The translations under genes and the position numbers were made by a program. A stretch of DNA of 64,000 nt from Minisyncoccota bacterium (GTDB lineage: Bacteria > Patescibacteriota > Minisyncoccia > Phycocordibacterales > UBA2100): the NCBI GenBank assembly GCA_965267345.1, contig OZ253947.1:202814-266813 (forward strand), given 5' to 3'. Below, piece by piece: positions 1-64,000 of this stretch. The notes under the pieces were generated by a model. The model had not been told where the DNA came from. It was given only the letters and a program-made list of their open reading frames with translations, and did no database searches. The number at the start of each line of letters is the position of its first letter. Within the stretch, counting starts at the first letter, position 1.

Positions 1-792
1 AAACACAATACCCGTGTAGTAATCGAAGCCGCGGGCGATGGTCGGATCGTGGTGCGCATTGGTGATGCCGTAGGCGCGCAATCGCTCAAACAGCTCGGTG
101 AGTTCGTGATTCTCGCCGATGTGTTCGTATGCGGCAATAAACTGCGTCGCTCGATCAGCACCGAGCAGTTCAGTGAGTTTTTCAGTGAACGCGGTATCAA
201 TGGCGTCCATTTTGTCGAGCAGTCGCATTAGTGCGGGACGCTCTTCGTTGCTAATACCCTGTTCAGTAAAAAGGTGCTCGGTGAGGTTGCGGCTATTTAC
301 GCGAATCTCAAAATCAGCTTCATGGGCGCCAAAGGCACGCATGATAGCGTGGGCGAGCGCAATCATTTCTGCATCACCCTCGGTGCCGGCAACGCCAAAA
401 AGGTCGGCATTAAGTTGCCAAAACTCACGCAAACGACCGCGTTGCGTACGTTCGTAGCGGAAGCAGTTTGGAATGGAGTACCAACGCAGCGGAAAGGAAA
501 GTTCGCGGTGTCGTGCGGCAACCATGCGTGCGACAGTTGGTGTCATCTCGGGACGCAGCGTGACTTCACGCCCGCCGCGATCCTCAAACGTATAGGTCTG
601 CTCGGTGACAATCTCCTCGCTCGTTTTACTTTTGTAGAGCTCTGCCGGCTCAAGAATGGAGGCGTCGTACGATTCGTATCCGAAGCTCTCACAGACGCCC
701 GCCATTGTGTTCGTGATGTAGTCGCGGATGAACTTGTCTTCAGGATAGAAGTCGCGAACCCCTTTGTAGCTCTCTGTGTTCCGTGCTGCCAT
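1..792 (-). CDS. hisS: Histidine--tRNA ligase, N-terminal ~264 aa; gene continues beyond window start
   Basis: Reverse-strand translation from ATG (792-790) gives MAARNTESYKGVRDFYPEDKFIRDYI...GGREVTLRPEMTPTVARM...CFRYERTQRGRLREFWQLNADLFG..., which are class II HisRS motifs. No stop before position 1. It is missing from the ORF track because it is open-ended. Confidence 0.85.
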   Translation of the reverse strand, partial: MAARNTESYKGVRDFYPEDKFIRDYITNTMAGVCESFGYESYDASILEPAELYKSKTSEEIVTEQTYTFEDRGGREVTLRPEMTPTVARMVAARHRELSFPLRWYSIPNCFRYERTQRGRLREFWQLNADLFGVAGTEGDAEMIALAHAIMRAFGAHEADFEIRVNSRNLTEHLFTEQGISNEERPALMRLLDKMDAIDTAFTEKLTELLGADRATQFIAAYEHIGENHELTELFERLRAYGITNAHHDPTIARGFDYYTGIVF

Positions 793-836
793 TGCGCAAA
801 TAGTAGCAGAAAACCCAGTATGTGTCTTGCAGCAGA

Positions 837-1406
837 CTACTCACTCTGGGTGGGCCGCTGTTCGAGATTGTATTCAAATCGACTCTTGTGTTCGGTGGCA
901 ATGTCGACGTACGCGAGAATCATATTGCGCACATCACTGGGTCGCGAAATGCCCTCAATGAGGTAGAAGCTTGCTTCGGGACCGGCGGTTTGCACCTGCA
1001 GGTTACCGAATCGCAGTAGTGTCGCGAAGATGCCGTGCGTCTCAACCTTAATGTCCTGCACGCGCTCAATGCGGAGTGTCGATGTGTCGCGCTTAAACAA
1101 GCGCACTTGATTGACGTTAACGATGCGCTTATCGGTGACAATCCACACATCAAGGTAGTAATTCGTCCAGATGGTAAACAGGATGATCCAGATGAGTAGT
1201 AGCCACACGCTGGTAACAAAACCGGCCGCAGCGGGGTGGATGGTTAGGTACGGGGCAATAAAGGGCACCGCGACAAAAGGGAGCGCCCCGACGGCAAGAA
1301 TGCCGATACTTTCACTGAAGTTTACAAACCAGTGCTTGCGCACCACCGCCCGTACGAATTCGTCGGGTTGCAGATGGATGTTACATGCTTGGAGGGCGTC
1401 TTTCAT
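837..1406 (-). CDS. Membrane protein with bacterial PH (bPH_2/YdbT-like) domain
   Basis: Internal ATG at 1406 (MKDALQ...) followed by two TM helices and a PH-like domain (...DVWIVTDKRIVNVNQVRLFKRDTSTLRIERVQDIKVETHGIFATLLRFGNLQVQTAG...). The upstream 65 codons of the track ORF overlap another gene and look like a spurious extension. Confidence 0.6.
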   Translation of the reverse strand: MKDALQACNIHLQPDEFVRAVVRKHWFVNFSESIGILAVGALPFVAVPFIAPYLTIHPAAAGFVTSVWLLLIWIILFTIWTNYYLDVWIVTDKRIVNVNQVRLFKRDTSTLRIERVQDIKVETHGIFATLLRFGNLQVQTAGPEASFYLIEGISRPSDVRNMILAYVDIATEHKSRFEYNLEQRPTQSE

Positions 1407-1414
1407 ACTCTGTA

Positions 1415-1666
1415 TTAGAGGGTTGCAAGCGTTACCGTATGCACAATGAGTGAAATAATGAACACTACACCGATGACGAGATACACTGCAGTGGCTGCCT
1501 GTGCCACTCGTGCATTCATGCTGTACGAGAACCAGTGGTAGATAAGCACGATGCTGTAGAGTGCGCAGGCGACGATGATGAGTGTACACACCACCACCCA
1601 CGCGGTCGGGCCAAGCTGGCTTACCAGTGCACCTTGTGCCGCTGATTCGGTAGTCAAAGCCTCCAT
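1415..1666 (-). CDS. Small hypothetical membrane protein (2 TM)
   Basis: 83-aa ORF with two hydrophobic helices, immediately upstream of the bPH gene on the same strand. No homology recognised. Confidence 0.35.
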   Translation of the reverse strand: MEALTTESAAQGALVSQLGPTAWVVVCTLIIVACALYSIVLIYHWFSYSMNARVAQAATAVYLVIGVVFIISLIVHTVTLATL

Positions 1667-1687
1667 TACTCTATATAGTACAGCCGT

Positions 1688-2095
1688 ATGATTGAATCAC
1701 AAACACCCACTGTCGTCGTAAAGCGCTCGGTACGCGGTATGGGGCTCGGCCTCTTTGCGGCGCGACCGATTCTTAAAGGCGAACACATTCTCGACTACAC
1801 GGGTGACATTATCACTGCCGAAGAGGCAGATACGCGCGACACACGGTATTTATTTGAAATTGATGATCGCTACGTCATTGACGGCACCACGCGCAGTAAC
1901 ATTGCGCGCTACATGAACCACTTCTGTCGCCCAAATGTTGAGGCAGAGGTCATTGCCGGTGAGGTAAAATTTTTTGCATTGCGCAATATCGACGCAGGTG
2001 AAGAGCTGGGCTTTGACTACGGGACTGACTACGTAGCGCAATTTATTGCGCCAAAGGGATGCCAGTGTCCGACACACCGCGATCCTGCACGGTAA
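1688..2095 (+). CDS. SET-domain protein (putative protein-lysine methyltransferase)
   Basis: GMGLGLFA, YLFEID, NHFCRPN (cf. the NHSCxPN SET signature), ELGFDYG and a post-SET CQCP pair. Confidence 0.8.
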   Translation: MIESQTPTVVVKRSVRGMGLGLFAARPILKGEHILDYTGDIITAEEADTRDTRYLFEIDDRYVIDGTTRSNIARYMNHFCRPNVEAEVIAGEVKFFALRNIDAGEELGFDYGTDYVAQFIAPKGCQCPTHRDPAR

Positions 2096-2205
2096 TGTCG
2101 GCCGGCTGCTGTGTCAGCGACGCCCAGAGGGCAAATGCAATTGCCGAGAGGATAAGTGCCAGTACAAGACGCCACACCATTGTGCGCAGTATACCGTATA
2201 GGGAA

Positions 2206-2982
2206 CTATTCGCGAATGCGCCATCCACGACGCAAGAGCGACCAGACGACAATGCCGAGACTCAGTACGAGTCCGGAAATGAGTGCTGCGCCGACAAGAA
2301 GATTTGAATCGTGAATACCTACCATGGCGTAGCGGACGCCATCAACAAGGTAGAAGAACGGGTTGAAGAGTGTAACGGTCTGACCAAGTGGTGGCAGCAT
2401 GTCCAGTGTGTAGAACATACCACCGAGGAACGAGAGCGGCAGAATAATAAAGGTACTGAGAATGTTGAGTTGCTCGAAGCTCTTTGCCGCTAAACCGGTG
2501 ATGATACCAAGGAGGCTGAAGATGACCGAGATCCCAATAATGTAGAGCAAGAACAACAAAGGGTACTGCATGTGGACGGCACCAAACGCCACCCCGACCA
2601 GCACAATAGCAACGCCGACGATAACCGCACGCAGCACCGCGCTGACGACGTAGCCAACCAGCATCTCTAAATATGAAAGCGGTGCGACGAGTAACTCTTC
2701 AATACTGTGAATGAAGCGGGCGAAGTATAGCGCACTTGAAGAGTGGGTGAAGGCTGAGGTAAGCACGTTCATGGTGAGAATACCGGGAAAAACGAATACG
2801 ATGTAGGGGACGCCGCCAATCAGGTCAATACGCGTGCCCACGACTGAGCCGAAGACGAAAATAAACAGCGATGCAGAAATGAGCGGACTGAAAATGGTCT
2901 GAATGACCACGCGGAACGTGCGCTCAATTTCTCGTCGTACTAATGTGTAGAGTCCAATCCAGTTCATATTCATACTAGGCAT
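2206..2982 (-). CDS. ABC-2 family transporter permease
   Basis: Six-TM hydrophobic profile with an N-terminus typical of ABC-2 permeases. Overlaps the upstream ATPase gene by 8 nt. Confidence 0.8.
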   Translation of the reverse strand: MPSMNMNWIGLYTLVRREIERTFRVVIQTIFSPLISASLFIFVFGSVVGTRIDLIGGVPYIVFVFPGILTMNVLTSAFTHSSSALYFARFIHSIEELLVAPLSYLEMLVGYVVSAVLRAVIVGVAIVLVGVAFGAVHMQYPLLFLLYIIGISVIFSLLGIITGLAAKSFEQLNILSTFIILPLSFLGGMFYTLDMLPPLGQTVTLFNPFFYLVDGVRYAMVGIHDSNLLVGAALISGLVLSLGIVVWSLLRRGWRIRE

Positions 2983-3709
2983 CCTGTTTCATCACATCGA
3001 GATAGACATCTTCGAGTTTTTTCCCGCCGGCAATAAGTTCCTGCTTCGTGCCGGTTTTGATGATTTTTCCATGATTAATAAAAGCGATGTCTTCAGCGAG
3101 CAATTCAACTTCATCGAGGTAGTGTGAGGTCAGCAAAATCGTTTTACCGGCCTGTGAGAGCTGGCGCAGGTAGCCCCACAGCTCCCGCCGCAGCTCAACA
3201 TCAACGCCTGCGGTTGGCTCATCAAGAATGAGGAGCTCAGGGTCGTGTACGAGGGCGCGTGCGAGCACCACGCGGCGCTTGAGACCGCCCGAGAGCTCTT
3301 GGAACTTCTTGTGCTTGTGTGGCTCAAGATTGAATTGCGTGAGCAGCTCAGCAATGCGCTCGCGACGTTCTGCCTTACGGAGTCCGTAGTACCCGGCGAC
3401 GTAATCGAGGAGTTTCCAGACCTCCGAAAAGATGTCGACATTAAACTCCTGTGGTGCAATACCCACCGTACGACGCGAGGCGCGGTAGTCCTGTTCGACA
3501 TCGATACCAAAGGTGTGAATTGAGCCGCTGGTAATTTTAGTGATACCGACGATGCAGTTAATGGTTGTTGACTTACCGGCGCCGTTTGGTCCGAGGAGTC
3601 CTAAAAAGCCGCCACGTTTGAGGGTAAGTGAAATATCATCAACGGCAACGGTACTACCGTACGTCTTTTTGAGGTGCTCAATTGCCAGCGCAGGTGCATC
3701 GGTATCCAT
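2975..3709 (-). CDS. ABC transporter ATP-binding protein
   Basis: Walker A GPNGAGKST, ABC signature LSGGLKRR, Walker B LLILDEPT and an H-loop. The true start is probably MDTDAPALAIEHL at 3709; the longer track ORF has an unlikely Cys/Pro-rich extension. Confidence 0.85.
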   Translation of the reverse strand: MDTDAPALAIEHLKKTYGSTVAVDDISLTLKRGGFLGLLGPNGAGKSTTINCIVGITKITSGSIHTFGIDVEQDYRASRRTVGIAPQEFNVDIFSEVWKLLDYVAGYYGLRKAERRERIAELLTQFNLEPHKHKKFQELSGGLKRRVVLARALVHDPELLILDEPTAGVDVELRRELWGYLRQLSQAGKTILLTSHYLDEVELLAEDIAFINHGKIIKTGTKQELIAGGKKLEDVYLDVMKQDA

Positions 3710-3881
3710 AGGGTGCAGAGTATAGCACAGGCATGCCGGCACATCTGTGCATAAGGTGGCGCTGCGGCAGTGTGGTACCATGAGGCCAGTTTCGAATGCG
3801 GTTTGTGTGCAGGGTGTTCTCTTTCGTCGTGCAGCAATCGAGTCGAACAGGTCAGCAATTAGTAGAACAAACGTGTACACA

Positions 3882-4160
3882 ATGGACGAACAGCGAAAAA
3901 TGTTCACCGGTAACTGGACCTGCTCACAATGTGGCGGTCCAATTACTGAATTGCCGTTCGAGCCTGATCCGGCTCGTGAGGGCACGCTTATGTGTCGTGA
4001 CTGTCACCGCAAGCGCCAAGGCGCCGACCGTCCACGACAGGAGCGCACGATGCACGAAGGAAATTGGACGTGTGCAGATTGCAGCGGTGCGATCACCAGC
4101 TTGCCGTTTCAGCCGCGCGACACCAGCAATCTGAAGTGCCGTGACTGCTTCCGCAAGTAG
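3882..4160 (+). CDS. Small protein with two tandem C4 zinc ribbons (DksA/TraR-like CxxC-x18-20-CxxC)
   Basis: Two repeats of GNWTCxxCGGxITxLPFxP...CRDCxRK. Start chosen at the internal ATG 3882 (MDEQRKMF). Confidence 0.55.
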   Translation: MDEQRKMFTGNWTCSQCGGPITELPFEPDPAREGTLMCRDCHRKRQGADRPRQERTMHEGNWTCADCSGAITSLPFQPRDTSNLKCRDCFRK

Positions 4161-4182
4161 CTAGCGCGCGGATACCAAATGC

Positions 4183-4213
4183 AAAACGCCTGTCGTCGTA
4201 CGACAGGCGTTTT
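4183..4213. terminator. Hairpin terminator, potentially bidirectional
   Basis: Perfect 13-bp stem AAAACGCCTGTCG/CGACAGGCGTTTT with a 5-nt loop, 23 nt after the zinc-ribbon gene stop. A-run on the 5' side and T-run on the 3' side. Confidence 0.6.
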
Positions 4214-4238
4214 GCATGACAGGATACGCACAAGTGCG

Positions 4239-4250
4239 TACAATACGCGT
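4239..4250 (+). promoter_or_regulatory. -10 element TACAAT 6 nt upstream of ung ATG (leaderless-type promoter)
   Basis: TACAAT-ACGCGT-ATG. No Shine-Dalgarno sequence. Confidence 0.4.
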
Positions 4251-4913
4251 ATGGACGTTGCACTCGAGCCATCGTGGAAAACACACCTTGCACCGGAATT
4301 CACCAAGCCGTATTTTACGGAGCTTCGCGACTTTGTGCGCAGTGAATACACGAGTGCGACGGTGTACCCGCATCCCAAGCAGCTCTTTCGCGCATTTGAC
4401 CTGTGTCCGTTTGACGCGGTGAAAGTGGTGATTCTTGGTCAGGATCCGTACCACGGACAAGGGCAGGCAAACGGCCTGTGCTTTGCGGTGAATGAAGGAG
4501 TCACGCTCCCGCCGTCATTAAAAAATATCTTTAAAGAAATCGAGAGTGACATTGGGCACGTAGCTGAGCATTCAGGCAATCTTGAACGATGGGCGCGGCA
4601 GGGGGTGCTACTGCTCAACGCGACACTAACAGTGCGCGCACGCACTGCTGGCTCACATCAGGGGAAGGGTTGGGAAGAGTTTACCGATGCGGCGATCCGA
4701 GCGCTTTCTGAAGAGCGCGAACACCTCGTGTTTATGCTTTGGGGTAAGTATGCGCAGCAAAAAGGGAAGGATATCGATTGGACCAAACACCTTGTGCTTG
4801 AGGCGCCGCATCCATCGCCGTTTTCAGCACACAGTGGCTTTTTCGGCTGCAAGCATTTCAGTCAGGCAAATGAGTATCTAAAAGCGCACGGCAAAACACC
4901 CATCGAGTGGTAG
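4251..4913 (+). CDS. ung: Uracil-DNA glycosylase (family 1)
   Basis: GQDPYH water-activating motif, AVNEGV, LLLNATLTV and HPSPFSAH (HPSPLS motif). Start at the internal ATG 4251. Confidence 0.9.
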   Translation: MDVALEPSWKTHLAPEFTKPYFTELRDFVRSEYTSATVYPHPKQLFRAFDLCPFDAVKVVILGQDPYHGQGQANGLCFAVNEGVTLPPSLKNIFKEIESDIGHVAEHSGNLERWARQGVLLLNATLTVRARTAGSHQGKGWEEFTDAAIRALSEEREHLVFMLWGKYAQQKGKDIDWTKHLVLEAPHPSPFSAHSGFFGCKHFSQANEYLKAHGKTPIEW

Positions 4914-4922
4914 CGGCAGCGC

Positions 4923-4943
4923 GCACGAGGACCGCCCTCGTGC
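4923..4943. terminator. GC hairpin 10 nt after ung stop (possible terminator, no U-tail)
   Basis: GCACGAGG-ACCGC-CCTCGTGC, a perfect 8-bp stem. Confidence 0.4.
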
Positions 4944-4963
4944 AAAGCTGGTTGCACCCGCAT

Positions 4964-5058
4964 AAACAAGGACCGACCTTGTTGTGTCGCATACAAGGTC
5001 GGTCCTTGTTTACTTGGCTCTGCGAGCGAGCCTTAGCGAAACAAGGTCGGTCCTTGTA
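4964..5058. repeat. Three copies of a ~19-nt hairpin-forming element in a convergent intergenic region
   Basis: AAACAAGGACCGACCTTGTT at 4964-4983. Its reverse complement ACAAGGTCGGTCCTTGTTT at 4993-5011, so copies 1 and 2 form a ~19-bp inverted repeat. A third copy AACAAGGTCGGTCCTTGTA at 5040-5058. Confidence 0.5.
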
Positions 5059-5082
5059 TATGGGAGGGATTTTTTGTGTTGG

Positions 5083-6153
5083 TTAGAGTCGGGTGTTGAT
5101 CGTTTCAACCGGCTCAGGGGTTTCTTCAACCGTGAACGTTTCGCGGCCGATCAGTACGCCGCGTGACGTTTCGACGTTGCAGCGCCATGTTCCCGCGGTA
5201 AGGCGGCCGGTTTGTGTGTAGCCGCGGAAGCCCTCATCGCGTCCACCGGCAATACCAAACGGGATACGCGAGACAGTGCGCCATGAGTCGGTGCCCGCCT
5301 CATAGACTTCCCAGCGATGTCGAATATTTGTTTCCAGCCCGGGAGGTGCAAAGACTGAGCTAAAGCAGAACGCATCTGCGCCGGTGCGGTGGTGGAACGT
5401 ACTATTAGTGTCCCGCCAAAATGCGTACCACTCGGGTTCTTCGTACTCTGCCAAGTAGACGCTCCCTTCGCGCGTGACGTGGTGGTAGATACCAATATGT
5501 TTCAGTGCGAGTGGTACCGGCGGAATGGCGTGAATAAAGTAGAGAAACATAAAGACTATGGCAACGGCACCAACCGAGAGCTTCATAGTTTTGAAGCGAA
5601 CGGTAACGTCTTCTGGGGTGACGTACTGTACGAGGGTAATGAGTCCGGCAGCGATCGCCAGCGCAACAGCGACACTACCGAGGAATGTCCATACGCTGAT
5701 ACTCCCGACGATGATCGGCACGACGAGCGCGGCATAGGTGAGCAGCAGGACAAACCAAATGACAACCCGCAGATGTGCTCGTGCGTAGCGATTTTTCAAA
5801 AACTCATTTCCGAGAAAGAGAGCCGCGAGCATACTGAGAAAAATCGCACTACCCACCAATGTACCCGAGCGCGTATACAGGATGAGCAGTGCACTCGCGA
5901 GGTTACCGAAACTGAATTGCAGTACACCTAGTAGCGCAATGCGGTAGTATTCTGTGCGCGCAACGGTACGTGACTGCAATGTAACAACGGCAATAGCACT
6001 GAGTGTGAGGTAGCCGATGATAACGGCGTTTTCAAAGAACGCATCAGGACGATTGAGAGTAAAGATATCAAATACGAGTCCCGCGATGAGGGCGAGTGTT
6101 GGAATAAAGGGCAGGTAGGGTTTGAGATAGTGGGGAAGCGAAATACGCGGCAT
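5083..6153 (-). CDS. Polytopic membrane protein with C-terminal soluble domain, hypothetical
   Basis: 356-aa ORF with about 8 predicted TM helices, then a ~110-aa hydrophilic Trp/Arg-rich C-terminal domain. Confidence 0.6.
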   Translation of the reverse strand: MPRISLPHYLKPYLPFIPTLALIAGLVFDIFTLNRPDAFFENAVIIGYLTLSAIAVVTLQSRTVARTEYYRIALLGVLQFSFGNLASALLILYTRSGTLVGSAIFLSMLAALFLGNEFLKNRYARAHLRVVIWFVLLLTYAALVVPIIVGSISVWTFLGSVAVALAIAAGLITLVQYVTPEDVTVRFKTMKLSVGAVAIVFMFLYFIHAIPPVPLALKHIGIYHHVTREGSVYLAEYEEPEWYAFWRDTNSTFHHRTGADAFCFSSVFAPPGLETNIRHRWEVYEAGTDSWRTVSRIPFGIAGGRDEGFRGYTQTGRLTAGTWRCNVETSRGVLIGRETFTVEETPEPVETINTRL

Positions 6154-6253
6154 ATAGCCCTATGCTAGCAGAGACAGAAGACGTTATCCACGCAAGGTCG
6201 TACACAAGAGCACCAGACGCGTATACTAGGAGTGATTAACAGCTTTAATCGTA

Positions 6254-6478
6254 TTGCGTATCATGGATATTCTTACAACACTTCAGGTGCTTGCGTTAGT
6301 ACTCGCTCTCGGTACCGCATACTCGTGGTATCAATTTTATAAGGTGCTTGCAAAAAAGTGCGATACCTGTTCAGTTGATTTGCACCAGAGCCCTTTCAAA
6401 TCAAAGTGTTTTGTGGGCGCTGTCTTTTTCACTGCTGCATTTGTTCTTGCGCTCTACGCGCTATCGCTAGTAGCCTAG
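6254..6478 (+). CDS. Small membrane protein with CxxC pair, hypothetical
   Basis: 74 aa with two TM helices flanking KKCDTCSVDL...KSKC. Confidence 0.4.
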   Translation: MRIMDILTTLQVLALVLALGTAYSWYQFYKVLAKKCDTCSVDLHQSPFKSKCFVGAVFFTAAFVLALYALSLVA

Positions 6479-6501
6479 TATAGGAAACTGTATACAAAAA
6501 A

Positions 6502-6533
6502 ACCGGGACAACTTACGTTGCCCCGGTAGTTTT
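6502..6533. terminator. Bidirectional hairpin terminator between convergent genes
   Basis: ACCGGGACAAC-TTAC-GTTGCCCCGGT (11-bp stem, 1 mismatch), A7 upstream and AGTTTT downstream. The stop codon of the minus-strand ORF lies in the loop. Confidence 0.6.
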
Positions 6534-6767
6534 CAGTGTGTCGATCTCCGAGCGCGGATATTGTCTTCCAGTCGCTCCACATCTCAAATCTCCGCGTCGC
6601 GGGTTGAAATGTGATGGGATGTAGAGTTTATCTGCGTCGTTATCTCTCTGAGAGAGCCAAACGTTCCCACCACACTCCGGGCATTGAATCTGCACAGGAG
6701 AAGCGCTAGGGAGCGACGGTGCTGGTGCACCCGAGGGTGATATCTTCCGCCCTGTGTAGCGATCCAT
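6513..6767 (-). CDS. Small protein with CPECGG zinc-ribbon-like motif, hypothetical
   Basis: Good Shine-Dalgarno GGAGG 7 nt upstream of the ATG. Contains CPECGG...C. Its 3' end overlaps the terminator stem. Confidence 0.45.
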   Translation of the reverse strand: MDRYTGRKISPSGAPAPSLPSASPVQIQCPECGGNVWLSQRDNDADKLYIPSHFNPRRGDLRCGATGRQYPRSEIDTLKTTGAT

Positions 6768-6923
6768 GTTGTACCTCCATCAAAGACCCACCGCCCCCAA
6801 GAATGCTGGAGTGGGTGCTCAAAGTCAATAACACACTAGTCCACACGTCGTACGTACGCACACAACGGTGCTTGGTATGTAGTGCTATGCTAGGAATAAT
6901 GAGAGAGGTAGTTATGACGAGCT

Positions 6924-9900
6924 ATGGATGGGATTGAACGCGGCACTGGCGCCGGCAAAACTCCTGACGGAGATGTTGAGGCAAATGAACAGGCGCTTGC
7001 GCGGGAAGAGATCCACAAGGCTCTTGAAGGAAAGGGCGAACTGTCTGACATTCCTGCTACTGTTGCAAAAATAGTTGAGCAAGCAAATGAGCGATCGCGG
7101 GGATTCTCACCGAAAATATCCTCGGAGGATCTCACATCAGTGCTCACGAGCGTGCGTGAAGCACATCCTGAATACGCAGCGGCACTTGAACAAAAGGCGG
7201 AGCGACGGGCGCTCGAACAAGTCATCTCACGTCTGTACGCCATCGATATGGTTGGACGCATGCGAACGTCAGCCACGAAACGCTTTGAGTTGGAAGTAAA
7301 AAAAGCACAGCGGCAGTTACAGAGTGCACAGACAAACGAAGAGAAAGAAGAGGTACGCAAAAACCTTGAAACCCTCAAGAATGATATTGAAGCAGAACAC
7401 AAAAAGTTTGCCGACATGGAGAGGAAAGTGCGTACGGCGTCAATCGAAACGTCGGTGCAAGATATTCTGGATGATGCGATACCGGATACCTTAGGGGTGA
7501 AAGACGCAATGGGTCGCGAGGCGATCAAAAATACCGTGCGCTTTGCACGAGGAGCTATTGATAAAATGAAAAACCGAGGCAAGCCTGATGCTGTCGGGTT
7601 CCTCAAAACTATCCAAGGGAAATTACCATCATTCTATCCGCGTCGCGGTGAGAGTGACCAGGTAAAAGAAAGTCGCGAAACAGCCCGCGAAGTAGCCAAG
7701 GATCTCAGCATCGAGATTGCTGAGCTCAATGAGTATGGCGATCGTGACATTCGCAAACAGCCCGTATACCCGAAAACACACTTCCGCTGGTGGCATCCGC
7801 AGGAGATGGCAGCACGAAGTGGCATTGGTCGCGCTGGTGAATGGGTCACCTCATATCTGGAAACACTGGGGCTTGTGTCGGCGTTTTCATACGGTGTTGC
7901 TACGACGCTTGACTTGCCACCTGTCTCGCTTAGTAACAACCCGGTTGGCTGGAGTGCGCTTGCCGTTGCGACAGGAGCACTTCTCGTGCGACAGTCGCTC
8001 GCATTCAAATCTGATGTTGAGAAAGAAGCACTCAGATCAAAGCGCACACTATCAAATAAGATTCCCGTATGGATGTTCCCACTCCGTGCTGTTGCCAGTA
8101 CGCTTGAGACAACGGGTATTTTTCTCAAAACTGCAGCAAAACATCCGGTGCGTGCATCGGCTGCAGGTATATCAACATGGGCAGTTGGTACCGCATTGAC
8201 GAAAGCCATACTTATCTCCTTGCAATCGCAAGCAGTGACCGAACAGGGTGTTGCGGGTCATGTGGATGCGGTGAAGCAAGAGTTGAGCCAGCTCGAAGAC
8301 GTTGATGGCCTTACGCCAAGTATGAAGTTGTTTGATGGTCTTATCGATCTTTCAGGATTCGTACCTGAAGGAATGTTTGGCAGCAATCAACCGAAAGAGC
8401 GGCAGCCAGGTGAAGGACTCACGGTGACGGAGCGTGTTGAAAATCAGCCCGACGCTCTTTTACATAGAATGCAGGTAGCCATTAAAGCAGAAGCTGGCGA
8501 CCCTGACGCCATGAGAGAGGCAAAAAAGTGGGGCATCCCACTGTCGGGAACTGCTGGATTGGGACCGCGTGCCGTTGCGCTAGCACAACTCATTGGCCTA
8601 ACGCTTGATGAAGCGCGAGCACTTACCGGTCGCGATGACGGCACCATTCAAGAGACGTCAGCAGAGGTGCGCGCAGGACGTGAGAAAATCCGCACTTTCG
8701 CACAATCACACGGTCTTAGTGACTATATGATCGAGGAGGATATGCAAGATCCACAACTGGTGGTGCGTGCACTGTCTGAACAGTTCAGTGATTCGATCAG
8801 TGATGACATTTCAGAATTCACCAGTAACTACGATCTATTCTTCAGCACGATTAATGATGTGACATCAGCAACGACTGCCACAGCATTTATAAACACACTC
8901 GGAGCGGGACAACCAACACCGAGCCCAGATGACGTGAAGCGAGCAGCTGACCAACTCAAAGCATCGGCTCGAAACATTCAGACCGAGTACGATGAGTACA
9001 GCAATAAGGTATCCGATTTGAGCCGGATTATGGGCGAGAGCATTAAAGCAGTGTACGTTGAAAACAATACCGCAGGAGCACAGTTTATCGATGTAAACAA
9101 AATCGCACTTACTCCTGAACCACTGAAGCTTGATTTCACGAACCTCGACCGCATGGTTGCCGATATAGAGACGACGATGCAGGAAGTGGGGGTCGATAAG
9201 CGCCCTGATGCTATTGGTGATCCAAAAGCTGAGCAGACGCGCTTTGAAGAGTACATGCAGGACGCGGGGATTCGCCTCGACAACCTTGCCGAGTTTTTAA
9301 GTCCCTTTAACGAGATTGAAACCATTGTCGCACTTGAAGCGGGTGAGGATCTCGATCCGGAAATTCGTGACCAACGCGTATTTAATAAAACTATGCAGAT
9401 TCTTGGCATGTCATTGGCGATTCAATTTGCAATGCTACTTGCCGTGAACATTCCGGCAACGCGACGATTGCAACGCGTGCAGGAACAGTGGGGCGAACAA
9501 AATTCGGAACTCATTACCAATGCGGAAGGGCAGATTGTCGACTTCATACACAAGCGTATGAACCGACTCATACATCAGGCACATGCAACGATTAATCGAC
9601 TCGAGAAAAAGCACAAGAGTGTTAAATTCGCGTTCCCCTATGAGCCGGTTGCGCAGAGCGACGTACGACGAGTATTGCGTGCGGTTGGCACTGAAGACTA
9701 CATCAAACAAAACCAAATCATGCAGCTTCTGAGTAAGGGTCCCGACATTGATTTGTCAATCAACAATCGATACTCAAACTGGCTTTTTGCCCTTGGGGAC
9801 CACAAAAATGTTCAGACTATTATTAACGAACTCTTGCCGGGCTGGGACGATGGGCGCCGCCACATTGAGCAGCTGCAGCGTGAATCAGGTGAGAAGCCGG

Positions 9901-11063
9901 AAAAGCGTAGCGGCACAAGGAAAGCACCGCGAATCACGGGACGGTGGCATAATATGGACGAGCTAACGCCCGAACAAGACGTGCGCGCGTACGAGATTGC
10001 AGTGCATAGCGAGCTCAAGCGTCGCGATGAGCTTGATATATCACTGCATGAGGCGTGGCTCAGCAAAAACAAAGAGACGCGCGTCGGCAAACTGTTTAAG
10101 GGTTTTTCAGGAGCTGGCAGTGGTATGCGTTCAGCGATGCGTAAAGGACTTGCAAGAGCAGGGCTTGAGGGGCGATTTGGCATGCGCGCCAATGCTGATG
10201 AGGTGTGGACACACACCTTTAAGATGGCCGCCGAGAATGCAAGTGTTGTAAATCAAATGAATGGAAAACTTGCGCGCCTTCGCGATAAAGCTGAAGCACG
10301 TAAAAAACGCATTGAAGAACTCTTTAAGGATCTCTCGAGAAACCACGTGCTGTATAAATACGAAAAAGCGCGGGAGAAACTCGCTCAAGCTTACAAGTCG
10401 GAGTATCTCTATAAATATGATAAACCGCTCTGGAAGAAAACAATGAATGCCGTTGCACCATTTACTCGTCCCGCTTTTGAGGAAACGGTAAACGCCATCA
10501 CCAAAAAGTTCAAAAAAGAACAGGTGAGCGATGACACGCGGCCATTCGATGCACTCACAGGCTACTTTGATGACTTGGTGGAAAAAATTGCTGCGCAGCA
10601 AGATGAACTGACACCTGAAGTTATTAAAGAGCGTGTTGATGCACTGCTTAAAGCAGCAGAACATACACGAGTTGGTTTTGAAAAAAGTCTCAATGCGACA
10701 TTCGGCACAGGGCATTCAGCGGAAATTACTATCTCTGATACCGGTGAGGGCGCAAAAATGAGTATTGATGTGCAGGGGCCACTGGGTCGTTTCGAGCAGG
10801 AAGCACTGCTCACGCCTGCCATAATGGGCATGTCGAACGATGATAATCTTGAGCGTGCAGCTGGCGCAGGACTCCTCGGTCCGGTATTGTGGAGCAAATC
10901 GCGAAAAAACTTCACATTTAATCCGAAAGACAAACAGATGAAGACGGTACGCGCTAACAAGGCGTTTGTAGATGCGTATATGACGATTTGGGAACAAATG
11001 GAAGAGGCGGCAAAAACCCAACAGGCGGCACAATCTCAAAATGAAGAAGCAACGAATGCGTAA
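6924..11063 (+). CDS. Giant hypothetical protein (1379 aa) with internal TM hairpins and coiled-coil regions
   Basis: Single uninterrupted ORF with GAGAGG upstream. No signal peptide. Hydrophobic helix pairs at about aa 300-360, 390-430 and 820-845. The long E/K/A/L-rich remainder looks coiled-coil. I recognise no catalytic motif. Confidence 0.8.
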   Translation: MDGIERGTGAGKTPDGDVEANEQALAREEIHKALEGKGELSDIPATVAKIVEQANERSRGFSPKISSEDLTSVLTSVREAHPEYAAALEQKAERRALEQVISRLYAIDMVGRMRTSATKRFELEVKKAQRQLQSAQTNEEKEEVRKNLETLKNDIEAEHKKFADMERKVRTASIETSVQDILDDAIPDTLGVKDAMGREAIKNTVRFARGAIDKMKNRGKPDAVGFLKTIQGKLPSFYPRRGESDQVKESRETAREVAKDLSIEIAELNEYGDRDIRKQPVYPKTHFRWWHPQEMAARSGIGRAGEWVTSYLETLGLVSAFSYGVATTLDLPPVSLSNNPVGWSALAVATGALLVRQSLAFKSDVEKEALRSKRTLSNKIPVWMFPLRAVASTLETTGIFLKTAAKHPVRASAAGISTWAVGTALTKAILISLQSQAVTEQGVAGHVDAVKQELSQLEDVDGLTPSMKLFDGLIDLSGFVPEGMFGSNQPKERQPGEGLTVTERVENQPDALLHRMQVAIKAEAGDPDAMREAKKWGIPLSGTAGLGPRAVALAQLIGLTLDEARALTGRDDGTIQETSAEVRAGREKIRTFAQSHGLSDYMIEEDMQDPQLVVRALSEQFSDSISDDISEFTSNYDLFFSTINDVTSATTATAFINTLGAGQPTPSPDDVKRAADQLKASARNIQTEYDEYSNKVSDLSRIMGESIKAVYVENNTAGAQFIDVNKIALTPEPLKLDFTNLDRMVADIETTMQEVGVDKRPDAIGDPKAEQTRFEEYMQDAGIRLDNLAEFLSPFNEIETIVALEAGEDLDPEIRDQRVFNKTMQILGMSLAIQFAMLLAVNIPATRRLQRVQEQWGEQNSELITNAEGQIVDFIHKRMNRLIHQAHATINRLEKKHKSVKFAFPYEPVAQSDVRRVLRAVGTEDYIKQNQIMQLLSKGPDIDLSINNRYSNWLFALGDHKNVQTIINELLPGWDDGRRHIEQLQRESGEKPEKRSGTRKAPRITGRWHNMDELTPEQDVRAYEIAVHSELKRRDELDISLHEAWLSKNKETRVGKLFKGFSGAGSGMRSAMRKGLARAGLEGRFGMRANADEVWTHTFKMAAENASVVNQMNGKLARLRDKAEARKKRIEELFKDLSRNHVLYKYEKAREKLAQAYKSEYLYKYDKPLWKKTMNAVAPFTRPAFEETVNAITKKFKKEQVSDDTRPFDALTGYFDDLVEKIAAQQDELTPEVIKERVDALLKAAEHTRVGFEKSLNATFGTGHSAEITISDTGEGAKMSIDVQGPLGRFEQEALLTPAIMGMSNDDNLERAAGAGLLGPVLWSKSRKNFTFNPKDKQMKTVRANKAFVDAYMTIWEQMEEAAKTQQAAQSQNEEATNA

Positions 11064-11160
11064 AGACATGTCGTTCTTTCACGTATTGACAGGTCGTGAT
11101 ACATGACAGTATAGTTTCACTAGAGTGCTATGTTGACTACGTGCTGAAAAGGAGCGCACA

Positions 11161-11511
11161 ATGTCCTTTATCGCTAAGCTACTTGCGTGCACCGTTGCCG
11201 TATTCATCTTCGCAGCTATTCTAGAGCCCAGAATGACGCTCGGAAATGAGATGGTGTTTACCATCGCGGTACTCGCATGGATCATTACCTGCATCGCGGC
11301 GTTGCATGCGTTGGTCAGCGACAGGCATGGCCTCGGCAGAAGTCTCGTATTCGCTGCGCTCAGTGTCACCGCTCTGGGTGTGCTGAGTGAGCATGTGCGG
11401 GAAGCGTGGGGCCATGATCCTCGTGAGATCGTTATCTTCATGGGCTACGCCTACGTGGTGCCTGCCACGATGGCTTACAAGTATCTTTTCTTCTGGCACG
11501 ATACGAGTTAA
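11161..11511 (+). CDS. Hypothetical membrane protein (4 TM)
   Basis: Shine-Dalgarno AAGGAG 6 nt upstream. Four hydrophobic helices. Confidence 0.6.
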   Translation: MSFIAKLLACTVAVFIFAAILEPRMTLGNEMVFTIAVLAWIITCIAALHALVSDRHGLGRSLVFAALSVTALGVLSEHVREAWGHDPREIVIFMGYAYVVPATMAYKYLFFWHDTS

Positions 11512-11529
11512 GTGTGCAGAGAAACGAAA

Positions 11530-11553
11530 AGCCGCGCCCTTCGGGGCGCGGCT
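11530..11553. terminator. Bidirectional terminator hairpin with TTCG tetraloop
   Basis: AGCCGCGCCC-TTCG-GGGCGCGGCT, a perfect 10-bp stem, between convergent ORFs. Confidence 0.65.
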
Positions 11554-11581
11554 AAGTCTATGTCAGTGCGGTGGGTTACTG

Positions 11582-11875
11582 CTACTCATATCCGTCACGT
11601 TCTTGCGGCTCTCCGTCGGGGTCGAGTATATCTTCATTGGCTTCTCGAGCGCGATCCGCTTCCTCTCTTCTGCTGCGGTCTTCATCGCGCCACTCGCGCA
11701 TGATACGTCTATTTTCGAATAGCTTATTTGTTTTCTCGGCACCTCTACGCCCCATACTTTTCTGGGCCGCTTGATCGTCTTTCAGTACCGCTTCTCGTAC
11801 TTTCTTTCTTTGGTTTTCCTTCAATACCCATACCTCTAGTGTAGCAGCGCAGGCTTGTGTCGTCACCCGCAGCAC
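11582..11875 (-). CDS. Highly charged small hypothetical protein
   Basis: 97-aa K/R/E/D-rich ORF. No Shine-Dalgarno and the start is uncertain. Could be non-coding. Confidence 0.3.
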   Translation of the reverse strand: MLRVTTQACAATLEVWVLKENQRKKVREAVLKDDQAAQKSMGRRGAEKTNKLFENRRIMREWRDEDRSRREEADRAREANEDILDPDGEPQERDGYE

Positions 11876-11916
11876 GTATACTTACATCTATTACTAGGGG
11901 TTTTAGTAGTGCGTAT

Positions 11917-13044
11917 ATGAAATTCTATACATACTTGCTTGTTGCAACGCTGCTGGTACTGCCAAGTGCAGCAGGAGCGGCAACATTTCAGACAGGTGAG
12001 CAGCCAACAACTGCTCGCGGCGAGGTGATCAATGATGACATCTACATCGCCGGTGGTAATGTCACGAGCAATGCCGATATTGCAGGTGACTTGCTGGCAG
12101 CCGGTGGCAACATTTTAGTAAACAGCCCAGTATCAGGCGATCTGATGGTTGCCGGTGGCAACATCACGGTACTCGGTTCAGTTGCGGACGATCTGCGCAT
12201 TGTTGGTGGCAGCATTGTTATCAGCAGCACAGTTGGCGGTGATGTTATTGTCGGCGCCGGTGACGTGACACTCTCAGGCGAGCGTGTTGGTGGCGACGTT
12301 GCGATTGCTGCCGGTGTGGTACACGTTGACACGCCAATTGCAGGAGACGCACGCATTGGTGCTGGTGAAGTATTCATCAACGCACCGATTGCCGGTGACG
12401 TTGAGCTGCACGCAGACCGCGTGACAATTGGTGAAAACGCTACAATTAGCGGTACGTTGACCTACACTTCACCACGCGAGGCCGAGGTGGCCGATGGTGC
12501 ACAGCTCGGTGTTGTCGAGTACACGGAACGCGCGCAGAAGAGCGAAAAGGGTGGTGCCGCAATGGCAGCACTCGTTTCAACCGGTGCACTGATTGGTGTG
12601 CTGGTGAGTCTCGTTGGGGCACTTGTATTGGGCTTGCTCGTGCGACGCTTCACCGCAGAAACGGTGCGCATGGCAACCGCGCAACCACTTGCACATCTTG
12701 GTTGGGGAGTCGTGGCGCTGATCGTAACGCCAATTGTTGGTATCCTCTTGCTGGTAACCGTCATTGGTGCGCCATTTGGTATCATCGCGCTATTACTCTA
12801 TGTCGTGTACCTGATTCTCAGTAGTTTCCTTGCACCAATTCTGCTGGGAAGTGTACTCTCACGTTGGGTACTCAAGTATGGCGAGTATCGTGTTGACTGG
12901 AAAACCATACTGATTGGTGTGGTTGCGTACGCGATTCTCTCACTCATTCCAATCATCGGATGGATTGCGCAGTTCGGTCTGTTCCTCATTGCACTCGGTG
13001 CAGGAGCGCGTCTCGATCTGAAGATCCTCAAAGAGTGGTGCTAG
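11917..13044 (+). CDS. Secreted beta-helix repeat protein (bactofilin/LiaF-like repeats) with C-terminal 4-TM domain
   Basis: Start at the internal ATG 11917 gives a signal peptide MKFYTYLLVATLLVLPSAAGAA. About 12 degenerate repeats of the form (I/V)xGD(L/V)xxAGGxIxV. The last ~130 aa are strongly hydrophobic. Confidence 0.65.
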   Translation: MKFYTYLLVATLLVLPSAAGAATFQTGEQPTTARGEVINDDIYIAGGNVTSNADIAGDLLAAGGNILVNSPVSGDLMVAGGNITVLGSVADDLRIVGGSIVISSTVGGDVIVGAGDVTLSGERVGGDVAIAAGVVHVDTPIAGDARIGAGEVFINAPIAGDVELHADRVTIGENATISGTLTYTSPREAEVADGAQLGVVEYTERAQKSEKGGAAMAALVSTGALIGVLVSLVGALVLGLLVRRFTAETVRMATAQPLAHLGWGVVALIVTPIVGILLLVTVIGAPFGIIALLLYVVYLILSSFLAPILLGSVLSRWVLKYGEYRVDWKTILIGVVAYAILSLIPIIGWIAQFGLFLIALGAGARLDLKILKEWC

Positions 13045-13060
13045 GCAAGGTAACAAGCAT

Positions 13061-13104
13061 CACAAAGCAAAAACTCGCTCAGAAGAGCGAGTTTTTGCTT
13101 TGTG
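13061..13104. terminator. Long bidirectional terminator hairpin
   Basis: CACAAAGCAAAAACTCGCTC-AGAA-GAGCGAGTTTTTGCTTTGTG, a 20-bp perfect stem, between the beta-helix gene and cspA. Confidence 0.7.
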
Positions 13105-13114
13105 GAGGTGGTGA

Positions 13115-13315
13115 CTACACGCGACTTACGCGTACAGCCTGTGGGCCTTTGTCGCCTTCCGCTACTTCGAACTCAACAGCGTCGCCCTCTTTGATGTCAT
13201 CAAATGAGGCGTTCTGAAGTTCATTTGCGTGGAAGAACAGGTCCTTCTCCTGCCCGTCTGCCTTGATAAAGCCGTAGCCTTTATCCATGATGCGGGCAAC
13301 AGTTCCTTGTTGCAT
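13115..13315 (-). CDS. cspA: Cold-shock protein
   Basis: MQQGTVARIMDKGYGFIKADGQEKDLFFHANEL..., which carries the RNP1/RNP2 cold-shock motifs. 66 aa. Confidence 0.9.
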   Translation of the reverse strand: MQQGTVARIMDKGYGFIKADGQEKDLFFHANELQNASFDDIKEGDAVEFEVAEGDKGPQAVRVSRV

Positions 13316-13408
13316 GCTGCAAGAACTAATTCAATAACCAATCAAATAAAAACCTACAAACCAAACTCGACTAGTCTCGCTTCACTTAGGAGTTACTTGA
13401 TTACACTT

Positions 13409-13437
13409 AGTATGAAGTAGTGTTAGTCGGTTGTCAA
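13409..13437 (-). promoter_or_regulatory. Candidate sigma70 promoter for cspA with ~85-nt AT-rich 5' UTR
   Basis: On the minus strand: TTGACA, 17 nt, CATACT. The long leader is typical of csp genes. Confidence 0.3.
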
Positions 13438-13440
13438 TGC

Positions 13441-13602
13441 TTACGACACCAGCTTAAGTGCTTCGCCAAGGTAGTACGGCCAAATAATGATGGCGAGTAC
13501 TCCTTGCCCAAAGCTCAGCCCCACGAAGCCAATGGTGAAGAGCCAACCAACAAACCACGTACCACCTGCGAAGGTGTGATGTTCAATGCGTACTTTTTGC
13601 AT
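13441..13602 (-). CDS. Small hydrophobic protein, hypothetical
   Basis: ~53 aa from the internal ATG (MQKVRIEHHTFAGGTWFVGWLF...) with one or two TM helices. Weak evidence. Confidence 0.35.
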   Translation of the reverse strand: MQKVRIEHHTFAGGTWFVGWLFTIGFVGLSFGQGVLAIIIWPYYLGEALKLVS

Positions 13603-13714
13603 ATGCCGATAGTATAGCACCATTTTGCGCGTGTGATACACGGTGGTTCACATGTGCACGGGTGACATGATAGGGTGAAGGGGAGAGTGAAGGAATACGA
13701 GCTAATTCATTTAT

Positions 13715-14917
13715 ATGCATATGACGTATTTCAAAATCAGTATTGCACTCATTGCCGTTGCGCTCATTGGAGCAGCGGGGGTGTGGTGGTATATGGACAC
13801 GTCGTCTGACGAAGAAGCACCCGACGTTGCCATTACCGCCGAATATGACACTAAGGTTGTGTACGATCTGCAGGCTGACGAAGCAGCTGCGCGCAATGAC
13901 TGTTCGGCGCGTGGTGGTACATTCAATGCGTGTGGCTCAGGGTGTGCACCCGACGCAGCTATTTGCACGCAAGTGTGCACGCCGGTGTGTACGCTCGAAA
14001 CTGAGCGTGGATACACCGATGTGCCCGAGGAGTGGCGCGCCTTTTCTCACGACGAAACACAGCTGCAGTTTCAGGCACCACTTGCAGCAGAAATGAGTAC
14101 TGAAGCGGGTCGAGTGAAGGTGCAGCTACTTGGTCTGAACAATGAGCCGAATACCGAAGTCACTGACGGCATCACACTCACCGCAATGGTTGAAACAGCA
14201 GACGATGACGCTGTCGTTCGTGTCCAAGCAGAAACGGCACTTGCAACGCAAGAGAATGCACCGGCAGGTGGTGAGGTGTTGGAGCCACTGCACACTATTC
14301 CGTTTGGTGATCGCATTGCGTACGCATTTACCGTGCGCTCAGCGCTGGGGAATCCTGTCACCTATGTGTTTGTGCGTGATGCTGCCGATCGTGTGATACT
14401 CCGTGCGACCTATGCAGTGAGCGATCCACGCGACGTTGGCTACGAAAATACAGCGCGTACGATAATTGGCACGTTAACTTATCGCGATAGCGGTGATGCG
14501 CCGGTGCATGAGCGTGTGTCGCTTGCTGTTCTTGATACCGAGCGCGTTACTGACGGAAAAGAGCGCGGGTGCGATTATGTGACGTTTATCTCGCGTGATG
14601 TCGCACCAACAACAGCGCCACTGACTGCAGCGCTGCAGGAGTTGTTTGTCATTGACCAAGAGCGCATTGGCGGACACTTCCACTTTTTAGCACGCACCAA
14701 TGACACGCTCTCATTTGATCGCGTTACTATAACCGATGGCATGGCACGCGTGTACCTCACCGGCGAGCTGAGCGGACTTGCAGGCGTGTGTGACAACCCG
14801 CGTGCACGTATTCAAATAGAAGAAACTGCCCTGCAGTACGAAACGGTTTCAGACGTTGAAATCTATCTCAATGGCGAAGTAACCGATCTCACGCCCGACG
14901 GGCGTGGTGTAGAATAA
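13715..14917 (+). CDS. Membrane-anchored protein with C-terminal GerMN domain
   Basis: N-terminal TM anchor. The C-terminus (...LTAALQELFVIDQERIGGHFHFLARTN...VCDNPRARIQIEETALQYETVSDVEIYLNGEV) matches the GerMN / Gmad2 immunoglobulin-like fold pattern. Confidence 0.7.
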   Translation: MHMTYFKISIALIAVALIGAAGVWWYMDTSSDEEAPDVAITAEYDTKVVYDLQADEAAARNDCSARGGTFNACGSGCAPDAAICTQVCTPVCTLETERGYTDVPEEWRAFSHDETQLQFQAPLAAEMSTEAGRVKVQLLGLNNEPNTEVTDGITLTAMVETADDDAVVRVQAETALATQENAPAGGEVLEPLHTIPFGDRIAYAFTVRSALGNPVTYVFVRDAADRVILRATYAVSDPRDVGYENTARTIIGTLTYRDSGDAPVHERVSLAVLDTERVTDGKERGCDYVTFISRDVAPTTAPLTAALQELFVIDQERIGGHFHFLARTNDTLSFDRVTITDGMARVYLTGELSGLAGVCDNPRARIQIEETALQYETVSDVEIYLNGEVTDLTPDGRGVE

Positions 14918-14926
14918 TTGCTACGT

Positions 14927-15121
14927 ATGCCCGCAACATCGCAACAGCAACAAATGGCCGCCGGTGCGGCACTCGCCGCAAAGCGGGGCGAGACGCCTGT
15001 GTCGGAATTGCAAGGTGCATCAAAAGAAATGTACGAATCAATGACCGAAGAAGAGCTTGAAAAGTTTGCCAGTACCTCACACGAGGGACTTCCCGAGACG
15101 CGCGATACTGACGATGCGTAA
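14927..15121 (+). CDS. DUF3008-like small protein
   Basis: MPATSQQQQMAAGAALAAKRGE...LQGASKEMYESMTEEELEKFASTSHEGLPE resembles the DUF3008 signature as I recall it. Overlaps the next gene by ATGCGTAA. Confidence 0.5.
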   Translation: MPATSQQQQMAAGAALAAKRGETPVSELQGASKEMYESMTEEELEKFASTSHEGLPETRDTDDA

Positions 15122-15695
15122 TACTCGTGCACTCATGCAGCGCCTCTGGCGCCATCGTGTGCTCATCGGGGTGCTTTTGCTCTGGGTCGGGCTGGGTGTC
15201 GTATTTCTCTTTACGCCACCGCGCGAAATTGTGCAGGCAATTGGCGTCGAAAACAGCTACTTCGTTACATTTCTACTTGCTGCCGTGGGCGGCGTGTCGA
15301 GCTTTACCGGCACCGCGCTCTACGCGGCGATTGCCACGTTCGCTGCGGGCGGTGCACACCCACTGCTGCTGGGCATCCTCGGCGGTACGGGCATTTTTAT
15401 CAGTAACACCGTCTTTTTCATGTTGGCCCGTTTTGGCAAGCGCTCAGTATCTGATACCTATCAGGCACAATTTGCGCGTATAACGCAGTGGGTACAAACG
15501 CGGGTGCCACGGTGGGCAGCGTTTGCAGGCGTGTATCTCTATCTCGGCTTTTCACCCTTTCCTGATGACCTACTCATGATCGCACTCGTCCTTGCGGGAT
15601 ATCGTTACCGGAACGTATGGCCGCTCTTGCTTGTCGGGGGTATATCAATTGCAACGGTCACTGCATACATCGGAAATATCTGGCCGGTGTTTTAG
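15114..15695 (+). CDS. Polytopic membrane protein (DedA/VTT-like Gly-rich helices), hypothetical
   Basis: Start MRNTRALM at 15114. About 6 TM helices. Gly-rich AAVGGVSSFTGTALYAAIATFAAGG. Confidence 0.6.
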   Translation: MRNTRALMQRLWRHRVLIGVLLLWVGLGVVFLFTPPREIVQAIGVENSYFVTFLLAAVGGVSSFTGTALYAAIATFAAGGAHPLLLGILGGTGIFISNTVFFMLARFGKRSVSDTYQAQFARITQWVQTRVPRWAAFAGVYLYLGFSPFPDDLLMIALVLAGYRYRNVWPLLLVGGISIATVTAYIGNIWPVF

Positions 15696-15717
15696 TTTTT
15701 TGTCGAGATACGCAGAG

Positions 15718-15752
15718 TAAAACCCGAAGTCGCGTGTGCGACTTCGGGTTTT
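15718..15752. terminator. Rho-independent terminator
   Basis: TAAAACCCGAAGTCGC-GTGT-GCGACTTCGGGTTTT followed by a T tract. Confidence 0.7.
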
Positions 15753-15779
15753 CGGGTAGGGAAGGTGCCGATTGGTCAC

Positions 15780-16049
15780 TCACTCGGACGGGTGCTGTTT
15801 CTCGACTGCGCGCGACATGCTCGCAAGCGTATCCTGCCACGAGCGATAATACGGCGTAGGCGAAGTCTTATTTTCGAGACTGCACTGCTTGTGCGCGAGC
15901 GCTCGCTTCAGGTCCGCTGCCTCGTCAGCAGTGATTGTGCAGTCATGCAGCAACGCTGCGTACAGCTTTGCGTCATTGATTTCAGCAGCTTTGAGGGTGA
16001 GTGACTCGACGTAGTCCTTGATCACTTCACCAAACGGTTTTGTACCCAT
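15780..16049 (-). CDS. Hypothetical protein
   Basis: ~89 aa from the internal ATG (MGTKPFGEVIKDYVESL...). No homology recognised and the start is uncertain. Confidence 0.4.
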   Translation of the reverse strand: MGTKPFGEVIKDYVESLTLKAAEINDAKLYAALLHDCTITADEAADLKRALAHKQCSLENKTSPTPYYRSWQDTLASMSRAVEKQHPSE

Positions 16050-16174
16050 GCAAAGAACTCCATCTTCTCCGGCGTGCATTCGCCAGTGCGCAACTATACG
16101 CAGGTATTAGATGGGTGTCAAAGAAAAAGGCCCGACAGGATGATTCCTGTCGGGCCATTGGGATGTTGGTCACC

Positions 16175-16531
16175 TCAGATAGGAAGCGGAAAGCGATTGT
16201 CGAGTGTGGTGTTGATTGCGTGGAGCGAAGACAGTATGCGGTCCCGATGCGGATGCGTGTCCTCGGGGCAGCACACCCAGACCCTTTTGGCTACCTGACT
16301 CAACGCCATGAGGAGCGTATTGGCTTCATCAGGGTCTTCAGGAACCGTTTTCACCATCTCCTCAATTGCGCTGAGGCTGGATAGTGCGGTATCTTCGTCG
16401 CTTGCAACGACATCGAGTATGTTGGCGACGTAGTGAGTCAGCAGCACTCCAGCTACGTCACTCGCTTCTTCTTCCTCATGGGTTCTGTGTGCTACATCAT
16501 CGAGCACTACTCCATTCTCCCTCTCTTTCAC
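16175..16531 (-). CDS. Acidic hypothetical protein
   Basis: 118 aa with a GTG start and a D/E-rich sequence. Local hand-indexing was ambiguous by 1 nt here, so I use the track coordinates. Confidence 0.4.
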   Translation of the reverse strand: MKERENGVVLDDVAHRTHEEEEASDVAGVLLTHYVANILDVVASDEDTALSSLSAIEEMVKTVPEDPDEANTLLMALSQVAKRVWVCCPEDTHPHRDRILSSLHAINTTLDNRFPLPI

Positions 16532-16665
16532 ACGACAGAGGATCTGCCGCGATGCAAGAGAATGTATACAAGGTTTGCTGCTGTGTCAAAAGGAATTTCG
16601 TGCATATGGAATACCACCAATGCGTGTTTCCGATCAAGCAGTGTGCTAACGTAATGTAAACGGGT

Positions 16666-17430
16666 ATGAGTTTTGAACACAGTACGCTTGAAGCACACAA
16701 GGATTCTCTGAGGCGTCATACAGATGCAGAAGCGTGGGAGTATATGAAGAGCCGTGTCGACTTCAATGGTCTCCACACTTCTATGCAAAGCGAGCTCTTT
16801 GGCCAACCGCTGGCACTAGAGACGTTGCGTGCGCTTGCGCGTCTTGTGTATGAACTACGCGATCGCCTGCATACGTATGATGCGATAGTGAGTGATGACG
16901 TTGGAGGGCGCTTCCCGAGTAAGCTGCTCTACGAACTGACAAAAAGAAAACGGGACACCTTGAATATTTCGGACGCCCCTGCGCTTAAGTTCGTATCTGC
17001 CGGCCGCCGGCTTATGCATAACGAAACGGCTGTCGAAGCGCATTTTGAAAAACACAAAAAAGATTTGAAAAAAAAGGTTTTATTAGTTACGGAGTATGTC
17101 TTTAGTGGCGATACACTATTTCGCCTGAGTAGCATGCTCGAAGAAACGGGGCTTGAGTGTGATGTTGCGGCAGTGAGTGTTTCTCCATACTTTGATGGGT
17201 GGAACAAAGATGAAGCACGGCTCGTAAATGGAAAACAGAGTATTGTGTACGGAAAAATGATGGATGACAGCAGGGCAGTACTCGACGGTGACCTCACCGC
17301 AGTAAACGTGAATCGATATAAAGCTGACGATCACGCACACCCACAAGTGTTTGAAGTGGATCGCGATGAGGCAGTTGCCGCGCGAAAAGACGTACAAAAA
17401 ATGGTAGAGACGTTCTCAAATCTTTTGTAG
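16666..17430 (+). CDS. Phosphoribosyltransferase-fold protein (type I PRTase motif), function unknown
   Basis: YDAIVSDDVGGRFPSKLLYEL...KKKVLLVTEYVFSGDTLFRL fits the PRPP-binding loop pattern. Confidence 0.55.
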   Translation: MSFEHSTLEAHKDSLRRHTDAEAWEYMKSRVDFNGLHTSMQSELFGQPLALETLRALARLVYELRDRLHTYDAIVSDDVGGRFPSKLLYELTKRKRDTLNISDAPALKFVSAGRRLMHNETAVEAHFEKHKKDLKKKVLLVTEYVFSGDTLFRLSSMLEETGLECDVAAVSVSPYFDGWNKDEARLVNGKQSIVYGKMMDDSRAVLDGDLTAVNVNRYKADDHAHPQVFEVDRDEAVAARKDVQKMVETFSNLL

Positions 17431-17481
17431 AAACCACGTGTGGCATTGTACACACTGCTGGTAATGCTATATTGCGGCATC

Positions 17482-18738
17482 ATGTCACACAGCGAAAAAA
17501 CATACGACGTATTGGTCATTGGCGGTGGTGCGTCGGGTATGCTGGCTGCCGGCCGTGCCGCCGAGCGTGGAAAGCGTGTATTGCTTCTGGAAAAAAACAA
17601 GGAGCTCGGAAAAAAGCTCGCCATCACCGGCGGCGGCCGATGCAACATTCTCAACGCCGAAGAGGATACACATGCGCTCTTGGAGCACTACGGCGACGCC
17701 GCTAAGTTTTTGCATTCACCATTTTCACAACACGGTATGCGCGATTCGTGGGAGTTTTTTGAAGCACAGGGACTACCGCTCGTTGTTGAGGCACGCAAAC
17801 GGGCCTTTCCTGCATCGCAGCAGGCGCCTGATGTGGTGCGTACACTCAAGCGCTACATGGCGAGTAGCGGCGTTGACGTACGCCTCGGCGTGCACGTCAC
17901 CGGTCTTGTTGTTGACGATGCGGGGCGCATCACCGGCGTTGAAACACCACAGGGGAGCTACCATGCAGCACAGTATATTCTGGCGACCGGTGGTGCATCA
18001 CATCAAGAAACCGGCTCAACAGGGGAGAGCTTTGCGTGGCTCAGCGCCCTAGGGTATACCATACATGAGCCCAATCCCAACATTGTGCCACTCGTGACCG
18101 AGGAGACGTGGTCTGCGCGCGTGTCCGGCACAACATTGTCATTTATGAAAATTACGTTTGGTGTCGACCGAGAAAAGCGGCAGCGCTTCTCGCGCACCGG
18201 CAAGATTCTCTTTACCCATTTTGGTATTTCAGGTCCGCTGGTGCTCAATGCGGCACACGATGTGAAAAAACTACTGCACGATGGTCCCGTTGTTGCACAC
18301 ATTGATATGTATCCCGACACCGACAGCGGTGCACTCCGCCGTCGCATACTGACCGTCTTCGATCAGCACAAAAACAAAGAGGTACGCAACGCACTCAAGG
18401 AATGCGTGCCACACGGCATGAGTGATGCGGTTGCTACACTGCTACCGGATGAGCTCTGTACCCGTCGTGTGCACAGCGTCAGCAAGGAAGAGCGTGAGGC
18501 ATTTGCCGACATGCTTAAGGCTATGCCGCTGACCATTATCGATACCATGGGCATGGACTGGGCAGTTATCTCAGACGGTGGTGTTGATCTGTCACAGGTC
18601 GACACTAAAACCATGCGCTCGCGGCTGCACGACAATTTTTTCTTTACGGGCGACGTACTGCACGTTAACCGCCCGAGTGGCGGCTACTCACTCCAATTGT
18701 GCTGGACGACCGGCTGGGTTGCCGGCTCGCACGCGTAA
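17482..18738 (+). CDS. HI0933/BaiN-family NAD(P)/FAD-dependent flavoprotein
   Basis: YDVLVIGGGASGMLAAGRAAERGKRVLLLEKN, ITGGGRCN, ATGGAS, FTHFGISGP and C-terminal GDVLHV...GGY...TGWVAG. Start at the internal ATG 17482. Confidence 0.85.
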   Translation: MSHSEKTYDVLVIGGGASGMLAAGRAAERGKRVLLLEKNKELGKKLAITGGGRCNILNAEEDTHALLEHYGDAAKFLHSPFSQHGMRDSWEFFEAQGLPLVVEARKRAFPASQQAPDVVRTLKRYMASSGVDVRLGVHVTGLVVDDAGRITGVETPQGSYHAAQYILATGGASHQETGSTGESFAWLSALGYTIHEPNPNIVPLVTEETWSARVSGTTLSFMKITFGVDREKRQRFSRTGKILFTHFGISGPLVLNAAHDVKKLLHDGPVVAHIDMYPDTDSGALRRRILTVFDQHKNKEVRNALKECVPHGMSDAVATLLPDELCTRRVHSVSKEEREAFADMLKAMPLTIIDTMGMDWAVISDGGVDLSQVDTKTMRSRLHDNFFFTGDVLHVNRPSGGYSLQLCWTTGWVAGSHA

Positions 18739-18745
18739 GTACTTG

Positions 18746-19222
18746 TTACGCTTCAAGTACGCGACGTGACCACACGCTCTCATTTTCCTCGTAGCCCGTC
18801 GCGTAGTCAGTCCAGCGCAGATACGTTGGTGTAATGCGAATGAGCACAAGCTCGCCATCTTTAATGCGAGAGAGAGGTGGGTAGTATTCCGTATTTCCTA
18901 TGTGTACTTTTGACAATGCGGTACGTACGCGCACCATGTCGGTGTCGTCAGTGATGACATGCGCTTCGCCCTCCAATTGCACTGTTTTCGGTGTGTCGTC
19001 GGCGGCAACCGTAAAGGCAACGTGTGGATTATGCGCGATGTTGTTACTCTTCCGGGTCCCACTGCGCGTGGCGAATACAATAGAGAAGTCATCCTCGACA
19101 ATATAAAATACGATTGCGACTTGCGGCATGCCATCTTTCGACAGTGACGCAATGCATCCAGATGGGTTGCTTTCGAGAAACGCAAACGCCTCTGGACACT
19201 GCTCTTTATTTTCAATAGCCAT
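18746..19222 (-). CDS. Pyridoxamine 5'-phosphate oxidase-like FMN-binding split-barrel protein
   Basis: ...GMPQVAIVFYIVEDDFSIVFATRSGTRKSNNIAHNPHVAFTV... pattern. Start at MAIENKEQ. Confidence 0.7.
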   Translation of the reverse strand: MAIENKEQCPEAFAFLESNPSGCIASLSKDGMPQVAIVFYIVEDDFSIVFATRSGTRKSNNIAHNPHVAFTVAADDTPKTVQLEGEAHVITDDTDMVRVRTALSKVHIGNTEYYPPLSRIKDGELVLIRITPTYLRWTDYATGYEENESVWSRRVLEA

Positions 19223-19322
19223 ATGCGGCAGATTATAGCACACGAATGAGCAGTACTGTGATGCCTGAGAACTCCACGATATCGGCTGTTCCAACGGAGA
19301 CAGCTTGCTATACTGTTAGGGA

Positions 19323-20759
19323 ATGGTTGATCCAATTGAAATCATCAAACCACGGAGTTTAAGCCACTTATCGCGCACTATCGTTGCGTTGGTTGCCGGC
19401 CGATTGTGGCTGAAAGTAATCATTGGTCTACTTTTGGGTGCACTAGCGGGTTTTTTGCTCAATCCTGCAACCGCCCTTGTCAGCGCCAGCGCCGCAGAGG
19501 TGATTGGAAGCTGGGTGGCGCTGCCGGGAAAAGTTTTTCTCACGATTGTGCAGATGATTGTGGTGCCGCTGGTCTTTGCGTCTGTTATTCGCGGTATTGC
19601 CTCAAACAACAGTCTGCAGCAGCTCCGCAGTACCGGCCTAAAGTTGGTTGCGTACTTCATTGTCACCACGGCACTCGCTGCACTACTCGGTGTCTTTTTA
19701 GCGTCGGTCATTAAGCCGGGGCTATATGTTGATATCGCCTCGGGCGGACAGGTTGCTGCTACCGTCGAGCAAGAACTCGATGGCGGTGAGGCAGGCGTTA
19801 CAGGATTCGAGGATATTCCACAGGCCATCGTCGGCTTGCTGCCCGACAATCCGTTGAGTGACGCGGTTGAGGCGAACATGCTTCAAATTGTCCTGTTTTC
19901 TATCATTGTTGGTCTTGCCCTCATTACCATGCGGCCGGAACAGTCTCGCCCACTGCTTGACCTGATGGGTTCGGTATTGGAAGTCTCGATGACGATCGTT
20001 CGGTGGGTTATGGTGCTGGCGCCGTACGCCGTCTTTGGCCTCATTGCGCAATTAGTTATTGATACGGGTCTTGAAGCCTTCGTGGGCATCGGTGTTTTTG
20101 TGGCAACCGTACTGGGTGGGTTGCTCATACTCTTGGCATGCTATCTTGCCATTGCCTACGCATTTGGCGGGTGGTCACCACTGCAATTCTTGCGCAATAC
20201 CCGCGAGGCGCTGTTGCTCGCCTTTTCAACCGACAGTTCCGCTGCCACCATGCCGCTCTCGCTCAAGGTGGTTGAAGATAAGTTACGCGTGCGTCCATCA
20301 ATTGCACAGTTTGTGATACCGCTCGGCGCAACGGTGAACATGAATGCCACCGCACTCTTCCAAGGTTTGACCACGATCTTCTTCATACAGGTGTACGGCA
20401 TTGAGGTATCAGCCGGTGTGATCGCTGTCCTCGTACTCACCATCATTGGCTCGTCCATCGGAGCACCGGCCACACCGGGTGTCGGCATCGTTGTGCTTTC
20501 AGTTGTGCTGCGGAGTGTCGGTGTGCCGATTGAAGGTCTAGCACTGATAATCGGTGTCGACCAAATCCTCGAGCGCTTCCGCGCGATGCTCAATGTAACA
20601 GGCGACCTCACGGCAAGTGTGGTGATGGAGCGCCTCTCTCCGGAAGACGGCAGCGCATACGAAAAAGAAATGCTCGAAGAGAGTGTCCTTGAGCAAAAGC
20701 GCGCTGCCTCAGGCGAAGACGTGCTTTTGCAGCCGCACATTGATACGCGGCCGGCATAG
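19323..20759 (+). CDS. Dicarboxylate/amino acid:cation symporter (DAACS, GltP/DctA family)
   Basis: 478 aa with 8-10 TM helices and family motifs FFIQVYGIE, AATMPLSLKV and GATVNMNATAL. Confidence 0.9.
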   Translation: MVDPIEIIKPRSLSHLSRTIVALVAGRLWLKVIIGLLLGALAGFLLNPATALVSASAAEVIGSWVALPGKVFLTIVQMIVVPLVFASVIRGIASNNSLQQLRSTGLKLVAYFIVTTALAALLGVFLASVIKPGLYVDIASGGQVAATVEQELDGGEAGVTGFEDIPQAIVGLLPDNPLSDAVEANMLQIVLFSIIVGLALITMRPEQSRPLLDLMGSVLEVSMTIVRWVMVLAPYAVFGLIAQLVIDTGLEAFVGIGVFVATVLGGLLILLACYLAIAYAFGGWSPLQFLRNTREALLLAFSTDSSAATMPLSLKVVEDKLRVRPSIAQFVIPLGATVNMNATALFQGLTTIFFIQVYGIEVSAGVIAVLVLTIIGSSIGAPATPGVGIVVLSVVLRSVGVPIEGLALIIGVDQILERFRAMLNVTGDLTASVVMERLSPEDGSAYEKEMLEESVLEQKRAASGEDVLLQPHIDTRPA

Positions 20760-20773
20760 CTGCGCGCCCGCTC

Positions 20774-21193
20774 TTGCGTATGATTCAGATTCTAACTGAT
20801 CGCGAGAAACGTTTTATTCGCTACGTCATCATCGGCCTGACGACATTTGCGATTGATCTCGGACTCCTCTGGCTCTTTATTGAGCTCGCCGGTGCACACT
20901 ACATCATTGCAACCGCGAGCGCGTTTCTAATCGCTGTTTCGTTTAACTACCTACTGAGCCGCTCACTCGTCTTTCGGGGCTCAGCCCGTAGCATCTGGTC
21001 GGGCTACACCTATTTTATTATCTTTGCGATTGTCGGTGCTGCGCTGACCGTATCGCTGATGTGGCTGCTTGTTGAGCATACAAACTTGCACTACGCACTC
21101 GTGCGTATTCTCATTGCGGGTTTTGTGGGCATTGGGAATTACCTTGCGAATCTGTATTTGAACTTTCGCTTGGCAGGGGAGGAGTTACGCTAG
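20774..21193 (+). CDS. GtrA-family membrane protein
   Basis: 139 aa, 4 TM. RFIRYVIIGLTTFAIDLGLLWL...NFRLAGEE is typical of GtrA. Confidence 0.8.
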   Translation: MRMIQILTDREKRFIRYVIIGLTTFAIDLGLLWLFIELAGAHYIIATASAFLIAVSFNYLLSRSLVFRGSARSIWSGYTYFIIFAIVGAALTVSLMWLLVEHTNLHYALVRILIAGFVGIGNYLANLYLNFRLAGEELR

Positions 21194-21783
21194 AGGATGC
21201 CGGTAAAAATCGCTATAGCGACGGCAACCAGCAGCAAAACCGAGAGCCACTTGCGAAAGGGGATGTATTCAAAATATTTTGCCGCGTAGACCACAAGCAC
21301 ATTTTGCAGCAACGCAGCGCTCAGGATACCGGTAACAGCCAGTGTCGTTGCGGTCGGCCCCTCAAGAAAGAGTGGTAGGAGCGCTAATGTATCATCGGCA
21401 ACGAGCGCCAGTGACGTGAAAAAACCAATTAGCAGTAGGGTAATGGTGTAGTAGTCGCCCGCAATGCGACTTGTTGAAAAGAATCGCTCCACGTGCCGCG
21501 AGAGCGCGTGAGCAAGTCTATCGATTGCATTGAAAAGCGTGAGTACGGCAACCGTAAGGACAAGGCAACCGGCAATAATGTTGAGATAGGGAAGTTGGCG
21601 CATCACATCGGCTGCAAGCAAGGCACAGATAATGGTCAGCGCCACTGCAAGCAGATTACCGCCAACAAAGGCCACGGTATGCGCGCGCGTTGTGCACACA
21701 CGGTTGAGAATGACGGTGCGCGAAATAGAGTCGTCGAGCGTCGTAACAAACTTTATGAGAAAGCCGACAATGAAGTACTCCAC
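21190..21783 (-). CDS. CadD/LysE-like membrane protein with duplicated DD motifs, hypothetical
   Basis: I chose the GTG at 21783 because the longer ORF overlaps the upstream gene and terminator. Two repeats each contain TLDDSI and LVADDTL. Confidence 0.5.
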   Translation of the reverse strand: MEYFIVGFLIKFVTTLDDSISRTVILNRVCTTRAHTVAFVGGNLLAVALTIICALLAADVMRQLPYLNIIAGCLVLTVAVLTLFNAIDRLAHALSRHVERFFSTSRIAGDYYTITLLLIGFFTSLALVADDTLALLPLFLEGPTATTLAVTGILSAALLQNVLVVYAAKYFEYIPFRKWLSVLLLVAVAIAIFTGIL

Positions 21784-21811
21784 GTGCGCATAATAGCATG
21801 ACGACAACAGG

Positions 21812-21836
21812 AAAGGCCGCCCCGAAGGCGGCCTTT
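21812..21836. terminator. Terminator hairpin downstream of beta-barrel-like gene
   Basis: AAAGGCCGCC-CCGAA-GGCGGCCTTT, a 10-bp perfect stem, with a T-run on the minus strand. Confidence 0.6.
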
Positions 21837-21857
21837 TTGCTGCTGTGCGGGCTTGAG

Positions 21858-22580
21858 TCAGAACGTGTAGCTCGAGCCGATCATGAGCGCAGTGAAGTGA
21901 TCCGTGCCTTCCACGCCGGTGTACCACGTGCCGTCCAGCATTTCCGCATTGAATTGAGCGGAGTAGCGGAAGGCGGCTTCGTGATCGGTGTGGTTGAACG
22001 CGTTTGCCACGTCGCCATTGAAGGAGAACGTGTCGGTGATCGGGACGGTGAGGCGAACCCCCAGACGCGTAATATGGTAGTTACGCGCCGACTCCGTACC
22101 GAGCAGGCCGATTTCGCGAACGAACGGCGTCAGGGTTGCCCCTGTGTCGCCGATAGCGAACGGATAGCCAACTTCAGCATGCAGGCTGATGATGTCATCC
22201 TCCCATGGCCCGATACCGTTGGGGCCGGGGATCATGAACCATGCAACCGAGAAGTTCGACGTGAAGCCGCCGCCCAAGCTCGGAGCGTAGGTGACCGTCC
22301 AGTCGATCTCGTCGCCGCCACGGGTGCCGTAGCTCCCGCCGCCGGCGACCTGCACAGAGTTCCAGAAGTCAAACGTCCATGCCCCGCAGGTGAGCGCGAC
22401 GGCCGTCTGCAGCACCGGATTGTCATCCGAGGCATTGATGTCGAGGTCTTGAAGCACGTAGGCCGTTTTGACCACGCCATTGACGGTCGTGTCGCACTCA
22501 CGTTCGCTCGCCATCGCCCCCGTGAGGGGAGTGAGGTAAAGGGTAACGCACAGCAGTGCGATGTTCCGCAGAAAAACCAT
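21858..22580 (-). CDS. Signal-peptide protein with outer-membrane beta-barrel-like features (C-terminal YTF)
   Basis: Shine-Dalgarno GGAGG 9 nt upstream. SP MVFLRNIALLCVTLYLTPLTGAMA. Alternating hydrophobic, G/S/T/N/Y/F-rich strands. Ends ...ALMIGSSYTF (aromatic-x-aromatic). Confidence 0.65.
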   Translation of the reverse strand: MVFLRNIALLCVTLYLTPLTGAMASERECDTTVNGVVKTAYVLQDLDINASDDNPVLQTAVALTCGAWTFDFWNSVQVAGGGSYGTRGGDEIDWTVTYAPSLGGGFTSNFSVAWFMIPGPNGIGPWEDDIISLHAEVGYPFAIGDTGATLTPFVREIGLLGTESARNYHITRLGVRLTVPITDTFSFNGDVANAFNHTDHEAAFRYSAQFNAEMLDGTWYTGVEGTDHFTALMIGSSYTF

Positions 22581-22707
22581 TTCGGTAGTCCTCCACGTTG
22601 GTTCTCTGGGTGGATACGCAGGTTACTTCTATGTATATTTTGAAACATTTTTGGTGTTGAGTCAATATGTGTTTTCGGGTGCTCTGTATCTGATACACTA
22701 CATACAT

Positions 22708-23205
22708 ATGCTCAAGGCACACTACACCGTAAAAGATTTTCTGCCACTTATCGTTATTTTTGCCGGTATTTGTGCGATCAGTGCCGTGCTCTATCTTGTA
22801 AATGACATGGACATTCTGGTTGCCATGCGTGCCTTTATGGCCGGTTTCTTTTTGGTATTTGGTGCACTCAAAGTACTGCGCCTCAATGCATTTGCCGAGG
22901 CGTATCGCATGTATGATTTACTGGCGAAACGTAGTGTCGTGTATGCATACCTCTATCCGTTTATCGAGTTGGGGCTCGGGCTTCTCTATGCTTTTGGTGC
23001 GGTGCTACTGCTTACCAATAGTGTAACACTCGTCGTGATGCTCTTTAGTGCACTTGGCGTGTATCTCCAGTTACGCAAAGGCGAGACCATTATGTGTGCG
23101 TGTCTCGGTACGGTCTTTAAAGTGCCTATGACTTGGGTAACGCTCTTTGAAGATTTGCTCATGGCAGCTATGGCACTGGCGATGGTCGTCTGGTCTGCAC
23201 TGTAA
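22708..23205 (+). CDS. MauE/DoxX-family membrane protein
   Basis: Start MLKAHYTVKDFLPLIVIFAGI. 4-5 TM helices. Conserved CACLG near the C-terminus. Confidence 0.55.
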   Translation: MLKAHYTVKDFLPLIVIFAGICAISAVLYLVNDMDILVAMRAFMAGFFLVFGALKVLRLNAFAEAYRMYDLLAKRSVVYAYLYPFIELGLGLLYAFGAVLLLTNSVTLVVMLFSALGVYLQLRKGETIMCACLGTVFKVPMTWVTLFEDLLMAAMALAMVVWSAL

Positions 23206-23223
23206 TACAGTGCGCGCACGCGC

Positions 23224-23404
23224 ACTACTTTTCGTCGTTTTTGTTTTGCTGATCAAGGGTGACACCAATGGCAATGCCCACTGATGTACCAATGGCAATG
23301 CCGAGCGCGATATTGTCGAATGCCACACCAAGAGCAACACCGAGACTCGGCCCGAGCGCGGCAACGAGTGCAATGTACGACGCCTCTTTCGGGTTCTTGT
23401 CCAT
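23224..23404 (-). CDS. Glycine-zipper small membrane protein (59 aa), not in ORF track
   Basis: MDKNPKEASYIALVAALGPSLGVALGVAFDNIALGIAIGTSVGIAIGVTLDQQNKNDEK. -10 TATAGT 5 nt upstream of the ATG. The overlapping 113-aa Arg-rich track ORF looks spurious. Confidence 0.35.
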
Positions 23405-23462
23405 CGTTCCACTATAGCAGAAAACGCGCGCGCCAGGTGTAGGAGCGTGCTACTATACTCTC

Positions 23463-23780
23463 ATGAACACGTATACATACATGCTCGGCATCGTGCTCGG
23501 TGTCGTTGTTCCCTTTATCGGTATTTTTATTGGTCTGCAGGTATCGACCGTACTCGGTACCATTCTGGCGTTTCCTGTCATCGGCGTTGCCTACATAACG
23601 GGAATTCCGTTTGGCGCGTGGGGTTGGAGTCTGATGATTACCGCGGTGGTGGTCTCAATCGTCGTGTGGACGGCCATTGTTGCCGCAGTGCAATACGCAT
23701 ACGCGCACGTTGCTCGTAATGAGGACAGCACCACAGTACCTACGGAGGATCAGCGGGAGCAGACTGCGGTACACGAGTAA
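23463..23780 (+). CDS. Hypothetical membrane protein (3 TM)
   Basis: 105 aa, hydrophobic. Preferred over an overlapping Arg/Cys-rich frame. Confidence 0.45.
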   Translation: MNTYTYMLGIVLGVVVPFIGIFIGLQVSTVLGTILAFPVIGVAYITGIPFGAWGWSLMITAVVVSIVVWTAIVAAVQYAYAHVARNEDSTTVPTEDQREQTAVHE

Positions 23781-23795
23781 TCCACCACACACAAA

Positions 23796-23833
23796 TGCAA
23801 ATAATTTGCAAATAAAAATTTGCAGGTTATAAT
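23796..23833 (+). promoter_or_regulatory. Promoter with overlapping 7-1-7 palindromic operator TGCAAAT-A-ATTTGCA (Fur-family/Zur-like box)
   Basis: Palindrome at 23796-23810. Its right arm supplies the -35 TTGCAA, then a 16-nt spacer, then a perfect -10 TATAAT at 23828-23833. A third half-site ATTTGCA lies in the spacer. RBS AGGAGAGG precedes the ATG at 23888. Confidence 0.5.
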
Positions 23834-23887
23834 CACGTGTGCAGGCATCACGCTTGCATTCCACACCAGAAATGAGGAGAGGTTGCC

Positions 23888-24145
23888 ATGAGTGCACCCT
23901 GCGGCGGTTGTCCGCCGTGCTGTAATCAATGTCCGTTCTCGGGCAAGGCGGAGGCTCATTCCGGCGGCGCTGTGACGGAGGTCGTTTCATCGAAGGCGTA
24001 CGGATGCGCCAAAGGTGCGCGTTCCGTCGTCATCGATGAGTACGGAACGCTTGGCCTCATGAGCAGTGACGGGTTTCATCCCATCACTGCTGAGGGGTCT
24101 GACTTCCTTCAGAGCACCGGAAATTCGCTTGCTGCTTTCTGCTGA
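23888..24145 (+). CDS. Cys-rich small protein (85 aa), unknown function
   Basis: MSAPCGGCPPCCNQCPFSGK... has 7 Cys in the first 17 residues plus a C-terminal AAFC. It is a stand-alone unit with a strong promoter, an operator and a terminator. Confidence 0.6.
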   Translation: MSAPCGGCPPCCNQCPFSGKAEAHSGGAVTEVVSSKAYGCAKGARSVVIDEYGTLGLMSSDGFHPITAEGSDFLQSTGNSLAAFC

Positions 24146-24169
24146 TCGCAGCGTACGCACATTCTGGTT

Positions 24170-24199
24170 GTCGCCGGACCTCTTGCGAGGTCCGGCGAC
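24170..24199. terminator. Terminator hairpin after Cys-rich gene
   Basis: GTCGCCGGACCTC-TTGC-GAGGTCCGGCGAC followed by TTTACTACTT. Confidence 0.55.
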
Positions 24200-24232
24200 T
24201 TTACTACTTATTCACGCATAATTTGTACATCC

Positions 24233-24577
24233 ATGTTTATTGAGTACCTTATTCTAGTGTCGTTTATAACGACTACTGCCCTTATATGGCGAACTGCGTT
24301 ACTCGACCACCCGCGATTACTCGCGTTTATTGAAAGCATTCCGATTATCGGAGGAGCATTACGATGCGGGTTTTGTTCCGTTTTATGGCTTACTCTTTTA
24401 GGTGTATTGGTGCATAATCCATTTGCAGTATATCTTGTTGAGGTACCGGCCATTATTGAAATTTGGATAGGATGGTTTGTTGTGGGTGCAGGAGTGCTCC
24501 TTTTCCGCAATACTCTTGCAGTCTTGCTGGAGGGCGCAGGAGTCTTAACGCACTTGCATCGGTCACACGAGAAGTAG
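24233..24577 (+). CDS. Small membrane protein with CGFC motif (possibly DUF1360-like)
   Basis: 114 aa, 3-4 TM, LRCGFCSVLW. Confidence 0.5.
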   Translation: MFIEYLILVSFITTTALIWRTALLDHPRLLAFIESIPIIGGALRCGFCSVLWLTLLGVLVHNPFAVYLVEVPAIIEIWIGWFVVGAGVLLFRNTLAVLLEGAGVLTHLHRSHEK

Positions 24578-24643
24578 CCGATGCCTTCCACGTCAGGTTA
24601 TCTACATATGTACCATGACTCGGCAGTGGGAGTTCCAAAAATA

Positions 24644-24835
24644 TCAACGGTAAACTCGGTCCATACAAAAGAAACAACAATGGCAATACCAAGCCCAATC
24701 AGTAGTTGGCGCTATGGCGAAGCCTGTGCTGCTATAAGAAATGCGTACGAAAATAAGGAGAATTGCTGCTGCGACAAAATACAATACAGTCAACCACATC
24801 GCATCGGTAAATTGCATTACAACAAGCGGAATCAA
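24644..24835 (-). CDS. Possible small membrane protein with CHCCFFC motif
   Basis: TTG-start ORF of 63 aa. Weak evidence. Lies between DUF3179 and the CGFC gene. Confidence 0.2.
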   Translation of the reverse strand: MIPLVVMQFTDAMWLTVLYFVAAAILLIFVRISYSSTGFAIAPTTDWAWYCHCCFFCMDRVYR

Positions 24836-24917
24836 TAGCGCAAGTGCCGTGACGGCAACAACGTGGAATACGTTAGAACCTTCGTAAGCGATTTATAGCG
24901 AGTTTCTAACGGGACTA

Positions 24918-25922
24918 TTATTCGATATTCCAAACAACTCCATCATCTTGATGGTGTATTGCCCATGAAAACCACATTTCGTAGTACCCAGGGATAGGTT
25001 CACCATCGGCAGTGACCTCTATACCATCTTCAACTCTTTCTGCTTTGAGTAATACACCATTTGCATCTAACTCTGCCACATCACTCAGTTCATCATCAGC
25101 AAACGCGTAGGAGTTACCCCCAAATGGCACGACATACATTATTTTTTTTGCTGGGTAGCGCTTGTCAGAAACCGAAACGGGGAAATATAGCTCATCAGTG
25201 AGGCCATACCCTGAATACGGCTCGATATCATATGATCGGCTGAAACCAGTATCTCTGCTCAAAACACGAGCATCTGGGTGGAGCTCTTTGAGTTTTTCGA
25301 ACTCAAGGAGTTTCATGTCGATAAGGGAAAGTTTTGTTCCGGTGTATTCACCAACTACGGCCTCGTTTTTTGCCTGTGACCAAAGCGACTCCGTTTTCGT
25401 ATCGTACATGAGCAAATTGGATTCCCACAGGAGACCGCTTACGCCAAACCTAAGCACATCGCCGTTCACCTGGCGATCAAAAACGATGGCGCTGCCACAC
25501 AGTGGGCAAAAAGTAACGGCAAAATGCGTATCATTGATAGAGTCGTTCACTATCTCATGCCAGACAAGAATATTATACGGGTAGTATCGCTTTTCGCCCC
25601 CAATAGTAACGAGCACACCCAATACATCGTCACCGACGTCGACGGATTCGACAGACTCAAATTTCGGCGCGTTGATCGCGGGGATGCCATCTTTACCTGG
25701 TCCGCCTGATAGGATCTCATCCAGCGCGATACTCTTTTTTGCGGTATTTGTCTCAAGACCGAACGAAGACAGTGCTGCTTTGGCATCCTTTTGATCAGTG
25801 TGCGCAAGTGTTGGCGTCGTGTTGACACCCGTATAGCTAGTATATAGCGCCCATACGGCGGCAATCACTAACGCCAGGATTCCCACTCCGCCCCATGCGC
25901 GTTTGGAAATTTTAAGAAACAT
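24918..25922 (-). CDS. DUF3179-family protein, membrane-anchored
   Basis: YYPYNILVWHEIVND, VTFCPLCGSAIVF and ESNLLMYD. Start MFLKISKRAW. Preceded by -10 TATACT, 6 nt, ATG. Confidence 0.75.
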   Translation of the reverse strand: MFLKISKRAWGGVGILALVIAAVWALYTSYTGVNTTPTLAHTDQKDAKAALSSFGLETNTAKKSIALDEILSGGPGKDGIPAINAPKFESVESVDVGDDVLGVLVTIGGEKRYYPYNILVWHEIVNDSINDTHFAVTFCPLCGSAIVFDRQVNGDVLRFGVSGLLWESNLLMYDTKTESLWSQAKNEAVVGEYTGTKLSLIDMKLLEFEKLKELHPDARVLSRDTGFSRSYDIEPYSGYGLTDELYFPVSVSDKRYPAKKIMYVVPFGGNSYAFADDELSDVAELDANGVLLKAERVEDGIEVTADGEPIPGYYEMWFSWAIHHQDDGVVWNIE

Positions 25923-25969
25923 GTGTCGAGTATAGCACATGCGGCATATGTGTGCGTATCATACACAAC

Positions 25970-26734
25970 CTACTGGCATTCTGGGTCTTGGTCCAGAGCG
26001 TTTGTGGTGTTCCGCCAGCTTTCTGCCGTATTCCCATGTGCCGGAATACCGTTGGCGCTTTTCAGTAGTGCCGCCATGTGCATCAGGTTCCATGCCATAA
26101 ATGTTGCGTGCTTGTTGGTGAATTCATTGTCGTAGCCAATGGGTGTTTCGCTATCGTCAATCGGCATGCCGCCCCACATGGTATCACCGTAACTTGGACC
26201 AGGTCCCACTTCACCGAGCCACGCAGCGTCTGCTTGCGGCGGTATCGTATATCCGATGTGCGAGAGTGCATACAAAATGTCCATAGCGCAGTGCTTTGCA
26301 CCGTCTTCGTTCCCGGTCACAACACACCCACCTACTTTCCCATAGTAGATGTATTGACCTTTTGCATTCTGGTCGCCGCTATAGGCGTACATTCGCTCAA
26401 TGACGTGTGTCGCAACACTCGACTTTACACCGAGCCAAATAGGTGTGCCAATGACAAGAATATCGGCTCTGTCGATTTTTTGCTGTATCACTGGCCAGTC
26501 ATCTTTTTGCTGCGGGTCTTCTACATCTCCATCTTTAATCATACCGAATGCAATCGTGTGATCGAGGGCATATAGTTGTTCAACAAAAATGCCCTCCTGA
26601 CGCATGATACCCGCTACACGATTCAAAAGGCGCTGGGTATGTGATTTGGCAGCATCTTTTTTTATGGAACAATTGATAAAAAGAGCCGTGAGTTCAGAGT
26701 ACTTTTGTGCAGCTGAGGTTTTTTTGAGTTCCAT
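25970..26734 (-). CDS. Flavodoxin-like fold NAD(P)H-dependent FMN reductase
   Basis: MELKK...LTALFINCSIKKD...ADILVIGTPIWLG pattern. Start at the internal ATG 26734. Confidence 0.75.
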   Translation of the reverse strand: MELKKTSAAQKYSELTALFINCSIKKDAAKSHTQRLLNRVAGIMRQEGIFVEQLYALDHTIAFGMIKDGDVEDPQQKDDWPVIQQKIDRADILVIGTPIWLGVKSSVATHVIERMYAYSGDQNAKGQYIYYGKVGGCVVTGNEDGAKHCAMDILYALSHIGYTIPPQADAAWLGEVGPGPSYGDTMWGGMPIDDSETPIGYDNEFTNKHATFMAWNLMHMAALLKSANGIPAHGNTAESWRNTTNALDQDPECQ

Positions 26735-26912
26735 AGTGTTATTTTTATGTTTTCCAGTACGAAAGCACATACTAACATCAAGACTAACTGTCGCAATTAT
26801 TGCCAGCACCAAACTACTGGTTATATGTGGAAAGAGAATAAGAATATATGTTTTCGCGTAAAAATTTGTTACACTGAGCGGGTAGTATTGTTAAGTAAGG
26901 TTCAAAACTACT

Positions 26913-27158
26913 ATGGAACATACAAACAAAGAGCAGAGTATCAGAGAATATGAGGCTAAAATTCAAGAATTGGAATCCAAAGCAAATGCTCTGGGTGATT
27001 CTGCTAAAGCAGAGATTGAGGAGTTAAAGTCAGAAGCGCAAAATGTAATAGGCAAGTGGCAGGATGCTGCTGAGGAAGAATGGGAGGATATGCGAACGGA
27101 AGCAGATGCAGCCGTAACTGCTCTGCAGAATAAAGTGTCGGAATATACCAGAAACTAG
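26913..27158 (+). CDS. Small coiled-coil protein, hypothetical
   Basis: 81 aa, E/K/A-rich heptad pattern. A weak hairpin terminator follows at about 27200-27230. Confidence 0.45.
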   Translation: MEHTNKEQSIREYEAKIQELESKANALGDSAKAEIEELKSEAQNVIGKWQDAAEEEWEDMRTEADAAVTALQNKVSEYTRN

Positions 27159-27383
27159 GGAGAACTCTGATAGGGCTCCTTCAAAAGTAACAACACCCGC
27201 AGGCGAGGGTGTTTTTACTTTTTCGTGAATTAAAAAATGCAAGTTGTACCACTGGCGCGCTCCTCCTGTTGTATGCATTCAGAACTGGTAGTTGGAGAAA
27301 AGTACAGGAGGATCTTATGAGAGTCTCTTTCGTGTAGCAGAAGGACATCTTTACAAATGTATGGATACATATACAATACGTAA

Positions 27384-27398
27384 TGCAAACAATTTGCA
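27384..27398 (+). promoter_or_regulatory. Second copy of 7-1-7 palindrome (TGCAAAC-A-ATTTGCA) upstream of znuA: putative Zur box
   Basis: One mismatch to a perfect palindrome. It overlaps a candidate -35 (TTTGCA), with 17 nt to TATAAC at 27416-27421, about 115 nt upstream of the znuA ATG. Confidence 0.45.
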
Positions 27399-27511
27399 TT
27401 TATGCACAAAGCATTTATAACGATCGGAAGTTGTTTGGTGCGTTTGGTTTGCTCGCGAAAAGGTGTGTAAAATTCTAATTATTTAATAGGCACATAGATA
27501 AAAATTGACGT

Positions 27512-28507
27512 ATGCAAAAAATTATTATTGGAGTAGTGGCTTTAGCACTGGTTGTTGGAGGAGGCCTCCTCCTGGCTAATGGTAATGGAACTGAACGACC
27601 ACTAGAAAACAAAGTAGGCGCCACTATTTTTCCGGTCTACGACATAGCGCGACAAATTGCAGGGGAGGAGTTTGAGGTAGTGCTGTTATTGCCTGCCGGA
27701 GCCTCACCGCATACCTTTGATCCGCAACCAAGTGTGGTGCGGGGTCTTGAAGGTGCGCGAGCAGTGTTTGCTATTGGCCATGGTTTGGACCAATGGTCTA
27801 AAAATTTGACAGATTCTCTTGATATTCCTCGTGTTGTTGTTGACGGTCATATTGAACTTAGGGAATCGCATCATGAGGAACACGGAGACGGACACAATGA
27901 CCACGGACATAACGATGATACACATGAGGACGGGCACCATGACCACACAGATGAGCATGAGGAGCATGAAGAAGGTGACCATGGACACGAGCACGGACCA
28001 ATTGATCCACACTACTGGCTTTCTCTTGAGAATGGGGCTCATATTGCAGAGAACATTGCCGAAGAACTCGGGAGGTTGGATAGTGAGAACAAAGCACTAT
28101 ATCAAGCACGCGCAGAAGCTTACGGCGCTGAGCTTGACTCGTTGCGCGATGAGTTGCGAGACGACCTTTCACCACTTGGCAATCGAAACATCATCTCACT
28201 TCACGATGCGTGGTTTTATTTTGCAGACGCGTTTAACTTGAGCATTGTTGGAACGTTTGCGCCGTCTGCGGGAAAGGAACCCACACCCCAGTACCTAGAG
28301 CGGTTACAAGAGGAAGTTCTTGAACAAGGGGTTCAGGTTATCTTCATCGAACCTCAGTTATCAACAGACTCTATTCGAGCTTTCGCAAATGATAACGCGC
28401 TTGACATCGCAGTACTTGATCCTCTTGGAGGAGTTGAGGGGCGACAAAGTTATATCGATCTGATGCGCTATAACGTAGAGCAAGTGGTATCAGCCCTCAA
28501 AGAGTAG
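27512..28507 (+). CDS. znuA: Zinc ABC transporter substrate-binding protein with His-rich loop
   Basis: TroA/ZnuA fold motifs ATIFPVYDIA, GASPHTFDP and DPHYW, plus a His/Asp/Glu-rich insert (HHEEHGDGHNDHGHNDDTHEDGHHDH...). N-terminal membrane anchor. Confidence 0.9.
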   Translation: MQKIIIGVVALALVVGGGLLLANGNGTERPLENKVGATIFPVYDIARQIAGEEFEVVLLLPAGASPHTFDPQPSVVRGLEGARAVFAIGHGLDQWSKNLTDSLDIPRVVVDGHIELRESHHEEHGDGHNDHGHNDDTHEDGHHDHTDEHEEHEEGDHGHEHGPIDPHYWLSLENGAHIAENIAEELGRLDSENKALYQARAEAYGAELDSLRDELRDDLSPLGNRNIISLHDAWFYFADAFNLSIVGTFAPSAGKEPTPQYLERLQEEVLEQGVQVIFIEPQLSTDSIRAFANDNALDIAVLDPLGGVEGRQSYIDLMRYNVEQVVSALKE

Positions 28508-28508
28508 A

Positions 28509-29222
28509 ATGAGTGAGACCATTATACAGCTTGATGATGTCTCCTTTGGCTATAGTAAGCGCGGTTTTATCGTAGAAGGGATTTCATTTGAGATCCCAGA
28601 GGGCTCGACGACCATGCTTATTGGTCCAAATGGTTCTGGAAAAACAACAGTGCTTAGGTTGATGGTTGGCTTGCTAAAGCCCGAAAAGGGAGTGGTGCAG
28701 GTTTTAGGGGGCACACCAAAAGCACAGCGTGCACAAATCGGGTATGTGCCGCAACGTCTTGATTTCGACAGAACATTCCCATTTACTGTTTTAGAATTTT
28801 TGCGATACTCTCATCGCGAAACTCACGCCGAAGAAATACTTGCCCTGCTGGAGAAACTCGGCGTACGCAAGCTTTCAGATGCTTTGATTGGGAATTTGTC
28901 GGGAGGTGAATTGCAGCGGGTGCTCATAGCCCGCGCGCTGTTGTCAGATCCGAAAGTCCTGTACCTCGATGAACCAATCAGTGGGATTGATGTTGGCGGC
29001 GAAAGAAATTTCTATGACCTGATCGCTGAAATTAAGCGCGAACGCAATATTACGATCGTAATGGTTTCGCATGAGCTACATGTGGTGAGCAAAATAGCAA
29101 CTCAGGTTATCTGTATCAATCGGAAAATGTGCTGCAGCGGTGAGCCAAGTACGGTACTCGTTCCAGAAGTACTGGAGGAAATGTATGGTAGAGAAGTGTC
29201 GGTGTACCACCACAACGTATGA
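28509..29222 (+). CDS. znuC: Zinc ABC transporter ATP-binding protein
   Basis: GPNGSGKTT, LSGGELQRV and LYLDEP. Confidence 0.9.
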   Translation: MSETIIQLDDVSFGYSKRGFIVEGISFEIPEGSTTMLIGPNGSGKTTVLRLMVGLLKPEKGVVQVLGGTPKAQRAQIGYVPQRLDFDRTFPFTVLEFLRYSHRETHAEEILALLEKLGVRKLSDALIGNLSGGELQRVLIARALLSDPKVLYLDEPISGIDVGGERNFYDLIAEIKRERNITIVMVSHELHVVSKIATQVICINRKMCCSGEPSTVLVPEVLEEMYGREVSVYHHNV

Positions 29223-30034
29223 TTGATATTTTCCAGTTAGAATTTATGCAACGAGCGTTTATTGCAGGACTGGCGCTTGCACCACTGCTGTCTGTGCTTG
29301 GTGCCTTTGCGACGCTGCGAAAGATGTCCTTTTTTTCTGAAGGAGTAGCGCATGCCTCCTTGCTCGGGGTAGCGTTAGCAATCATAGCCGGTGTAGTGCC
29401 TTTTTATGGTGCACTTGTGATCGGACTAGTTCTCGGGGTAGTGATATTCATCCTAGAGCGTTATACAAAAATAGCCTCAGATGCAACTATCGGTATTATT
29501 TTTACGACCGGAATGGCGCTTGGAATCTTACTCATTTCGCTAGAGCCAGGATATCAGCCCGACCTCATTAGTTTTCTGTTCGGGAACATTCTTGCTGTGA
29601 GCTGGGGTGATGTATGGACGATAGTTGTGTTGTCGTCCGTAATACTTTTCTCTGTCTATCTGTTCTATAAACAGTTAGCATTATTGGCATTTTCTGAGGA
29701 AATTGCGTGGACGTCTGGATCAAACACCACGTCTTTGAATCTGCTTTTCTACGCCCTGCTTTCATTAGCAACAGTGCTTGGGGTGAAGCTACTGGGGATC
29801 ATCCTTGTGAGTGCCCTTTTAATTGCTCCAGCTGTTTCCTCAAGAGTTCTCACGACTTCTTTTAATTCGTATGTATTTCTCTCGGTACTATTTTCAGTTG
29901 TTTCCTTTGTCGTTGGACTTCTTTCTTCCTACTATCTCGACATACCGTCAGGGGCTTCAATTGTTCTTACTGCGACGCTCCTTTTCGGCTTAGTTCTTTT
30001 GATTAAGCCGTTCACACAACGATTGCCACACTGA
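29219..30034 (+). CDS. znuB: Zinc ABC transporter permease (ABC-3 family)
   Basis: 8-TM ABC-3 permease that overlaps znuC by 4 nt. Confidence 0.9.
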   Translation: MIDIFQLEFMQRAFIAGLALAPLLSVLGAFATLRKMSFFSEGVAHASLLGVALAIIAGVVPFYGALVIGLVLGVVIFILERYTKIASDATIGIIFTTGMALGILLISLEPGYQPDLISFLFGNILAVSWGDVWTIVVLSSVILFSVYLFYKQLALLAFSEEIAWTSGSNTTSLNLLFYALLSLATVLGVKLLGIILVSALLIAPAVSSRVLTTSFNSYVFLSVLFSVVSFVVGLLSSYYLDIPSGASIVLTATLLFGLVLLIKPFTQRLPH

Positions 30035-30168
30035 TCAAAAAAGTACTTAAATTAAAATGAGACTGGAACTGGACTGGCTCGCGTGGAAGGACGCTTTTCG
30101 AACATACAGATGGCAGGACGTTTTTTCAGAACCTCAAAATACCATTGAGCAGATAAGCGACTTAGTTG

Positions 30169-30552
30169 CTATTGCTCAATAACGGCCTTTAGTTTTTCTA
30201 GCACCTCTTGAGTGAACGGATTTTCTAATTCTCCTTGGTCTACCCACTCAAAATACTCCATCTCAGTTTTATTATCGTTGAGCGATTTGTAGGTATATCG
30301 CACATTGTAGTTTTTATCAGATTTCTGAAGAGTGAAGATTTTGTCTTTTTCGTATTCAGTTACGTAGTAAGTATCCCAAACTCCACTTTCGTCACAGTTC
30401 CTGTATTCCGTCCCTATTTTTGTGGGGCTAGTATCTCGCTGTTCTTCAATCAGTCCATCAATCCAAAGAGGTGTGTTGTTAGGGTTGGTGGTGAATTCAA
30501 AAACTTCGGAAATTGGCCTATCTATTTTTGTTGAAACTTTGTTTTCTTTCAT
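30169..30552 (-). CDS. SRPBCC (Bet v1/polyketide-cyclase-like) protein
   Basis: 127 aa. MKENKVSTKIDRPISEVFEFTTNPNNTPLWIDG... is a typical SRPBCC N-terminus. Confidence 0.6.
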   Translation of the reverse strand: MKENKVSTKIDRPISEVFEFTTNPNNTPLWIDGLIEEQRDTSPTKIGTEYRNCDESGVWDTYYVTEYEKDKIFTLQKSDKNYNVRYTYKSLNDNKTEMEYFEWVDQGELENPFTQEVLEKLKAVIEQ

Positions 30553-31055
30553 ACATTTTTCTGATCAGCAAATCTGCCTTTTTCATGTTTTATCTCGGGA
30601 GCAAGAGGGTTTTTATTTCTTTCTTGCATTGATTGAGGAACTTGATCATAAGGGACGAGATGTACCCCTAAAGAAACAAGAGATTGTCTAATGTTCTCAA
30701 TCTTTTCTTCTTTTAGTGTAGGAACTTCAGAATAAGAGACGAGTTCGCCCTCTAACTTTTCAGGGCTTTCTTCGAAATATGAGCCATCTAGTTCATAAAG
30801 AAATCCTGCGTTGTTGAGTAAAGCTAGCTTGCCCTCCTGAAGTTTATCTACATACATTTCACCATTGTCAGAAAAAGAGACAGCTAGTTCGTCACCTGTT
30901 CCGTAGATCATGGCGATTGCGTATCTTTTGTCAGCAGTAGCAAAAACTACCCCTCTCCCATCTACTGCCTTGTGTGGAGTTGGTTTGAAGGTTTGAATGT
31001 TGCCAACCCTTGATCCATGATATACGTTCATACTATGAATTTTATCAAAACCCAT
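30549..31055 (-). CDS. Hypothetical protein (168 aa), island cargo
   Basis: No homology recognised (MNVYHGSRVGNIQTFKP...GRGVVFATADKRYAIAMIYG). Overlaps the SRPBCC gene by 4 nt. Confidence 0.5.
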   Translation of the reverse strand: MGFDKIHSMNVYHGSRVGNIQTFKPTPHKAVDGRGVVFATADKRYAIAMIYGTGDELAVSFSDNGEMYVDKLQEGKLALLNNAGFLYELDGSYFEESPEKLEGELVSYSEVPTLKEEKIENIRQSLVSLGVHLVPYDQVPQSMQERNKNPLAPEIKHEKGRFADQKNV

Positions 31056-31169
31056 AACTCAAAGCACGTTTTCTCAAAAGTCGCAGTAATCCTTTGTTGC
31101 TATAATGTATACAGCGCACAGGTAGTAGTCGCGCTTTGTGACGCTCGTTAGAAGTAATTGATATTGCGT

Positions 31170-31385
31170 ATGGCACACATAAAAGGAAATCGTGATGGTA
31201 AGGGCGGTAGAAACGAAACCTACCAAATTGGTTCACGAAAAAAAGTTGCTCGTAAGACAGCCGTAAAAGAGGTCAAACAAGGAAAGCACCCTGACGCACA
31301 TGTCTACAAGAGAGGAAGACAGGAATATGTTCGAGACAATCCTGACTACTCGAAGAAGGACAATGTAAACAGGAAAAAGAGGTAA
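31170..31385 (+). CDS. Small basic protein, hypothetical
   Basis: 71 aa, K/R/G-rich, contains a KGG motif. Weak evidence. Confidence 0.3.
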   Translation: MAHIKGNRDGKGGRNETYQIGSRKKVARKTAVKEVKQGKHPDAHVYKRGRQEYVRDNPDYSKKDNVNRKKR

Positions 31386-31495
31386 ATGGAAAAGTTACTG
31401 GCTTAGATAGAGCTTGCTTGAAAAGAGATAAGATTGAGTTGCGGTCATTTTGAAACAGCGATCGAAAAGTAACACCTCCCAAAGAAAAGTCCCAT

Positions 31496-31684
31496 CTATT
31501 GTTGGGACTTTTCTTTTTTCTTAGCTCTTTTTCGATCAATCCACGAAGCCCCTAAAAAGAGGGTTAGGATCAACAATGGCGGAAAAAGTATCCCAATGAC
31601 CAAACTGCCCCAAAAGTTCTTTTTCAACTCTTTATCAGACATTCTCCTTGGCTTGAACCAAGAAGTTTTTTCTTCTTTATTCAT
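31496..31684 (-). CDS. Small membrane protein, hypothetical
   Basis: Start MNKEEKTSWFKPRR. One TM (GSLVIGILFPPLLILTLFLGASW) and a K-rich tail. Confidence 0.35.
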   Translation of the reverse strand: MNKEEKTSWFKPRRMSDKELKKNFWGSLVIGILFPPLLILTLFLGASWIDRKRAKKKEKSQQ

Positions 31685-31918
31685 ATTGTTCGCGTAGGTT
31701 TTACTTGTAATGATTGTGAGCAGGCAACAGAAAAGGCCACACAACTCACACCGATAGCTCCTTTCAGAACTACCCGACACCCTTTCGGGTGAAGACCTAC
31801 GCGAATAAGTGGCGGTTTATGTGGCCGTCTCTATTCGCGTAGGATTTATGTCACCATGCCTTCAGAAATCTGAAGGGTTAGGTTTGTAAATACATTATAT
31901 CAAATCTCGCCCCCACCT

Positions 31919-33010
31919 CTAGCTCGTAGAATTCTGCTCCTGCCTTACAAAAAACTGTACGGCATGTGGGTTATGCAGATGAACTAAGTATGTTTTTACT
32001 GACCTCTTCTTTCCTCGTACAAAAATTTTTCCAGAAAATCTGTATTGCTTCTTTGTAATAAGATCTTCGTGTTCAGCATGTACAGCCCTACATACCTTGT
32101 TCATAAAACTCCAATTTTTGATTTTGGCACTACCAATTACGTAGATGTTCTCACATGCTTCATGTATTGACCCTCTAATTCTTGAGGCATGAAGTTCAAC
32201 ATCGTTACGATCTCGAGTAGCTTTTGAAGCAACAATTTTTATCGTACATCGTGTATATTTTCCCCTGAATGTCTCTTCTACTGATGTGTCTCCAACTTCT
32301 CTCTGAGAAAAGTTTTCGAGAAATTTGATCAGGTCATTCACTTCTACTATGATCTCTTGGTTTGGCTTTTCAAGAAAAACCTTAGAACCTAATGTTGAAA
32401 GCTCCTGTACTAAAATTGGGAAAAACACACCCAATTCTTGTATTTTTTCAAATTGCTTGATGAGTAATCTCAGATCGTCATCTTGGGTAAGGTTAGGAAC
32501 AATATAGTCGTTCATAAATTGTTCGAGCGCTGAAGGGTATTCGTCTTTCAGGATTTGTTGTGTTGCGTAAAGATCCAAAGATTTCTTTTGTTTCTTTGAA
32601 AGATGTCTCTTCGATCTGTTTAGTAAAGTTTCAGAGGTGAAAATATAGGTAGCATGTACGAAATTCTTTGTTTTATGTTTTCTGTCACGCATAACGACTA
32701 TGACTTCATCCTCATCCCACACCAAACCCTCGTCTTCCTCATTTCCAATCCAGTGTACTTTTACTCTTGGGAAAGATGTAGTAGTGTTTGTCTCGACAGA
32801 TCTAACAAATGAATTTACCCGACCTTCAATGTCATTCTTTATTGCAAGGTATTCTGCTTTCTTCCAAAATAAACTGACAAATTCCCAGAACATTGCTAAC
32901 CACTTTTTTACTTTGTCAGGATTTTTGAAAATGACATAGACAACAATAAGGGTCAGTACTACCCCCGCGGAAAAACTAGATAAAAGTTGTACAATACCTT
33001 GTTCAATCAT
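31919..33010 (-). CDS. Membrane-anchored 363-aa protein of unknown function (island cargo)
   Basis: N-terminal TM (IVQLLSSFSAGVVLTLIVVYVIF), then a ~330-aa cytoplasmic K/E-rich domain. Translationally coupled (ATGA overlap) to the upstream zinc-ribbon gene. Confidence 0.6.
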   Translation of the reverse strand: MIEQGIVQLLSSFSAGVVLTLIVVYVIFKNPDKVKKWLAMFWEFVSLFWKKAEYLAIKNDIEGRVNSFVRSVETNTTTSFPRVKVHWIGNEEDEGLVWDEDEVIVVMRDRKHKTKNFVHATYIFTSETLLNRSKRHLSKKQKKSLDLYATQQILKDEYPSALEQFMNDYIVPNLTQDDDLRLLIKQFEKIQELGVFFPILVQELSTLGSKVFLEKPNQEIIVEVNDLIKFLENFSQREVGDTSVEETFRGKYTRCTIKIVASKATRDRNDVELHASRIRGSIHEACENIYVIGSAKIKNWSFMNKVCRAVHAEHEDLITKKQYRFSGKIFVRGKKRSVKTYLVHLHNPHAVQFFVRQEQNSTS

Positions 33011-33270
33011 AGCTTTTTCTTTCTTTCATCAAGGTATTCTGTTAGTGAAGTGATACACTCGGGATCATCACAAATCATATTTATTGCCCCAGATTGAGGC
33101 AAAATTGAGTACAAATTTTCATTCGTTATTTGTTTGCCACAGAACTTACAATTTTTCTTGCCAGAGTCAAAATCCTCTTTTGCCCCCATTTTGCCAAGAA
33201 GTGTATCTAGGTCTCTTTCGTGTACAGTGTTCAATTTTCTTTTATCGGTTTCGTCCATAAAGTTTTCCAC
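33007..33270 (-). CDS. Small zinc-ribbon protein (87 aa), first gene of two-gene operon
   Basis: CKFCGKQ, 22 aa, ICDDPEC. Acidic N-terminus. Confidence 0.55.
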   Translation of the reverse strand: MENFMDETDKRKLNTVHERDLDTLLGKMGAKEDFDSGKKNCKFCGKQITNENLYSILPQSGAINMICDDPECITSLTEYLDERKKKL

Positions 33271-33597
33271 ACCTTTCTGTTTACAAATGTGTGTTGATAC
33301 AATCCATTATACCCCTAAAACAAAGGATTTCATACTGCTAGCAGGATACTTGTCTCACTCTATTTAGCTTTATTGTAACGTTGTTTATCTGTTATAATAG
33401 ATACACAATCGAATATGGTTTAGTTTTTGAGGGCTTTATGCCATTCCGCTGACCTATCAAATAAATCAGCGAGCAAACTTTTTTGAATTCCGAAAATTGA
33501 ACACTCAACTATCTTTGGATTTTTGGTGTTTAGCTTTCGGGATTTTCTTATTGAAGCAATCGTCCAGGTCCAAGATCTTGGTCGATTGTTTTGTTTT

Positions 33598-33783
33598 ATG
33601 GCAAGCACAGAACTTACAAAAGAGTTTCAGCAAGTCCTCTACAAAGAAATTGGGTTGGAACTTGATGATAAAGAAGCAAGCAAGATACTTTCTAATCTTG
33701 TGAGCTACTTTGATTTGCTTGCTCTATTGCACCACAGAGATCAAGTCAACGTCTCTGAAAACTCATACTCAAGAGGTAATTAG
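33598..33783 (+). CDS. Small hypothetical protein
   Basis: 61 aa from MASTELTKEF. A 17-24-nt stretch of its coding sequence is repeated just past its stop, in a direct repeat at 33629-33653 and 33782-33805. Confidence 0.3.
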   Translation: MASTELTKEFQQVLYKEIGLELDDKEASKILSNLVSYFDLLALLHHRDQVNVSENSYSRGN

Positions 33784-33997
33784 CAAGTCCTCTACAAAAA
33801 ACTGGCTAAACACCACATTGGTGTGCATATGACAGTTCCCTGCACTGAGTGACAACTTCTCAACAGGGAGACCTCATATGCACATCAATCACTGGAACTT
33901 GGTTGAAGTTTCTGGCGCGAGGGATGAAAAAGTCGAGAAACGACAAAAGAGTTATGAGAAATACATTACAAGCTAAATCCTATGAGGGATAAAGAAG

Positions 33998-34240
33998 TTG
34001 TTCATTATGAAAAAGTATACAAAAGAAGAAAAGTTGGCTCGCAAACAACTGAGGGTCAATGCAAATAAATATAAGGATAATTTACCCAGAGAAACCGTCT
34101 TGGTGCGAATAGATAAAAATTGGCACAAGGCACTCAAGATCTATGCTGTTGAGCAAGAGATGACAATGTCTCGGATCATAGATAGTTTCTGTGAACATTA
34201 TCTGGGTACTGAGAGGTACAAAGAAGTATGCAAAAAGTAA
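33998..34240 (+). CDS. Ribbon-helix-helix (CopG/Arc-like) DNA-binding protein
   Basis: TVLVRIDKNWHKALKIYAVEQEMTMSRIIDSF fits the beta-strand then helix RHH pattern. Confidence 0.5.
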   Translation: MFIMKKYTKEEKLARKQLRVNANKYKDNLPRETVLVRIDKNWHKALKIYAVEQEMTMSRIIDSFCEHYLGTERYKEVCKK

Positions 34241-34674
34241 CTCCAAACAACACCAATAAAAAGGTTGTATCTAAGCTACGCCATGAAGACGAATTTGCTT
34301 CGTTTGTTGTTTGGGTTGCAACACCAAAAGAGCTTCGAGACCCAAAAACACAGGCAGAGTTAGCTCAGAAGTTTGGAGTTGGGCAAGACACGCTTTCTGA
34401 CTGGAAGAAAAGAGATGGGTTCTATGAAAAGGTCGCGAAAGTGAGAAAGTCGTGGGGTCGAGACAGAACTCCTGATGTCATTCATGCACTTTACAGGAAC
34501 ATTATGAAAACAGGGTCAGTGCAAGGTGTAAAGCTATGGCTTCAGTATTTTGAAGATTGGATGGAGAAAACAAACAGCTATGACCCCGCGAATGATCCGA
34601 TACGGCAGTTGTCGGATAAGGAGCTGATGGCTGAGATACGCAAAGCACAAAACTTCTTTCGTAAGAAGGACTGA
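34228..34674 (+). CDS. HTH DNA-binding protein (possible recombination directionality factor or regulator)
   Basis: TQAELAQKFGVGQDTLSDWKKRDGF is a helix-turn-helix. It overlaps the RHH gene and sits immediately upstream of the recombinase. Confidence 0.55.
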   Translation: MQKVTPNNTNKKVVSKLRHEDEFASFVVWVATPKELRDPKTQAELAQKFGVGQDTLSDWKKRDGFYEKVAKVRKSWGRDRTPDVIHALYRNIMKTGSVQGVKLWLQYFEDWMEKTNSYDPANDPIRQLSDKELMAEIRKAQNFFRKKD

Positions 34675-34707
34675 TAAATTATCAATAAATAAACTATAAT
34701 TATATTT

Positions 34708-36285
34708 ATGAAGGCCGTAGTTTATGCACGAGTATCCTCAAAACCCCAACAAGACACAGGGTATTCTTTGCCTGCACAAAGAAAACTGGCAAACGAATAT
34801 GCAGACAGGAAGAGTATCGATATCGCAAAGATTTTTTCTATCGCTGAAAGCGCTAGTGGAAAACGGGAACGACAGGTTTTTGCAGAGATGATTGAGTACA
34901 TGAAAAAACATGACATCAACAATCTTTTATGTGAAAAGGTTGACCGATTGACACGAAACCTAAAAGAGGCCGTTACAATAAATGAATGGCTTGAGCAAGA
35001 CAAAAGACGTCAAGTACATTTTGTAAAACAGAACCTAGTTATCCATCAAAATTCAAAGTCGGATGAGAAATTTCGCTGGGATATTGAAATTGTTTTGGCA
35101 AAGAAATTCATTGCCAACCTGTCAGAGGAAGTGAAGAAAGGTCAGCGTGCAAAAATTGAAGCAGGTTGGCTACCAACAAAGCCACCTTTGGGATATAAGA
35201 CCATTGGAGAAAAGGGGCACAAAATTCATGTTGTAGATGAAGATGTCGCACCTTTTATCAAAAAGATGTTTGAACTGTACGATACAGGAAACTACTCAAC
35301 TCGAGAACTAGGTAGAAAAATGTTTGAGCTAGGATTACGAAATAGGAACAGTCGTGAAGTTGGAAAAAGTAGGATTTACGATCTTCTATCTGATCCTTTC
35401 TATTATGGAGATATGAGGTGGAATGGCGAAATCTACAGAGGTAAGCAAGAACCACTGATATCAAAGGAGTTGTTTCAGTCAGTACAAAGTAAGTTGAACA
35501 GAAAAATGAGTAGCCCTTACTTCAGCAAGCACAATCCTGTGTATAAGGGAAAGATCAATTGTGGTGAGTGTGGACGAAGAGTTAGTTGGGAAAAACAGAA
35601 AGGTACTTGGTATGGAGGGTGTAAAAACTGCAAAGCGCAGTTAGGAAGCAAAAAATATATTAGGCAAGATGAGGTAGACAAAGAGATAATGCAAAAGATC
35701 CTAGAGATTGCACCCAAGAATGACAAAATACTTTCGATACTTGAACGCGCATTGAAGGAAGATCATCAAAAGGAAATTGATCTCCATAAAGCTCAAAAAA
35801 CGGAGCTAGAAAGGTCTTTGAACCAAATAGATAGAAAGATGGCTCTAATGTACGATGATCGGCTCTCAGAGCGAATTACCCCTGAAGTGTATGACACCAA
35901 CTTCAAGATACTCAAAGATCAAGAGCGTGACCTTTTGCGACAACAAAAACGTCTTCAGGAAGACAAAAGTGCTTATTATGAAGCAGGTTATTCAATACAC
36001 CTCCTTGCGTCTAAGGCAAAAGATATTTATGCAAGCAAAAAAGTCACCACCGAAGAGAGGAGATTGCTTTTGAATTACGTATTTTCGAACTTGTCCATAA
36101 AGCAAGGAAAACTAACACCAGAATACACAGAAGCATTCAAATTCATGCAGGAATGGACACCACGCCTAAATGCGAGTTTCGAACTTCAAAAAAGTGTTGT
36201 GAACAAAGGGCTAAATATCACTTTTAGCATACCTCGTCCTGTCTTGCTCCGCGGGCAGGATTCGAACCTACGACCTACCGGTTAA
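34708..36285 (+). CDS. Large serine recombinase (resolvase/invertase N-domain + recombinase domain + zinc ribbon + coiled coil)
   Basis: AVVYARVSSKPQQ holds the catalytic Ser. DRLTRN, a recombinase domain, a CGECGRR...CKNC zinc ribbon and a C-terminal coiled coil. The last ~13 codons read through the tRNA-Asn sequence. Confidence 0.9.
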   Translation: MKAVVYARVSSKPQQDTGYSLPAQRKLANEYADRKSIDIAKIFSIAESASGKRERQVFAEMIEYMKKHDINNLLCEKVDRLTRNLKEAVTINEWLEQDKRRQVHFVKQNLVIHQNSKSDEKFRWDIEIVLAKKFIANLSEEVKKGQRAKIEAGWLPTKPPLGYKTIGEKGHKIHVVDEDVAPFIKKMFELYDTGNYSTRELGRKMFELGLRNRNSREVGKSRIYDLLSDPFYYGDMRWNGEIYRGKQEPLISKELFQSVQSKLNRKMSSPYFSKHNPVYKGKINCGECGRRVSWEKQKGTWYGGCKNCKAQLGSKKYIRQDEVDKEIMQKILEIAPKNDKILSILERALKEDHQKEIDLHKAQKTELERSLNQIDRKMALMYDDRLSERITPEVYDTNFKILKDQERDLLRQQKRLQEDKSAYYEAGYSIHLLASKAKDIYASKKVTTEERRLLLNYVFSNLSIKQGKLTPEYTEAFKFMQEWTPRLNASFELQKSVVNKGLNITFSIPRPVLLRGQDSNLRPTG

Positions 36286-36318
36286 CAGCCGGTTGCTCTA
36301 CCGCTGAGCTACCGCGGA
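36247..36318 (-). tRNA. tRNA-Asn (anticodon GTT)
   Basis: The reverse complement reads TCCGCGGTAGCTCAGCGGTAGAGCAACCGGCTGTTAACCGGTAGGTCGTAGGTTCGAATCCTGCCCGCGGAG. It forms a cloverleaf with a 7-bp acceptor stem, T-loop GGTTCGAATCC and anticodon loop CTGTTAA. CCA is not encoded. Confidence 0.85.
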
Positions 36319-36431
36319 ATGTGTTTCGCGCGGTATGCTCAGCGAGCTGAGCCCTGCCTGCCGGCAGGTACCGCGGAATACTGTTCAAAACGAACTGTCG
36401 TATTGTACACAACGGGGGTGCATTTTCAACG

Positions 36432-36446
36432 TGGTATACTGCAGGT
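36432..36446 (+). promoter_or_regulatory. Extended -10 promoter TGGTATACT, 6 nt upstream of PEBP ATG (leaderless)
   Basis: GTGGTATACTGCAGGT-ATG. The same 12-mer GTGGTATACTGC recurs upstream of the sRNA candidate, mreB and parB, and GGTATACTG recurs upstream of frr. Confidence 0.45.
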
Positions 36447-37037
36447 ATGAACACGCATATAGCAATTGGTGTGATCGGTGGTCTCGTTGTCGGCACAGTG
36501 GCCGCAGCGTGGTTCCTCGCGCCGACGCTTTTTACCGGCACTAACAGTGAATCTATGACATTGACGCTCACCACTGAGGCCTTTGCACACAATGGCTCTA
36601 TTCCGCCCGCGTACACCTGTGACGGTGACCGATCTCGGCACCCCGAGATGACCATCTCGGGTATCCCAGATGCAACGGTCTCGCTGGTACTGCTCATGGA
36701 TGACCCTGATATTCCGCAGGTCTTTAAAGAGCAGCGTGGTATTGAGGCGTTCGACCACTGGGTCCTCTTTAATATCCCGCCGACAACGTCGCGCATTACT
36801 CCCGATGCGCCTGTGGGGACGCTCGGCGTCAACAGCGCGGGTGATACGGGTTACACGGGGCCGTGCCCACCGCCTGAGTATGAGCCGACTGAGCACCGCT
36901 ACATCTTTACCCTCTACGCTCTTGATACTGAACTGGCGCTTGAGGCAGGTGCAACTAAGCACGAGGTACTCGAAGCACTACAGGGGCACGTCATTGAACA
37001 GGCAGAGCTCATCGGCCGCTATGACCGAGCAGAATAG
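36447..37037 (+). CDS. PEBP-family (YbhB/YbcL, Raf-kinase-inhibitor-like) protein with N-terminal membrane anchor
   Basis: DPDIP...FDHWVLFNIP...GPCPP...HRYIFTLYAL are PEBP signature motifs. Confidence 0.85.
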   Translation: MNTHIAIGVIGGLVVGTVAAAWFLAPTLFTGTNSESMTLTLTTEAFAHNGSIPPAYTCDGDRSRHPEMTISGIPDATVSLVLLMDDPDIPQVFKEQRGIEAFDHWVLFNIPPTTSRITPDAPVGTLGVNSAGDTGYTGPCPPPEYEPTEHRYIFTLYALDTELALEAGATKHEVLEALQGHVIEQAELIGRYDRAE

Positions 37038-37272
37038 GACAGTACACGTCAAAGTGTTTCCTGACGCAAAGAAAGAGCGCGTGCTCGAAGTGCAGCCGTG
37101 GACGTTTGAAATCTATGTGCGCGAGCCCGCCCAGCATAATTTGGCGAACAGTCGTGTGCGCGAGTGCGTTGCCGAGCATTTTAATGTTCCGCTGACTCAC
37201 GTTACAATTGAGACAGGACATCGGGCGCGCAAGAAGCGACTGACCGTGCAGATGCCCGACGTTATTACTTAG
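37021..37272 (+). CDS. DUF167 (YggU-family) protein
   Basis: RTVHVKVFPDAKKERVLEV...EIYVREPAQHNLANSRVRECVAEHFNVPLTHVTIETGHRARKKRLTV. Overlaps the PEBP gene end by 17 nt in another frame. The track shows it only as the tail of a longer spurious ORF. Confidence 0.65.
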   Translation: MTEQNRTVHVKVFPDAKKERVLEVQPWTFEIYVREPAQHNLANSRVRECVAEHFNVPLTHVTIETGHRARKKRLTVQMPDVIT

Positions 37273-37282
37273 TACAATCACT

Positions 37283-37648
37283 ATGATGCATATTGACTTT
37301 AAGACGCGTAACACGGAACTCACCGATGAGATTCAGCAGTACGCTGAAACGAAGATTGAGAATTTGACCAAGCTGCTGCAGAACATTGACGAGGAGAACA
37401 TGCGCGCGGAGGTAGAGCTGACGCGCAGCAATGAGCACCAGAGCGGTGATGTCTTCCGTGCTGACATTACGATTCACGCGCCACGCGAGCGTACGCACGC
37501 GGTTGGCCATGGCGAGTCATTTAATGCGGCACTCGATCAGGCGCACGATGATCTCTCGCGCCGGCTTCGTCGCGAAAAAGGGAAGCGTACCGACATGTTC
37601 CGTCGTGGAGCTGCACGCATTAAGGAAATGGTGCGCTTTTGGGAATAG
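37283..37648 (+). CDS. hpf: Ribosome hibernation promoting factor / RaiA (short form)
   Basis: MHIDFKTRNTELTDEIQQYAETKIENL...ADITIHAP...HAVGHGESFNAALDQAHDDLSRRLRR is the S30AE family. Confidence 0.85.
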   Translation: MMHIDFKTRNTELTDEIQQYAETKIENLTKLLQNIDEENMRAEVELTRSNEHQSGDVFRADITIHAPRERTHAVGHGESFNAALDQAHDDLSRRLRREKGKRTDMFRRGAARIKEMVRFWE

Positions 37649-37701
37649 TGCTGCAAGCTGTGAGCTCTGGGCACTGAGCTGTGAGTGCTGAGCTATGAGT
37701 G

Positions 37702-38559
37702 CTATGCACGTACGAATTGGGTGTAGGGCATGCGCTGTTTGCCTTCGGGAATCACTTCGTCAATGACGAAGTGATTTTCGTTTTCTAGATGCGCGGCAGC
37801 GATTTTTACGCGCGTACCGTCGTCAGCAAAGAAGTACACGCCCGGCCAGCTGTCGTAGGCGCAAAACTTGAGCATGTTGGTGTAGCCGTCGTCATTGAGG
37901 TTTATTTCCCCGTCTTCTTTTTTGAATAATTTTGAGTAGGTTGCTGCCTCGTGGTCTTGCTCCTGCGGGGCGATGGTGCCCGCGAGGTGCGGTGGAATGG
38001 TTTCGGCAAGCAGTGTACCGCCGATGGAAAAGAGTGTGTGTTCAAGGTCGGTGCCTGACATTGGCCAGTGCTCGGGTGTACACAGTTCCTGTGCGAGAAT
38101 CGGGCCGTGATCCATTTCCTCATCAAGGAGCATCACGGTAACGCCCAGTGCGTCGTCATTGTTGAGAATGCCGGTGCGCACGGGTGACGGCCCGCGCCAT
38201 TTTGGTAATAGTGACGGGTGCACGTTGAGCGTGCCGTGGTTTGGTATGTCGAGCAGTGTTTTCGGCAGGATTTTGCCGTACGCGACGACGACAAAGAGTG
38301 TGTTGCTATAGTCGGCAACGTGGTCGTTGATGGCAGCGATCGCGTCTGCATCAATTTTTTGAGGCTGCAGTGTGGGAATGCCGTGTTCGTCGGCCCAGCG
38401 TTTAACGGGAGGCGGGGTGAGCTGCATACCGCGCCCGACGGGTTTGTCGGGTGCAGTGATGATGAGTGTCGGCACGATGCCTGCCGCGTGCAGTGCATCG
38501 AGTACGATGACTGAGAGGTGTGGTGTGCCAAAAAAGACGAGTGCGGTATCTGAATGCAT
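37702..38559 (-). CDS. fmt: Methionyl-tRNA formyltransferase
   Basis: LVFFGTP, HNHG-like NVHPSLLPKWRGPSP and a C-terminal Fmt domain. Start MHSDTALVFFGTP. Confidence 0.9.
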   Translation of the reverse strand: MHSDTALVFFGTPHLSVIVLDALHAAGIVPTLIITAPDKPVGRGMQLTPPPVKRWADEHGIPTLQPQKIDADAIAAINDHVADYSNTLFVVVAYGKILPKTLLDIPNHGTLNVHPSLLPKWRGPSPVRTGILNNDDALGVTVMLLDEEMDHGPILAQELCTPEHWPMSGTDLEHTLFSIGGTLLAETIPPHLAGTIAPQEQDHEAATYSKLFKKEDGEINLNDDGYTNMLKFCAYDSWPGVYFFADDGTRVKIAAAHLENENHFVIDEVIPEGKQRMPYTQFVRA

Positions 38560-38746
38560 GAGAGATGTATTAAAAAGTGGGGAGAGGAGCTGCGAGCCAA
38601 GGAGGAACACGCCGCGCTCAACTCTCCCCGCCGACAGGGCTGTGCCCCGTCGGCCTCACGCCCGCCCGTTATTATTCCGTCGGAACCTAGGCGACGTTTA
38701 CGGCGCGCGTGGTGCAACCTGCCACTAGTATAGCAAAAAGAGGTGC

Positions 38747-38970
38747 GCGCCGGCGACTCGGGAAGGGGAATTGAGTCGCCGGCGCGCTTGTCGAGCAATG
38801 TCAGCGCCACACGCTTTGGATACACGGACGGCGCGCCATGCTCGACAATCGCGCGCGTCTGCGGGGCAATACTACGCGCGATTCGCAACTGATGCGTAGC
38901 CTAGCACTCTCAGCGCAAAATAGAAAGCGCCGCGAACGGCGACTCGAGAAGTCGGGAGGTTCGCGGCGCT
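38747..38970. repeat. Two related GC-rich perfect hairpins (REP/MITE-like) inside the def-fmt spacer
   Basis: H1 at 38747-38785: GCGCCGGCGACTC, 13-nt loop, GAGTCGCCGGCGC. H2 at 38926-38970: AGCGCCGCGAAC, 21-nt loop, GTTCGCGGCGCT. Both share GGCGACTCG(G/A)GAAG. Further hairpins lie at 38579-38630 and 38631-38648. Confidence 0.4.
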
Positions 38971-39085
38971 ACGCACGGTCGTGGCATTCGACAGACCGCT
39001 GTGCGATTACAGCAAAGACCGTTGCACACCAGTAACACGATGGTTAACAGATCTCGGGGGAAACCTGCGTGCTCGGTCGGTGCCG

Positions 39086-39646
39086 CTACGACGGAAGCAT
39101 AGCAGAATCACTTGTCGCTTCAAGCGGTCGCATATCGTCGTCGACATCGAGGACTTCTCGGGCGTGGTCAATGTAGAGAATGCCGTTGAGGTGGTCAATT
39201 TCGTGTTGGAAAATGCGTGCGAGAAATCCTGCGGCATTGCGTTGCTGCGTTTGCCCGTGCGCATCGGTGTAGTGAATCGTCACCTTTTCGGCGCGATCAA
39301 CTTTAGTGCCGTACTTTCGCGGTACCGACAGACACCCCTCGTCGCCGGTGATCTGCTTTTTCGATGCACGGACAATCTCGGGATTGATGTAGATCTCGTC
39401 AGGGTGTGCAGCTTCGTCGTACTCTTCATTGCGTACGTAAGCGGCGATGGATCCGGCGACGATGAACATCCGCAACGGCACGCCAATTTGTGGGGCGGCA
39501 ATTGCCACACCAAAACGCTCGTCGTGAAGGTTCTTCTGCATGGTCGCAATAATATCCTGCAGCGCCGGACTCTGCAGTTGGCTCAGATCAACCGCCTCGG
39601 CTGTCTGCCGGAGTACGGGGGTGTCGATGGCGACAATGTCACTCAT
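39086..39646 (-). CDS. def: Peptide deformylase
   Basis: GVAIAAPQIG, EGCLSVP and QHEIDHLNG, the three PDF motifs. Start MSDIVAIDTPVL. Confidence 0.9.
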   Translation of the reverse strand: MSDIVAIDTPVLRQTAEAVDLSQLQSPALQDIIATMQKNLHDERFGVAIAAPQIGVPLRMFIVAGSIAAYVRNEEYDEAAHPDEIYINPEIVRASKKQITGDEGCLSVPRKYGTKVDRAEKVTIHYTDAHGQTQQRNAAGFLARIFQHEIDHLNGILYIDHAREVLDVDDDMRPLEATSDSAMLPS

Positions 39647-39658
39647 GGGCAGACTATA
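39647..39658 (-). promoter_or_regulatory. -10 TATAGT 6 nt upstream of def ATG (leaderless)
   Basis: Minus strand: TTTTCA, 17 nt, TATAGT, CTGCCC, ATG. Confidence 0.4.
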
Positions 39659-39724
39659 CCCCGATAGTGCTGCGCTGAAAAGCATCTATCGCGCTGAAAA
39701 CTGCCAGCTCGAGATGCCGACACA

Positions 39725-41629
39725 CTAGAGGGTGCGCTCAGGGTTGACATCAACGGAAAACGACGGCGGCAGTGCGCGCAAAATGGCAACTAACTGTTCA
39801 TCAGGCCATGCGTGTTCGGGAATGCGAATGAGGGCATGCAGCGCCTGTCCGCGGCCGCGATCGACAAATGCAGAAAATACGCGGGGCTTGTAACGCGCGA
39901 CCGCCTCAACGAAACGTTGCATGTCGCGGATGATCGCGGCGCGCGACCCCTCACACGTCACTTTGATGAGGTGGGTGTAGGGCGGGTAACGCAGTTGCTC
40001 GCGCACTTCCAACTCGCCGCGTGCGTACTCGGCAATGTTGCCTTGTGTGGCATATTTGAGCATGGCATTGCGCGTGTTGGTGGTTTCGATAAGTAGGGTG
40101 TCGGTCGTGCGTTCTTTAAGCGTTACAATCAGGCCAAAGAGCTTCTCTTCAATACGAAAGTCGGGGATACACAGTAGCGAATCGATCGAGCTGATGACGG
40201 TGCATGTTGCATCAGTCGTGAGGTAGCCGAGTGCCATTTCGGTGCCGACGAGAATAGCACCTGAGCTGGCGGCGTAGTCGTCGGCCACCTGCTGTGCTTC
40301 CCGTTGATTTTTTACACTATCACTACTGAGGACGAACAGCGGTGCATCGGGAAATGCCTGCCGGATGCGCTCAGTAACGCGCTCAATGCCGACGCCCAGC
40401 GGCATCAGGTTCCAGCTGTCGCAGGAGACGCAGCGCTCGTGGGCGTCGCGCGATTGGCCGCAGCGATGACAGAGAAAGACCCGTTCAGTGCCTTTCGTGT
40501 GCAGTACCACGGGAGCCGAGCAGTGTGCACACGCAACAGTGGTCCCGCAGTCGCGGCAGACGGTCTGCGCTGAAATGCCACGGCGTGCGGCAAATACAAA
40601 GGCAGTGCCACCGTCGCGCACTGCGCGCTCAATGCAGGCAAGGGCATCGGGTGAGAGTACGGGGAAGTCTTCTTTTGCTTCTTGTGCGGCAGTGCGTACC
40701 GCGGCGATATCAATGAGCGTCGTTTTCGTACGCGTGCGAAAGCGACTCGCGTGCTCTTCGAGTTCGTGGGCGTGGCCGGTATAGAGTTCGCGCTGTCCCC
40801 TGAGCCCCACAACCGTGTCGGCGACCACGAGCGATGCTTTGAGTGCCTGCGCGAGGTGTTCAATGAAGACGCGCGCATCAATAAACGGGCGCGTCATTTG
40901 TTTGTACACCGATGCCATTTCGCGCTCGATGATGAACATGCCGATGTCGGCACGCGGAATACTGGTGCACAGTGGTGTTGCGATAATCAGGACGGGATGC
41001 GGCTCGTTGAGAATCGCGTCCCACGTTTCGAGGAGCTGCTTTTTCGTCTTTGAACTGTCGAGGACGAACGTGTACTTCTCAATGCCGCGTTCGTAGTAGC
41101 GCCGCAGAGCGTGTGCTTCACGTGCACTCGGCACGACAATGTACACCGAGCGCTTCCGCGCAAAGACACCGCGAATGATCGGTTTGTACTTTTCCACGCG
41201 CTCGCGCCACGGCAGCTGCAGAATGAGTTTTTCAAAGGTGCCGGCCGGTGCGGATGCAGTGATGGCGTTGGGCGGTGTGTGGTCGCCGCTGCGCGCTCGC
41301 TCGAGTACGGCAGCCGGTATGAAGGCGCGAATGACGCTGCCGGTTGAGGTGGCAAAGTAGTCGGCGGACGCGCGTGCGGCGGCGATAAACTCAGGGGTAA
41401 AGCAGTGGTGCGGTTTCTGCGCACGAATTTTGCGCGTTTCGTACATGTTGGTGCGCAAAATTGATTTAATGGCCCGCGCATCTTCGTGCTCGACGACGAG
41501 CGCCGGTACCTCGCGCTTGCGCAGTGGCACCATCACGATGGAACCGATCGGGTACATTTCGGCCGAGAAGTAGGAGAGTCGGTCGGGACCGTTTCCTTTA
41601 ACGATAGGGGTGACGTGCAGGATCATCAT
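39725..41629 (-). CDS. priA: PriA-like primosomal protein N' homologue with degenerate Walker A
   Basis: 634 aa. N-terminal 3'-DNA-binding-like region. A CxxC...CxxC...CxxC...CxxC zinc-binding region (CRDCGTTVACAHCS...CHRCGQS...CVSCDS). PriA-type C-terminal domain. Where GVTGSGKT is expected the sequence is GVFARKRS. The gene order priA-def-fmt is conserved. Confidence 0.75.
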   Translation of the reverse strand: MMILHVTPIVKGNGPDRLSYFSAEMYPIGSIVMVPLRKREVPALVVEHEDARAIKSILRTNMYETRKIRAQKPHHCFTPEFIAAARASADYFATSTGSVIRAFIPAAVLERARSGDHTPPNAITASAPAGTFEKLILQLPWRERVEKYKPIIRGVFARKRSVYIVVPSAREAHALRRYYERGIEKYTFVLDSSKTKKQLLETWDAILNEPHPVLIIATPLCTSIPRADIGMFIIEREMASVYKQMTRPFIDARVFIEHLAQALKASLVVADTVVGLRGQRELYTGHAHELEEHASRFRTRTKTTLIDIAAVRTAAQEAKEDFPVLSPDALACIERAVRDGGTAFVFAARRGISAQTVCRDCGTTVACAHCSAPVVLHTKGTERVFLCHRCGQSRDAHERCVSCDSWNLMPLGVGIERVTERIRQAFPDAPLFVLSSDSVKNQREAQQVADDYAASSGAILVGTEMALGYLTTDATCTVISSIDSLLCIPDFRIEEKLFGLIVTLKERTTDTLLIETTNTRNAMLKYATQGNIAEYARGELEVREQLRYPPYTHLIKVTCEGSRAAIIRDMQRFVEAVARYKPRVFSAFVDRGRGQALHALIRIPEHAWPDEQLVAILRALPPSFSVDVNPERTL

Positions 41630-41730
41630 TGCGCACTAGCATACCGTGATCGCGGCGCTGAGGCCACTGTGCGTTTTTACTGTTGCGCGATATCAGATAT
41701 GAGATAGTATAGACGCTACGTTTACTCTGC

Positions 41731-43245
41731 ATGGCAGCTGATGCATACAAAAAAATAGGACTCCTCATTCGAGAGCTGCGACGACAACGCGGACTGACGC
41801 AACGCGCATTTGCCCAAGCGCTGAACACGTCGCAGTCCGCTGTTGCGCGTATGGAAAAGGGTGAGCAAAACCTTTCAACGGCACAACTGCTCAAAATTAG
41901 CGACGTGCTCCATCACAGCATTCTCGGTATTAAAGAGGGTGTTGATTTTCAAATTGAAGGGGGCTCGAAGCTTCGCGGCAGTGCGGTGACAAACACATCA
42001 AAGAACGGTGCACTGGCACTGATGTGCGCCGCACTGCTCAACCGCGGTACCACGACGATCCACGGTATTCCACGCATTGAAGAGATTTACCGCATGATCG
42101 AGGTCTTTAAGAGTATCGGTGTCGGGCTTGAATCACTCGACCGCACGACCTTGCGCATTACACCGCCAAAGAGCTTTCGAGTGTCAGGTATCAACAAGCA
42201 GTCGGCACAAAAGATGCGCTCGGTGCTGATGCTCATCGGCGCACTGGTGCACCAGAAAACGTCGTTTGCGCTGCCGCATGCCGGTGGGTGCAACATGGGT
42301 GAGCGTACGATTGCGGCGCATCGGCACGCGCTTGAGCAGTTTGGTATCAAAATCAAAACAGAAGACGAACAGTACACCATCTCGCACCGCCGACTACGCA
42401 CGGCTGAAATTATCATGTACGAGGCAAGTGACACCGCGGCAATTAACGCACTGATGGCTGCGGCACTGATTCCCGGTACTACAACGATTAAGTATGCACC
42501 ACCCAACTATCAGGTGCAGGACGTCTGTTTTTTGCTCGAGCAGTTTGGCGTGCAGATTGAGGGTATCGGCACGACCACACTCACCGTGCACGGTGTTGAG
42601 GAGATCAATAGGGACGTCGAGCACTACAACAGTGAAGATCCGATTGAATCGATGATGTTCATCAGTGCCGCCGCCGTTACGGGCTCAAAGCTCACCATTA
42701 AGCGCAGCCCGATTGATTTTCTCGAAATCGAGCTGCTCAAACTCTCGTATATGGGGCTCAAGTATGAGAATAGCGATGTATACTTTGCAAAAAACGGGCG
42801 GACGCGACTCGTGGACATTACCGTGTTCCCCTCTGAGTTGAAAGCTTCACCCGTTAAGATTCACCCGCTGCCATACCCCGGACTCAACATCGACAACTTG
42901 CCGTTCTTTGTGCCGATTGCCACACAGGCAAAGGGAACGACACTGATTCACGACTGGGCGTGGGAAGGGCGCGCATTGTACTTTACCGAACTCAATCGAC
43001 TTGGTGCGGACGTGCGTATTGCCGACCCGCATCGCGTATTCGTAACTGGGCCGACTGATTTGCGCGCTGCACAGATGGTGTGTCCACCCGCACTGCGGCC
43101 GGCGATGGTGGTACTCATCGGCATGCTCGCCGCCGAAGGCACATCGGTGCTCCGCAATGTGTACTCAATTGAGCGTGGCTATGAACGTATTGCCGAGCGA
43201 CTCTCAGAAATCGGTGCACGTATTGAAATCATCAGCGATTTTTAG
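41731..43245 (+). CDS. murA: UDP-N-acetylglucosamine 1-carboxyvinyltransferase fused to N-terminal XRE-type HTH domain
   Basis: Residues 1-70 are an HTH (LTQRAFAQALNTSQSAVARMEKGEQNLS). The remainder is MurA with the catalytic Cys in LPHAGGCNMG and EPSP-synthase fold repeats. Total 504 aa. Confidence 0.85.
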   Translation: MAADAYKKIGLLIRELRRQRGLTQRAFAQALNTSQSAVARMEKGEQNLSTAQLLKISDVLHHSILGIKEGVDFQIEGGSKLRGSAVTNTSKNGALALMCAALLNRGTTTIHGIPRIEEIYRMIEVFKSIGVGLESLDRTTLRITPPKSFRVSGINKQSAQKMRSVLMLIGALVHQKTSFALPHAGGCNMGERTIAAHRHALEQFGIKIKTEDEQYTISHRRLRTAEIIMYEASDTAAINALMAAALIPGTTTIKYAPPNYQVQDVCFLLEQFGVQIEGIGTTTLTVHGVEEINRDVEHYNSEDPIESMMFISAAAVTGSKLTIKRSPIDFLEIELLKLSYMGLKYENSDVYFAKNGRTRLVDITVFPSELKASPVKIHPLPYPGLNIDNLPFFVPIATQAKGTTLIHDWAWEGRALYFTELNRLGADVRIADPHRVFVTGPTDLRAAQMVCPPALRPAMVVLIGMLAAEGTSVLRNVYSIERGYERIAERLSEIGARIEIISDF

Positions 43246-43266
43246 CTCCACCTAGCTACGTACAAA

Positions 43267-43292
43267 CCGCTATTTTGGCGTCAAAATAGCGG
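43267..43292. terminator. Bidirectional terminator hairpin
   Basis: CCGCTATTTTG-GCGT-CAAAATAGCGG, an 11-bp perfect stem with flanking A and T runs. Confidence 0.6.
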
Positions 43293-43311
43293 CTTAGTGG
43301 TTTTGTGGCGG

Positions 43312-44067
43312 CTACAAATCGAGACCGAGAGTAATGCGAAACACGTGCTCGCCATCGCGCACAAGAATGGCTGTTGGGTCATCAGGGGTGAGTGTGAAGA
43401 TCGGCATACCACCCTTGTACAGTGGCTGGAAGTTTTGTGTGTCGCCCACATGCGTGTCGAGGGCAAAAATGCCATTACTGACGGCAACGATGACGGTATC
43501 GTCGCGTCGTGGGTACCACGCGACTCCGCGCACAGGTGTTACGGCATTTAAGACGCGTCGCGTGTCATCGCCGTCACGCACGAACACGGCCGAACCCTGC
43601 AGCCAAAGTGCGGCGCCGGTGTCGGAGTGTATACGCGGACTCTGTGCTGTAGGCGGTGTGGCTGTTGCGAAGAGCTCCTGTGCGCGCACAAAGAGCGGTT
43701 CGTCAGTGCTGACAACAGTGCCGATAGGATCTTTAGCTATCTGCAGCGGTGCGAGCTGCTGCTCAGCACCCAGTGTTGCCTGGAACGTGCTGATCCACGG
43801 CCATGCAGCATCGTGGGCAACGAGAATATCGTGTGCACCAGCATGGAGCCCGCGAATACGGACACTCGTTGTGTCGGCAGGAACGGACACTCGTTTTTCA
43901 TTATCGATGTAAATATCGCTGCCGGCGCGGGCATCTACAATAGTGAGTGTGGCCCCTTTGGCGATCGACATACCTGAAAAAACGTATCCCGCATAGTTCA
44001 GGGCACCAACAGCCAGCGCGATCACCAGAGCAATCGCGGCGGCACCAAGTATGCGCATGCGTGTCAT
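43312..44067 (-). CDS. Membrane-anchored secreted hypothetical protein
   Basis: Start MTRMRILGAAAIALVIALAVGAL (signal anchor), then a ~220-aa beta-rich domain. Confidence 0.55.
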   Translation of the reverse strand: MTRMRILGAAAIALVIALAVGALNYAGYVFSGMSIAKGATLTIVDARAGSDIYIDNEKRVSVPADTTSVRIRGLHAGAHDILVAHDAAWPWISTFQATLGAEQQLAPLQIAKDPIGTVVSTDEPLFVRAQELFATATPPTAQSPRIHSDTGAALWLQGSAVFVRDGDDTRRVLNAVTPVRGVAWYPRRDDTVIVAVSNGIFALDTHVGDTQNFQPLYKGGMPIFTLTPDDPTAILVRDGEHVFRITLGLDL

Positions 44068-44163
44068 CGCGCGAATTAAAGCAAGCACGACAGGCAATTG
44101 CAATGGCTGCGGGCATATGGGGGATAGTGTACACAGACGGATCGATTTTGGTATACTGCAGTT

Positions 44164-44275
44164 GAGCAAGATGGGTCTGCAAGGGGTATCCCTGCCTCCC
44201 CAAAGTCAGCACCCCACCTCTTGCATATCTGTCTTGCTCACCCCCGACCGCCAACACTGGCGGTCGTATTTTTTT
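44164..44275 (+). ncRNA. Candidate small RNA (~112 nt) defined by orphan extended -10 promoter and intrinsic terminator
   Basis: TTTTGGTATACTG (-10 at 44152-44157). No ATG-initiated ORF that stays clear of the terminator. Ends with CGACCGCCA-ACAC-TGGCGGTCG plus T9 at 44245-44275. Internal pairing GAGCAAGA / TCTTGCTC. Confidence 0.3.
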
Positions 44276-44345
44276 CGAGCTTCCCGGCAGGCAGGAGAGC
44301 GCAGTAAAAAAAGCCGTGGTATACTGCCGAGGCTAACAACTGCGT

Positions 44346-45362
44346 ATGGCATTTTCACTCACCCCGAAACTTGGTATTGATCTGGGCACCACGTATACAC
44401 TGGTTTTCGTACCGCATAAAGGGGTCGTACTGCGCGAACCTTCAGTCGTCGCTGTCTCCGAACAGGAAAACAAAATTTTAGCGGTGGGCGATGAGGCCAA
44501 AACAATGATTGGACGTACCCCCGACGACATTGTGGCGTACCGCCCGATGAAAGACGGGGTGATTGCTGACTACCGCGTGACCGAAGCCATGCTGCGCTAC
44601 TACATGCGTAAAGCACTACCGTGGTGGAATATTTTTCGACCCGACGTGATGATTTCAGTGCCGGCCGGCGTTACCTCAGCAGAGCGCCGCGCGGTTATTG
44701 AAGCTGCCGTGAAGGCCGGTGCGAAAAGCGCACACGTGGTAAAGGAGCCCATTTTGGCGGCTATCGGCGCCGGTATTCCGATTCATGAGGCACAGGGGCA
44801 CATGATTGTTGACATTGGTGGTGGCACCACGGACGTGGCGGTGATTTCGCTCGGCGGTATTGTGGCATCGACATCAGTGAAGTGTGCGGGCAACCGCATC
44901 GACGAAGCCATCACGGCGTACATCAAAAAGACATTCAATCTCGCCATTGGTGATAAAACTGCGGAGGATATTAAGATCACCATTGGCTCAGCCATCCCGC
45001 TTGAAGAGGAGCTGACGATGGTGGTGAAAGGGCGCGACTACCTCACGGGGTTGCCGCGCTCAATTGACCTGACGACAAATGAAGTGGTGAAAGCCGTTGG
45101 TCGCGAGTTGCGGGAAATTATTAAGGCTATTCGCGATGTGCTCCAAGACACACCGCCTGAGCTTTCGGCCGACATTATCGACAACGGCATCACCATGTCG
45201 GGCGGTTCGTCGCAACTGCGCAATTTGCCGGAATTAGTGTATCGCCGTACGGGTGTGAAGGCGCACTTGGCTGACGACGCGCTCTTTAGTGTCGCTAAGG
45301 GTACGGGCATTGCGTTGCAGCACCTCGACATCTACAAAAAAGCCATCATTTCAAAGCGCTAG
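44346..45362 (+). CDS. mreB: Rod shape-determining protein MreB (actin homologue), copy 1
   Basis: GIDLGTTYTLVFV, IVDIGGGTTDVAV and SGGSSQLRNLPEL. Preceded by TGGTATACT at 44317-44325. Confidence 0.9.
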   Translation: MAFSLTPKLGIDLGTTYTLVFVPHKGVVLREPSVVAVSEQENKILAVGDEAKTMIGRTPDDIVAYRPMKDGVIADYRVTEAMLRYYMRKALPWWNIFRPDVMISVPAGVTSAERRAVIEAAVKAGAKSAHVVKEPILAAIGAGIPIHEAQGHMIVDIGGGTTDVAVISLGGIVASTSVKCAGNRIDEAITAYIKKTFNLAIGDKTAEDIKITIGSAIPLEEELTMVVKGRDYLTGLPRSIDLTTNEVVKAVGRELREIIKAIRDVLQDTPPELSADIIDNGITMSGGSSQLRNLPELVYRRTGVKAHLADDALFSVAKGTGIALQHLDIYKKAIISKR

Positions 45363-45374
45363 CGCACGCGTCAT

Positions 45375-46034
45375 ATGGCATCACCGTTTCTCCCACAGAC
45401 GCCCGACGAACTCCATCACGCGTACATCGTTGTGGGCACTGCCACAACCGCAGCGCGCGTTGCGCGTGCGTGCGAGGAACTCGGCATTCGCGTACAGGGT
45501 AACAGCGATGTGGTGCTGCAGCAGTACGAAACACTGGGCATTGATGACAGCCGTGAGCTGGTGCGTCGCGCGCACCTGCGTCCTATCGGCGATCGCGCGC
45601 TGGTGATCGTGTCAGCGCAGCAGCTCACCCGCGAGGCACAGAACAGTTTGCTGAAACTCTTTGAGGAGCCGCCGGCACACACCCACTTTTTTCTCTGTAT
45701 TTCCAATCCCGAGTACCTGCTCCCGACACTGCGCTCACGTATGGCAGTTGTGTACGATGACACACCCGACGATGCGTACACACCCGAGGCCGCCAGCTTT
45801 GTCGCCGGCACGCCCGCGCAGCGCCTTGCTGTGGTTGCGCCGTATATTGACGACAAGCGCAGCGCCGATGCGGAACAGTTTTTGCACGCACTGGAAGTGC
45901 AGCTCAGTAGCGGTGTGATGGATACGCAGGTGCGACAGGCACTGCAGCACATTGGCGCAGTACGCCGGCATCTCTACGACCGTGGCGCGTCACTTAAAGC
46001 ACTACTGGAGAGCGTGGTTGTGGTATGTCCCTAA
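45375..46034 (+). CDS. holB: DNA polymerase III delta' subunit, short form
   Basis: HAYIVVG, ALVIVSAQQLTREAQNSLLKLFEEPP and LLPTLRSR. 219 aa; the C-terminal domain is missing relative to the canonical ~330 aa. Confidence 0.8.
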   Translation: MASPFLPQTPDELHHAYIVVGTATTAARVARACEELGIRVQGNSDVVLQQYETLGIDDSRELVRRAHLRPIGDRALVIVSAQQLTREAQNSLLKLFEEPPAHTHFFLCISNPEYLLPTLRSRMAVVYDDTPDDAYTPEAASFVAGTPAQRLAVVAPYIDDKRSADAEQFLHALEVQLSSGVMDTQVRQALQHIGAVRRHLYDRGASLKALLESVVVVCP

Positions 46035-46091
46035 CGCATACTTGGTTGGGTACGCGTCAATGCGGTATACTGTCGCCATAGCACAATACAT

Positions 46092-46640
46092 ATGTTTGAT
46101 TTTTCACCAACAAAAAGTCGGATCGCCGACACACATGCGTGGTTGCGTACTGAGTACAAGGGCTTGCGCACCGGTCGCGCCACCCCAACACTACTTGATG
46201 GTATTCAGGTTGAGAGCTACGGCGCACGGGTGCCGCTTAATCAGGTGGCGAACGTCGGTGTCGAAGACGCACGTACGTTGCGCGTAACGCCGTGGGATGC
46301 GTCGCAGGTTAAAGAGATTGAAAAGGCGGTGACCCAAGCCGATTTGGGCGTGGGTGTGTCCGCAGACGAAAAAAGTGTTCGCGTGAGCTTTCCTGAACTG
46401 ACCGTCGAGCGTCGCGAATCGCTGATTAAGCTTGCAAAAGATAAACTGGAGCACGCCCGCACAAGTGTTCGCGGTATTCGTGATGATGCATGGAGCGAGA
46501 TCCAGCAGCAGGAGCGCGACGGTGACATCAGCGAAGACGAAAAATTCCGCTACAAAGACGAATTGCAGAAGCTCATTGATGCTGCCAATGACGAGCTCGA
46601 AACATTCTTTACTAAAAAAGAAGAGGAGATTCGCAGCTAA
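46092..46640 (+). CDS. frr: Ribosome recycling factor
   Basis: Full-length RRF pattern (LRTGRATPTLLDGIQVESYG...TPWDASQVKEIEKAV...). Confidence 0.95.
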   Translation: MFDFSPTKSRIADTHAWLRTEYKGLRTGRATPTLLDGIQVESYGARVPLNQVANVGVEDARTLRVTPWDASQVKEIEKAVTQADLGVGVSADEKSVRVSFPELTVERRESLIKLAKDKLEHARTSVRGIRDDAWSEIQQQERDGDISEDEKFRYKDELQKLIDAANDELETFFTKKEEEIRS

Positions 46641-46660
46641 CCGACACCCAACCGCACACC

Positions 46661-47782
46661 ATGTCAGTTGTTCTGTTTATTGTCGTCCTTGTCGTGCTCA
46701 TTGTGGTGCACGAATTAGGGCACTTTTGGGTGGCGAAGTGGTTCGGCATCCGCGTTGACGAATTTGGGGTCGGCTACCCGCCGCGCGCGGTGGTACTCGG
46801 CCGTATTAAAGAAACGCTCTACACGCTGAACTGGCTTCCGTTCGGCGGATTTGTGCGCATTTTTGGCGAGCAACACGACAGCTCAATGACGCCCGAAGAG
46901 CGCCAGCGGGCGTTTATTCATAAACCACGCATCGTACAAGCGGTCGTACTTGCTGCCGGCATCGTCTGTAACATTCTGTTTGCGTGGGTGCTGTTTACCG
47001 CGACACTGATGCTCGGCGCGCCGACGGCAATTGAGGAGAATCAGCTCACACCCGACACTGATGCGCGTTTGATTGTGAGTACCGTGACGGTGGGCTCACC
47101 GGCAGAAGTTGCCGGCCTACAGGCAGGTGACGAAATTGTCGCTGTTGCCAGCGATGCCGAGCAGCTCGACACACTCGTACTCGTACCCAGCGATGTATCA
47201 GCCTTCATTAAAGCACACGCTGGTGACAGCATCGCCATTACCTATGAGCGGAACAACGATGACGCAGTGGTGACGCGCACGGTTGATCTTGCACCCGCAC
47301 ATGGTGTGCTCGACGCAACCCCCGGAGTCCCCGCTGTGGGCATTGGTATGGCCCTTGTTGCCGAGCGTGCACTGCCGATACACGAAGCACTCGTGAGCGG
47401 TTTTGTTGAAACGATGACGGCACTGGCGAATGTCACGGTTGGACTGACAGCATTCTTTATGCAGGCAGCTACCGGCTCGGTGCAGTGGGAGCAAATTGCC
47501 GGTCCGGTTGGTATTGCAGCTCTCGTGGGTGACGCGTCGACTGTCGGCTTTGTTTACCTGCTGTACTTTACGGCGTTTATTTCGATTAACTTAGCGGTAA
47601 TTAACCTGCTGCCGCTTCCGGCGCTCGACGGCGGACGACTGCTCTTTGTCGCAATTGAGGCAATAACGAATCGACCGATTAACTATACCGTTGCACTTGC
47701 ACTTAATGTCATTGGCTTTGGCCTGATTATGTTGCTGATGATCGTGGTGACGTATCACGATATTGCGCGGCTCATTAGCTAG
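46661..47782 (+). CDS. rseP: RseP-type site-2 zinc metalloprotease
   Basis: HELGHF (HExxH), a PDZ domain and NLLPLPALDGG. Confidence 0.9.
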   Translation: MSVVLFIVVLVVLIVVHELGHFWVAKWFGIRVDEFGVGYPPRAVVLGRIKETLYTLNWLPFGGFVRIFGEQHDSSMTPEERQRAFIHKPRIVQAVVLAAGIVCNILFAWVLFTATLMLGAPTAIEENQLTPDTDARLIVSTVTVGSPAEVAGLQAGDEIVAVASDAEQLDTLVLVPSDVSAFIKAHAGDSIAITYERNNDDAVVTRTVDLAPAHGVLDATPGVPAVGIGMALVAERALPIHEALVSGFVETMTALANVTVGLTAFFMQAATGSVQWEQIAGPVGIAALVGDASTVGFVYLLYFTAFISINLAVINLLPLPALDGGRLLFVAIEAITNRPINYTVALALNVIGFGLIMLLMIVVTYHDIARLIS

Positions 47783-47869
47783 TACCTCGTTAGAACACAG
47801 CGGCGTAGGGTTTGTCCAGCCGTGGGAGTCTTCTGTTCGGACGGCTTTTCTGCTAGTATTGCTGACACG

Positions 47870-49141
47870 ATGGCTGACACACTACGACAATCGGAACTGT
47901 TCACGAAGACGCGCAAAGAAGCGCCGAAAGACGAGGTGTCAAAAAACGCGCAGCTACTCATCCGCGCGGGCTACATTCACAAAGAAATGGCAGGTGTCTA
48001 CGCATTTTTGCCGTTGGGGTTGCGTGTTTTCAATAATATTGTGCGTGTCATTCGCGAAGAGATGAATGCAATTGGCGGCCAAGAGGTACACCTTGCGGCA
48101 CTGCAGGACAAAGACACGTGGGACGCAACAGGACGCTGGGACGATGAAACGCTCGATGTGTGGTTTAAGACGCACCTGCACAGCGGTGACGCATTCCACG
48201 AAGGAACGGAGCTTGGACTGGCAAGTACGCATGAAGAACCGCTCACCAAACTGATGACGGAGCACATCGCCTCGTATAAAGATCTGCCTCGCTACGTCTA
48301 TCAATTTCAGACAAAATTCCGTAATGAGATTCGCGCGAAGAGCGGCATCATGCGCACGCGCGAATTCGTGATGAAGGATCTCTACTCATTCAACCGTGAC
48401 GAGGAGAGCTTTCGCGAATTTTACGAAACCTGTGCCGCTGCGTACACCCGCATTTTTGAGCGGCTGGGTATTGGCGATCGTACGTACCGCACCTTTGCTA
48501 GCGGCGGCTCATTTTCAAAATTTAGCGACGAGTTTCAGACGCTCTCAGATGCCGGTGAAGATTTGATCTACATCAACGATGAGACGGGGACTGCACTCAA
48601 TAAAGAAGTGTACACTCCTGAGGTACTGAATGATCTCGGATGGGACGACGGGGCGCTCCGCGAAGCAAAGGCAATTGAGGTGGGAAACATCTTTCCATTG
48701 GGAGATAAGTTTTCAAAGGCACTTGGCCTGACGTTTAAAGATGCAACGGGTACACCCGTGCCCGTGTACATGGGTTCGTACGGTATCGGCCCTGCGCGAG
48801 CGATGGGCACCGTTGCGGAAGTGCGCTCTGACGACAAGGGACTCGTGTGGCCGGAAGAAATTGCACCGTTTACCTACCACCTGTTGGTGCTGGATAACGG
48901 CAATGAAGAGGTACGGATGGAAGCTGAGCGGGTGTTTGCGGACATGGAACAGCGCGGTATGTCGGTACTCTATGATGATCGCGACGTACGAGCAGGCGAA
49001 AAATTTGCCGATGCCGACCTGATTGGTATTCCGAAGCGCATTATTATCAGCGAGAAAACACTCGCACAGGGGCAGCTCGAGCTGGTGCACCGCGCGACGG
49101 GTTCATCAAACTTTATTTCTGAGCAGGAGCTGCTGAGCTAA
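47870..49141 (+). CDS. proS: Proline--tRNA ligase, short form without editing (INS) domain
   Basis: Class II motif 2 (FRNEIRAKSGIMRTREFVMKD), motif 3 (GSYGIGPAR) and a C-terminal anticodon-binding domain. 423 aa. Confidence 0.9.
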   Translation: MADTLRQSELFTKTRKEAPKDEVSKNAQLLIRAGYIHKEMAGVYAFLPLGLRVFNNIVRVIREEMNAIGGQEVHLAALQDKDTWDATGRWDDETLDVWFKTHLHSGDAFHEGTELGLASTHEEPLTKLMTEHIASYKDLPRYVYQFQTKFRNEIRAKSGIMRTREFVMKDLYSFNRDEESFREFYETCAAAYTRIFERLGIGDRTYRTFASGGSFSKFSDEFQTLSDAGEDLIYINDETGTALNKEVYTPEVLNDLGWDDGALREAKAIEVGNIFPLGDKFSKALGLTFKDATGTPVPVYMGSYGIGPARAMGTVAEVRSDDKGLVWPEEIAPFTYHLLVLDNGNEEVRMEAERVFADMEQRGMSVLYDDRDVRAGEKFADADLIGIPKRIIISEKTLAQGQLELVHRATGSSNFISEQELLS

Positions 49142-49143
49142 CA

Positions 49144-50235
49144 GTGAGACGTATGCGCGGAATACTCACGTACCTACAACGACTGTGGACACGCTTGACG
49201 AGCGTGTTTTCCGAAGATATCGGTATTGACCTCGGGACGGCGAACACCCTTGTGTACGTTCGCGGAAAAGGCATTGTCATCAATGAGCCGTCGATCGTCG
49301 CCATGAATCAAAAAACAGGGCAGGTGGTTGCTGTTGGCGCCGACGCTAAAAGTATGCTCGGTCGCACACCAACGCACATCACGGCCGTACAGCCGCTCAT
49401 CGACGGTGTTATTTCCGACTTTGAGGTGACTGAAGAGATGCTCGGCTACCTCATCCGTAAAGCGCAGGACGGGCGCACCCGACTACTTGGCCCGCGCGTG
49501 GTTGTCGGTGTGCCGTCGGGCATTACCTCGGTTGAAGTACGCGCCGTGCAGGACGCGGCACGTAATGCCGGTGCCCGTGAAGTATTCATTGTTGAAGAGC
49601 CGATGGCGGCGGCGATCGGGATTCGCCTGCCTGTGCATGAGCCGTCTGGTTCGATGGTTATCGACATCGGTGGCGGAACGACCGACATCGGTATCGTCTC
49701 ACTTGGTGGCTTGGTGAATGCAAAGAACGTGCGCATTGCGGGCGACAAACTTAATGACGATATCGTTAACTATATTCGCAGTGAATTTAAAATTCTTATC
49801 GGGCGACGTTCGGCAGAAGATTTGAAAATCGCGGCTGCTGCGGTGGTGGAAGGCGACACGCCACTTGAGGCAACAGTGCGCGGGCGCGATCTGGTGACGG
49901 GCTTGCCACGTGAGGTGATTATTACCGATGCTGATATTCGCGAAGCCATCGCCACCTCAATTGACCAGCTCGTTGATGCCGTCAAAGAAGTGCTCGAAAC
50001 GGCGCCACCGGAAGTGGTCTCCGACGTCATGCGTCGGGGTATCTACCTTGCCGGCGGCGGTGCACTGATTCGTGGGCTTGGGGATTTATTGGGGGAAGCG
50101 CTCGGCGTGCCCGTGTATACTGCGGATGAGCCGCTGACCGCGGTGGTACGCGGTACTGGTTTTATTCTTGAGGATGTCGAGGCGTATCGCGAAACACTGA
50201 TAACCCAAAGCCATGAACTTTCACCGACCGAATAG
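49144..50235 (+). CDS. mreB: MreB paralogue, copy 2
   Basis: GIDLGTANTLVYV, VIDIGGGTTDIGIVSLG and AGGGALIRGLGDLL. Confidence 0.9.
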   Translation: MRRMRGILTYLQRLWTRLTSVFSEDIGIDLGTANTLVYVRGKGIVINEPSIVAMNQKTGQVVAVGADAKSMLGRTPTHITAVQPLIDGVISDFEVTEEMLGYLIRKAQDGRTRLLGPRVVVGVPSGITSVEVRAVQDAARNAGAREVFIVEEPMAAAIGIRLPVHEPSGSMVIDIGGGTTDIGIVSLGGLVNAKNVRIAGDKLNDDIVNYIRSEFKILIGRRSAEDLKIAAAAVVEGDTPLEATVRGRDLVTGLPREVIITDADIREAIATSIDQLVDAVKEVLETAPPEVVSDVMRRGIYLAGGGALIRGLGDLLGEALGVPVYTADEPLTAVVRGTGFILEDVEAYRETLITQSHELSPTE

Positions 50236-51010
50236 AAACCCGACACGCAGTGCCGTGCGCTGGCTACTTGGCATTGCCGTATTTGGTGCGCTGATGTTCG
50301 GCGTGAATGCGCTTCTCGACGGCCGACTGAGCTCACTGGTGCGGCTGCCCGCTGCGCCACTACAGGGCCTTGATGCGTCACTTACCGCTGCCGTGGGCAA
50401 CGCGCGCGCGGTGCTATCGCGCAATGATGTCGTGATACGCGAGCGTGATGTGCTCCGTGAGCGCGTGCGCGAGCTTGAAATATATGCCCTCAATAACCAA
50501 GTGCTCAAAGCGGAGAACGAAGCATTGCGACGGTTGCTCGGCGACACACCGGAGGACGGTACGGGCATTGCGGTGCGGGTGCTGACGCGTGGCGGTATTG
50601 CACCGTACGGCGTGCTTACTATTGCACAACCTGAATCAACGACACTAAGCGTCGGCGCACGCGTCTTTGGTGCACATGGCGTGGGCATTGGTGTAGTCAC
50701 CGACACATTCCCGACGTACGCGCAGGTGGAGCTGTTCTCACAACCGCAACGCAGCACAGACGTACTTATTCAGTCAGGCGATACGACGACACCGACTACC
50801 GTCACCGGTACCGGCAGCGGTAATTTTGTTGCGCGCGTTCCACGCGACGTTACCGTGCAGGTGGGTGACGCGGTGGTGCTCGCACAAGACAGCCGCATCG
50901 TGATTGGCATGGTGGGTGACGTAACCGTCACGCCGGCTGATGCGTTTAAAACAGTGCGCATTCGCGTACCACTTAATCTCGCGACGCTGCGATTTGTCAG
51001 TGTCGAGTAG
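50213..51010 (+). CDS. mreC: Rod shape-determining protein MreC
   Basis: N-terminal TM, a coiled coil (RERVRELEIYALNNQVLKAENEALRRLL), then beta domains. Sits after mreB. Confidence 0.8.
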   Translation: MNFHRPNRNPTRSAVRWLLGIAVFGALMFGVNALLDGRLSSLVRLPAAPLQGLDASLTAAVGNARAVLSRNDVVIRERDVLRERVRELEIYALNNQVLKAENEALRRLLGDTPEDGTGIAVRVLTRGGIAPYGVLTIAQPESTTLSVGARVFGAHGVGIGVVTDTFPTYAQVELFSQPQRSTDVLIQSGDTTTPTTVTGTGSGNFVARVPRDVTVQVGDAVVLAQDSRIVIGMVGDVTVTPADAFKTVRIRVPLNLATLRFVSVE

Positions 51011-51013
51011 CCT

Positions 51014-51280
51014 ATGCGAACGATATTTGCAGCGTGCGTCGGGTTGTGTACTGCAGGTATCATCATGGGTGTCTGGTGGGTCATTGTGCTCGGCGGGAGC
51101 GCAGCACTCATCTTTCGTCGCGCGTACTGGATCGTGACCGTCGGCATCATTCTCGACTTATGGTACGCACCGATTATTGGTGGGTGGTACGTGACGGGAC
51201 TCTACACCCTCATATTTGCCGCTGCAGCGATCAGTGCCGAATTCATTCGCGGGCGTTTCGTGTGGAGTAGTGACGCATGA
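51014..51280 (+). CDS. mreD: MreD-like small membrane protein
   Basis: 88 aa, 3 TM. Called from its position between mreC and mrdA. Confidence 0.55.
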   Translation: MRTIFAACVGLCTAGIIMGVWWVIVLGGSAALIFRRAYWIVTVGIILDLWYAPIIGGWYVTGLYTLIFAAAAISAEFIRGRFVWSSDA

Positions 51281-51317
51281 TTTTGCACCGAGCGTAGTCT
51301 CGGAGTATCCTTAGGAC

Positions 51318-53105
51318 ATGTCACTCTTCCGTCGGAAGCTTTTTTCAAGCAAAACGCGTCGCGCGGCGCCAATTGATCCTGATGAGGTGCTCCTTGATGC
51401 GTTTAACCTTCCCGATTTCAATACCCATCAACTTGAGGGACGCGTTGAGCGATCCATTCGCAGCTCAGTGCCACTGGCAGTTGGCGGCGCGATACTCGTC
51501 GTGTTCGGCATCTTTCTCTGGCAGTCATGGGACCTGCAGGTCACGCGCGGTGAGGCGATGGCGGTGCTCTCGGAACAAAACCAACTCGACCACGAAATTG
51601 TATTCGCACGACGTGGTGTCATCTACGACCGTTTTGGGCGCGAGCTTGCGTGGAATACTGCGCCACACACTGCCAGTACCACGGACATGCTCGGTGATAC
51701 GTTTTCTCTGCGCTCCTACAGCGATCAACGAGGAGTTGCTCACATTCTTGGCTTTGTCGACTACCCTGCGCATGACCAGCAGGGGAATTGGTGGCGCACT
51801 GAATACGAAGGACGTGCGGGCGTTGAGAGTAGTTTAGATACGCGTATTGCCGGTACCAACGGGGTGCGCATTATCGAAGTTGACGCACTTGGGCGCGTAC
51901 AGTCGGCCAACACACTCCGCGCGCCAGTTGACGGTGAGAATGTAACGCTCACGATCGATGCTGTGGTACAGGAGGCACTCTTCACCGCAATTCGCGATGG
52001 CGCGCAGCGTTCGGGCTTTACGGGTGGCGCAGGCGTCATTATGGATGCACGCACGGGTGAGGTAGTCGCGCTGACGAGCTATCCTGAGTATGACGTACAG
52101 GTGATGACCGATGGTGTCGATACCGATGCGATTGCCGCATACGTGCAGGATGAGCGCGATCCGTTTTTGAATCGTGCAGTACTCGGCGAGTACACACCCG
52201 GATCGATTGTGAAGCCCTACATCGCTGCCGCCGCCCTTGCTGAAGGGGTGATCACACCCGAAAAGCAGATTTTATCGACGGGCGAGATTCGTATACCCAA
52301 TCCCTACTATCCCGATCAATATTCTACGTTTCGTGATTGGAAAGCACATGGGTGGGTGGATGTGCGCCGCGCAGTCGCCGTGTCATCGAACGTGTATTTC
52401 TACGCGGTTGGTGGTGGTTACGAAGACCAGCAAGGTCTGGGCATCGATCTGCTCGCGTCCTACGCGCACGCATTTGGGCTTGGTGAGCCAACAGGTATTG
52501 ATCTTGCCAGCGAGGCATCAGGTGTTGTGCCGACGCCTGAGTGGAAAAGCCAAGTATTCGGCGAAGATGATCCGTGGCGCCTCGGTAACACGTACCACAC
52601 GTCAATTGGTCAGTTTGGCTTTCTCGTAACGCCACTGCAGGCAGTACGCTACATGGGCGCATTGGCAAATGGCGGTACGCTGCTCACACCGCACGTGCAA
52701 AAAGACACCATACCAACAACACAGAGCATTGGTATTGATGATGCGACGCTGCGCATTGTTCGCGACGGTATGCGCCGCGCTGTGCAGGGTGAGACGGCAG
52801 CAGCAGTGAATGTTGCGGGCATTGATATTGCGGCGAAAACAGGTACAGCGCAGCTCGGCAGAAACAACGAACTGATGAACTCATGGGTTGTCGGATTCTG
52901 GCCGGCCGAGCGACCACAATTTGCATTTGCCGTTGTGCTTGAGCGTGCACCGGCAGAGACATTGGTGGGTGCGGCACCGGCGATGCGCAGCTTTTTCGAG
53001 TGGCTCGTACGCGAGCAGCCGAGCTATGCAGCAGGTGCCTATCCGGTGCGTGAGGATGCGGTAGCTGCGCAGTGGGTAGATCTGTCCACACCCTTTGCTT
53101 TTTGA
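51318..53105 (+). CDS. mrdA: Penicillin-binding protein 2 (class B transpeptidase)
   Basis: SxxK (GSIVKP), SxN (SSN) and KTG (AKTGTAQ). Confidence 0.9.
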   Translation: MSLFRRKLFSSKTRRAAPIDPDEVLLDAFNLPDFNTHQLEGRVERSIRSSVPLAVGGAILVVFGIFLWQSWDLQVTRGEAMAVLSEQNQLDHEIVFARRGVIYDRFGRELAWNTAPHTASTTDMLGDTFSLRSYSDQRGVAHILGFVDYPAHDQQGNWWRTEYEGRAGVESSLDTRIAGTNGVRIIEVDALGRVQSANTLRAPVDGENVTLTIDAVVQEALFTAIRDGAQRSGFTGGAGVIMDARTGEVVALTSYPEYDVQVMTDGVDTDAIAAYVQDERDPFLNRAVLGEYTPGSIVKPYIAAAALAEGVITPEKQILSTGEIRIPNPYYPDQYSTFRDWKAHGWVDVRRAVAVSSNVYFYAVGGGYEDQQGLGIDLLASYAHAFGLGEPTGIDLASEASGVVPTPEWKSQVFGEDDPWRLGNTYHTSIGQFGFLVTPLQAVRYMGALANGGTLLTPHVQKDTIPTTQSIGIDDATLRIVRDGMRRAVQGETAAAVNVAGIDIAAKTGTAQLGRNNELMNSWVVGFWPAERPQFAFAVVLERAPAETLVGAAPAMRSFFEWLVREQPSYAAGAYPVREDAVAAQWVDLSTPFAF

Positions 53106-53131
53106 TAATGACTAGTATAATGTGCGCCACT

Positions 53132-53605
53132 ATGAGTGACGAGGAGACACAATACCTAACACAGGAAAAATTTGAGGAGTTTACCAAAGAGCTCGACAGC
53201 CTTAAAACGGTACGTCGTCGTGAAGTTGCCGAAAAATTGGAGTACGCACGGTCACTGGGCGATTTGTCTGAAAATGCTGAATACCAAGAGGCGCGTGAGT
53301 TGCAGGGTGCAACTGAGGGGCGCATCAAACAATTGGAGGGTCTCTTGGCAAATGCGCACGTTATTGATGAGACCGTAAAGGGAAACGAAGTACACGTGGG
53401 CTCTACTGTCGCTATTGTGAAAGTGGGCAGCAAAGAGGAGCGCGAGTATGAAGTGGTTGGTTCAGCAGAGGCAAACATGCGCGATCGTAAAATTTCACAC
53501 ATGTCTCCATTGGGCATGGCGATGATGGGCAAGAAGAAGGGAGAAACGTTCGAATTTGAAACACCGAACGGCACCATGAAATATAAAATCGTTAAGGTGA
53601 AGTAA
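53132..53605 (+). CDS. greA: Transcription elongation factor GreA
   Basis: LGDLSENAEYQEAREL..., a C-terminal FKBP-like domain and SPLGMAMMGKKKGE. Confidence 0.9.
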   Translation: MSDEETQYLTQEKFEEFTKELDSLKTVRRREVAEKLEYARSLGDLSENAEYQEARELQGATEGRIKQLEGLLANAHVIDETVKGNEVHVGSTVAIVKVGSKEEREYEVVGSAEANMRDRKISHMSPLGMAMMGKKKGETFEFETPNGTMKYKIVKVK

Positions 53606-53624
53606 TCGATACCGAACAAGGAGA

Positions 53625-53656
53625 AAAGCGCGTGAATAGACCTCACGCGCTTTTTT
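53625..53656 (+). terminator. Terminator after greA
   Basis: AAAGCGCGTGA-ATAGACC-TCACGCGCTTT plus a T6 tract. It is followed directly by -10 TAGAAT at 53660-53665, then 6 nt, then the lysK ATG. Confidence 0.55.
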
Positions 53657-53671
53657 CTGTAGAATGCCGGA

Positions 53672-55240
53672 ATGTTCTGGGCAGACAAGATAGCGGAGGA
53701 AGCACAGGCCGCACTCGCTCCAAAAATTGCAGACGGGGAAACCTTAATTGTTCGTGATGAAAAGACGGCAAGCGGCCGTGTGCATGTCGGATCGATGCGC
53801 GGTGTTGCGATTCATGGCACTGTCGCCGCCGTACTTGCAGAGCAGGGTGTGCCCGTGAAGTTCCTCTATGAAATAAACGACTTTGACCCGATGGACGGAT
53901 TGCCGACGTATCTCGATGCAGACGAGTACCAACAGCATATGGGTAAGCCACTGCATGCGGTGCCTGCACCTGACGGTGCGGCGGAAAACTTTGCTGAGTA
54001 TTACGCACAGGAATTCATTGCGGTAATCACTGAAGCAGGGTTTACACCCGAGTACTACCGCGCGCGTGAGCTCTATACGTCGGGCCGTATGGATGCAGCG
54101 ATTCGCACTGCACTTGAGCGCGCCGACGACATACGTGCGATTTACAAAAAAACGAGCGGTGCTGAGAAGGCGGATGACTGGCTGCCACTGTCAGTTGTAT
54201 GTGAGCAGTGCGGAAAGATCGGCACGACAAAAGCACTCTCATTTGACGGCACAGTGGTGACGTACGAGTGCCGTACTGATTTAGTGACGTGGGCGGACGG
54301 GTGCGGCTACAAAGGGTCGCGCAGTCCGTTTGGCGGGAACGCAAAATTGCCGTGGAAGGTTGAGTGGGCGGCAAAATTTGCCGTACTCGGCGTGGATATT
54401 GAGGGTGGCGGTAAAGATCACTCGACGCGCGGTGGTGCGCGTGATGTTGCCAACCACATTGCCCGCGACATCTTTGACTACACGCCGCCGTTTGATATTC
54501 CGTATGAGTTTTTCCTCGTTGGCGGTAAAAAGATGTCGAGCTCGAAAGGCGCCGGCTCATCAGCACGCGAAATTGCCGACTCACTTCCGGAAAAAATATT
54601 CCGTCTCGCACTCCTCGGGACACGGCCGATGCGTGCTATTAATTTTGAGCCCGACGGTGCAACCATTCCGACACTTTTTGACAAATACGACACGCTAGCG
54701 GCGAAAGCACATGCAGGGGTGACTGACGACGAGACGCGGCTCTTCGAACTCATCCATCACGGCACCATCCCGCCGTATGTCGCGCCGATGCGTTTTTCTG
54801 AAGTGGCATTTCTGGTGCAGATGCCGCACCTCGATGTCTTCGAGGAGATGCGCAAGCAGAAAGGAGGCGATCTTACTGAAGGCGAAAAGAACGATTTGAC
54901 CGAACGGGTGCAGTACGCACAACGATGGATTGCCGAACACGCACCTGAGCGATACGTGTTTGAGTTGCAGAAAGCGGTACCCGACTACGATTTTACCGAT
55001 CAGCAACGCCACGCATTTGCGCAAATTCATGCGTATGTAGCGGCGCATGAACATGTGACGGGGGAAGAGCTGCATCACGCACTCCACGATATTAAAAACG
55101 ATGTCGGTATCGAGCCGAAAGAGCTCTTTTCCGGACTGTACCGCGCATTTTTGAATCGCGATTCAGGGCCACAGGCAGGATGGTTCTTAAGTATGCTCCC
55201 ACGCGACATGTTACTCGAGCGACTGCAGCAGGTGAGTTAG
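53672..55240 (+). CDS. lysK: Lysine--tRNA ligase, class I (archaeal/spirochaete type)
   Basis: HVGSMRG (HIGH-like) and KMSSSKG (KMSKS). 522 aa. Confidence 0.9.
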   Translation: MFWADKIAEEAQAALAPKIADGETLIVRDEKTASGRVHVGSMRGVAIHGTVAAVLAEQGVPVKFLYEINDFDPMDGLPTYLDADEYQQHMGKPLHAVPAPDGAAENFAEYYAQEFIAVITEAGFTPEYYRARELYTSGRMDAAIRTALERADDIRAIYKKTSGAEKADDWLPLSVVCEQCGKIGTTKALSFDGTVVTYECRTDLVTWADGCGYKGSRSPFGGNAKLPWKVEWAAKFAVLGVDIEGGGKDHSTRGGARDVANHIARDIFDYTPPFDIPYEFFLVGGKKMSSSKGAGSSAREIADSLPEKIFRLALLGTRPMRAINFEPDGATIPTLFDKYDTLAAKAHAGVTDDETRLFELIHHGTIPPYVAPMRFSEVAFLVQMPHLDVFEEMRKQKGGDLTEGEKNDLTERVQYAQRWIAEHAPERYVFELQKAVPDYDFTDQQRHAFAQIHAYVAAHEHVTGEELHHALHDIKNDVGIEPKELFSGLYRAFLNRDSGPQAGWFLSMLPRDMLLERLQQVS

Positions 55241-55392
55241 TAGCGCGGTGTCACGGTGCTCGAAAAACCCCATCTCGGATATCCGAGATGGGGTTTTCCT
55301 GTGGTGGCGGAATGTGGATAAGTGCGACAGGGTGGGAGAGAGTGTAGTAGAATTACCATCAAGTGGGAGAGAGTGGGAAACACACAACGCGC

Positions 55393-55827
55393 ATGCTTCT
55401 TGGAGAATACACACATACGTTGGACGACAAGAAGCGACTCACGTTGCCCAAAAAGTTTAAAGAGCAGCTGGGCAGAAAAATAGTAGTCACGCGCGGGTTG
55501 GATAACTGTCTCTTCCTCTACGCGGAAAAGGAATGGAATACCGTCGCGCAGCACCTTCGTGAGCTGAGCTTCGCCCAAGCCGACACCCGCGGCTTCAACC
55601 GCTTCATGTTTTCAGGAGCAGCAGAGGTTGAAGTGGATAGCGCCGGTCGCATTTTGATTCCCGACCATCTTAAAAAGTTTGCCGCGCTCAAAACCAAAGT
55701 GGTGCTGGCGGGCGTATCAGATCGAGTCGAGATCTGGGATGAAAAGCGTTGGGCATCGTACCAGCAACACATTGAAAAGCAGGGCGATGCGATGGCCGAG
55801 AAGTTAGGAGAAATTGGCGTGTTATAG
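55393..55827 (+). CDS. mraZ: Transcriptional regulator MraZ
   Basis: Two SpoVT/AbrB-like halves with DDKKRLTLP and DSAGRILIP. Confidence 0.9.
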   Translation: MLLGEYTHTLDDKKRLTLPKKFKEQLGRKIVVTRGLDNCLFLYAEKEWNTVAQHLRELSFAQADTRGFNRFMFSGAAEVEVDSAGRILIPDHLKKFAALKTKVVLAGVSDRVEIWDEKRWASYQQHIEKQGDAMAEKLGEIGVL

Positions 55828-55873
55828 GTCGAGTTGGTGTTTACATTGAGCTGCTGGGGGATTTTTTATAGTC

Positions 55874-56842
55874 ATGCGCACTCACAATATTCAATCCTCC
55901 AGCGACTCAACGTCGACACCACACACCCGACACGTATCCGTTCTTTCACAACAGGTACAGAACGTACTCGACATACAACACTGTGAGACCGTCGTCGATT
56001 GCACGCTCGGCGGTGGTGGACACGCACGCATGCTTGCTGAGCAGCTCGATGACTGCGGCACGTTTGTTGGCTTTGATGCCGACAGCGCAGCCATTGCGCG
56101 AGCGCAGGAGCGATTGCATGGTGTCGCACCGACATGTCACTTCATCAATGCAAACTTTCGACAGCTGCGCGAAGCACTTGCCGAGCGCGACATTGCACGC
56201 GTTGATGCTGTGCTGTTTGATCTGGGGCTCAGTAGTGACCAGCTTGAACAGTCGGGGCGAGGATTCAGCTTTGATCGTGATGAACCGCTCGCTATGACAT
56301 TTGCCGACGCACCCACTGAAGGAACCCTCACTGCTGAAGAGATCCTCATGACGTGGGAAGAGCAGCACCTTGCTGACATCTTCTACGGCTGGGGCGGTGA
56401 GCGATTTGCTCGACGCATTGCTCGCGCCATTGTCGCGACACGCGCACAGACACCAATCACCACCACACAGCAGTTGGTTGACATTGTCACCGCTGCAATA
56501 CCCGCACGATTTCGTTCGCACAAACGCAATCCGGCGACAAAGGTATTCCAAGCGTTGCGCATTGCGGTAAACGACGAACTAGATGCACTTGAAACGGCAT
56601 TGGCTGCACTGCCCGACGTCATGGCACCGAACGGGCGCGTAGCAATTATTAGCTTTCACAGTATTGAAGATCGAGTCGTTAAAGAGACCTTTCGCACATG
56701 GGAACGAAATGGCCTCGGGAACCGTATTACTCGTAAACCCATAACACCGGAGGGGGGTGAAGTATCCAACAACCCGCGCGCTCGTAGCGCCAAACTTCGC
56801 GCCTTCGTTTTCACACACTATGAACAAGCACATTCACAATAA
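55874..56842 (+). CDS. rsmH: 16S rRNA m4C1402 methyltransferase RsmH (MraW)
   Basis: HVSVL, VVDCTLGGGGH, FDLGLSS and ISFHSIEDR. Confidence 0.9.
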   Translation: MRTHNIQSSSDSTSTPHTRHVSVLSQQVQNVLDIQHCETVVDCTLGGGGHARMLAEQLDDCGTFVGFDADSAAIARAQERLHGVAPTCHFINANFRQLREALAERDIARVDAVLFDLGLSSDQLEQSGRGFSFDRDEPLAMTFADAPTEGTLTAEEILMTWEEQHLADIFYGWGGERFARRIARAIVATRAQTPITTTQQLVDIVTAAIPARFRSHKRNPATKVFQALRIAVNDELDALETALAALPDVMAPNGRVAIISFHSIEDRVVKETFRTWERNGLGNRITRKPITPEGGEVSNNPRARSAKLRAFVFTHYEQAHSQ

Positions 56843-57167
56843 GATCAAAGCAGCCATGGTGGTTGCGCATCGTATAGAGCAACGAGCAGTGTTGCTGCTT
56901 TTGGCAGTGGCGGTACTTCTTGCTGGACTCTATATGTACTTTGTTGCCTCCGCAGTGGTACACGCGGTGGTGCGCAAAGATGTGCAAGACATCATTGCAC
57001 AGAAACACTCAGAAGTTGCTGAGTTGGAGGTGGCCTACCTTGCACGTAAAAACGAAATCACGACTACGCGAGCAGAGGAGCTGGGCTTTACCAGAATCGC
57101 GCAAAAATCATACGTTGAACGTGCGCGCTACATCGGACGCGCCGATACCGATCAGGGTAACTTCTAG
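56820..57167 (+). CDS. ftsL: FtsL-like cell-division protein
   Basis: Small bitopic protein (TM then coiled coil) between rsmH and ftsI. Overlaps the rsmH end. Confidence 0.5.
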   Translation: MNKHIHNKIKAAMVVAHRIEQRAVLLLLAVAVLLAGLYMYFVASAVVHAVVRKDVQDIIAQKHSEVAELEVAYLARKNEITTTRAEELGFTRIAQKSYVERARYIGRADTDQGNF

Positions 57168-57173
57168 GTTCGC

Positions 57174-58895
57174 ATGGCAGCGTCGCGCACACGGGAACTC
57201 TTTCAGCAACGGGTGCGCCTGATTCTTGCCGTATTTGGCATTATTGCCGCGCTGGTGGTTGCGCGATTGTACCTCCTGCAAGTGGTGCATGGCAGCGAGT
57301 ACCGTATTCAAGGCACCGACCAGTATGTATCGACTTCGGGCGGCTTTTATAACCGTGGAAGCATTTTCTTTGCCGATAAGGATGGGCGCGAGGTGAGTGC
57401 CGCAACCATGAAAACGGGCTATATTCTTGCGATCCAGCCAAGCACCATTACCGACCCTGAGGCACTCTACACGGCACTGTCAGCGCACGTTGCGCTTGAT
57501 GAGGACGCATTTCTGCAGCGGGCCACAAAGGCGGGCGACCCGTATGAGGAGGTGGCACATCGCTTAACTAGTGAACAGGCAACGGCACTGCGTGCAGCTG
57601 ATCTCGAGGGGGTCATTCTCGTGCCCGAGCGATGGCGCTACTACCCAGGAGGCGCACTTGCCGCGCACACCATCGGCTTCGTTGCCTATGAGGGGGATGA
57701 TCGCGTTGGCCGGTACGGGCTCGAGCGCTACTACGACGACGTACTCCAGCGTGGTGAGAGCAATTTGTACGTTAATTTTTTTGCCGAACTCTTCACGAAT
57801 TTACGCGATGTGGTGTTTGTGCCGATCGATAAGCGTGAGGGGCATATCGTGACAACGATTGAACCGGCAGTGCAGCTGCACCTTGAACAAGTGCTCACGC
57901 AAACACGTGAGCGCTGGGATTCGCAATTCACGGCCGGTATTGTCATTGATCCACGTACGGGTGCGATTCGCGCCATTGCCGTATCCCCCGCTTTTGACTT
58001 GAATGCGTTTGGCCAGGCTGATGCACAGCAGTATGCGAATCCAATTGTTGAGCGTGTGTATGAGATGGGCTCGATTATGAAGCCACTGACGATGGCTGCC
58101 GGTATTGACGACGGAGCCGTAACACCTCAGACAACGTACAATGATCAGGGGCGCCGTACGTTTGACGGCGAAATCATTTCAAACTTTGATGGCCATGGTC
58201 GCGGTGCGGTGCCCATGCAGGAAGTGCTCTCGCAATCACTCAACACGGGTGTTGCCTTTGTCGTTGAGCAGATGGGCACTGATGATTTCCGTCGCTATAT
58301 GTACCGCTACGGACTCAACGAAGAAACGGGTGTTGACTTGCCCGGCGAGGTGCGACCGCTCGCTGGTAACCTCACCAGCCCGCGAAAGATTGAGTATGTA
58401 ACGGCAAGTTTCGGGCAGGGTATTGCGGTGTCACCGATTAATATGGTGCGCGCACTTGCAGCACTCCCCGACGGATATGTGGAGCAACCGCATATCGTGC
58501 AAAGAATAAAATCGCAAAACGGGATTTCGCAAGACTATGAGTACGATGATTTACGCACACAGGTGCTCGACCCTGAGACCGCAGAGGAAATCACACGCAT
58601 GCTGGTTACTGTGTACGATGAAGCACTTTTGGATGGTGCGGTAAAAATGGAACACTACAGCATCGCCGCAAAGACGGGTACGGCACAGATGGCATCGCCT
58701 GACGGCGGTTACTACGATGATCGCTACCTGCACACGTTTTTCGGGTACTTTCCCGCATTTGATCCACAGTACCTTGTCTTTCTTATGAATGTTGAGCCGA
58801 AAGAGGTTGAGTATGCGTCGCAAACACTCACTACACCGTTTGTCGACGTGACACAGTTCCTCATTAATTATTACGATATTCCACCTGACCGGTAG
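57174..58895 (+). CDS. ftsI: Peptidoglycan D,D-transpeptidase FtsI (PBP3-like class B PBP)
   Basis: GSIMKP (SxxK), SLNTG (SxN) and AKTGTAQ (KTG). Confidence 0.9.
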   Translation: MAASRTRELFQQRVRLILAVFGIIAALVVARLYLLQVVHGSEYRIQGTDQYVSTSGGFYNRGSIFFADKDGREVSAATMKTGYILAIQPSTITDPEALYTALSAHVALDEDAFLQRATKAGDPYEEVAHRLTSEQATALRAADLEGVILVPERWRYYPGGALAAHTIGFVAYEGDDRVGRYGLERYYDDVLQRGESNLYVNFFAELFTNLRDVVFVPIDKREGHIVTTIEPAVQLHLEQVLTQTRERWDSQFTAGIVIDPRTGAIRAIAVSPAFDLNAFGQADAQQYANPIVERVYEMGSIMKPLTMAAGIDDGAVTPQTTYNDQGRRTFDGEIISNFDGHGRGAVPMQEVLSQSLNTGVAFVVEQMGTDDFRRYMYRYGLNEETGVDLPGEVRPLAGNLTSPRKIEYVTASFGQGIAVSPINMVRALAALPDGYVEQPHIVQRIKSQNGISQDYEYDDLRTQVLDPETAEEITRMLVTVYDEALLDGAVKMEHYSIAAKTGTAQMASPDGGYYDDRYLHTFFGYFPAFDPQYLVFLMNVEPKEVEYASQTLTTPFVDVTQFLINYYDIPPDR

Positions 58896-58925
58896 TACAC
58901 AGCACGCCTGAAACGGGTATAATGA

Positions 58926-60245
58926 GTGCCAATGATTACTGCAGTAGCTCGTAAGGTTGTTGTTGCCATTTTGACGTGGGAAGCGCGTGCCGTGGTGCGG
59001 AAGTATCAGCCGCGCATCATTGCAATCACCGGCAGTGTCGGAAAGACGGGTACCAAAGATGCGATCTTTACTGCGCTCACGGCAAGTCATTTTGTCCGCA
59101 AAAGTAACAAAAGTTTCAATAGCGAAATTGGTGTGCCGCTGACCATCCTCGGATGTGAGACGGGGTGGCACAATCCGCTTAAGTGGCTTGCCAACATATG
59201 GGAAGGGCTCGCGCTGCTTTTGTTTGTTAACCACTATCCAAAATGGCTCGTGCTCGAGGTGGGGGTTGATGCACCGGGAGACATGCAAACGATTACCGAA
59301 TGGCTAAAACCGGATGTTGCCGTCATTACCGCGCTGCCTGATGTGCCTGTGCACGTTGAGCAATTTGCCTCACCCGAGGATGTTGCGCGCGAGAAATTGC
59401 ATTTAGCGCATGCACTCAAGCCCGATGGTGTGCTCGTGATCTGTGGTGACGACAAGCGGCTTGAAGCCTTTGCACAGCGCGAAAAAGGGCAACGCATTGT
59501 GCGCTACGGTATTGAGGCACATAACGATGTAGCGGCCTCGTACATACGAATTAACTACACGGATCACAGACCAGTCGGCATGCAGTGTCGCGTCACGGTA
59601 CCCGAGCATGAGGAGCTATTTTTACTGCGCGTTCGTGACCACATTGGCCAGCAACAACTTTACGCACCACTCGCCGGTCTCGCAGTGGCACACGCACTGG
59701 AAGTACATTCATATGAGAAAGTTATTACCGCACTGGAAGCTGATGCAGGGTCACGAGGCCGTATGCGACTCATCGACGGCCACAACGGCAGTACGATTAT
59801 TGATGATTCATATAACTCATCGCCGGCGGCACTGCGTGCGGCACTGACTGCGCTTAAGAAGATTACGGTGACGGGGCGTAAGATTGCCGTATTGGGCGAC
59901 ATGTTGGAGCTTGGAAAATACAGTGCCGAAGAGCACAAGAAAGCGGGTGTCTACGTTGCCGGTATTGCCGATACACTGGTGACCGTTGGTGTGCGTGCGA
60001 AAGCTATGGCGGCGGCCGCGCGGGAGGCCGGCTTTGACCCCGAGTGCATTTTTGAATTTGATACAGGGGAAGCGACGCAGGCAGGGCGCGAGGTGCGCGC
60101 AATGCTGGAGGACGGTGACATCGTACTGGTTAAGGGATCGCAGTCGGGTATTCGCCTCGAACGTGCGGTGAAAGAGATGATGGCAACGCCATCAAACGCA
60201 CCGGAGCTTTTAGTTCGACAGGAGGCCGCATGGCTGGCGCAGTAA
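58926..60245 (+). CDS. murF: UDP-N-acetylmuramoyl-tripeptide--D-alanyl-D-alanine ligase
   Basis: IAITGSVGKTGTKD, DDSYNSSPAA and Mur ligase C-domain motifs. Confidence 0.9.
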   Translation: MPMITAVARKVVVAILTWEARAVVRKYQPRIIAITGSVGKTGTKDAIFTALTASHFVRKSNKSFNSEIGVPLTILGCETGWHNPLKWLANIWEGLALLLFVNHYPKWLVLEVGVDAPGDMQTITEWLKPDVAVITALPDVPVHVEQFASPEDVAREKLHLAHALKPDGVLVICGDDKRLEAFAQREKGQRIVRYGIEAHNDVAASYIRINYTDHRPVGMQCRVTVPEHEELFLLRVRDHIGQQQLYAPLAGLAVAHALEVHSYEKVITALEADAGSRGRMRLIDGHNGSTIIDDSYNSSPAALRAALTALKKITVTGRKIAVLGDMLELGKYSAEEHKKAGVYVAGIADTLVTVGVRAKAMAAAAREAGFDPECIFEFDTGEATQAGREVRAMLEDGDIVLVKGSQSGIRLERAVKEMMATPSNAPELLVRQEAAWLAQ

Positions 60246-60488
60246 AGCTCGACACTTCACTTTTTGTGCAAAATGCGTACAATCATCTCGTGTGTAGTTT
60301 TGCTACCCCCATATGCAGCTGCACACTGCGCCTGCGGTGATCGATATTGGAAAGGAGAACGTCGTCTCTACCCCCGTGTCGCCGCAGGCGTTTTACTTTT
60401 CAAACGACGCAAATTGTGTACAATTGCCCGCGTAGCGTAAAGAAAAGTACGCCATTATTGAGTCAGTAGATGACGGTACTGTACTGCT

Positions 60489-60560
60489 GGCCCCATCGTC
60501 TAGCGGCTAGGACGCGGCCCTCTCACGGCCGAAACCGGGGTTCGATTCCCCGTGGGGTCA
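60489..60560 (+). tRNA. tRNA-Glu (anticodon CTC)
   Basis: GGCCCCATCGTCTAGCGGCTAGGACGCGGCCCTCTCACGGCCGAAACCGGGGTTCGATTCCCCGTGGGGTCA. Cloverleaf with a 7-bp acceptor stem, anticodon loop CTCTCAC and T-loop TTCGATT. Confidence 0.85.
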
Positions 60561-60609
60561 CAAATACCCGCCCGCAACAGGCACTGTTGCGGGCGTTTGG
60601 TTATAGCTT

Positions 60610-60627
60610 TACGTAAATATTTACGTA
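60610..60627 (+). promoter_or_regulatory. Perfect 18-bp palindrome TACGTAAAT|ATTTACGTA ~110 nt upstream of unknown Cys-rich-C-terminus gene
   Basis: 9+9 perfect inverted repeat. A second palindrome GAGATATCTC lies 30 nt downstream. -10 TACAAT directly abuts the ATG. Confidence 0.35.
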
Positions 60628-60738
60628 AAAACATCACACACGTTTCTCCCGAGATATCTCAGGAAGTAATGCACTTGTTTCCTTTCGTAAGGCATAAAAA
60701 GCATAGTCGTTTCCAAAAAGCGCGCGTTTCATTACAAT

Positions 60739-61608
60739 ATGAAAATGAAACCGACAGATATTTTCGAAGAGTGGAATGGGTCTATGTGCGCATTGGCAAC
60801 GATGCATGGGAAAGAGCGAGTTATTGCACCAGAAATACGCCGTGGGTTAGGCATGCAGGTATACGTGCCACCTCACTTTGACACTGATCAATTTGGAACC
60901 TTTACGGGCGAAATTGCACGCACTGGCAATCAACTTGAGGCTGCACGAAAAAAAGCATTGGCGGCAATCGAGCGCACCAGTGCATCTATTTGCATTGCGA
61001 GTGAAGGTAGCTTCGGTGCTCACCCAACAATACCGTTTGTGTTGGGCAACTTAGAGCTGGTACTCCTGATCGACCAGAAGAATGATATTGAAGTTGTGGG
61101 ACACTATAGAACGAGTGAGGTACAAGCGCGCAGACAGGAAGTTGCCACTGCTGATGAGGCTGTTGCGCTTGCTCGCTTGTGGGGGTTTCCTCAGCAAGGT
61201 GTGATCATTCGCCGTTCGGAAAAGAGCAATCGACATATTTCTAAGGAGCTCACAACCACAGAGGCCCTACGCGCTGCAAGCGAGAAGTTACTAGCAAAAT
61301 GGGGAGTAAAAACTATCCTTCTCGAAACGGACATGCGTGCGCATCGTTGCCCTCGACGCATGGAAACCATAAGACATGCAACCATTGACCTGATCAGGAA
61401 TTGCAAAAGTGTGTGCCCAATTTGCGCAACACCTGGTTTTGTGATTTGCGACGTTGTGCGCGGGCTACCATGTCGTGGCTGTGGTGCCGCAACATCGGCT
61501 GTACGTGAAGCAATCTATTCGTGCCAAAAATGCTGCCACACCGAAATGCGCTCAATTGCAGATGCGTCCCGTGCCGCTCCCGGCGACTGTCAGCGGTGCA
61601 ACCCGTAG
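60739..61608 (+). CDS. Hypothetical protein with C-terminal triple CxxC zinc-ribbon region
   Basis: 289 aa. N-terminal ~200-aa domain (ASEGSFGAHP). C-terminus CPICATPGF...CRGCGAA...CQKCCH...CQRC. Confidence 0.6.
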   Translation: MKMKPTDIFEEWNGSMCALATMHGKERVIAPEIRRGLGMQVYVPPHFDTDQFGTFTGEIARTGNQLEAARKKALAAIERTSASICIASEGSFGAHPTIPFVLGNLELVLLIDQKNDIEVVGHYRTSEVQARRQEVATADEAVALARLWGFPQQGVIIRRSEKSNRHISKELTTTEALRAASEKLLAKWGVKTILLETDMRAHRCPRRMETIRHATIDLIRNCKSVCPICATPGFVICDVVRGLPCRGCGAATSAVREAIYSCQKCCHTEMRSIADASRAAPGDCQRCNP

Positions 61609-61617
61609 TATCGGGTA

Positions 61618-62058
61618 CTATAAAATGATACGCTCGCCTCTGAGCATCCACAAAATAACTCCAAACACAATTGCGGGGAGCACCAGTGCATACAAAAGCT
61701 CTGACGTGACGTACAGCGAGGTACTGCTGTAGTCGCTGAGCTCAACTGCTCTTTCCAAGCCGACAGCACGCAAAAAGAAGATGGAACCAACAATGCCTGC
61801 GCCGATGGTGTAGAGCCCCATCGCGGCGGTGCCAAGCAGCACTGTCGTGCGATGTGTCTGCAGAAGCGATCGCAGCAGCACAGCGAAGTACAACAGTATG
61901 AGACCAAAGGCGATGTCGATCACCGCAATGAGATAAAAGGGAAAGCGCAAGAAGAATTCGCGATTATCATAAACGCCATACCACGACCCCAGTGCAATAA
62001 CTACAAAGAAGCCGCGTATCAGTAGTCGTTGTGCCGAGGGAGAGAGTCGAAACTGCAT
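61618..62058 (-). CDS. Hypothetical membrane protein (4 TM)
   Basis: 146 aa, hydrophobic. Confidence 0.5.
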   Translation of the reverse strand: MQFRLSPSAQRLLIRGFFVVIALGSWYGVYDNREFFLRFPFYLIAVIDIAFGLILLYFAVLLRSLLQTHRTTVLLGTAAMGLYTIGAGIVGSIFFLRAVGLERAVELSDYSSTSLYVTSELLYALVLPAIVFGVILWMLRGERIIL

Positions 62059-62096
62059 ACGTGCAGTGTAGCATGCGGTATGTGCTCGGTAGTGAC

Positions 62097-62666
62097 TTAT
62101 ACCCGCACTGCACCTTGGCGGAGTACCTTGGGCGCATCGGGGCGGCAGTCGACGATGGTTGAGGGCGGCGCGTGTCCTGATTCGCCTGCCACAACGAAGA
62201 CATCCGGATTGTCATCGAAAATAGTGTGTGCCTCTTGCGTGGTAGTTGCCGGCGCTTCGCCTGATAGATTCGCGCTCGTCACTGCGAGTGCGCCACCACA
62301 CGCTGCAATAAGCGTGCGTGCCAACTCGTGATCGGGGAGTCGGAGCGCGATGCTGTTGTCATTGCCAATTTCATCAGGAAACGAAGTATTTTGCGGCACG
62401 ACAATGGTGAGTGCTCCCGGCCAGTGTGCGTGTGTGAGCTGCAGTGCAATTGGATACATGACGCCTAACTCCTGCGCTCGCGCAACAGACGATACGAGCA
62501 CGGGTATGCTTTTTTCGGGTGGGCGTTGCTTCGCAGCGTAGAGCTTTTTGAGTGCTTCAGCGTTAAATGGATCGCAGCCAATGCCAAATACGGTATCGGT
62601 TGGAAAAACAACAAGACCGCCCTTTGCAACATGGGCCGATGCTTTTTCTATATCATTTTGCGTCAT
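62097..62666 (-). CDS. tsaC: L-threonylcarbamoyladenylate synthase (YrdC/TsaC family)
   Basis: VVFPTDTVFGIG, KQRP and ALTIVVP are YrdC fold motifs. Confidence 0.85.
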   Translation of the reverse strand: MTQNDIEKASAHVAKGGLVVFPTDTVFGIGCDPFNAEALKKLYAAKQRPPEKSIPVLVSSVARAQELGVMYPIALQLTHAHWPGALTIVVPQNTSFPDEIGNDNSIALRLPDHELARTLIAACGGALAVTSANLSGEAPATTTQEAHTIFDDNPDVFVVAGESGHAPPSTIVDCRPDAPKVLRQGAVRV

Positions 62667-62828
62667 ATAAATTTTAGGGAATCGGCGTCAGCTCACTTAG
62701 CATTGTACTCACTTCGCTCGTAAATGCTAAGTGGCTCCCCTAGCCGGGTAGGCTGCCCGGACTCGCCGATCCAGCCCTTCTCGAAGGGGTGGGTGCCTCG
62801 GCTCCGTCTTTCGATTCCTCCTTCAGCA

Positions 62829-62874
62829 AGAGATATAGCAATGTAATGCATACGCACCACATGGCTATATCTCT
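62829..62874. terminator. Hairpin immediately 3' of tRNA-Leu (likely tRNA trailer terminator)
   Basis: AGAGATATAGC, 24-nt loop, GCTATATCTCT; perfect 11-bp arms. Confidence 0.4.
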
Positions 62875-62876
62875 AG

Positions 62877-62958
62877 TGCCGAGGGGGGGAGTCGAACCCC
62901 CACTCCCGAAGGAACACGATTTTGAGTCGTGCGCGTCTACCAATTCCGCCACCTCGGC
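62877..62958 (-). tRNA. tRNA-Leu (anticodon CAA), type II with long variable arm
   Basis: The reverse complement reads GCCGAGGTGGCGGAATTGGTAGACGCGCACGACTCAAAATCGTGTTCCTTCGGGAGTGGGGGTTCGACTCCCCCCTCGGCA. Anticodon loop CTCAAAA, T-loop GGTTCGACTCC. Confidence 0.85.
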
Positions 62959-63018
62959 AAGTGCACCGTATTTTACACAAAATGCCCACATGTGCACACC
63001 GAGTCGCAAAGATGGTCG

Positions 63019-63036
63019 TGGTATACTGCCCGACAT
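63019..63036 (+). promoter_or_regulatory. Extended -10 TGGTATACT upstream of parB
   Basis: GTCGTGGTATACTGCCCGACAT-ATG, the same motif as upstream of mreB and PEBP. Confidence 0.4.
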
Positions 63037-64000
63037 ATGGCATCGGATTTCTACAACAATTCTGTGTTCTGGGTCGAAGTGCACCGCATTAACCCGAACC
63101 CCTACCAACCACGAAAAGAATTTAATCAGGAGAGCCTTGAGAGCTTGGCTGAATCGATTCGTCAGTACGGAGTACTGCAGCCACTTGTCGTCACCCGACG
63201 CGAGCTTGAGCGCGGCGACGGCGGTATCAGTGTTGAGTACGAACTTGTGGCCGGCGAACGTCGTCTGCGTGCCGCAAAAATTGCCGGCATCAGTCAGGTG
63301 CCCGTACTCATTCGCAGCTCCGAAGACTCGGATAAGATGAAGCTGGAGCTGGCGATCATCGAAAACTTGCAACGCGAAGATTTGAACCCGATTGATCGCG
63401 CGCTGGCATTCAAACAGCTTGCCGGTCAATTCAAACTCAAACACACAGAAATTGCGAAAAAAGTAGGTCGTAGTCGTGAGTACGTTTCGAACTCACTGCG
63501 CCTGTTGGCACTCCCTGAGGAGGTGCAACGCGCACTTGTTGCCGGAGAAATTACCGAAGGGCACACTCGCCCGCTGTTGATGCTCGCCGAGCGCCCGCAC
63601 GAGCAAGAGACACTCTTTAAAGAGGTGATGGCAAAGAGCCTTACCGTGCGTGAGACAGAGCGCATCGCACGCAGTATCGCGACCGATAAAGCACGCAAGC
63701 AACACCTCCCACCCGAATTAGCGAGTCTCGAGCGCGAGCTTACCGAGCGCTTGGGCACACGAGTGCAAATTGAAACACGCAATAATGGCGGGAAAGTACA
63801 CATCGATTTCTTTTCACCGTCAGATATTCAACACTTACTCGCGATGGTGAGCGGTGCAATTGCTGAATCACTTCCTGCAGACATGCAGGCAGCTACCTCA
63901 GACGAAGAGCGAGCGGTCGACGAGGTGCCACCACAGGGCAATCTCACACCACCACAACCAGAGAGCGAGCGCCGCGCGCTCGATGAGCGTTCAGTCGATT
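63037..64000 (+). CDS. parB: Chromosome partitioning protein ParB (Spo0J), C-terminus beyond window
   Basis: ParB N-domain with LVAGERRLRAAKIAG (GERR box), an HTH and a dimerisation domain. No stop before 64000. The track shows only out-of-frame ORFs here. Confidence 0.85.
   Translation, partial: MASDFYNNSVFWVEVHRINPNPYQPRKEFNQESLESLAESIRQYGVLQPLVVTRRELERGDGGISVEYELVAGERRLRAAKIAGISQVPVLIRSSEDSDKMKLELAIIENLQREDLNPIDRALAFKQLAGQFKLKHTEIAKKVGRSREYVSNSLRLLALPEEVQRALVAGEITEGHTRPLLMLAERPHEQETLFKEVMAKSLTVRETERIARSIATDKARKQHLPPELASLERELTERLGTRVQIETRNNGGKVHIDFFSPSDIQHLLAMVSGAIAESLPADMQAATSDEERAVDEVPPQGNLTPPQPESERRALDERSVD

Follow-up and report, generated by a model that had tools for sequence, protein, structure and literature searches.

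What is the function of two overlapping genes carried on a mobile island of a Minisyncoccota genome, and do they constitute, as a preliminary description of the locus proposed, a module that defends the cell against phages? Patescibacteria account for a large share of bacterial diversity, and the defence systems known from them are, to our knowledge, few. We analysed the 64,000-nucleotide stretch of contig OZ253947.1 that contains the two genes (hereafter the window), together with relatives of the gene pair in other genomes.

Results

Two overlapping genes form one conserved unit

The module lies on the minus strand of the window and comprises the following features:

33306..33333, minus strand: promoter-like -35/-10 site (ATGAAA-16-TATAAT, 10/12) upstream of the small gene, a consensus match only
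33007..33258, minus strand: small partner gene, 83 aa from the ATG at 33258 (87 aa from the alternative GTG at 33270)
33007..33010, minus strand: ATGA shared by the stop codon of the small gene and the start codon of the large gene, translationally coupling the two
31919..33010, minus strand: large partner gene, 363 aa, ATG start, encoding a predicted membrane-anchored protein of an unnamed family

Both originally described open reading frames, 31919-33010 (363 aa) and 33007-33270 (87 aa), are present on this strand, and the four nucleotides that they share read ...CTATGATT... in the window. While the 87-codon frame starting from GTG 33270 does exist, the 83-aa product is the likelier one: ATG 33258 is most likely the true start of the small gene, since GTG 33270 falls within the Shine-Dalgarno-like box GAAAGGTG and the Met equivalent to ATG 33258 is the start both in the database copy P0078 and in all homologues. 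The number of promoter-like sites in the region does not exceed the shuffled expectation. A hairpin at 31859-31876 was considered as the operon terminator and rejected; it is located inside a LOOT RNA match, and the coding strand lacks a T-run.

The large protein has 77 homologues at E<=1e-56, and a profile search recovered 1,121 cluster representatives (clusters at 50% identity) centred on the Patescibacteria (CPR); with so many relatives, neither gene can be taken for an open reading frame that arose by chance. The spread is patchy, with only 6 matches in 185,579 species genomes in a single-pattern scan, and no match to the large protein came from tblastn searches of cultured-phage and plasmid collections. 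Neither protein has a significant match in Pfam, NCBIfam, PADLOC or PHROGs: in PADLOC-DB v2.0.0 (2023) the best matches of the two proteins have E values of 0.0036 to 0.013 over short stretches, with no system HMM significant, and profiles built from the full-length alignment, the C-terminal domain and the small protein drew only noise from PDB sequences. The possibility raised at the outset that the proteins might belong to a known housekeeping family was thus not borne out, as neither matches a housekeeping family or any other named one.

The preliminary description had also suggested looking for co-occurrence of the two genes elsewhere, and we found them adjacent in every locus examined. 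A small partner of 73-103 aa is directly upstream of the large gene in 58 of the 58 fetched loci with upstream sequence (~45 of them distinct), at a spacing of -8 to +24 nt family-wide, and the pairing is kept in relatives with 30-33% identity, in a phage copy and in an S1-fused variant. The module is real, widely conserved and unnamed, and its two genes are one conserved functional unit that travels as cargo of mobile elements.

The pair is carried by islands and by a phage

Two further features define the context of the module in the window:

34708..36285, plus strand: large serine recombinase (Resolvase + Recombinase + Zn_ribbon_recom), island context outside the module
36246..36318, minus strand: tRNA-Asn, overlapped by the 3' end of the serine recombinase gene

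In good agreement with the proposed mobile, tRNA-linked island, GC content is 0.36-0.41 over 30-36 kb as compared to 0.52-0.59 outside, and the recombinase gene runs into tRNA-Asn. Long direct repeats marking the island ends were sought and not found, which is to be expected because the recombinase is of the serine type. The island further encodes an SRPBCC protein, DUF6886-like and DUF3892 proteins, and RHH and HTH regulators in the neighbourhood; no known defence gene was found adjoining the pair in the window.

Serine recombinases are located near the pair in the window and in four further loci (L005, L007, L019 and L043), and tRNA genes are found nearby in many loci. In several loci the pair resides among ordinary genes, yet usually beside a tRNA. 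One locus (L022) belongs to a genuine phage, as its terminase, portal and head genes show; here the pair adjoins the terminase genes and an orphan ParB-methylase, a place where accessory genes are typically found. One full-length structural homologue is encoded in a Siphoviridae contig.

Relatives of the pair are built into restriction-modification operons

By raw count, the commonest neighbour families are DNA methylases, specificity subunits and HsdR, with recombinases next (149 ORFs, 19 loci). Six loci have the pair in one operon with restriction-modification genes, in the same direction and at a spacing of -4 to +23 nt. The tightest linkage is in the type I operon of L021, where hsdM is upstream and the order is hsdS, -4 nt, small gene, -8 nt, large gene, -4 nt, hsdR, so that codons overlap on both sides of the pair. 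In L037 the large gene is followed after +5 nt by hsdM-hsdS-hsdR. In the remaining four loci the small gene follows a C5 methylase at +1 nt (L024), or the pair is separated by +6 nt from an Eco57I-like methylase (L028), by +11 nt from a methylase and a TdeIII endonuclease (L016) and by +23 nt from a methylase and an MvaI/BcnI endonuclease (L042). In L007 the pair adjoins NgoPII and Dcm. Approximately half of the loci, the window and the phage included, have no endonuclease nearby. The proposed defence or abortive-infection role draws strong guilt-by-association support from restriction operons, islands and the phage; the window copy itself has no known defence gene adjoining it.

The small partner is a predicted stand-alone zinc ribbon

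The CxxC...CxxxxC pattern originally ascribed to the small protein holds across the family: its cysteines are arranged as C-x2-C-x22-C-x4-C, and all four are invariant in 37 non-redundant partners. The acidity attributed to the protein is a property of the window copy (pI 5.35) and not a family trait, the median pI of the partners being 6.7. The protein is predicted to be a stand-alone, four-Cys zinc ribbon with an N-terminal 'DLxxLL' helix. Its AF2 model (pLDDT 73) has helices at residues 14-23 and 27-31, a hairpin at 49-63 and a helix at 66-82; in comparison with the PDB it yields generic zinc-ribbon matches only, all of them weak (E>0.3). Neither the AF2 model nor the PDB comparison revealed a recognisable DNA-binding fold for autoregulation.

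The large partner is a predicted membrane-anchored nucleic-acid binder

The AF2 model of the large protein (pLDDT 88.9, pTM 0.84) and its hydropathy divide it into three parts:

32927..32998, minus strand: N-terminal hydrophobic helix, codons ~5-28, predicted membrane anchor (hydropathy and AF2)
32291..32863, minus strand: middle domain, codons ~50-240, alpha/beta plus helical (AF2 secondary structure)
31973..32263, minus strand: basic C-terminal domain, codons ~250-346, Alba/SpoVS-like fold, predicted nucleic-acid-binding module (AF2 and Foldseek)

The single N-terminal transmembrane helix noted earlier corresponds to a real hydrophobic segment of conserved position: in 52 of 53 members the highest-scoring Kyte-Doolittle 19-mer (median 2.0) lies at the N terminus. 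C-terminal to this segment are an invariant Pro31 and a Trp-rich amphipathic helix, and AF2 places helices at residues 2-12, 15-29 and 31-45. The charge bias around the anchor is weak and consistent with an N-out/C-in orientation. Reading the segment as a signal peptide of a secreted protein was rejected: the way charges are distributed, the presence of a four-Cys partner and the fusions to cytoplasmic RNA-binding domains described below all speak against it.

The protein as a whole has a pI of 9.1, rising to 9.9 for residues 241-363, and K plus E make up 17% of its residues. Its C-terminal domain has the elements E255-259, H272-283, E288-294, H297-313, E318-331 and E334-346, i.e. the beta-alpha-beta-alpha-beta-beta topology, the size (~90 residues) and the long beta3-beta4 hairpin of an Alba-like fold, which is familiar from archaeal chromatin and RNase P/MRP. 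Foldseek against the PDB matched this domain to more than 20 Alba/SpoVS chains (Alba, Sso10b, SpoVS and Pop6/7) with prob 1.00, a target-normalised TM of 0.7-0.8 and an rmsd of 2-3 A over ~92 columns, at a marginal E value of ~5e-3. At the level of sequence, the large protein has no Pfam Alba or SpoVS match at E<=1, the C-terminal-domain profile retrieves no Alba chain from PDB sequences at E<=10, and hhalign of the domain against an approximate Sso10b sequence gives no signal (probability 0.4%). We describe the C-terminal domain as Alba-like by predicted fold only, at marginal Foldseek E values and without a sequence signal. Similar topology, size and basic character are shared with Alba, Sso10b, SpoVS and Pop6-Pop7; the large protein has no sequence or profile similarity to these proteins, and while Alba proteins are small, soluble and mostly archaeal or eukaryotic dimers, it is predicted to be anchored in the membrane. 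A census of the Alba superfamily lists only 55 bacterial Alba proteins and does not describe a membrane-anchored architecture (PMC11621453).

Modelling thus predicts that the large protein binds nucleic acid, and domain fusions in distant relatives (four S1 domains in P0175, a NusA-type KH domain in P0178, a CSD in P0208 and a weak OB match in P0204) point to RNA or single-stranded nucleic acid as the probable ligand of the family. The large domain had previously been regarded as devoid of any placeable motif; its C-terminal part can now be placed, while the middle domain, well folded in the model, still has no convincing PDB match by Foldseek, where long-range alignments are poor (rmsd above 9 A). 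Polar residues of the middle domain conserved across 192 sequences of the family are N66, N116, D146, E203, K210, E223 and R237; Y290, further towards the C terminus, is conserved as well.

As to catalysis, we found no Walker A motif, as had been stated, and neither the conserved residues nor a motif scan make an enzymatic or pore-forming motif evident. One H-x-H does exist, contrary to the earlier statement (HLH 344-346), and it is not conserved in distant relatives. A nuclease reading was considered and dropped: the R-x4-6-H (HEPN-like) and E-x-K strings of the window copy lie outside the family-wide conserved set, in agreement with the earlier view that there are no obvious nuclease residues, and the conserved E203 and K210 are located in a helix.

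Comparison with known systems

The prrC anticodon nuclease gene is reportedly a non-restriction gene that sits inside the type I hsd operon of EcoprrI and is co-expressed with it; its product PrrC, a soluble protein, joins an ABC-type ATPase to a nuclease domain, the idea being that it backs up a defeated restriction system by attacking RNA. Like prrC, the pair lies within or abuts a type I hsd operon in the relatives L021 and L037, though not in the window. It differs in being linked to type II systems as well, and, unlike PrrC, the large protein has no Walker A motif and no ATPase, HEPN or nuclease family match in Pfam, NCBIfam or PADLOC, and is predicted to be membrane-anchored.

In the AbiC/P group, AbiP of Lactococcus combines a membrane anchor with a nucleic-acid-binding domain, both of which are required for abortive infection, and binds RNA over ssDNA with no sequence specificity; AbiP and PdpSau of S. 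aureus prophages are single-gene systems of ~230-280 aa on mobile elements, and an OB-fold-like region has been described in PdpSau (PMC13064643, PMC10127798). The likeness to the large protein lies in the carriage on mobile elements and would extend to the single N-terminal membrane helix followed by a positively charged cytoplasmic nucleic-acid-binding domain, both predicted in our case. On the other hand, the large protein is 363 aa long, with an extra middle domain, an Alba-like binding domain and an obligatory zinc-ribbon partner, and the obligate two-gene arrangement in every locus examined differs from the single-gene sufficiency of AbiP. No staphylococcal or lactococcal phage protein is among the BFVD matches listed for the large protein in the structure comparison, and the comparison with the PDB gave no structural match to this group either. 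The pair thus appears to resemble AbiP/PdpSau, compared here by description, in its architecture and prrC in its genomic placement, and to be a member of neither group.

Closer in taxonomic terms are LdgA and DdgA (Dallas), defence genes that were recovered by functional selection and are almost exclusive to Patescibacteria; their fold and function are not known, they were found on inserts of 1-2.4 kb, they protect E. coli, and Dallas behaves like abortive infection (PMC12366544). Compared by description only, they share with our family its centre in the Patescibacteria; unlike the pair, they are described as single causal genes (PMC12366544).

Discussion

We propose that the pair is a so far undescribed module directed against phages or other invading DNA, acting via capture or sequestration and abortive infection, a reading that we consider to be evenly poised between right and wrong. 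We infer the defence function from the company that the genes keep; in this reading the small protein would be the sensor or antitoxin and the large one the effector. The large protein would stay tethered to the membrane on its cytoplasmic side, where it would bind RNA or single-stranded nucleic acid with little sequence preference. The zinc-ribbon partner, made in a fixed ratio with it, might either keep it inactive or sense a phage-derived cue. Upon infection, or upon failure of a linked restriction system, the complex would capture or sequester phage nucleic acid or disturb phage gene expression, and the infection would be aborted, as it is by AbiP of Lactococcus. Binding or sequestration is favoured over cleavage because no catalytic motif is visible.

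The reading closest to the proposed abortive-infection module is a toxin-antitoxin or addiction module, in which the zinc ribbon would neutralise a toxic membrane-anchored partner and the unit, instead of sensing phages, would stabilise the carrier island, phage or restriction operon; since the two readings overlap, they are not cleanly separable. We consider it unlikely, although the gene order is classic, with the small gene first and stop and start overlapping, the pairing is strict, the small, overlapping upstream gene is co-inherited as in type II systems, and the pair resides on mobile elements and next to restriction systems, whose own addictive nature would fit this reading. What speaks against it is that no match to a known toxin or antitoxin family was found in Pfam, NCBIfam or PADLOC, that no DNA-binding fold with which it could autoregulate is recognisable in the small protein, and that the large one has no enzymatic or pore-forming motif. 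Alternatively, the pair could have no independent defence function and be an accessory of restriction-modification that tethers or coordinates restriction at the membrane, the entry point of foreign DNA, or that regulates its establishment or alleviation. The six co-directional loci at -4 to +23 nt, and above all the type I operon with codon overlap on both sides, speak for this idea. However, the linked systems (type I, TdeIII, MvaI/BcnI, NgoPII and Eco57I-like) are unrelated, so that a specific protein-protein partnership is improbable, about half of the loci, among them the window and the phage, lack a nearby endonuclease, and the S1, KH and CSD fusions suggest RNA rather than duplex DNA; we therefore hold an accessory role to be quite unlikely.

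A very unlikely explanation, in our judgement, is superinfection exclusion or an entry block serving temperate elements, in which the anchored protein would latch on to entering nucleic acid, or to the machinery that ejects it, at the inner face of the membrane and the cell would survive. The predicted combination of membrane anchor and nucleic-acid-binding fold would suit such a role, as would the phage copy beside the orphan ParB-methylase and terminase genes and the copies on integrative islands, but most copies are outside prophages and the RNA-type fusions better match events after entry. Such fusions with S1, KH and CSD domains are commonly seen in proteins that process RNA, and some loci lie among housekeeping genes, from which one could argue for an ordinary factor of RNA metabolism, a membrane-tethered RNA-binding scaffold with an RNase Y-like layout that hitch-hikes on islands. 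We find this highly improbable: the distribution is very patchy, the contexts are variable with tRNA-adjacent insertion, the window copy is in a low-GC island and others are in a phage and in recombinase islands, and the large protein has no catalytic domain.

Returning to defence by sequestration and abortive infection, a bolder form of it, which we advance only tentatively, would be a new and widespread immune module that couples to any restriction type. Under the control of the zinc-ribbon subunit, an RNA binder of Alba fold, tethered to the membrane, would there silence the genes of phages that have bypassed restriction. A nameless family of ~1,100 clusters that is repeatedly built into restriction operons makes for a concrete and cheaply testable defence candidate, and even if the pair were non-defensive, one would still have to explain why its codons overlap with those of its neighbours in a type I restriction operon. 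The pair would carry the Alba fold into a membrane-anchored bacterial protein and would add to AbiP another, unrelated case of its little-understood strategy of holding a nucleic-acid binder at the membrane. If the bolder form is correct, no membrane-anchored Alba-fold protein would have been described in bacteria before this one, and the ultra-small Patescibacteria would have a major defence that the catalogues lack so far, spread by serine-recombinase islands and phages.

The two genes form an obligate, translationally coupled pair

Both minus-strand ORFs of the preliminary description are present as described, with an ATGA common to the stop codon of the small gene and the start codon of the large one:

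31919-33010 (-), large gene, 363 aa, ATG start
33007-33270 (-), small gene, 87 aa if started from the GTG at 33270

For the small gene, ATG 33258 is the more probable start codon, yielding 83 aa, because the GTG sits within the ribosome-binding-like box GAAAGGTG and because the database copy of the small protein (P0078) and every homologue start at the equivalent Met. Neither protein has a meaningful match in Pfam, NCBIfam, PADLOC or PHROGs models, nor any match among PDB sequences. The large protein has 77 full-length homologues (37-69% identity), every one unnamed, from Peregrinibacteria, Paceibacterota, Nomurabacteria, Saccharibacteria, Brennerbacteria and a few other metagenome bins. When 1.84 billion cluster representatives were searched by profile, 1,121 family members were returned at E<=1e-3 and 896 at E<=1e-10, nearly all of them 340-390 aa long.

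We fetched 62 loci to follow pairing and context, 58 of which (about 45 distinct) include sequence upstream of the large gene. In all 58, a same-strand ORF of 73-103 aa lies directly upstream, and the intergenic distance across the fetched loci is -8 to +24 nt. The small ORF is kept in relatives of only 30-33% identity (L053, L054, L057 and L059), in a phage copy (L022) and beside a 769-aa S1-fused variant (L060). The two genes are thus an obligate, translationally coupled pair, and the pairing proposed earlier clearly withstands the check for a conserved neighbourhood elsewhere.

Among 37 non-redundant small partners, the C-x2-C-x22-C-x4-C cysteines and the N-terminal D-L-x-x-L-L helix show no variation or almost none. 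The small protein had been called acidic, which holds for the window copy (pI 5.35) but not for the family (median pI 6.7). Its profile search returned stand-alone proteins only, of 57-103 aa, with no fusion to other domains. The small-protein model (pLDDT 73) comprises two short helices, a cysteine-bearing beta-hairpin and a C-terminal helix; its structural matches are to zinc ribbons, generic and weak.

The large protein is predicted to combine a membrane anchor with an Alba-like domain

The AlphaFold2 model of the large protein, built with a 53-sequence alignment, is confident (mean pLDDT 88.9, pTM 0.84) and predicts the following parts:

Residues about 5-28, hydrophobic helix, conserved in position but not in sequence
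After this helix, invariant Pro31 and then a Trp-rich amphipathic helix
Residues about 50-240, alpha/beta plus helical domain
Residues about 250-346, beta-alpha-beta-alpha-beta-beta domain

In 52 of the 53 members the highest-scoring 19-residue hydropathy window lies at the N-terminus, and region 241-363 has a pI of 9.9. When the model was compared with the PDB using Foldseek, only the last domain matched, to more than 20 Alba, Sso10b, SpoVS and Pop6/Pop7 chains at probability 1.00 (target-normalised TM 0.7-0.8, rmsd 2-3 A, about 92 columns, with a marginal E of about 5e-3). Since these E-values are marginal and no sequence-level Alba signal was detected in the domain, we call it Alba-like by fold only: the modelled domain shares the Alba fold without the Alba sequence signature. 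Polar positions conserved over 192 family members are N66, N116, D146, E203, K210, E223, R237 and Y290, in which we recognise no nuclease, NTPase or HEPN signature. Of the motifs said to be absent from the large protein, Walker A was indeed not found, but there is one H-x-H (HLH, 344-346).

A few long relatives carry extra C-terminal domains while retaining the N-terminal anchor and core:

P0175, four S1 domains
P0178, NusA-type KH domain
P0208, cold-shock domain
P0204, RNB-type OB domain (weak)
P0171, TPR repeats

S1, KH and cold-shock domains are binders of RNA or single strands. Together with the basic Alba-like domain, these fusions, the best clue to the biochemistry of the pair, point to RNA or single-stranded nucleic acid binding by the family, and they also fix the bulk of the large protein as cytoplasmic, with which a weak positive-inside bias and the four-Cys zinc partner agree.

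The pair travels on integrative elements and a phage

Between 30 and 36.3 kb, the GC content of the window falls to 0.36-0.41, against 0.52-0.59 in the flanks, and this stretch ends in a recombinase and a tRNA gene:

34708-36285 (+), large serine recombinase, at the end of the low-GC stretch
36246-36318, tRNA-Asn, overlapped by the recombinase 3' end

The designation of the pair as island cargo is therefore correct. At 36246-36285, the last codons of the recombinase overlap the 3' part of the opposite-strand tRNA-Asn, and the same overlap is seen in locus L019 (5015-5086 versus 5048-6670), which suggests integration into a tRNA gene, with either the recombinase ORF or the tRNA completed by sequence from the element. 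A search for long direct repeats at the ends of the window island gave none.

Relatives of this recombinase are found no more than a few kb away from the pair in L005, L007, L019 and L043; an rve integrase is near the pair in L001, and tyrosine recombinases are present in the neighbour census. Genes for tRNAs are close to the pair in many loci, e.g. 163 nt after the large gene (L009) or 386 nt before the small gene (L011). As contexts vary between loci, the pair moves as a unit. In L022 it lies just upstream of ParB-methylase and terminase genes, in a phage context with small and large terminase, portal and head-morphogenesis genes. A viral structure library yielded one full-length structural homologue of the large protein, from a Siphoviridae contig (E 3e-19, TM 0.76/0.80, 20% identity).

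Island neighbours in the window are SRPBCC, DUF6886-like, DUF3892, a small membrane protein, RHH and HTH regulators and the recombinase. The 168-aa DUF6886-like protein (30549-31055 (-), a weak match) has a homologue (E 1.5e-6) as the pair's divergent upstream neighbour in L005 (4801-5295 (-)) and could be another gene that these islands repeatedly carry. LOOT RNA (RF03000, Rfam) was matched at 73-92 bits, well over the gathering score of 46.4:

Window 31753-31884 (-), LOOT RNA, directly after the large-gene stop
L005 10426-10545 (-), LOOT RNA
L007 4728-4856 (+), LOOT RNA
L043 7977-8095 (+), LOOT RNA

In the latter three loci some 3-4 kb separate it from the pair, and the large serine recombinase is close by. 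Because it is found in four of the five serine-recombinase islands carrying the pair, LOOT RNA seems to be a trait of this Patescibacteria integrative-element class, not of the pair. The 5' end of a 94-aa ORF (31496-31780 (-), GTG 31780) overlaps the window LOOT RNA by 28 nt; the ORF probably starts later, e.g. at the Met of 'MNKEEKTSW...', giving ~60 aa with one membrane helix, and has no counterpart beside the pair in other loci. The immediate left-hand neighbour of the island is a ZnuABC-like metal ABC transporter (27512-30034 (+); His-rich periplasmic binding protein, ATPase and permease), in a region from about 24 to 30 kb whose GC is intermediate (0.45-0.48) and which could be an older acquisition.

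The pair is operonically linked to restriction systems

In a Pfam census of 149 neighbouring ORFs from 19 loci, the commonest families were N6_N4_Mtase (5), N6_Mtase (4), Methylase_S (4), DNA_methylase (3) and Eco57I (3), followed by recombinases and HsdR domains. Restriction genes make up about 13% of the neighbours, against what we take to be ~1% of genes in such genomes, an assumed estimate and not a measured background. A DNA methylase or restriction gene lies within 5 kb of the pair in about 13 of the 28 loci with usable flanks, and six loci have the pair running in the same direction as restriction genes and almost touching them:

L021, hsdM, then hsdS, -4 nt, small, -8 nt, large, -4 nt, hsdR
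L037, large, +5 nt, hsdM-hsdS-hsdR
L024, C5 methylase, +1 nt, small
L028, Eco57I-like methylase, +6 nt, small
L016, methylase-TdeIII endonuclease, +11 nt, small
L042, methylase-MvaI/BcnI endonuclease, +23 nt, small

In L007, NgoPII and Dcm adjoin the pair divergently. Two unusual C5 cytosine methylase fusions were seen beside the pair, one with a LexA DNA-binding domain and S24 peptidase (L043 4891-6459 (-)) and one with RadC (JAB) (L048 3092-4849 (+)). On the same strand downstream of the pair are a 1,613-aa ORF with no Pfam match at E<=1e-5 (L040 4663-9501 (+), 290 nt away) and a 364-aa PIN_12-domain protein (L030 6729-7820 (+), 92 nt away), the latter being one more nuclease-type neighbour of the sort that is usual at defence or toxin loci.

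Discussion

The defence interpretation first put forward is partly supported. Comparative genomics has much strengthened the candidacy of the pair as a defence module, while what the pair does, and which part each protein plays, is what we infer. We count as established the coupled pair, the predicted anchor, the Alba-like basic domain, the RNA-binding fusions in relatives, island and phage carriage and the operonic linkage to restriction systems. We give an even chance to a defence or abortive-infection unit in which the large protein is a membrane-held nucleic-acid binder and the zinc-ribbon partner controls it or senses. The large protein would sit on the cytoplasmic side of the membrane and there bind RNA or single-stranded nucleic acid, and its partner, produced in fixed ratio, would restrain it or sense a cue. 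Upon infection, or defeat of the linked restriction system, the complex would capture phage nucleic acid or disturb phage gene expression, and infection would be aborted.

The pair has the gene order of toxin-antitoxin modules but matches no known toxin or antitoxin family, and we consider an addiction or toxin-antitoxin module unlikely. A true accessory function for restriction systems appears somewhat less probable again: the linked systems are of mutually unrelated types, and the window itself holds no restriction genes. Entry exclusion we hold to be improbable, and housekeeping RNA metabolism highly improbable.

The closest precedent for the genomic placement of this defence candidate is prrC, inside the EcoprrI type I locus; the pair is placed likewise but lacks the ATPase and nuclease of prrC. 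By analogy, its closest functional precedent would be AbiP of Lactococcus, which prevents phage DNA from being replicated and early transcripts from being switched off (PMC13064643), with the similar PdpSau of S. aureus prophages as a second (PMC10127798). The likeness is one of layout, and both are single-gene systems whereas ours has two genes. In a recent census of Alba domains, bacteria account for only 55 entries, and no architecture with a membrane anchor is listed (PMC11621453). A functional metagenomics study reports two defence genes, LdgA and DdgA/Dallas, that are confined to Patescibacteria and whose fold is unknown (PMC12366544); they may be identical with this family. We propose the pair as a mobile, restriction-linked, membrane-anchored, nucleic-acid-binding defence candidate outside any named family.

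Follow-up and report, generated by a model that had tools for sequence, protein, structure and literature searches.

A MurA enzyme fused to an XRE-family helix-turn-helix domain and a conserved palindrome in its own promoter suggest an enzyme-autorepressor of early peptidoglycan synthesis in the Parcubacteria group

Analysis of a 64,000-nt stretch of DNA (the window) from a Minisyncoccota bacterium shows that one of its genes encodes MurA carrying an N-terminal XRE-family helix-turn-helix (HTH) domain, that this fusion is real and recurs far beyond chance, and that an 18-bp palindrome, new here, lies just upstream of the fusion gene. The comparative evidence indicates that the protein is probably a bifunctional enzyme and autorepressor (a "trigger enzyme") of early peptidoglycan synthesis, resembling BirA. 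MurA catalyzes the committed step of peptidoglycan synthesis and is the target of fosfomycin; its known control is post-translational, by UDP-MurNAc feedback and, among Firmicutes, by regulated proteolysis, and does not include transcriptional control by MurA itself. We found no description of an HTH-MurA fusion in the literature searched. The gene and its parts are as follows.

41731..43245 (including the stop codon), + strand: HTH-MurA fusion gene, one ORF with an ATG start, 504 aa
41755..41910, + strand: XRE/Cro-C1 HTH domain, residues 9–60, from Pfam HTH_3 and AlphaFold (AF2) secondary structure
41827..41856, + strand: recognition helix TSQSAVARME, residues 33–42, followed by invariant G44, Q46 and N47
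41911..41946, + strand: inter-domain linker, residues 61–72, of low pLDDT between two confident domains
41947..43242, + strand: MurA (UDP-GlcNAc 1-carboxyvinyltransferase) domain, residues 73–504, from Pfam, NCBIfam and structure matches
42289..42291, + strand: catalytic Cys187 codon, aligned to the Cys of MurA structure 5ujs

The original prediction of a MurA with an N-terminal XRE HTH at 41731–43245 is borne out by the ORF and by both Pfam domains. In the window the gene is flanked by priA and an ORF of unknown function (285 aa), both on the – strand, and a database homologue search returned an identical protein (P0001, 100%) on a 644,490-bp contig. Both domains are present in all of the best 120 database homologues. 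We examined 80 species-level genomes, out of 508 matched, from the Parcubacteria group, and in 80/80 species-representative loci the fusion is one continuous, uninterrupted ORF with its start codon at the HTH N-terminus and stop codons shortly upstream. A frameshift or split gene, named beforehand as grounds for refuting the fusion, occurs in none of the 80. An internal start, the other such ground, is likewise not apparent: an in-frame ATG, GTG or TTG at residues 62–80 occurs in only 24 of the 80 genes, with no single position having one in more than 9, and the first in-frame start codon after the window HTH is a GTG at about residue 86, already within the MurA fold. The junction between the domains is marked by conserved G70, D72 and F73. 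The prediction had also remarked that the architecture is not known from model bacteria, and, judged by those record titles that give a lineage, it is indeed a feature of the Parcubacteria group. The nearest named relatives belong to Kaiserbacteria and Patescibacteria UBA2100, and many titles reading "uncultured Candidatus Saccharibacteria" are taken to be generic MAG labels.

The enzyme domain is complete, as predicted, with C187 in HAGGCNMGERT and all catalytic residues in place. Pfam EPSP_synthase (PF00275) matches residues 76–491 (E = 1.4e-52). The protein scores 325.5 bits against the NCBIfam MurA subfamily NF006873 (cut-off 297), and 315.9 bits against the equivalog TIGR01072, under its cut-off of 392.7, so the window MurA represents a divergent subfamily. 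Among solved structures its closest relatives are those of MurA, in alignments covering residues 73–501, and the AlphaFold model (pLDDT 88.7) gives target-normalized TM-scores of 0.89–0.91 on MurA structures in Foldseek. Residues K91, N92, R163, C187, R192, D303, D388 and R414 do not vary among 53 homologues; from the numbering of E. coli MurA together with the alignment, we take them to be the equivalents of K22, N23, R91, C115, R120, D305, D369 and R397, of which C115 and R120 belong to the catalytic loop and the other six bind substrate. In the alignment C187 and R192 match the Cys and Arg of 5ujs. We propose, on these residues, that the window MurA domain is catalytically competent. Canonical MurA (E. 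coli, E. cloacae; 1uae, 1naw, 3su9) shares the fold and the catalytic and substrate residues, but is only 27–28% identical to the window protein in structural alignments and has no DNA-binding domain.

Some relatives retain the HTH and lack the active site. Eleven clusters (P0129, P0130, P0138, P0141, P0143, P0234, P0240 and P0271–P0274) are without the catalytic GGCxxGxR motif (C115, R120) and keep the recognition helix; the R91 equivalent is also lost in the seven of them that were aligned. Three of the four pseudo-enzyme paralogues looked up keep the palindromic operator at their own start. These paralogues adjoin stand-alone murA, murB and Mur-ligase genes, and in the rare relatives L201 and L202 a pseudo-MurA fusion stands beside a stand-alone MurA. 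A recent local duplication was considered as their origin and rejected, as they are 35–39% identical to the window fusion and only 24–26% identical to the co-resident MurA. L201 and L202 provide a precedent for reading the window protein as mainly a transcription factor, with a MurA-like domain that senses a ligand and a separate MurA that catalyzes, and the search for a second murA covered the ORFs examined in 64 kb of a 644-kb genome. This reading is nonetheless improbable for the window protein: the catalytic residues are all there and invariant in the 53 clade homologues, the NF006873 cut-off is passed, and no second gene with the EPSP-synthase fold occurs among the ORFs examined in the 64 kb.

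The N-terminal domain is a Cro/C1-type HTH, as originally described, and the TSQSAVARME quoted at the time corresponds to residues 33–42. Pfam HTH_3 (PF01381) matches residues 13–60 (E = 1.2e-12; 48 bits, cut-off 23) and PF13560 also matches the N-domain (41.4 bits, cut-off 27). AF2 predicts helices at residues 2–19, 24–31, 35–42 and 50–60, with pLDDT 80–90, in a compact helical bundle. Mean top-frequency conservation is 0.72 for the HTH versus 0.76 for the MurA domain, and approximate dN/dS is 0.065 versus 0.050; by these estimates the HTH is under purifying selection as strong as that on the enzyme domain. Across the 80 species T33, S36, E42, G44, Q46 and N47 are invariant, and S34, Q35 and R40 of the recognition helix are at least 96% conserved. 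The two domains are joined in the model by what is a flexible linker of about 10 residues (block mean pLDDT 57; below 50 at residues 66–68), and the AF2 model shows no sign of a fixed HTH-MurA interface able to transmit ligand state. C.AhdI, C.BclI, HipB and an Xre antitoxin all bind palindromic operators as dimers. Among solved structures, these small repressors come closest in sequence to the isolated N-domain (1y7y, 2b5a, 8ezt and 4pu3; E values 3e-5 to 2e-3), and differ from it in being stand-alone proteins with other operators and low identity.

Just upstream of the fusion gene, 72/76 species carry the 18-bp palindrome T-ATATCA-yATr-TGATAT-A, scored with at most 2 mismatches within 200 nt. 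About 1.4 loci would be expected by background, based on 62 matches in ~690 kb of locus sequence outside the upstream regions. All 18 positions are near-invariant, including the 4-nt center, while the flanks are random, and the half-sites ATATCA and TGATAT are 10 bp apart center to center, which is one helical turn. A pair of –35 and –10 elements straddles the operator in 63 of the 72 sites, and in 54 of these 63 the first base of the –10 falls on position 13 or 15 of the operator core. Thus placed, the palindrome would fill the spacer and overlap the –10, a position that fits repression. The divergent upstream neighbor of the fusion gene is murB in 26 loci; in many relatives the operator lies in such a murB-murA intergenic region, and a second operator copy lies by murC in 7 loci. 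The corresponding elements of the window are listed here.

41683..41688, + strand: putative –35, TTGCGC, directly left of the operator; TTGCG/TTGCA in relatives
41689..41706, no strand assigned: putative operator GATATCAGATATGAGATA, degenerate relative to the family palindrome, with its end 25 nt ahead of the ATG
41705..41710, + strand: putative –10, TAGTAT, which overlaps the operator at its right end, with a 16-nt spacer

The window copy aligns with the operators of the closest relatives (L001–L006), and nothing else in the 64 kb matches within 2 mismatches. It differs from the 18-bp consensus in 3 places, one of them the first T (otherwise 70/71 conserved), and taken alone it is not above chance, with a position weight matrix (PWM) score of 11.1 versus a shuffle maximum of 11.7. 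No further operator copies were found in the 64-kb window; PWM matches at 22902 and 25930 were rejected, lying in or beside unrelated genes and within shuffle noise. A strict sigma-70 scan finds no promoter at the window site, and the –35 and –10 given above, which come from a laxer scan and homology, would form a weak promoter.

Presence of the operator follows the HTH. Among loci with sufficient upstream DNA it is absent only from L007 and L009, which have diverged helices (TSTSTVARME and TSVSVVNKME), and three close relatives without an HTH (L205–L207; MurA 53–55% identical) have no operator. A fully symmetric variant, TATCTCA..TGAGATA, occurs in six loci, 6/6 with the helix variant TSQSS[IV]PRME, which is also found in the half-variant L078 and in 6 of 9 loci where only the right half is changed. 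This co-variation is confined to one clade and so may represent a single evolutionary event. The suggestion of autoregulation that accompanied the original prediction gains strong comparative support from a conserved palindrome in the gene's own promoter whose presence goes with the recognition helix.

The same operator is found in another setting. An unbiased metagenome scan for the exact 18-mer returned 120 loci, in which the flanking genes include 30 HTH-MurA fusions, 5 MurB and 12 modules of a Gp49 toxin and an XRE antitoxin, the rest being mostly singletons. Sequence coding for the helix motif lies within 1 kb of the 18-mer in 34/120 loci and never more than 2 kb from a site in ~428 kb. 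HTHs of the Gp49-linked antitoxins are 41% identical to the window HTH and share the helix pattern T.QS..AR.E.G.QN. Gp49 (PF05973) is HigB/RelE-like, and its XRE antitoxins have the helix pattern and the 18-bp palindrome of the fusion, and their own promoter (TTGACA, palindrome, TATAAT) is laid out in the same way. They differ in being ~100 aa long, with a 35-residue N-terminal extension and a gene placed after that of the toxin, none of which applies to the window fusion; the latter aligns only to antitoxin residues 36–91, without the 35-residue N-terminal part as a toxin-binding extension, and no Gp49 gene adjoins it. The MurA N-domain probably derives from the Gp49-linked XRE antitoxins or is a sister to them. 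A phage origin of the operator or the module was rejected, the helix motif being near the 18-mer in 0/28 viral contigs; because no helix motif is nearby, the 18-mer in these 28 contigs is ascribed to chance in AT-rich DNA.

Stand-alone antitoxins with the same helix and operator make it conceivable that another XRE protein acting in trans, such as a Gp49-linked antitoxin, binds the palindrome, and that the MurA HTH has a different purpose such as protein-protein contact or nucleoid tethering. We regard this as unlikely, since the operator follows the cis-encoded HTH and disappears where the helix has diverged (L007, L009) or the HTH is missing (L205–L207). Moreover, no such toxin-antitoxin module occurs in the 64-kb window or beside the fusion in 80 loci, and an identical helix implies that the fused HTH would bind the site anyway. 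Slightly less probable still is an HTH that is structural or vestigial, with no DNA-binding role, next to a palindrome that belongs to the promoter for some unrelated reason. Proteins do sometimes reuse XRE-like folds as interaction modules, but here selection equals that on the enzyme domain, the invariant residues are the usual DNA contacts, the palindrome occurs about once per locus and at the fusion gene only, and the pseudo-enzyme paralogues keep the HTH while losing catalysis.

The palindrome could also be an RNA hairpin in the 5′ leader that controls translation or stability. Its consensus does fold, into a 7-bp stem (–4.3 kcal/mol, z = –2.4), and two variants, TATCTCA..TGAGATA and TATAGCA..TGCTATA, are compensatory. 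Against this, the predicted –10 reaches over the right arm, with the ATG 6–9 nt beyond it, so most of the palindrome is predicted to be untranscribed and the start leaderless; one-sided stem-breaking variants (15 loci, window excluded) outnumber compensatory ones (7); folding of the window copy is marginal (–1.1 kcal/mol, z = –0.35); and it is the sequence, not pairing alone, that is invariant, including the 4-nt center. A hairpin is therefore very improbable. An annotation artefact, in which two genes or an internal start are mistaken for a fused protein, is suggested only by the general frequency of mis-called starts and can practically be set aside, given the continuous ORF in 80/80 loci, the upstream stops, the lack of a conserved internal start, the conserved G70/D72/F73 junction, and the promoter and operator in front of the HTH start.

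Under the autorepressor reading, a competent MurA would be tethered to an XRE HTH through a short flexible linker, and a pair of HTHs, contributed by a dimer or by two molecules, would occupy the two half-sites of the 18-bp palindrome. MurA is usually described as a monomer, a point against this arrangement. We propose that operator occupancy in the spacer and –10 would block RNA polymerase, so that MurA would repress its own synthesis, and that the operator in the murB-murA intergenic region, with its second copy by murC, would make the regulon the first steps of UDP-MurNAc synthesis. Probably the MurA domain doubles as the sensor: the ligand it binds, or the conformation it adopts, would adjust DNA binding, as happens in BirA. 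The pathway product UDP-MurNAc is seen bound to MurA in PDB entries 3su9, 3swd, 3swe and 8d84. The sequences themselves establish the fusion, how conserved it is, the operator and its co-occurrence with the HTH. We infer DNA binding by the HTH, repression rather than activation, and ligand dependence from sequence comparison, the last of these least firmly. More tentatively, and with rather less confidence than we place in autorepression, the MurA fold may itself be the ligand sensor of a transcription factor: in these minimal genomes the catalytic or conformational state of the enzyme would directly set transcription of murA, murB and murC via the HTH, as a feedback loop within one protein. 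Candidate sensed states are the open and closed forms, the UDP-GlcNAc- or PEP-bound enzyme, and the "dormant" complex with UDP-MurNAc. On this view a fused copy accompanied by a second MurA would have lost catalysis and turned into a dedicated regulator, and a toxin-antitoxin system would have supplied both the DNA-binding module and its operator.

The closest parallel is BirA, the group II biotin protein ligase that represses the bio operon, in which an N-terminal HTH-type domain is likewise joined to a pathway enzyme and an operator lies at the pathway promoter. HTH-less MurAs parallel the group I biotin protein ligases, which are described as having no DNA-binding domain (PMC4016012). BirA differs in its winged HTH, as opposed to an XRE domain, and in its enzyme fold and pathway, and its corepressor biotinyl-AMP and ligand-induced dimerization are demonstrated, whereas for HTH-MurA both are hypothetical. 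PutA, NadR and archaeal RbkR are also active metabolic enzymes that bind DNA and control genes of their own pathways (PMC5397151), and RbkR, like HTH-MurA, was found via comparative genomics of fusions and conserved operators. None of the three involves peptidoglycan synthesis, an EPSP-synthase/MurA fold or an XRE HTH, and none is from the Parcubacteria group.

If the proposal is true, a DNA-binding MurA acting as repressor at both its own and the murB promoter would constitute a new form of regulation of cell-wall precursor supply, and would be the first enzyme-repressor of the peptidoglycan pathway. It would also provide one of the first regulator-operator pairs with a precise DNA site in Parcubacteria (CPR), which are largely uncultured, and binding by HTH-MurA can be checked in vitro, with no need for a culture. 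The paralogues that have lost catalysis would show an enzyme fold turning into the sensor domain of a transcription factor, and the operator held in common with toxin-antitoxin modules hints at how such fusions may be assembled.

The gene at 41731-43245 on the forward strand is a single ORF of 504 aa with an ATG start. Pfam places HTH_3 at residues 13-60 (E = 1.2e-12) and EPSP_synthase at residues 76-491 (E = 1.4e-52), and the catalytic Cys, C187, lies within HAGGCNMGERT; the original prediction of an N-terminal XRE-family HTH joined to a complete MurA was accurate. With NCBIfam models, the C-terminal part scores 325.5 against MurA subfamily NF006873 (cut-off 297) and falls under the stricter equivalog TIGR01072 (315.9 versus a cut-off of 392.7), so the enzyme is a divergent MurA. 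Among solved structures its best relatives are MurAs, which align with it over residues 73-501. An AlphaFold model with 53 homologues as input (pLDDT 88.7, pTM 0.81) consists of a four-helix HTH domain, a low-confidence linker (residues 61-70) and a MurA body with target-normalised TM-scores of 0.89-0.91 against MurA crystal structures; no interface between the two domains is predicted in this model, and the linker is flexible. C187, K91, N92, R163, R192, D303, D388 and R414 are invariant across homologues, and, by alignment with solved MurA structures, the last seven correspond to E. coli K22, N23, R91, R120, D305, D369 and R397.

Both domains are present in all of the best 120 of 8000 database homologues (62-100% identity, ~501-512 aa), with source names including Kaiser-, Zambryski-, Yanofsky-, Magasanik- and Pacebacteria, Minisyncoccia and Paceibacterota. 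When one genome was scanned for each species, 508 relatives were matched; by title, Nomura-, Uhr- and Jorgensenbacteria are also among the fusion-bearing records. The named lineages fall within the NCBI Parcubacteria group, and the many further records titled 'uncultured Candidatus Saccharibacteria' are taken to be generic MAG labels. The fusion, which the original prediction had proposed to seek in related genomes, is encoded as one continuous ORF in the best 80 of the 508 loci; in each, a start codon marks the HTH N-terminus and a stop codon closely precedes it. A frameshift separating HTH from MurA, one way in which the fusion could have been spurious, is contradicted by the unbroken frame in 80/80 loci. 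The other, a true start inside the gene at the MurA domain, is not borne out either: an in-frame start codon at residues 62-80 is found in only 24 of the 80 genes, at no conserved position. The HTH is as constrained as the enzyme domain, with a mean top-residue frequency of 0.72 versus 0.76 and dN/dS of ~0.065 versus ~0.050, values that are approximate because synonymous sites are near saturation. In the recognition-helix region T33, S36, E42, G44, Q46 and N47 are invariant, and S34, Q35 and R40 are conserved at >= 96%.

Side-by-side comparison of upstream regions revealed an 18-bp palindrome, T-ATATCA-yATr-TGATAT-A, hereafter the operator. Allowing <= 2 mismatches in 12 core bases, it occurs within 200 nt 5' of the fusion gene in 72 of the 76 loci with sufficient upstream DNA, at a median of 12 nt from the ATG. 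Only ~1.4 loci would be expected by chance, given a background of 62 matches per ~690 kb of locus sequence outside upstream regions. All 18 positions are near-invariant and the flanks are random. A -35/-10 pair straddles the palindrome at 63 of the 72 sites, as with TTGCAT separated by 16 nt from TATACT, TATATT or TATAAT; in 54 of these 63 the -10 starts at operator core position 13 or 15. The operator thus lies inside the core promoter, which on sequence grounds is the geometry of a repressor site. Since the -10 hexamer ends 6-9 nt from the ATG in ~43 of the 63 straddled sites, and only 2/80 fusion genes have an SD-like tetramer, its transcript is predicted to lack a leader in most species.

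The window has a degenerate copy that departs from the 18-bp consensus at three positions:
41690-41705, putative operator ATATCAGATATGAGAT, ending 25 nt before the ATG
It is the sole <= 2-mismatch match in the 64 kb. Taken alone it is not significant (at least one match in 84 of 100 shuffles; PWM score 11.1 versus a shuffle maximum of 11.7). Aligned with the six closest relatives, it falls column by column on their operators, and together with the adjoining TTGCG it forms the only conserved block of the intergenic region in that comparison. The window promoter (TTGCGC, 16 nt, TAGTAT) is weak and was not called by a strict scan.

The presence of the operator follows that of the helix. Only two loci, L007 and L009, lack the operator despite ample upstream DNA, and their helices (TSTSTVARME and TSVSVVNKME) are diverged; they belong to a subclade 68-74% identical to the window protein in which Q35 is lost (database clusters P0029, P0033, P0036, P0040, P0042, P0044, P0046 and P0047). 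Upstream of L009 an inverted repeat, TGTTAAG-N11-CTTAACA, stands in place of the canonical operator, and may be a re-targeted one. Upstream of three HTH-less MurAs from the subfamily of the window protein (53-55% identical) there is no operator and no trace of an HTH. A symmetric operator variant, TATCTCA..TGAGATA, is accompanied by the helix variant TSQSS[IV]PRME in 6/6 loci, and this helix is also found in a half-variant locus (L078) and in 6 of 9 loci with the right operator half alone altered; this co-variation is clade-bound and may represent a single evolutionary event. By eye, tRNA-like sequences directly precede two HTH-less murA genes (L206:4750-5000 and L207:300-547), occupying the spot of the promoter and operator in fusion genes. 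Cluster P0125 (529 aa) has a degenerate HTH region without the TSQS helix and an intact MurA catalytic loop, PSGCDLGDRT, the opposite pattern of decay to that of the paralogues described below.

An unbiased contig scan recovered the exact 18-mer in 120 metagenome loci. Clustering of the flanking genes gave 30 HTH-MurA fusions, 5 MurB genes oriented divergently to the fusion, and 12 toxins of the Gp49 family, each with an XRE antitoxin after it; most others were singletons (80). Operator-bearing modules of a Gp49 (PF05973) toxin and XRE antitoxin are found in metagenome loci L106, L107, L133, L136, L149, L152, L167, L169, L170, L189 and L192. Their antitoxins share 41% HTH identity with the window protein and have the same helix pattern (T[KT]QSN[IV]AR[IM]E.G.QN), and their promoters (TTGACA, TATATCATATATGATATA, TATAAT) have the same layout as those of the fusions. 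The helix motif is encoded <1 kb from the 18-mer in 34/120 loci, never >2 kb from any 18-mer site in ~428 kb, and in none of the 28 viral contigs carrying the 18-mer. That one HTH type and one palindrome recur together in two unrelated gene contexts is the strongest indirect sign that this HTH recognises the operator.

An exhaustive profile search of 1.84 billion representatives gave 993 clusters at E <= 1e-30. Eleven distant fusion clusters (P0129, P0130, P0138, P0141, P0143, P0234, P0240 and P0271-P0274; 30-39% identical) keep the helix TSQSA[VI][AN]R[IM]E.G.QN and have lost the catalytic GGCxxGxR motif (C115, R120); the R91 equivalent is likewise gone in the seven that were aligned. Such paralogues look like pseudo-enzyme regulators. 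Four of their genes were examined:
L201:3498-5003, paralogue with a perfect operator abutting the ATG, beside a stand-alone MurA with GGCVLGVR and two Mur ligases
L202:5211-6740, paralogue with the operator in the divergent region it has in common with a stand-alone murA-murB operon
L203:8001-9467, paralogue with a perfect operator 19 nt before the ATG and murB nearby
L204:713-2260, paralogue
The operator is kept in 3/4. The stand-alone MurAs are of a different subfamily and share only 26-28% identity with the MurA domain of the window protein. Where a different MurA supplies catalysis, the fused copy has thus retained its HTH and operator and is predicted to have lost its chemistry. This argues for selection on DNA binding as such, and for the ability of the MurA fold to act as a regulatory domain, one that probably binds a ligand.

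In 26 loci the gene upstream of the fusion is a divergently oriented murB, which places the operator region between the two. A Mur ligase is at most one or two genes away in 11 loci, and directly downstream in 6. A second operator copy that varies slightly (TTATCTCATATATGGTATAA) is present in seven Zambryskibacteria-like loci, with murC, on the minus strand, to one side of it and a conserved small ORF to the other (L020:1576, L021:2758, L033:1924, L039:2640, L064:2598, L036:481 and L051:2596). This ORF encodes 83-95 aa in three loci and is longer or different in the others; most of the seven have a strong SD sequence and a TTGCAT...TATAAA promoter, and the L021 copy has no Pfam match. The window fusion is flanked on one side by priA and def, and on the other, in order, by a 285-aa ORF, mreB, holB, frr, rseP, proS, a second mreB, mreC and PBP2; none of these neighbours, from priA through PBP2, has an operator. 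Features on this side are:
43312-44169, minus strand, 285-aa ORF immediately downstream of and convergent with the fusion
44346-45362 and 49144-50235, two MreB paralogues
50213-51010, MreC
51318-53105 and 57174-58895, two PBP2-type transpeptidases
53672-55240, lysyl-tRNA synthetase of class I type (Pfam tRNA-synt_1f), a minority form in bacteria
The 285-aa ORF has no Pfam match, looks membrane-anchored, and is conserved next to the 3' end of the fusion among its closest relatives (7 loci, counting the window). The MreB, MreC and PBP2 genes constitute a full elongasome-like set for a genome whose contig is only ~644 kb.

We propose that two HTHs would bind the two operator half-sites, whose centres are 10 bp apart on the same face of the DNA, and that occupancy would occlude RNA polymerase, so that the protein would repress its own gene and, along with it, murB. 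DNA binding may vary with the ligand state of the MurA domain, the weakest step of this scheme. UDP-MurNAc, which the murA-murB steps yield and which PDB entries 3su9, 3swd, 3swe, 3swg and 8d84 show in complex with MurA, is a candidate effector.

The closest functional analogues of HTH-MurA are enzyme-repressors or trigger enzymes: group II BirA, PutA, NadR and archaeal RbkR. Literature searches found no description of the HTH-MurA fusion, its operator or the pseudo-enzyme forms, and automatic database annotation calls the proteins MurA or 'helix-turn-helix domain-containing protein'. By ancestry the N-domain of HTH-MurA is closest to the XRE antitoxins of Gp49 toxin-antitoxin modules; unlike these, it has no adjacent toxin and no toxin-binding extension, and so does not belong among the antitoxins. 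If such a module and HTH-MurA were present in one genome, cross-talk between the toxin-antitoxin system and cell-wall synthesis would be possible.
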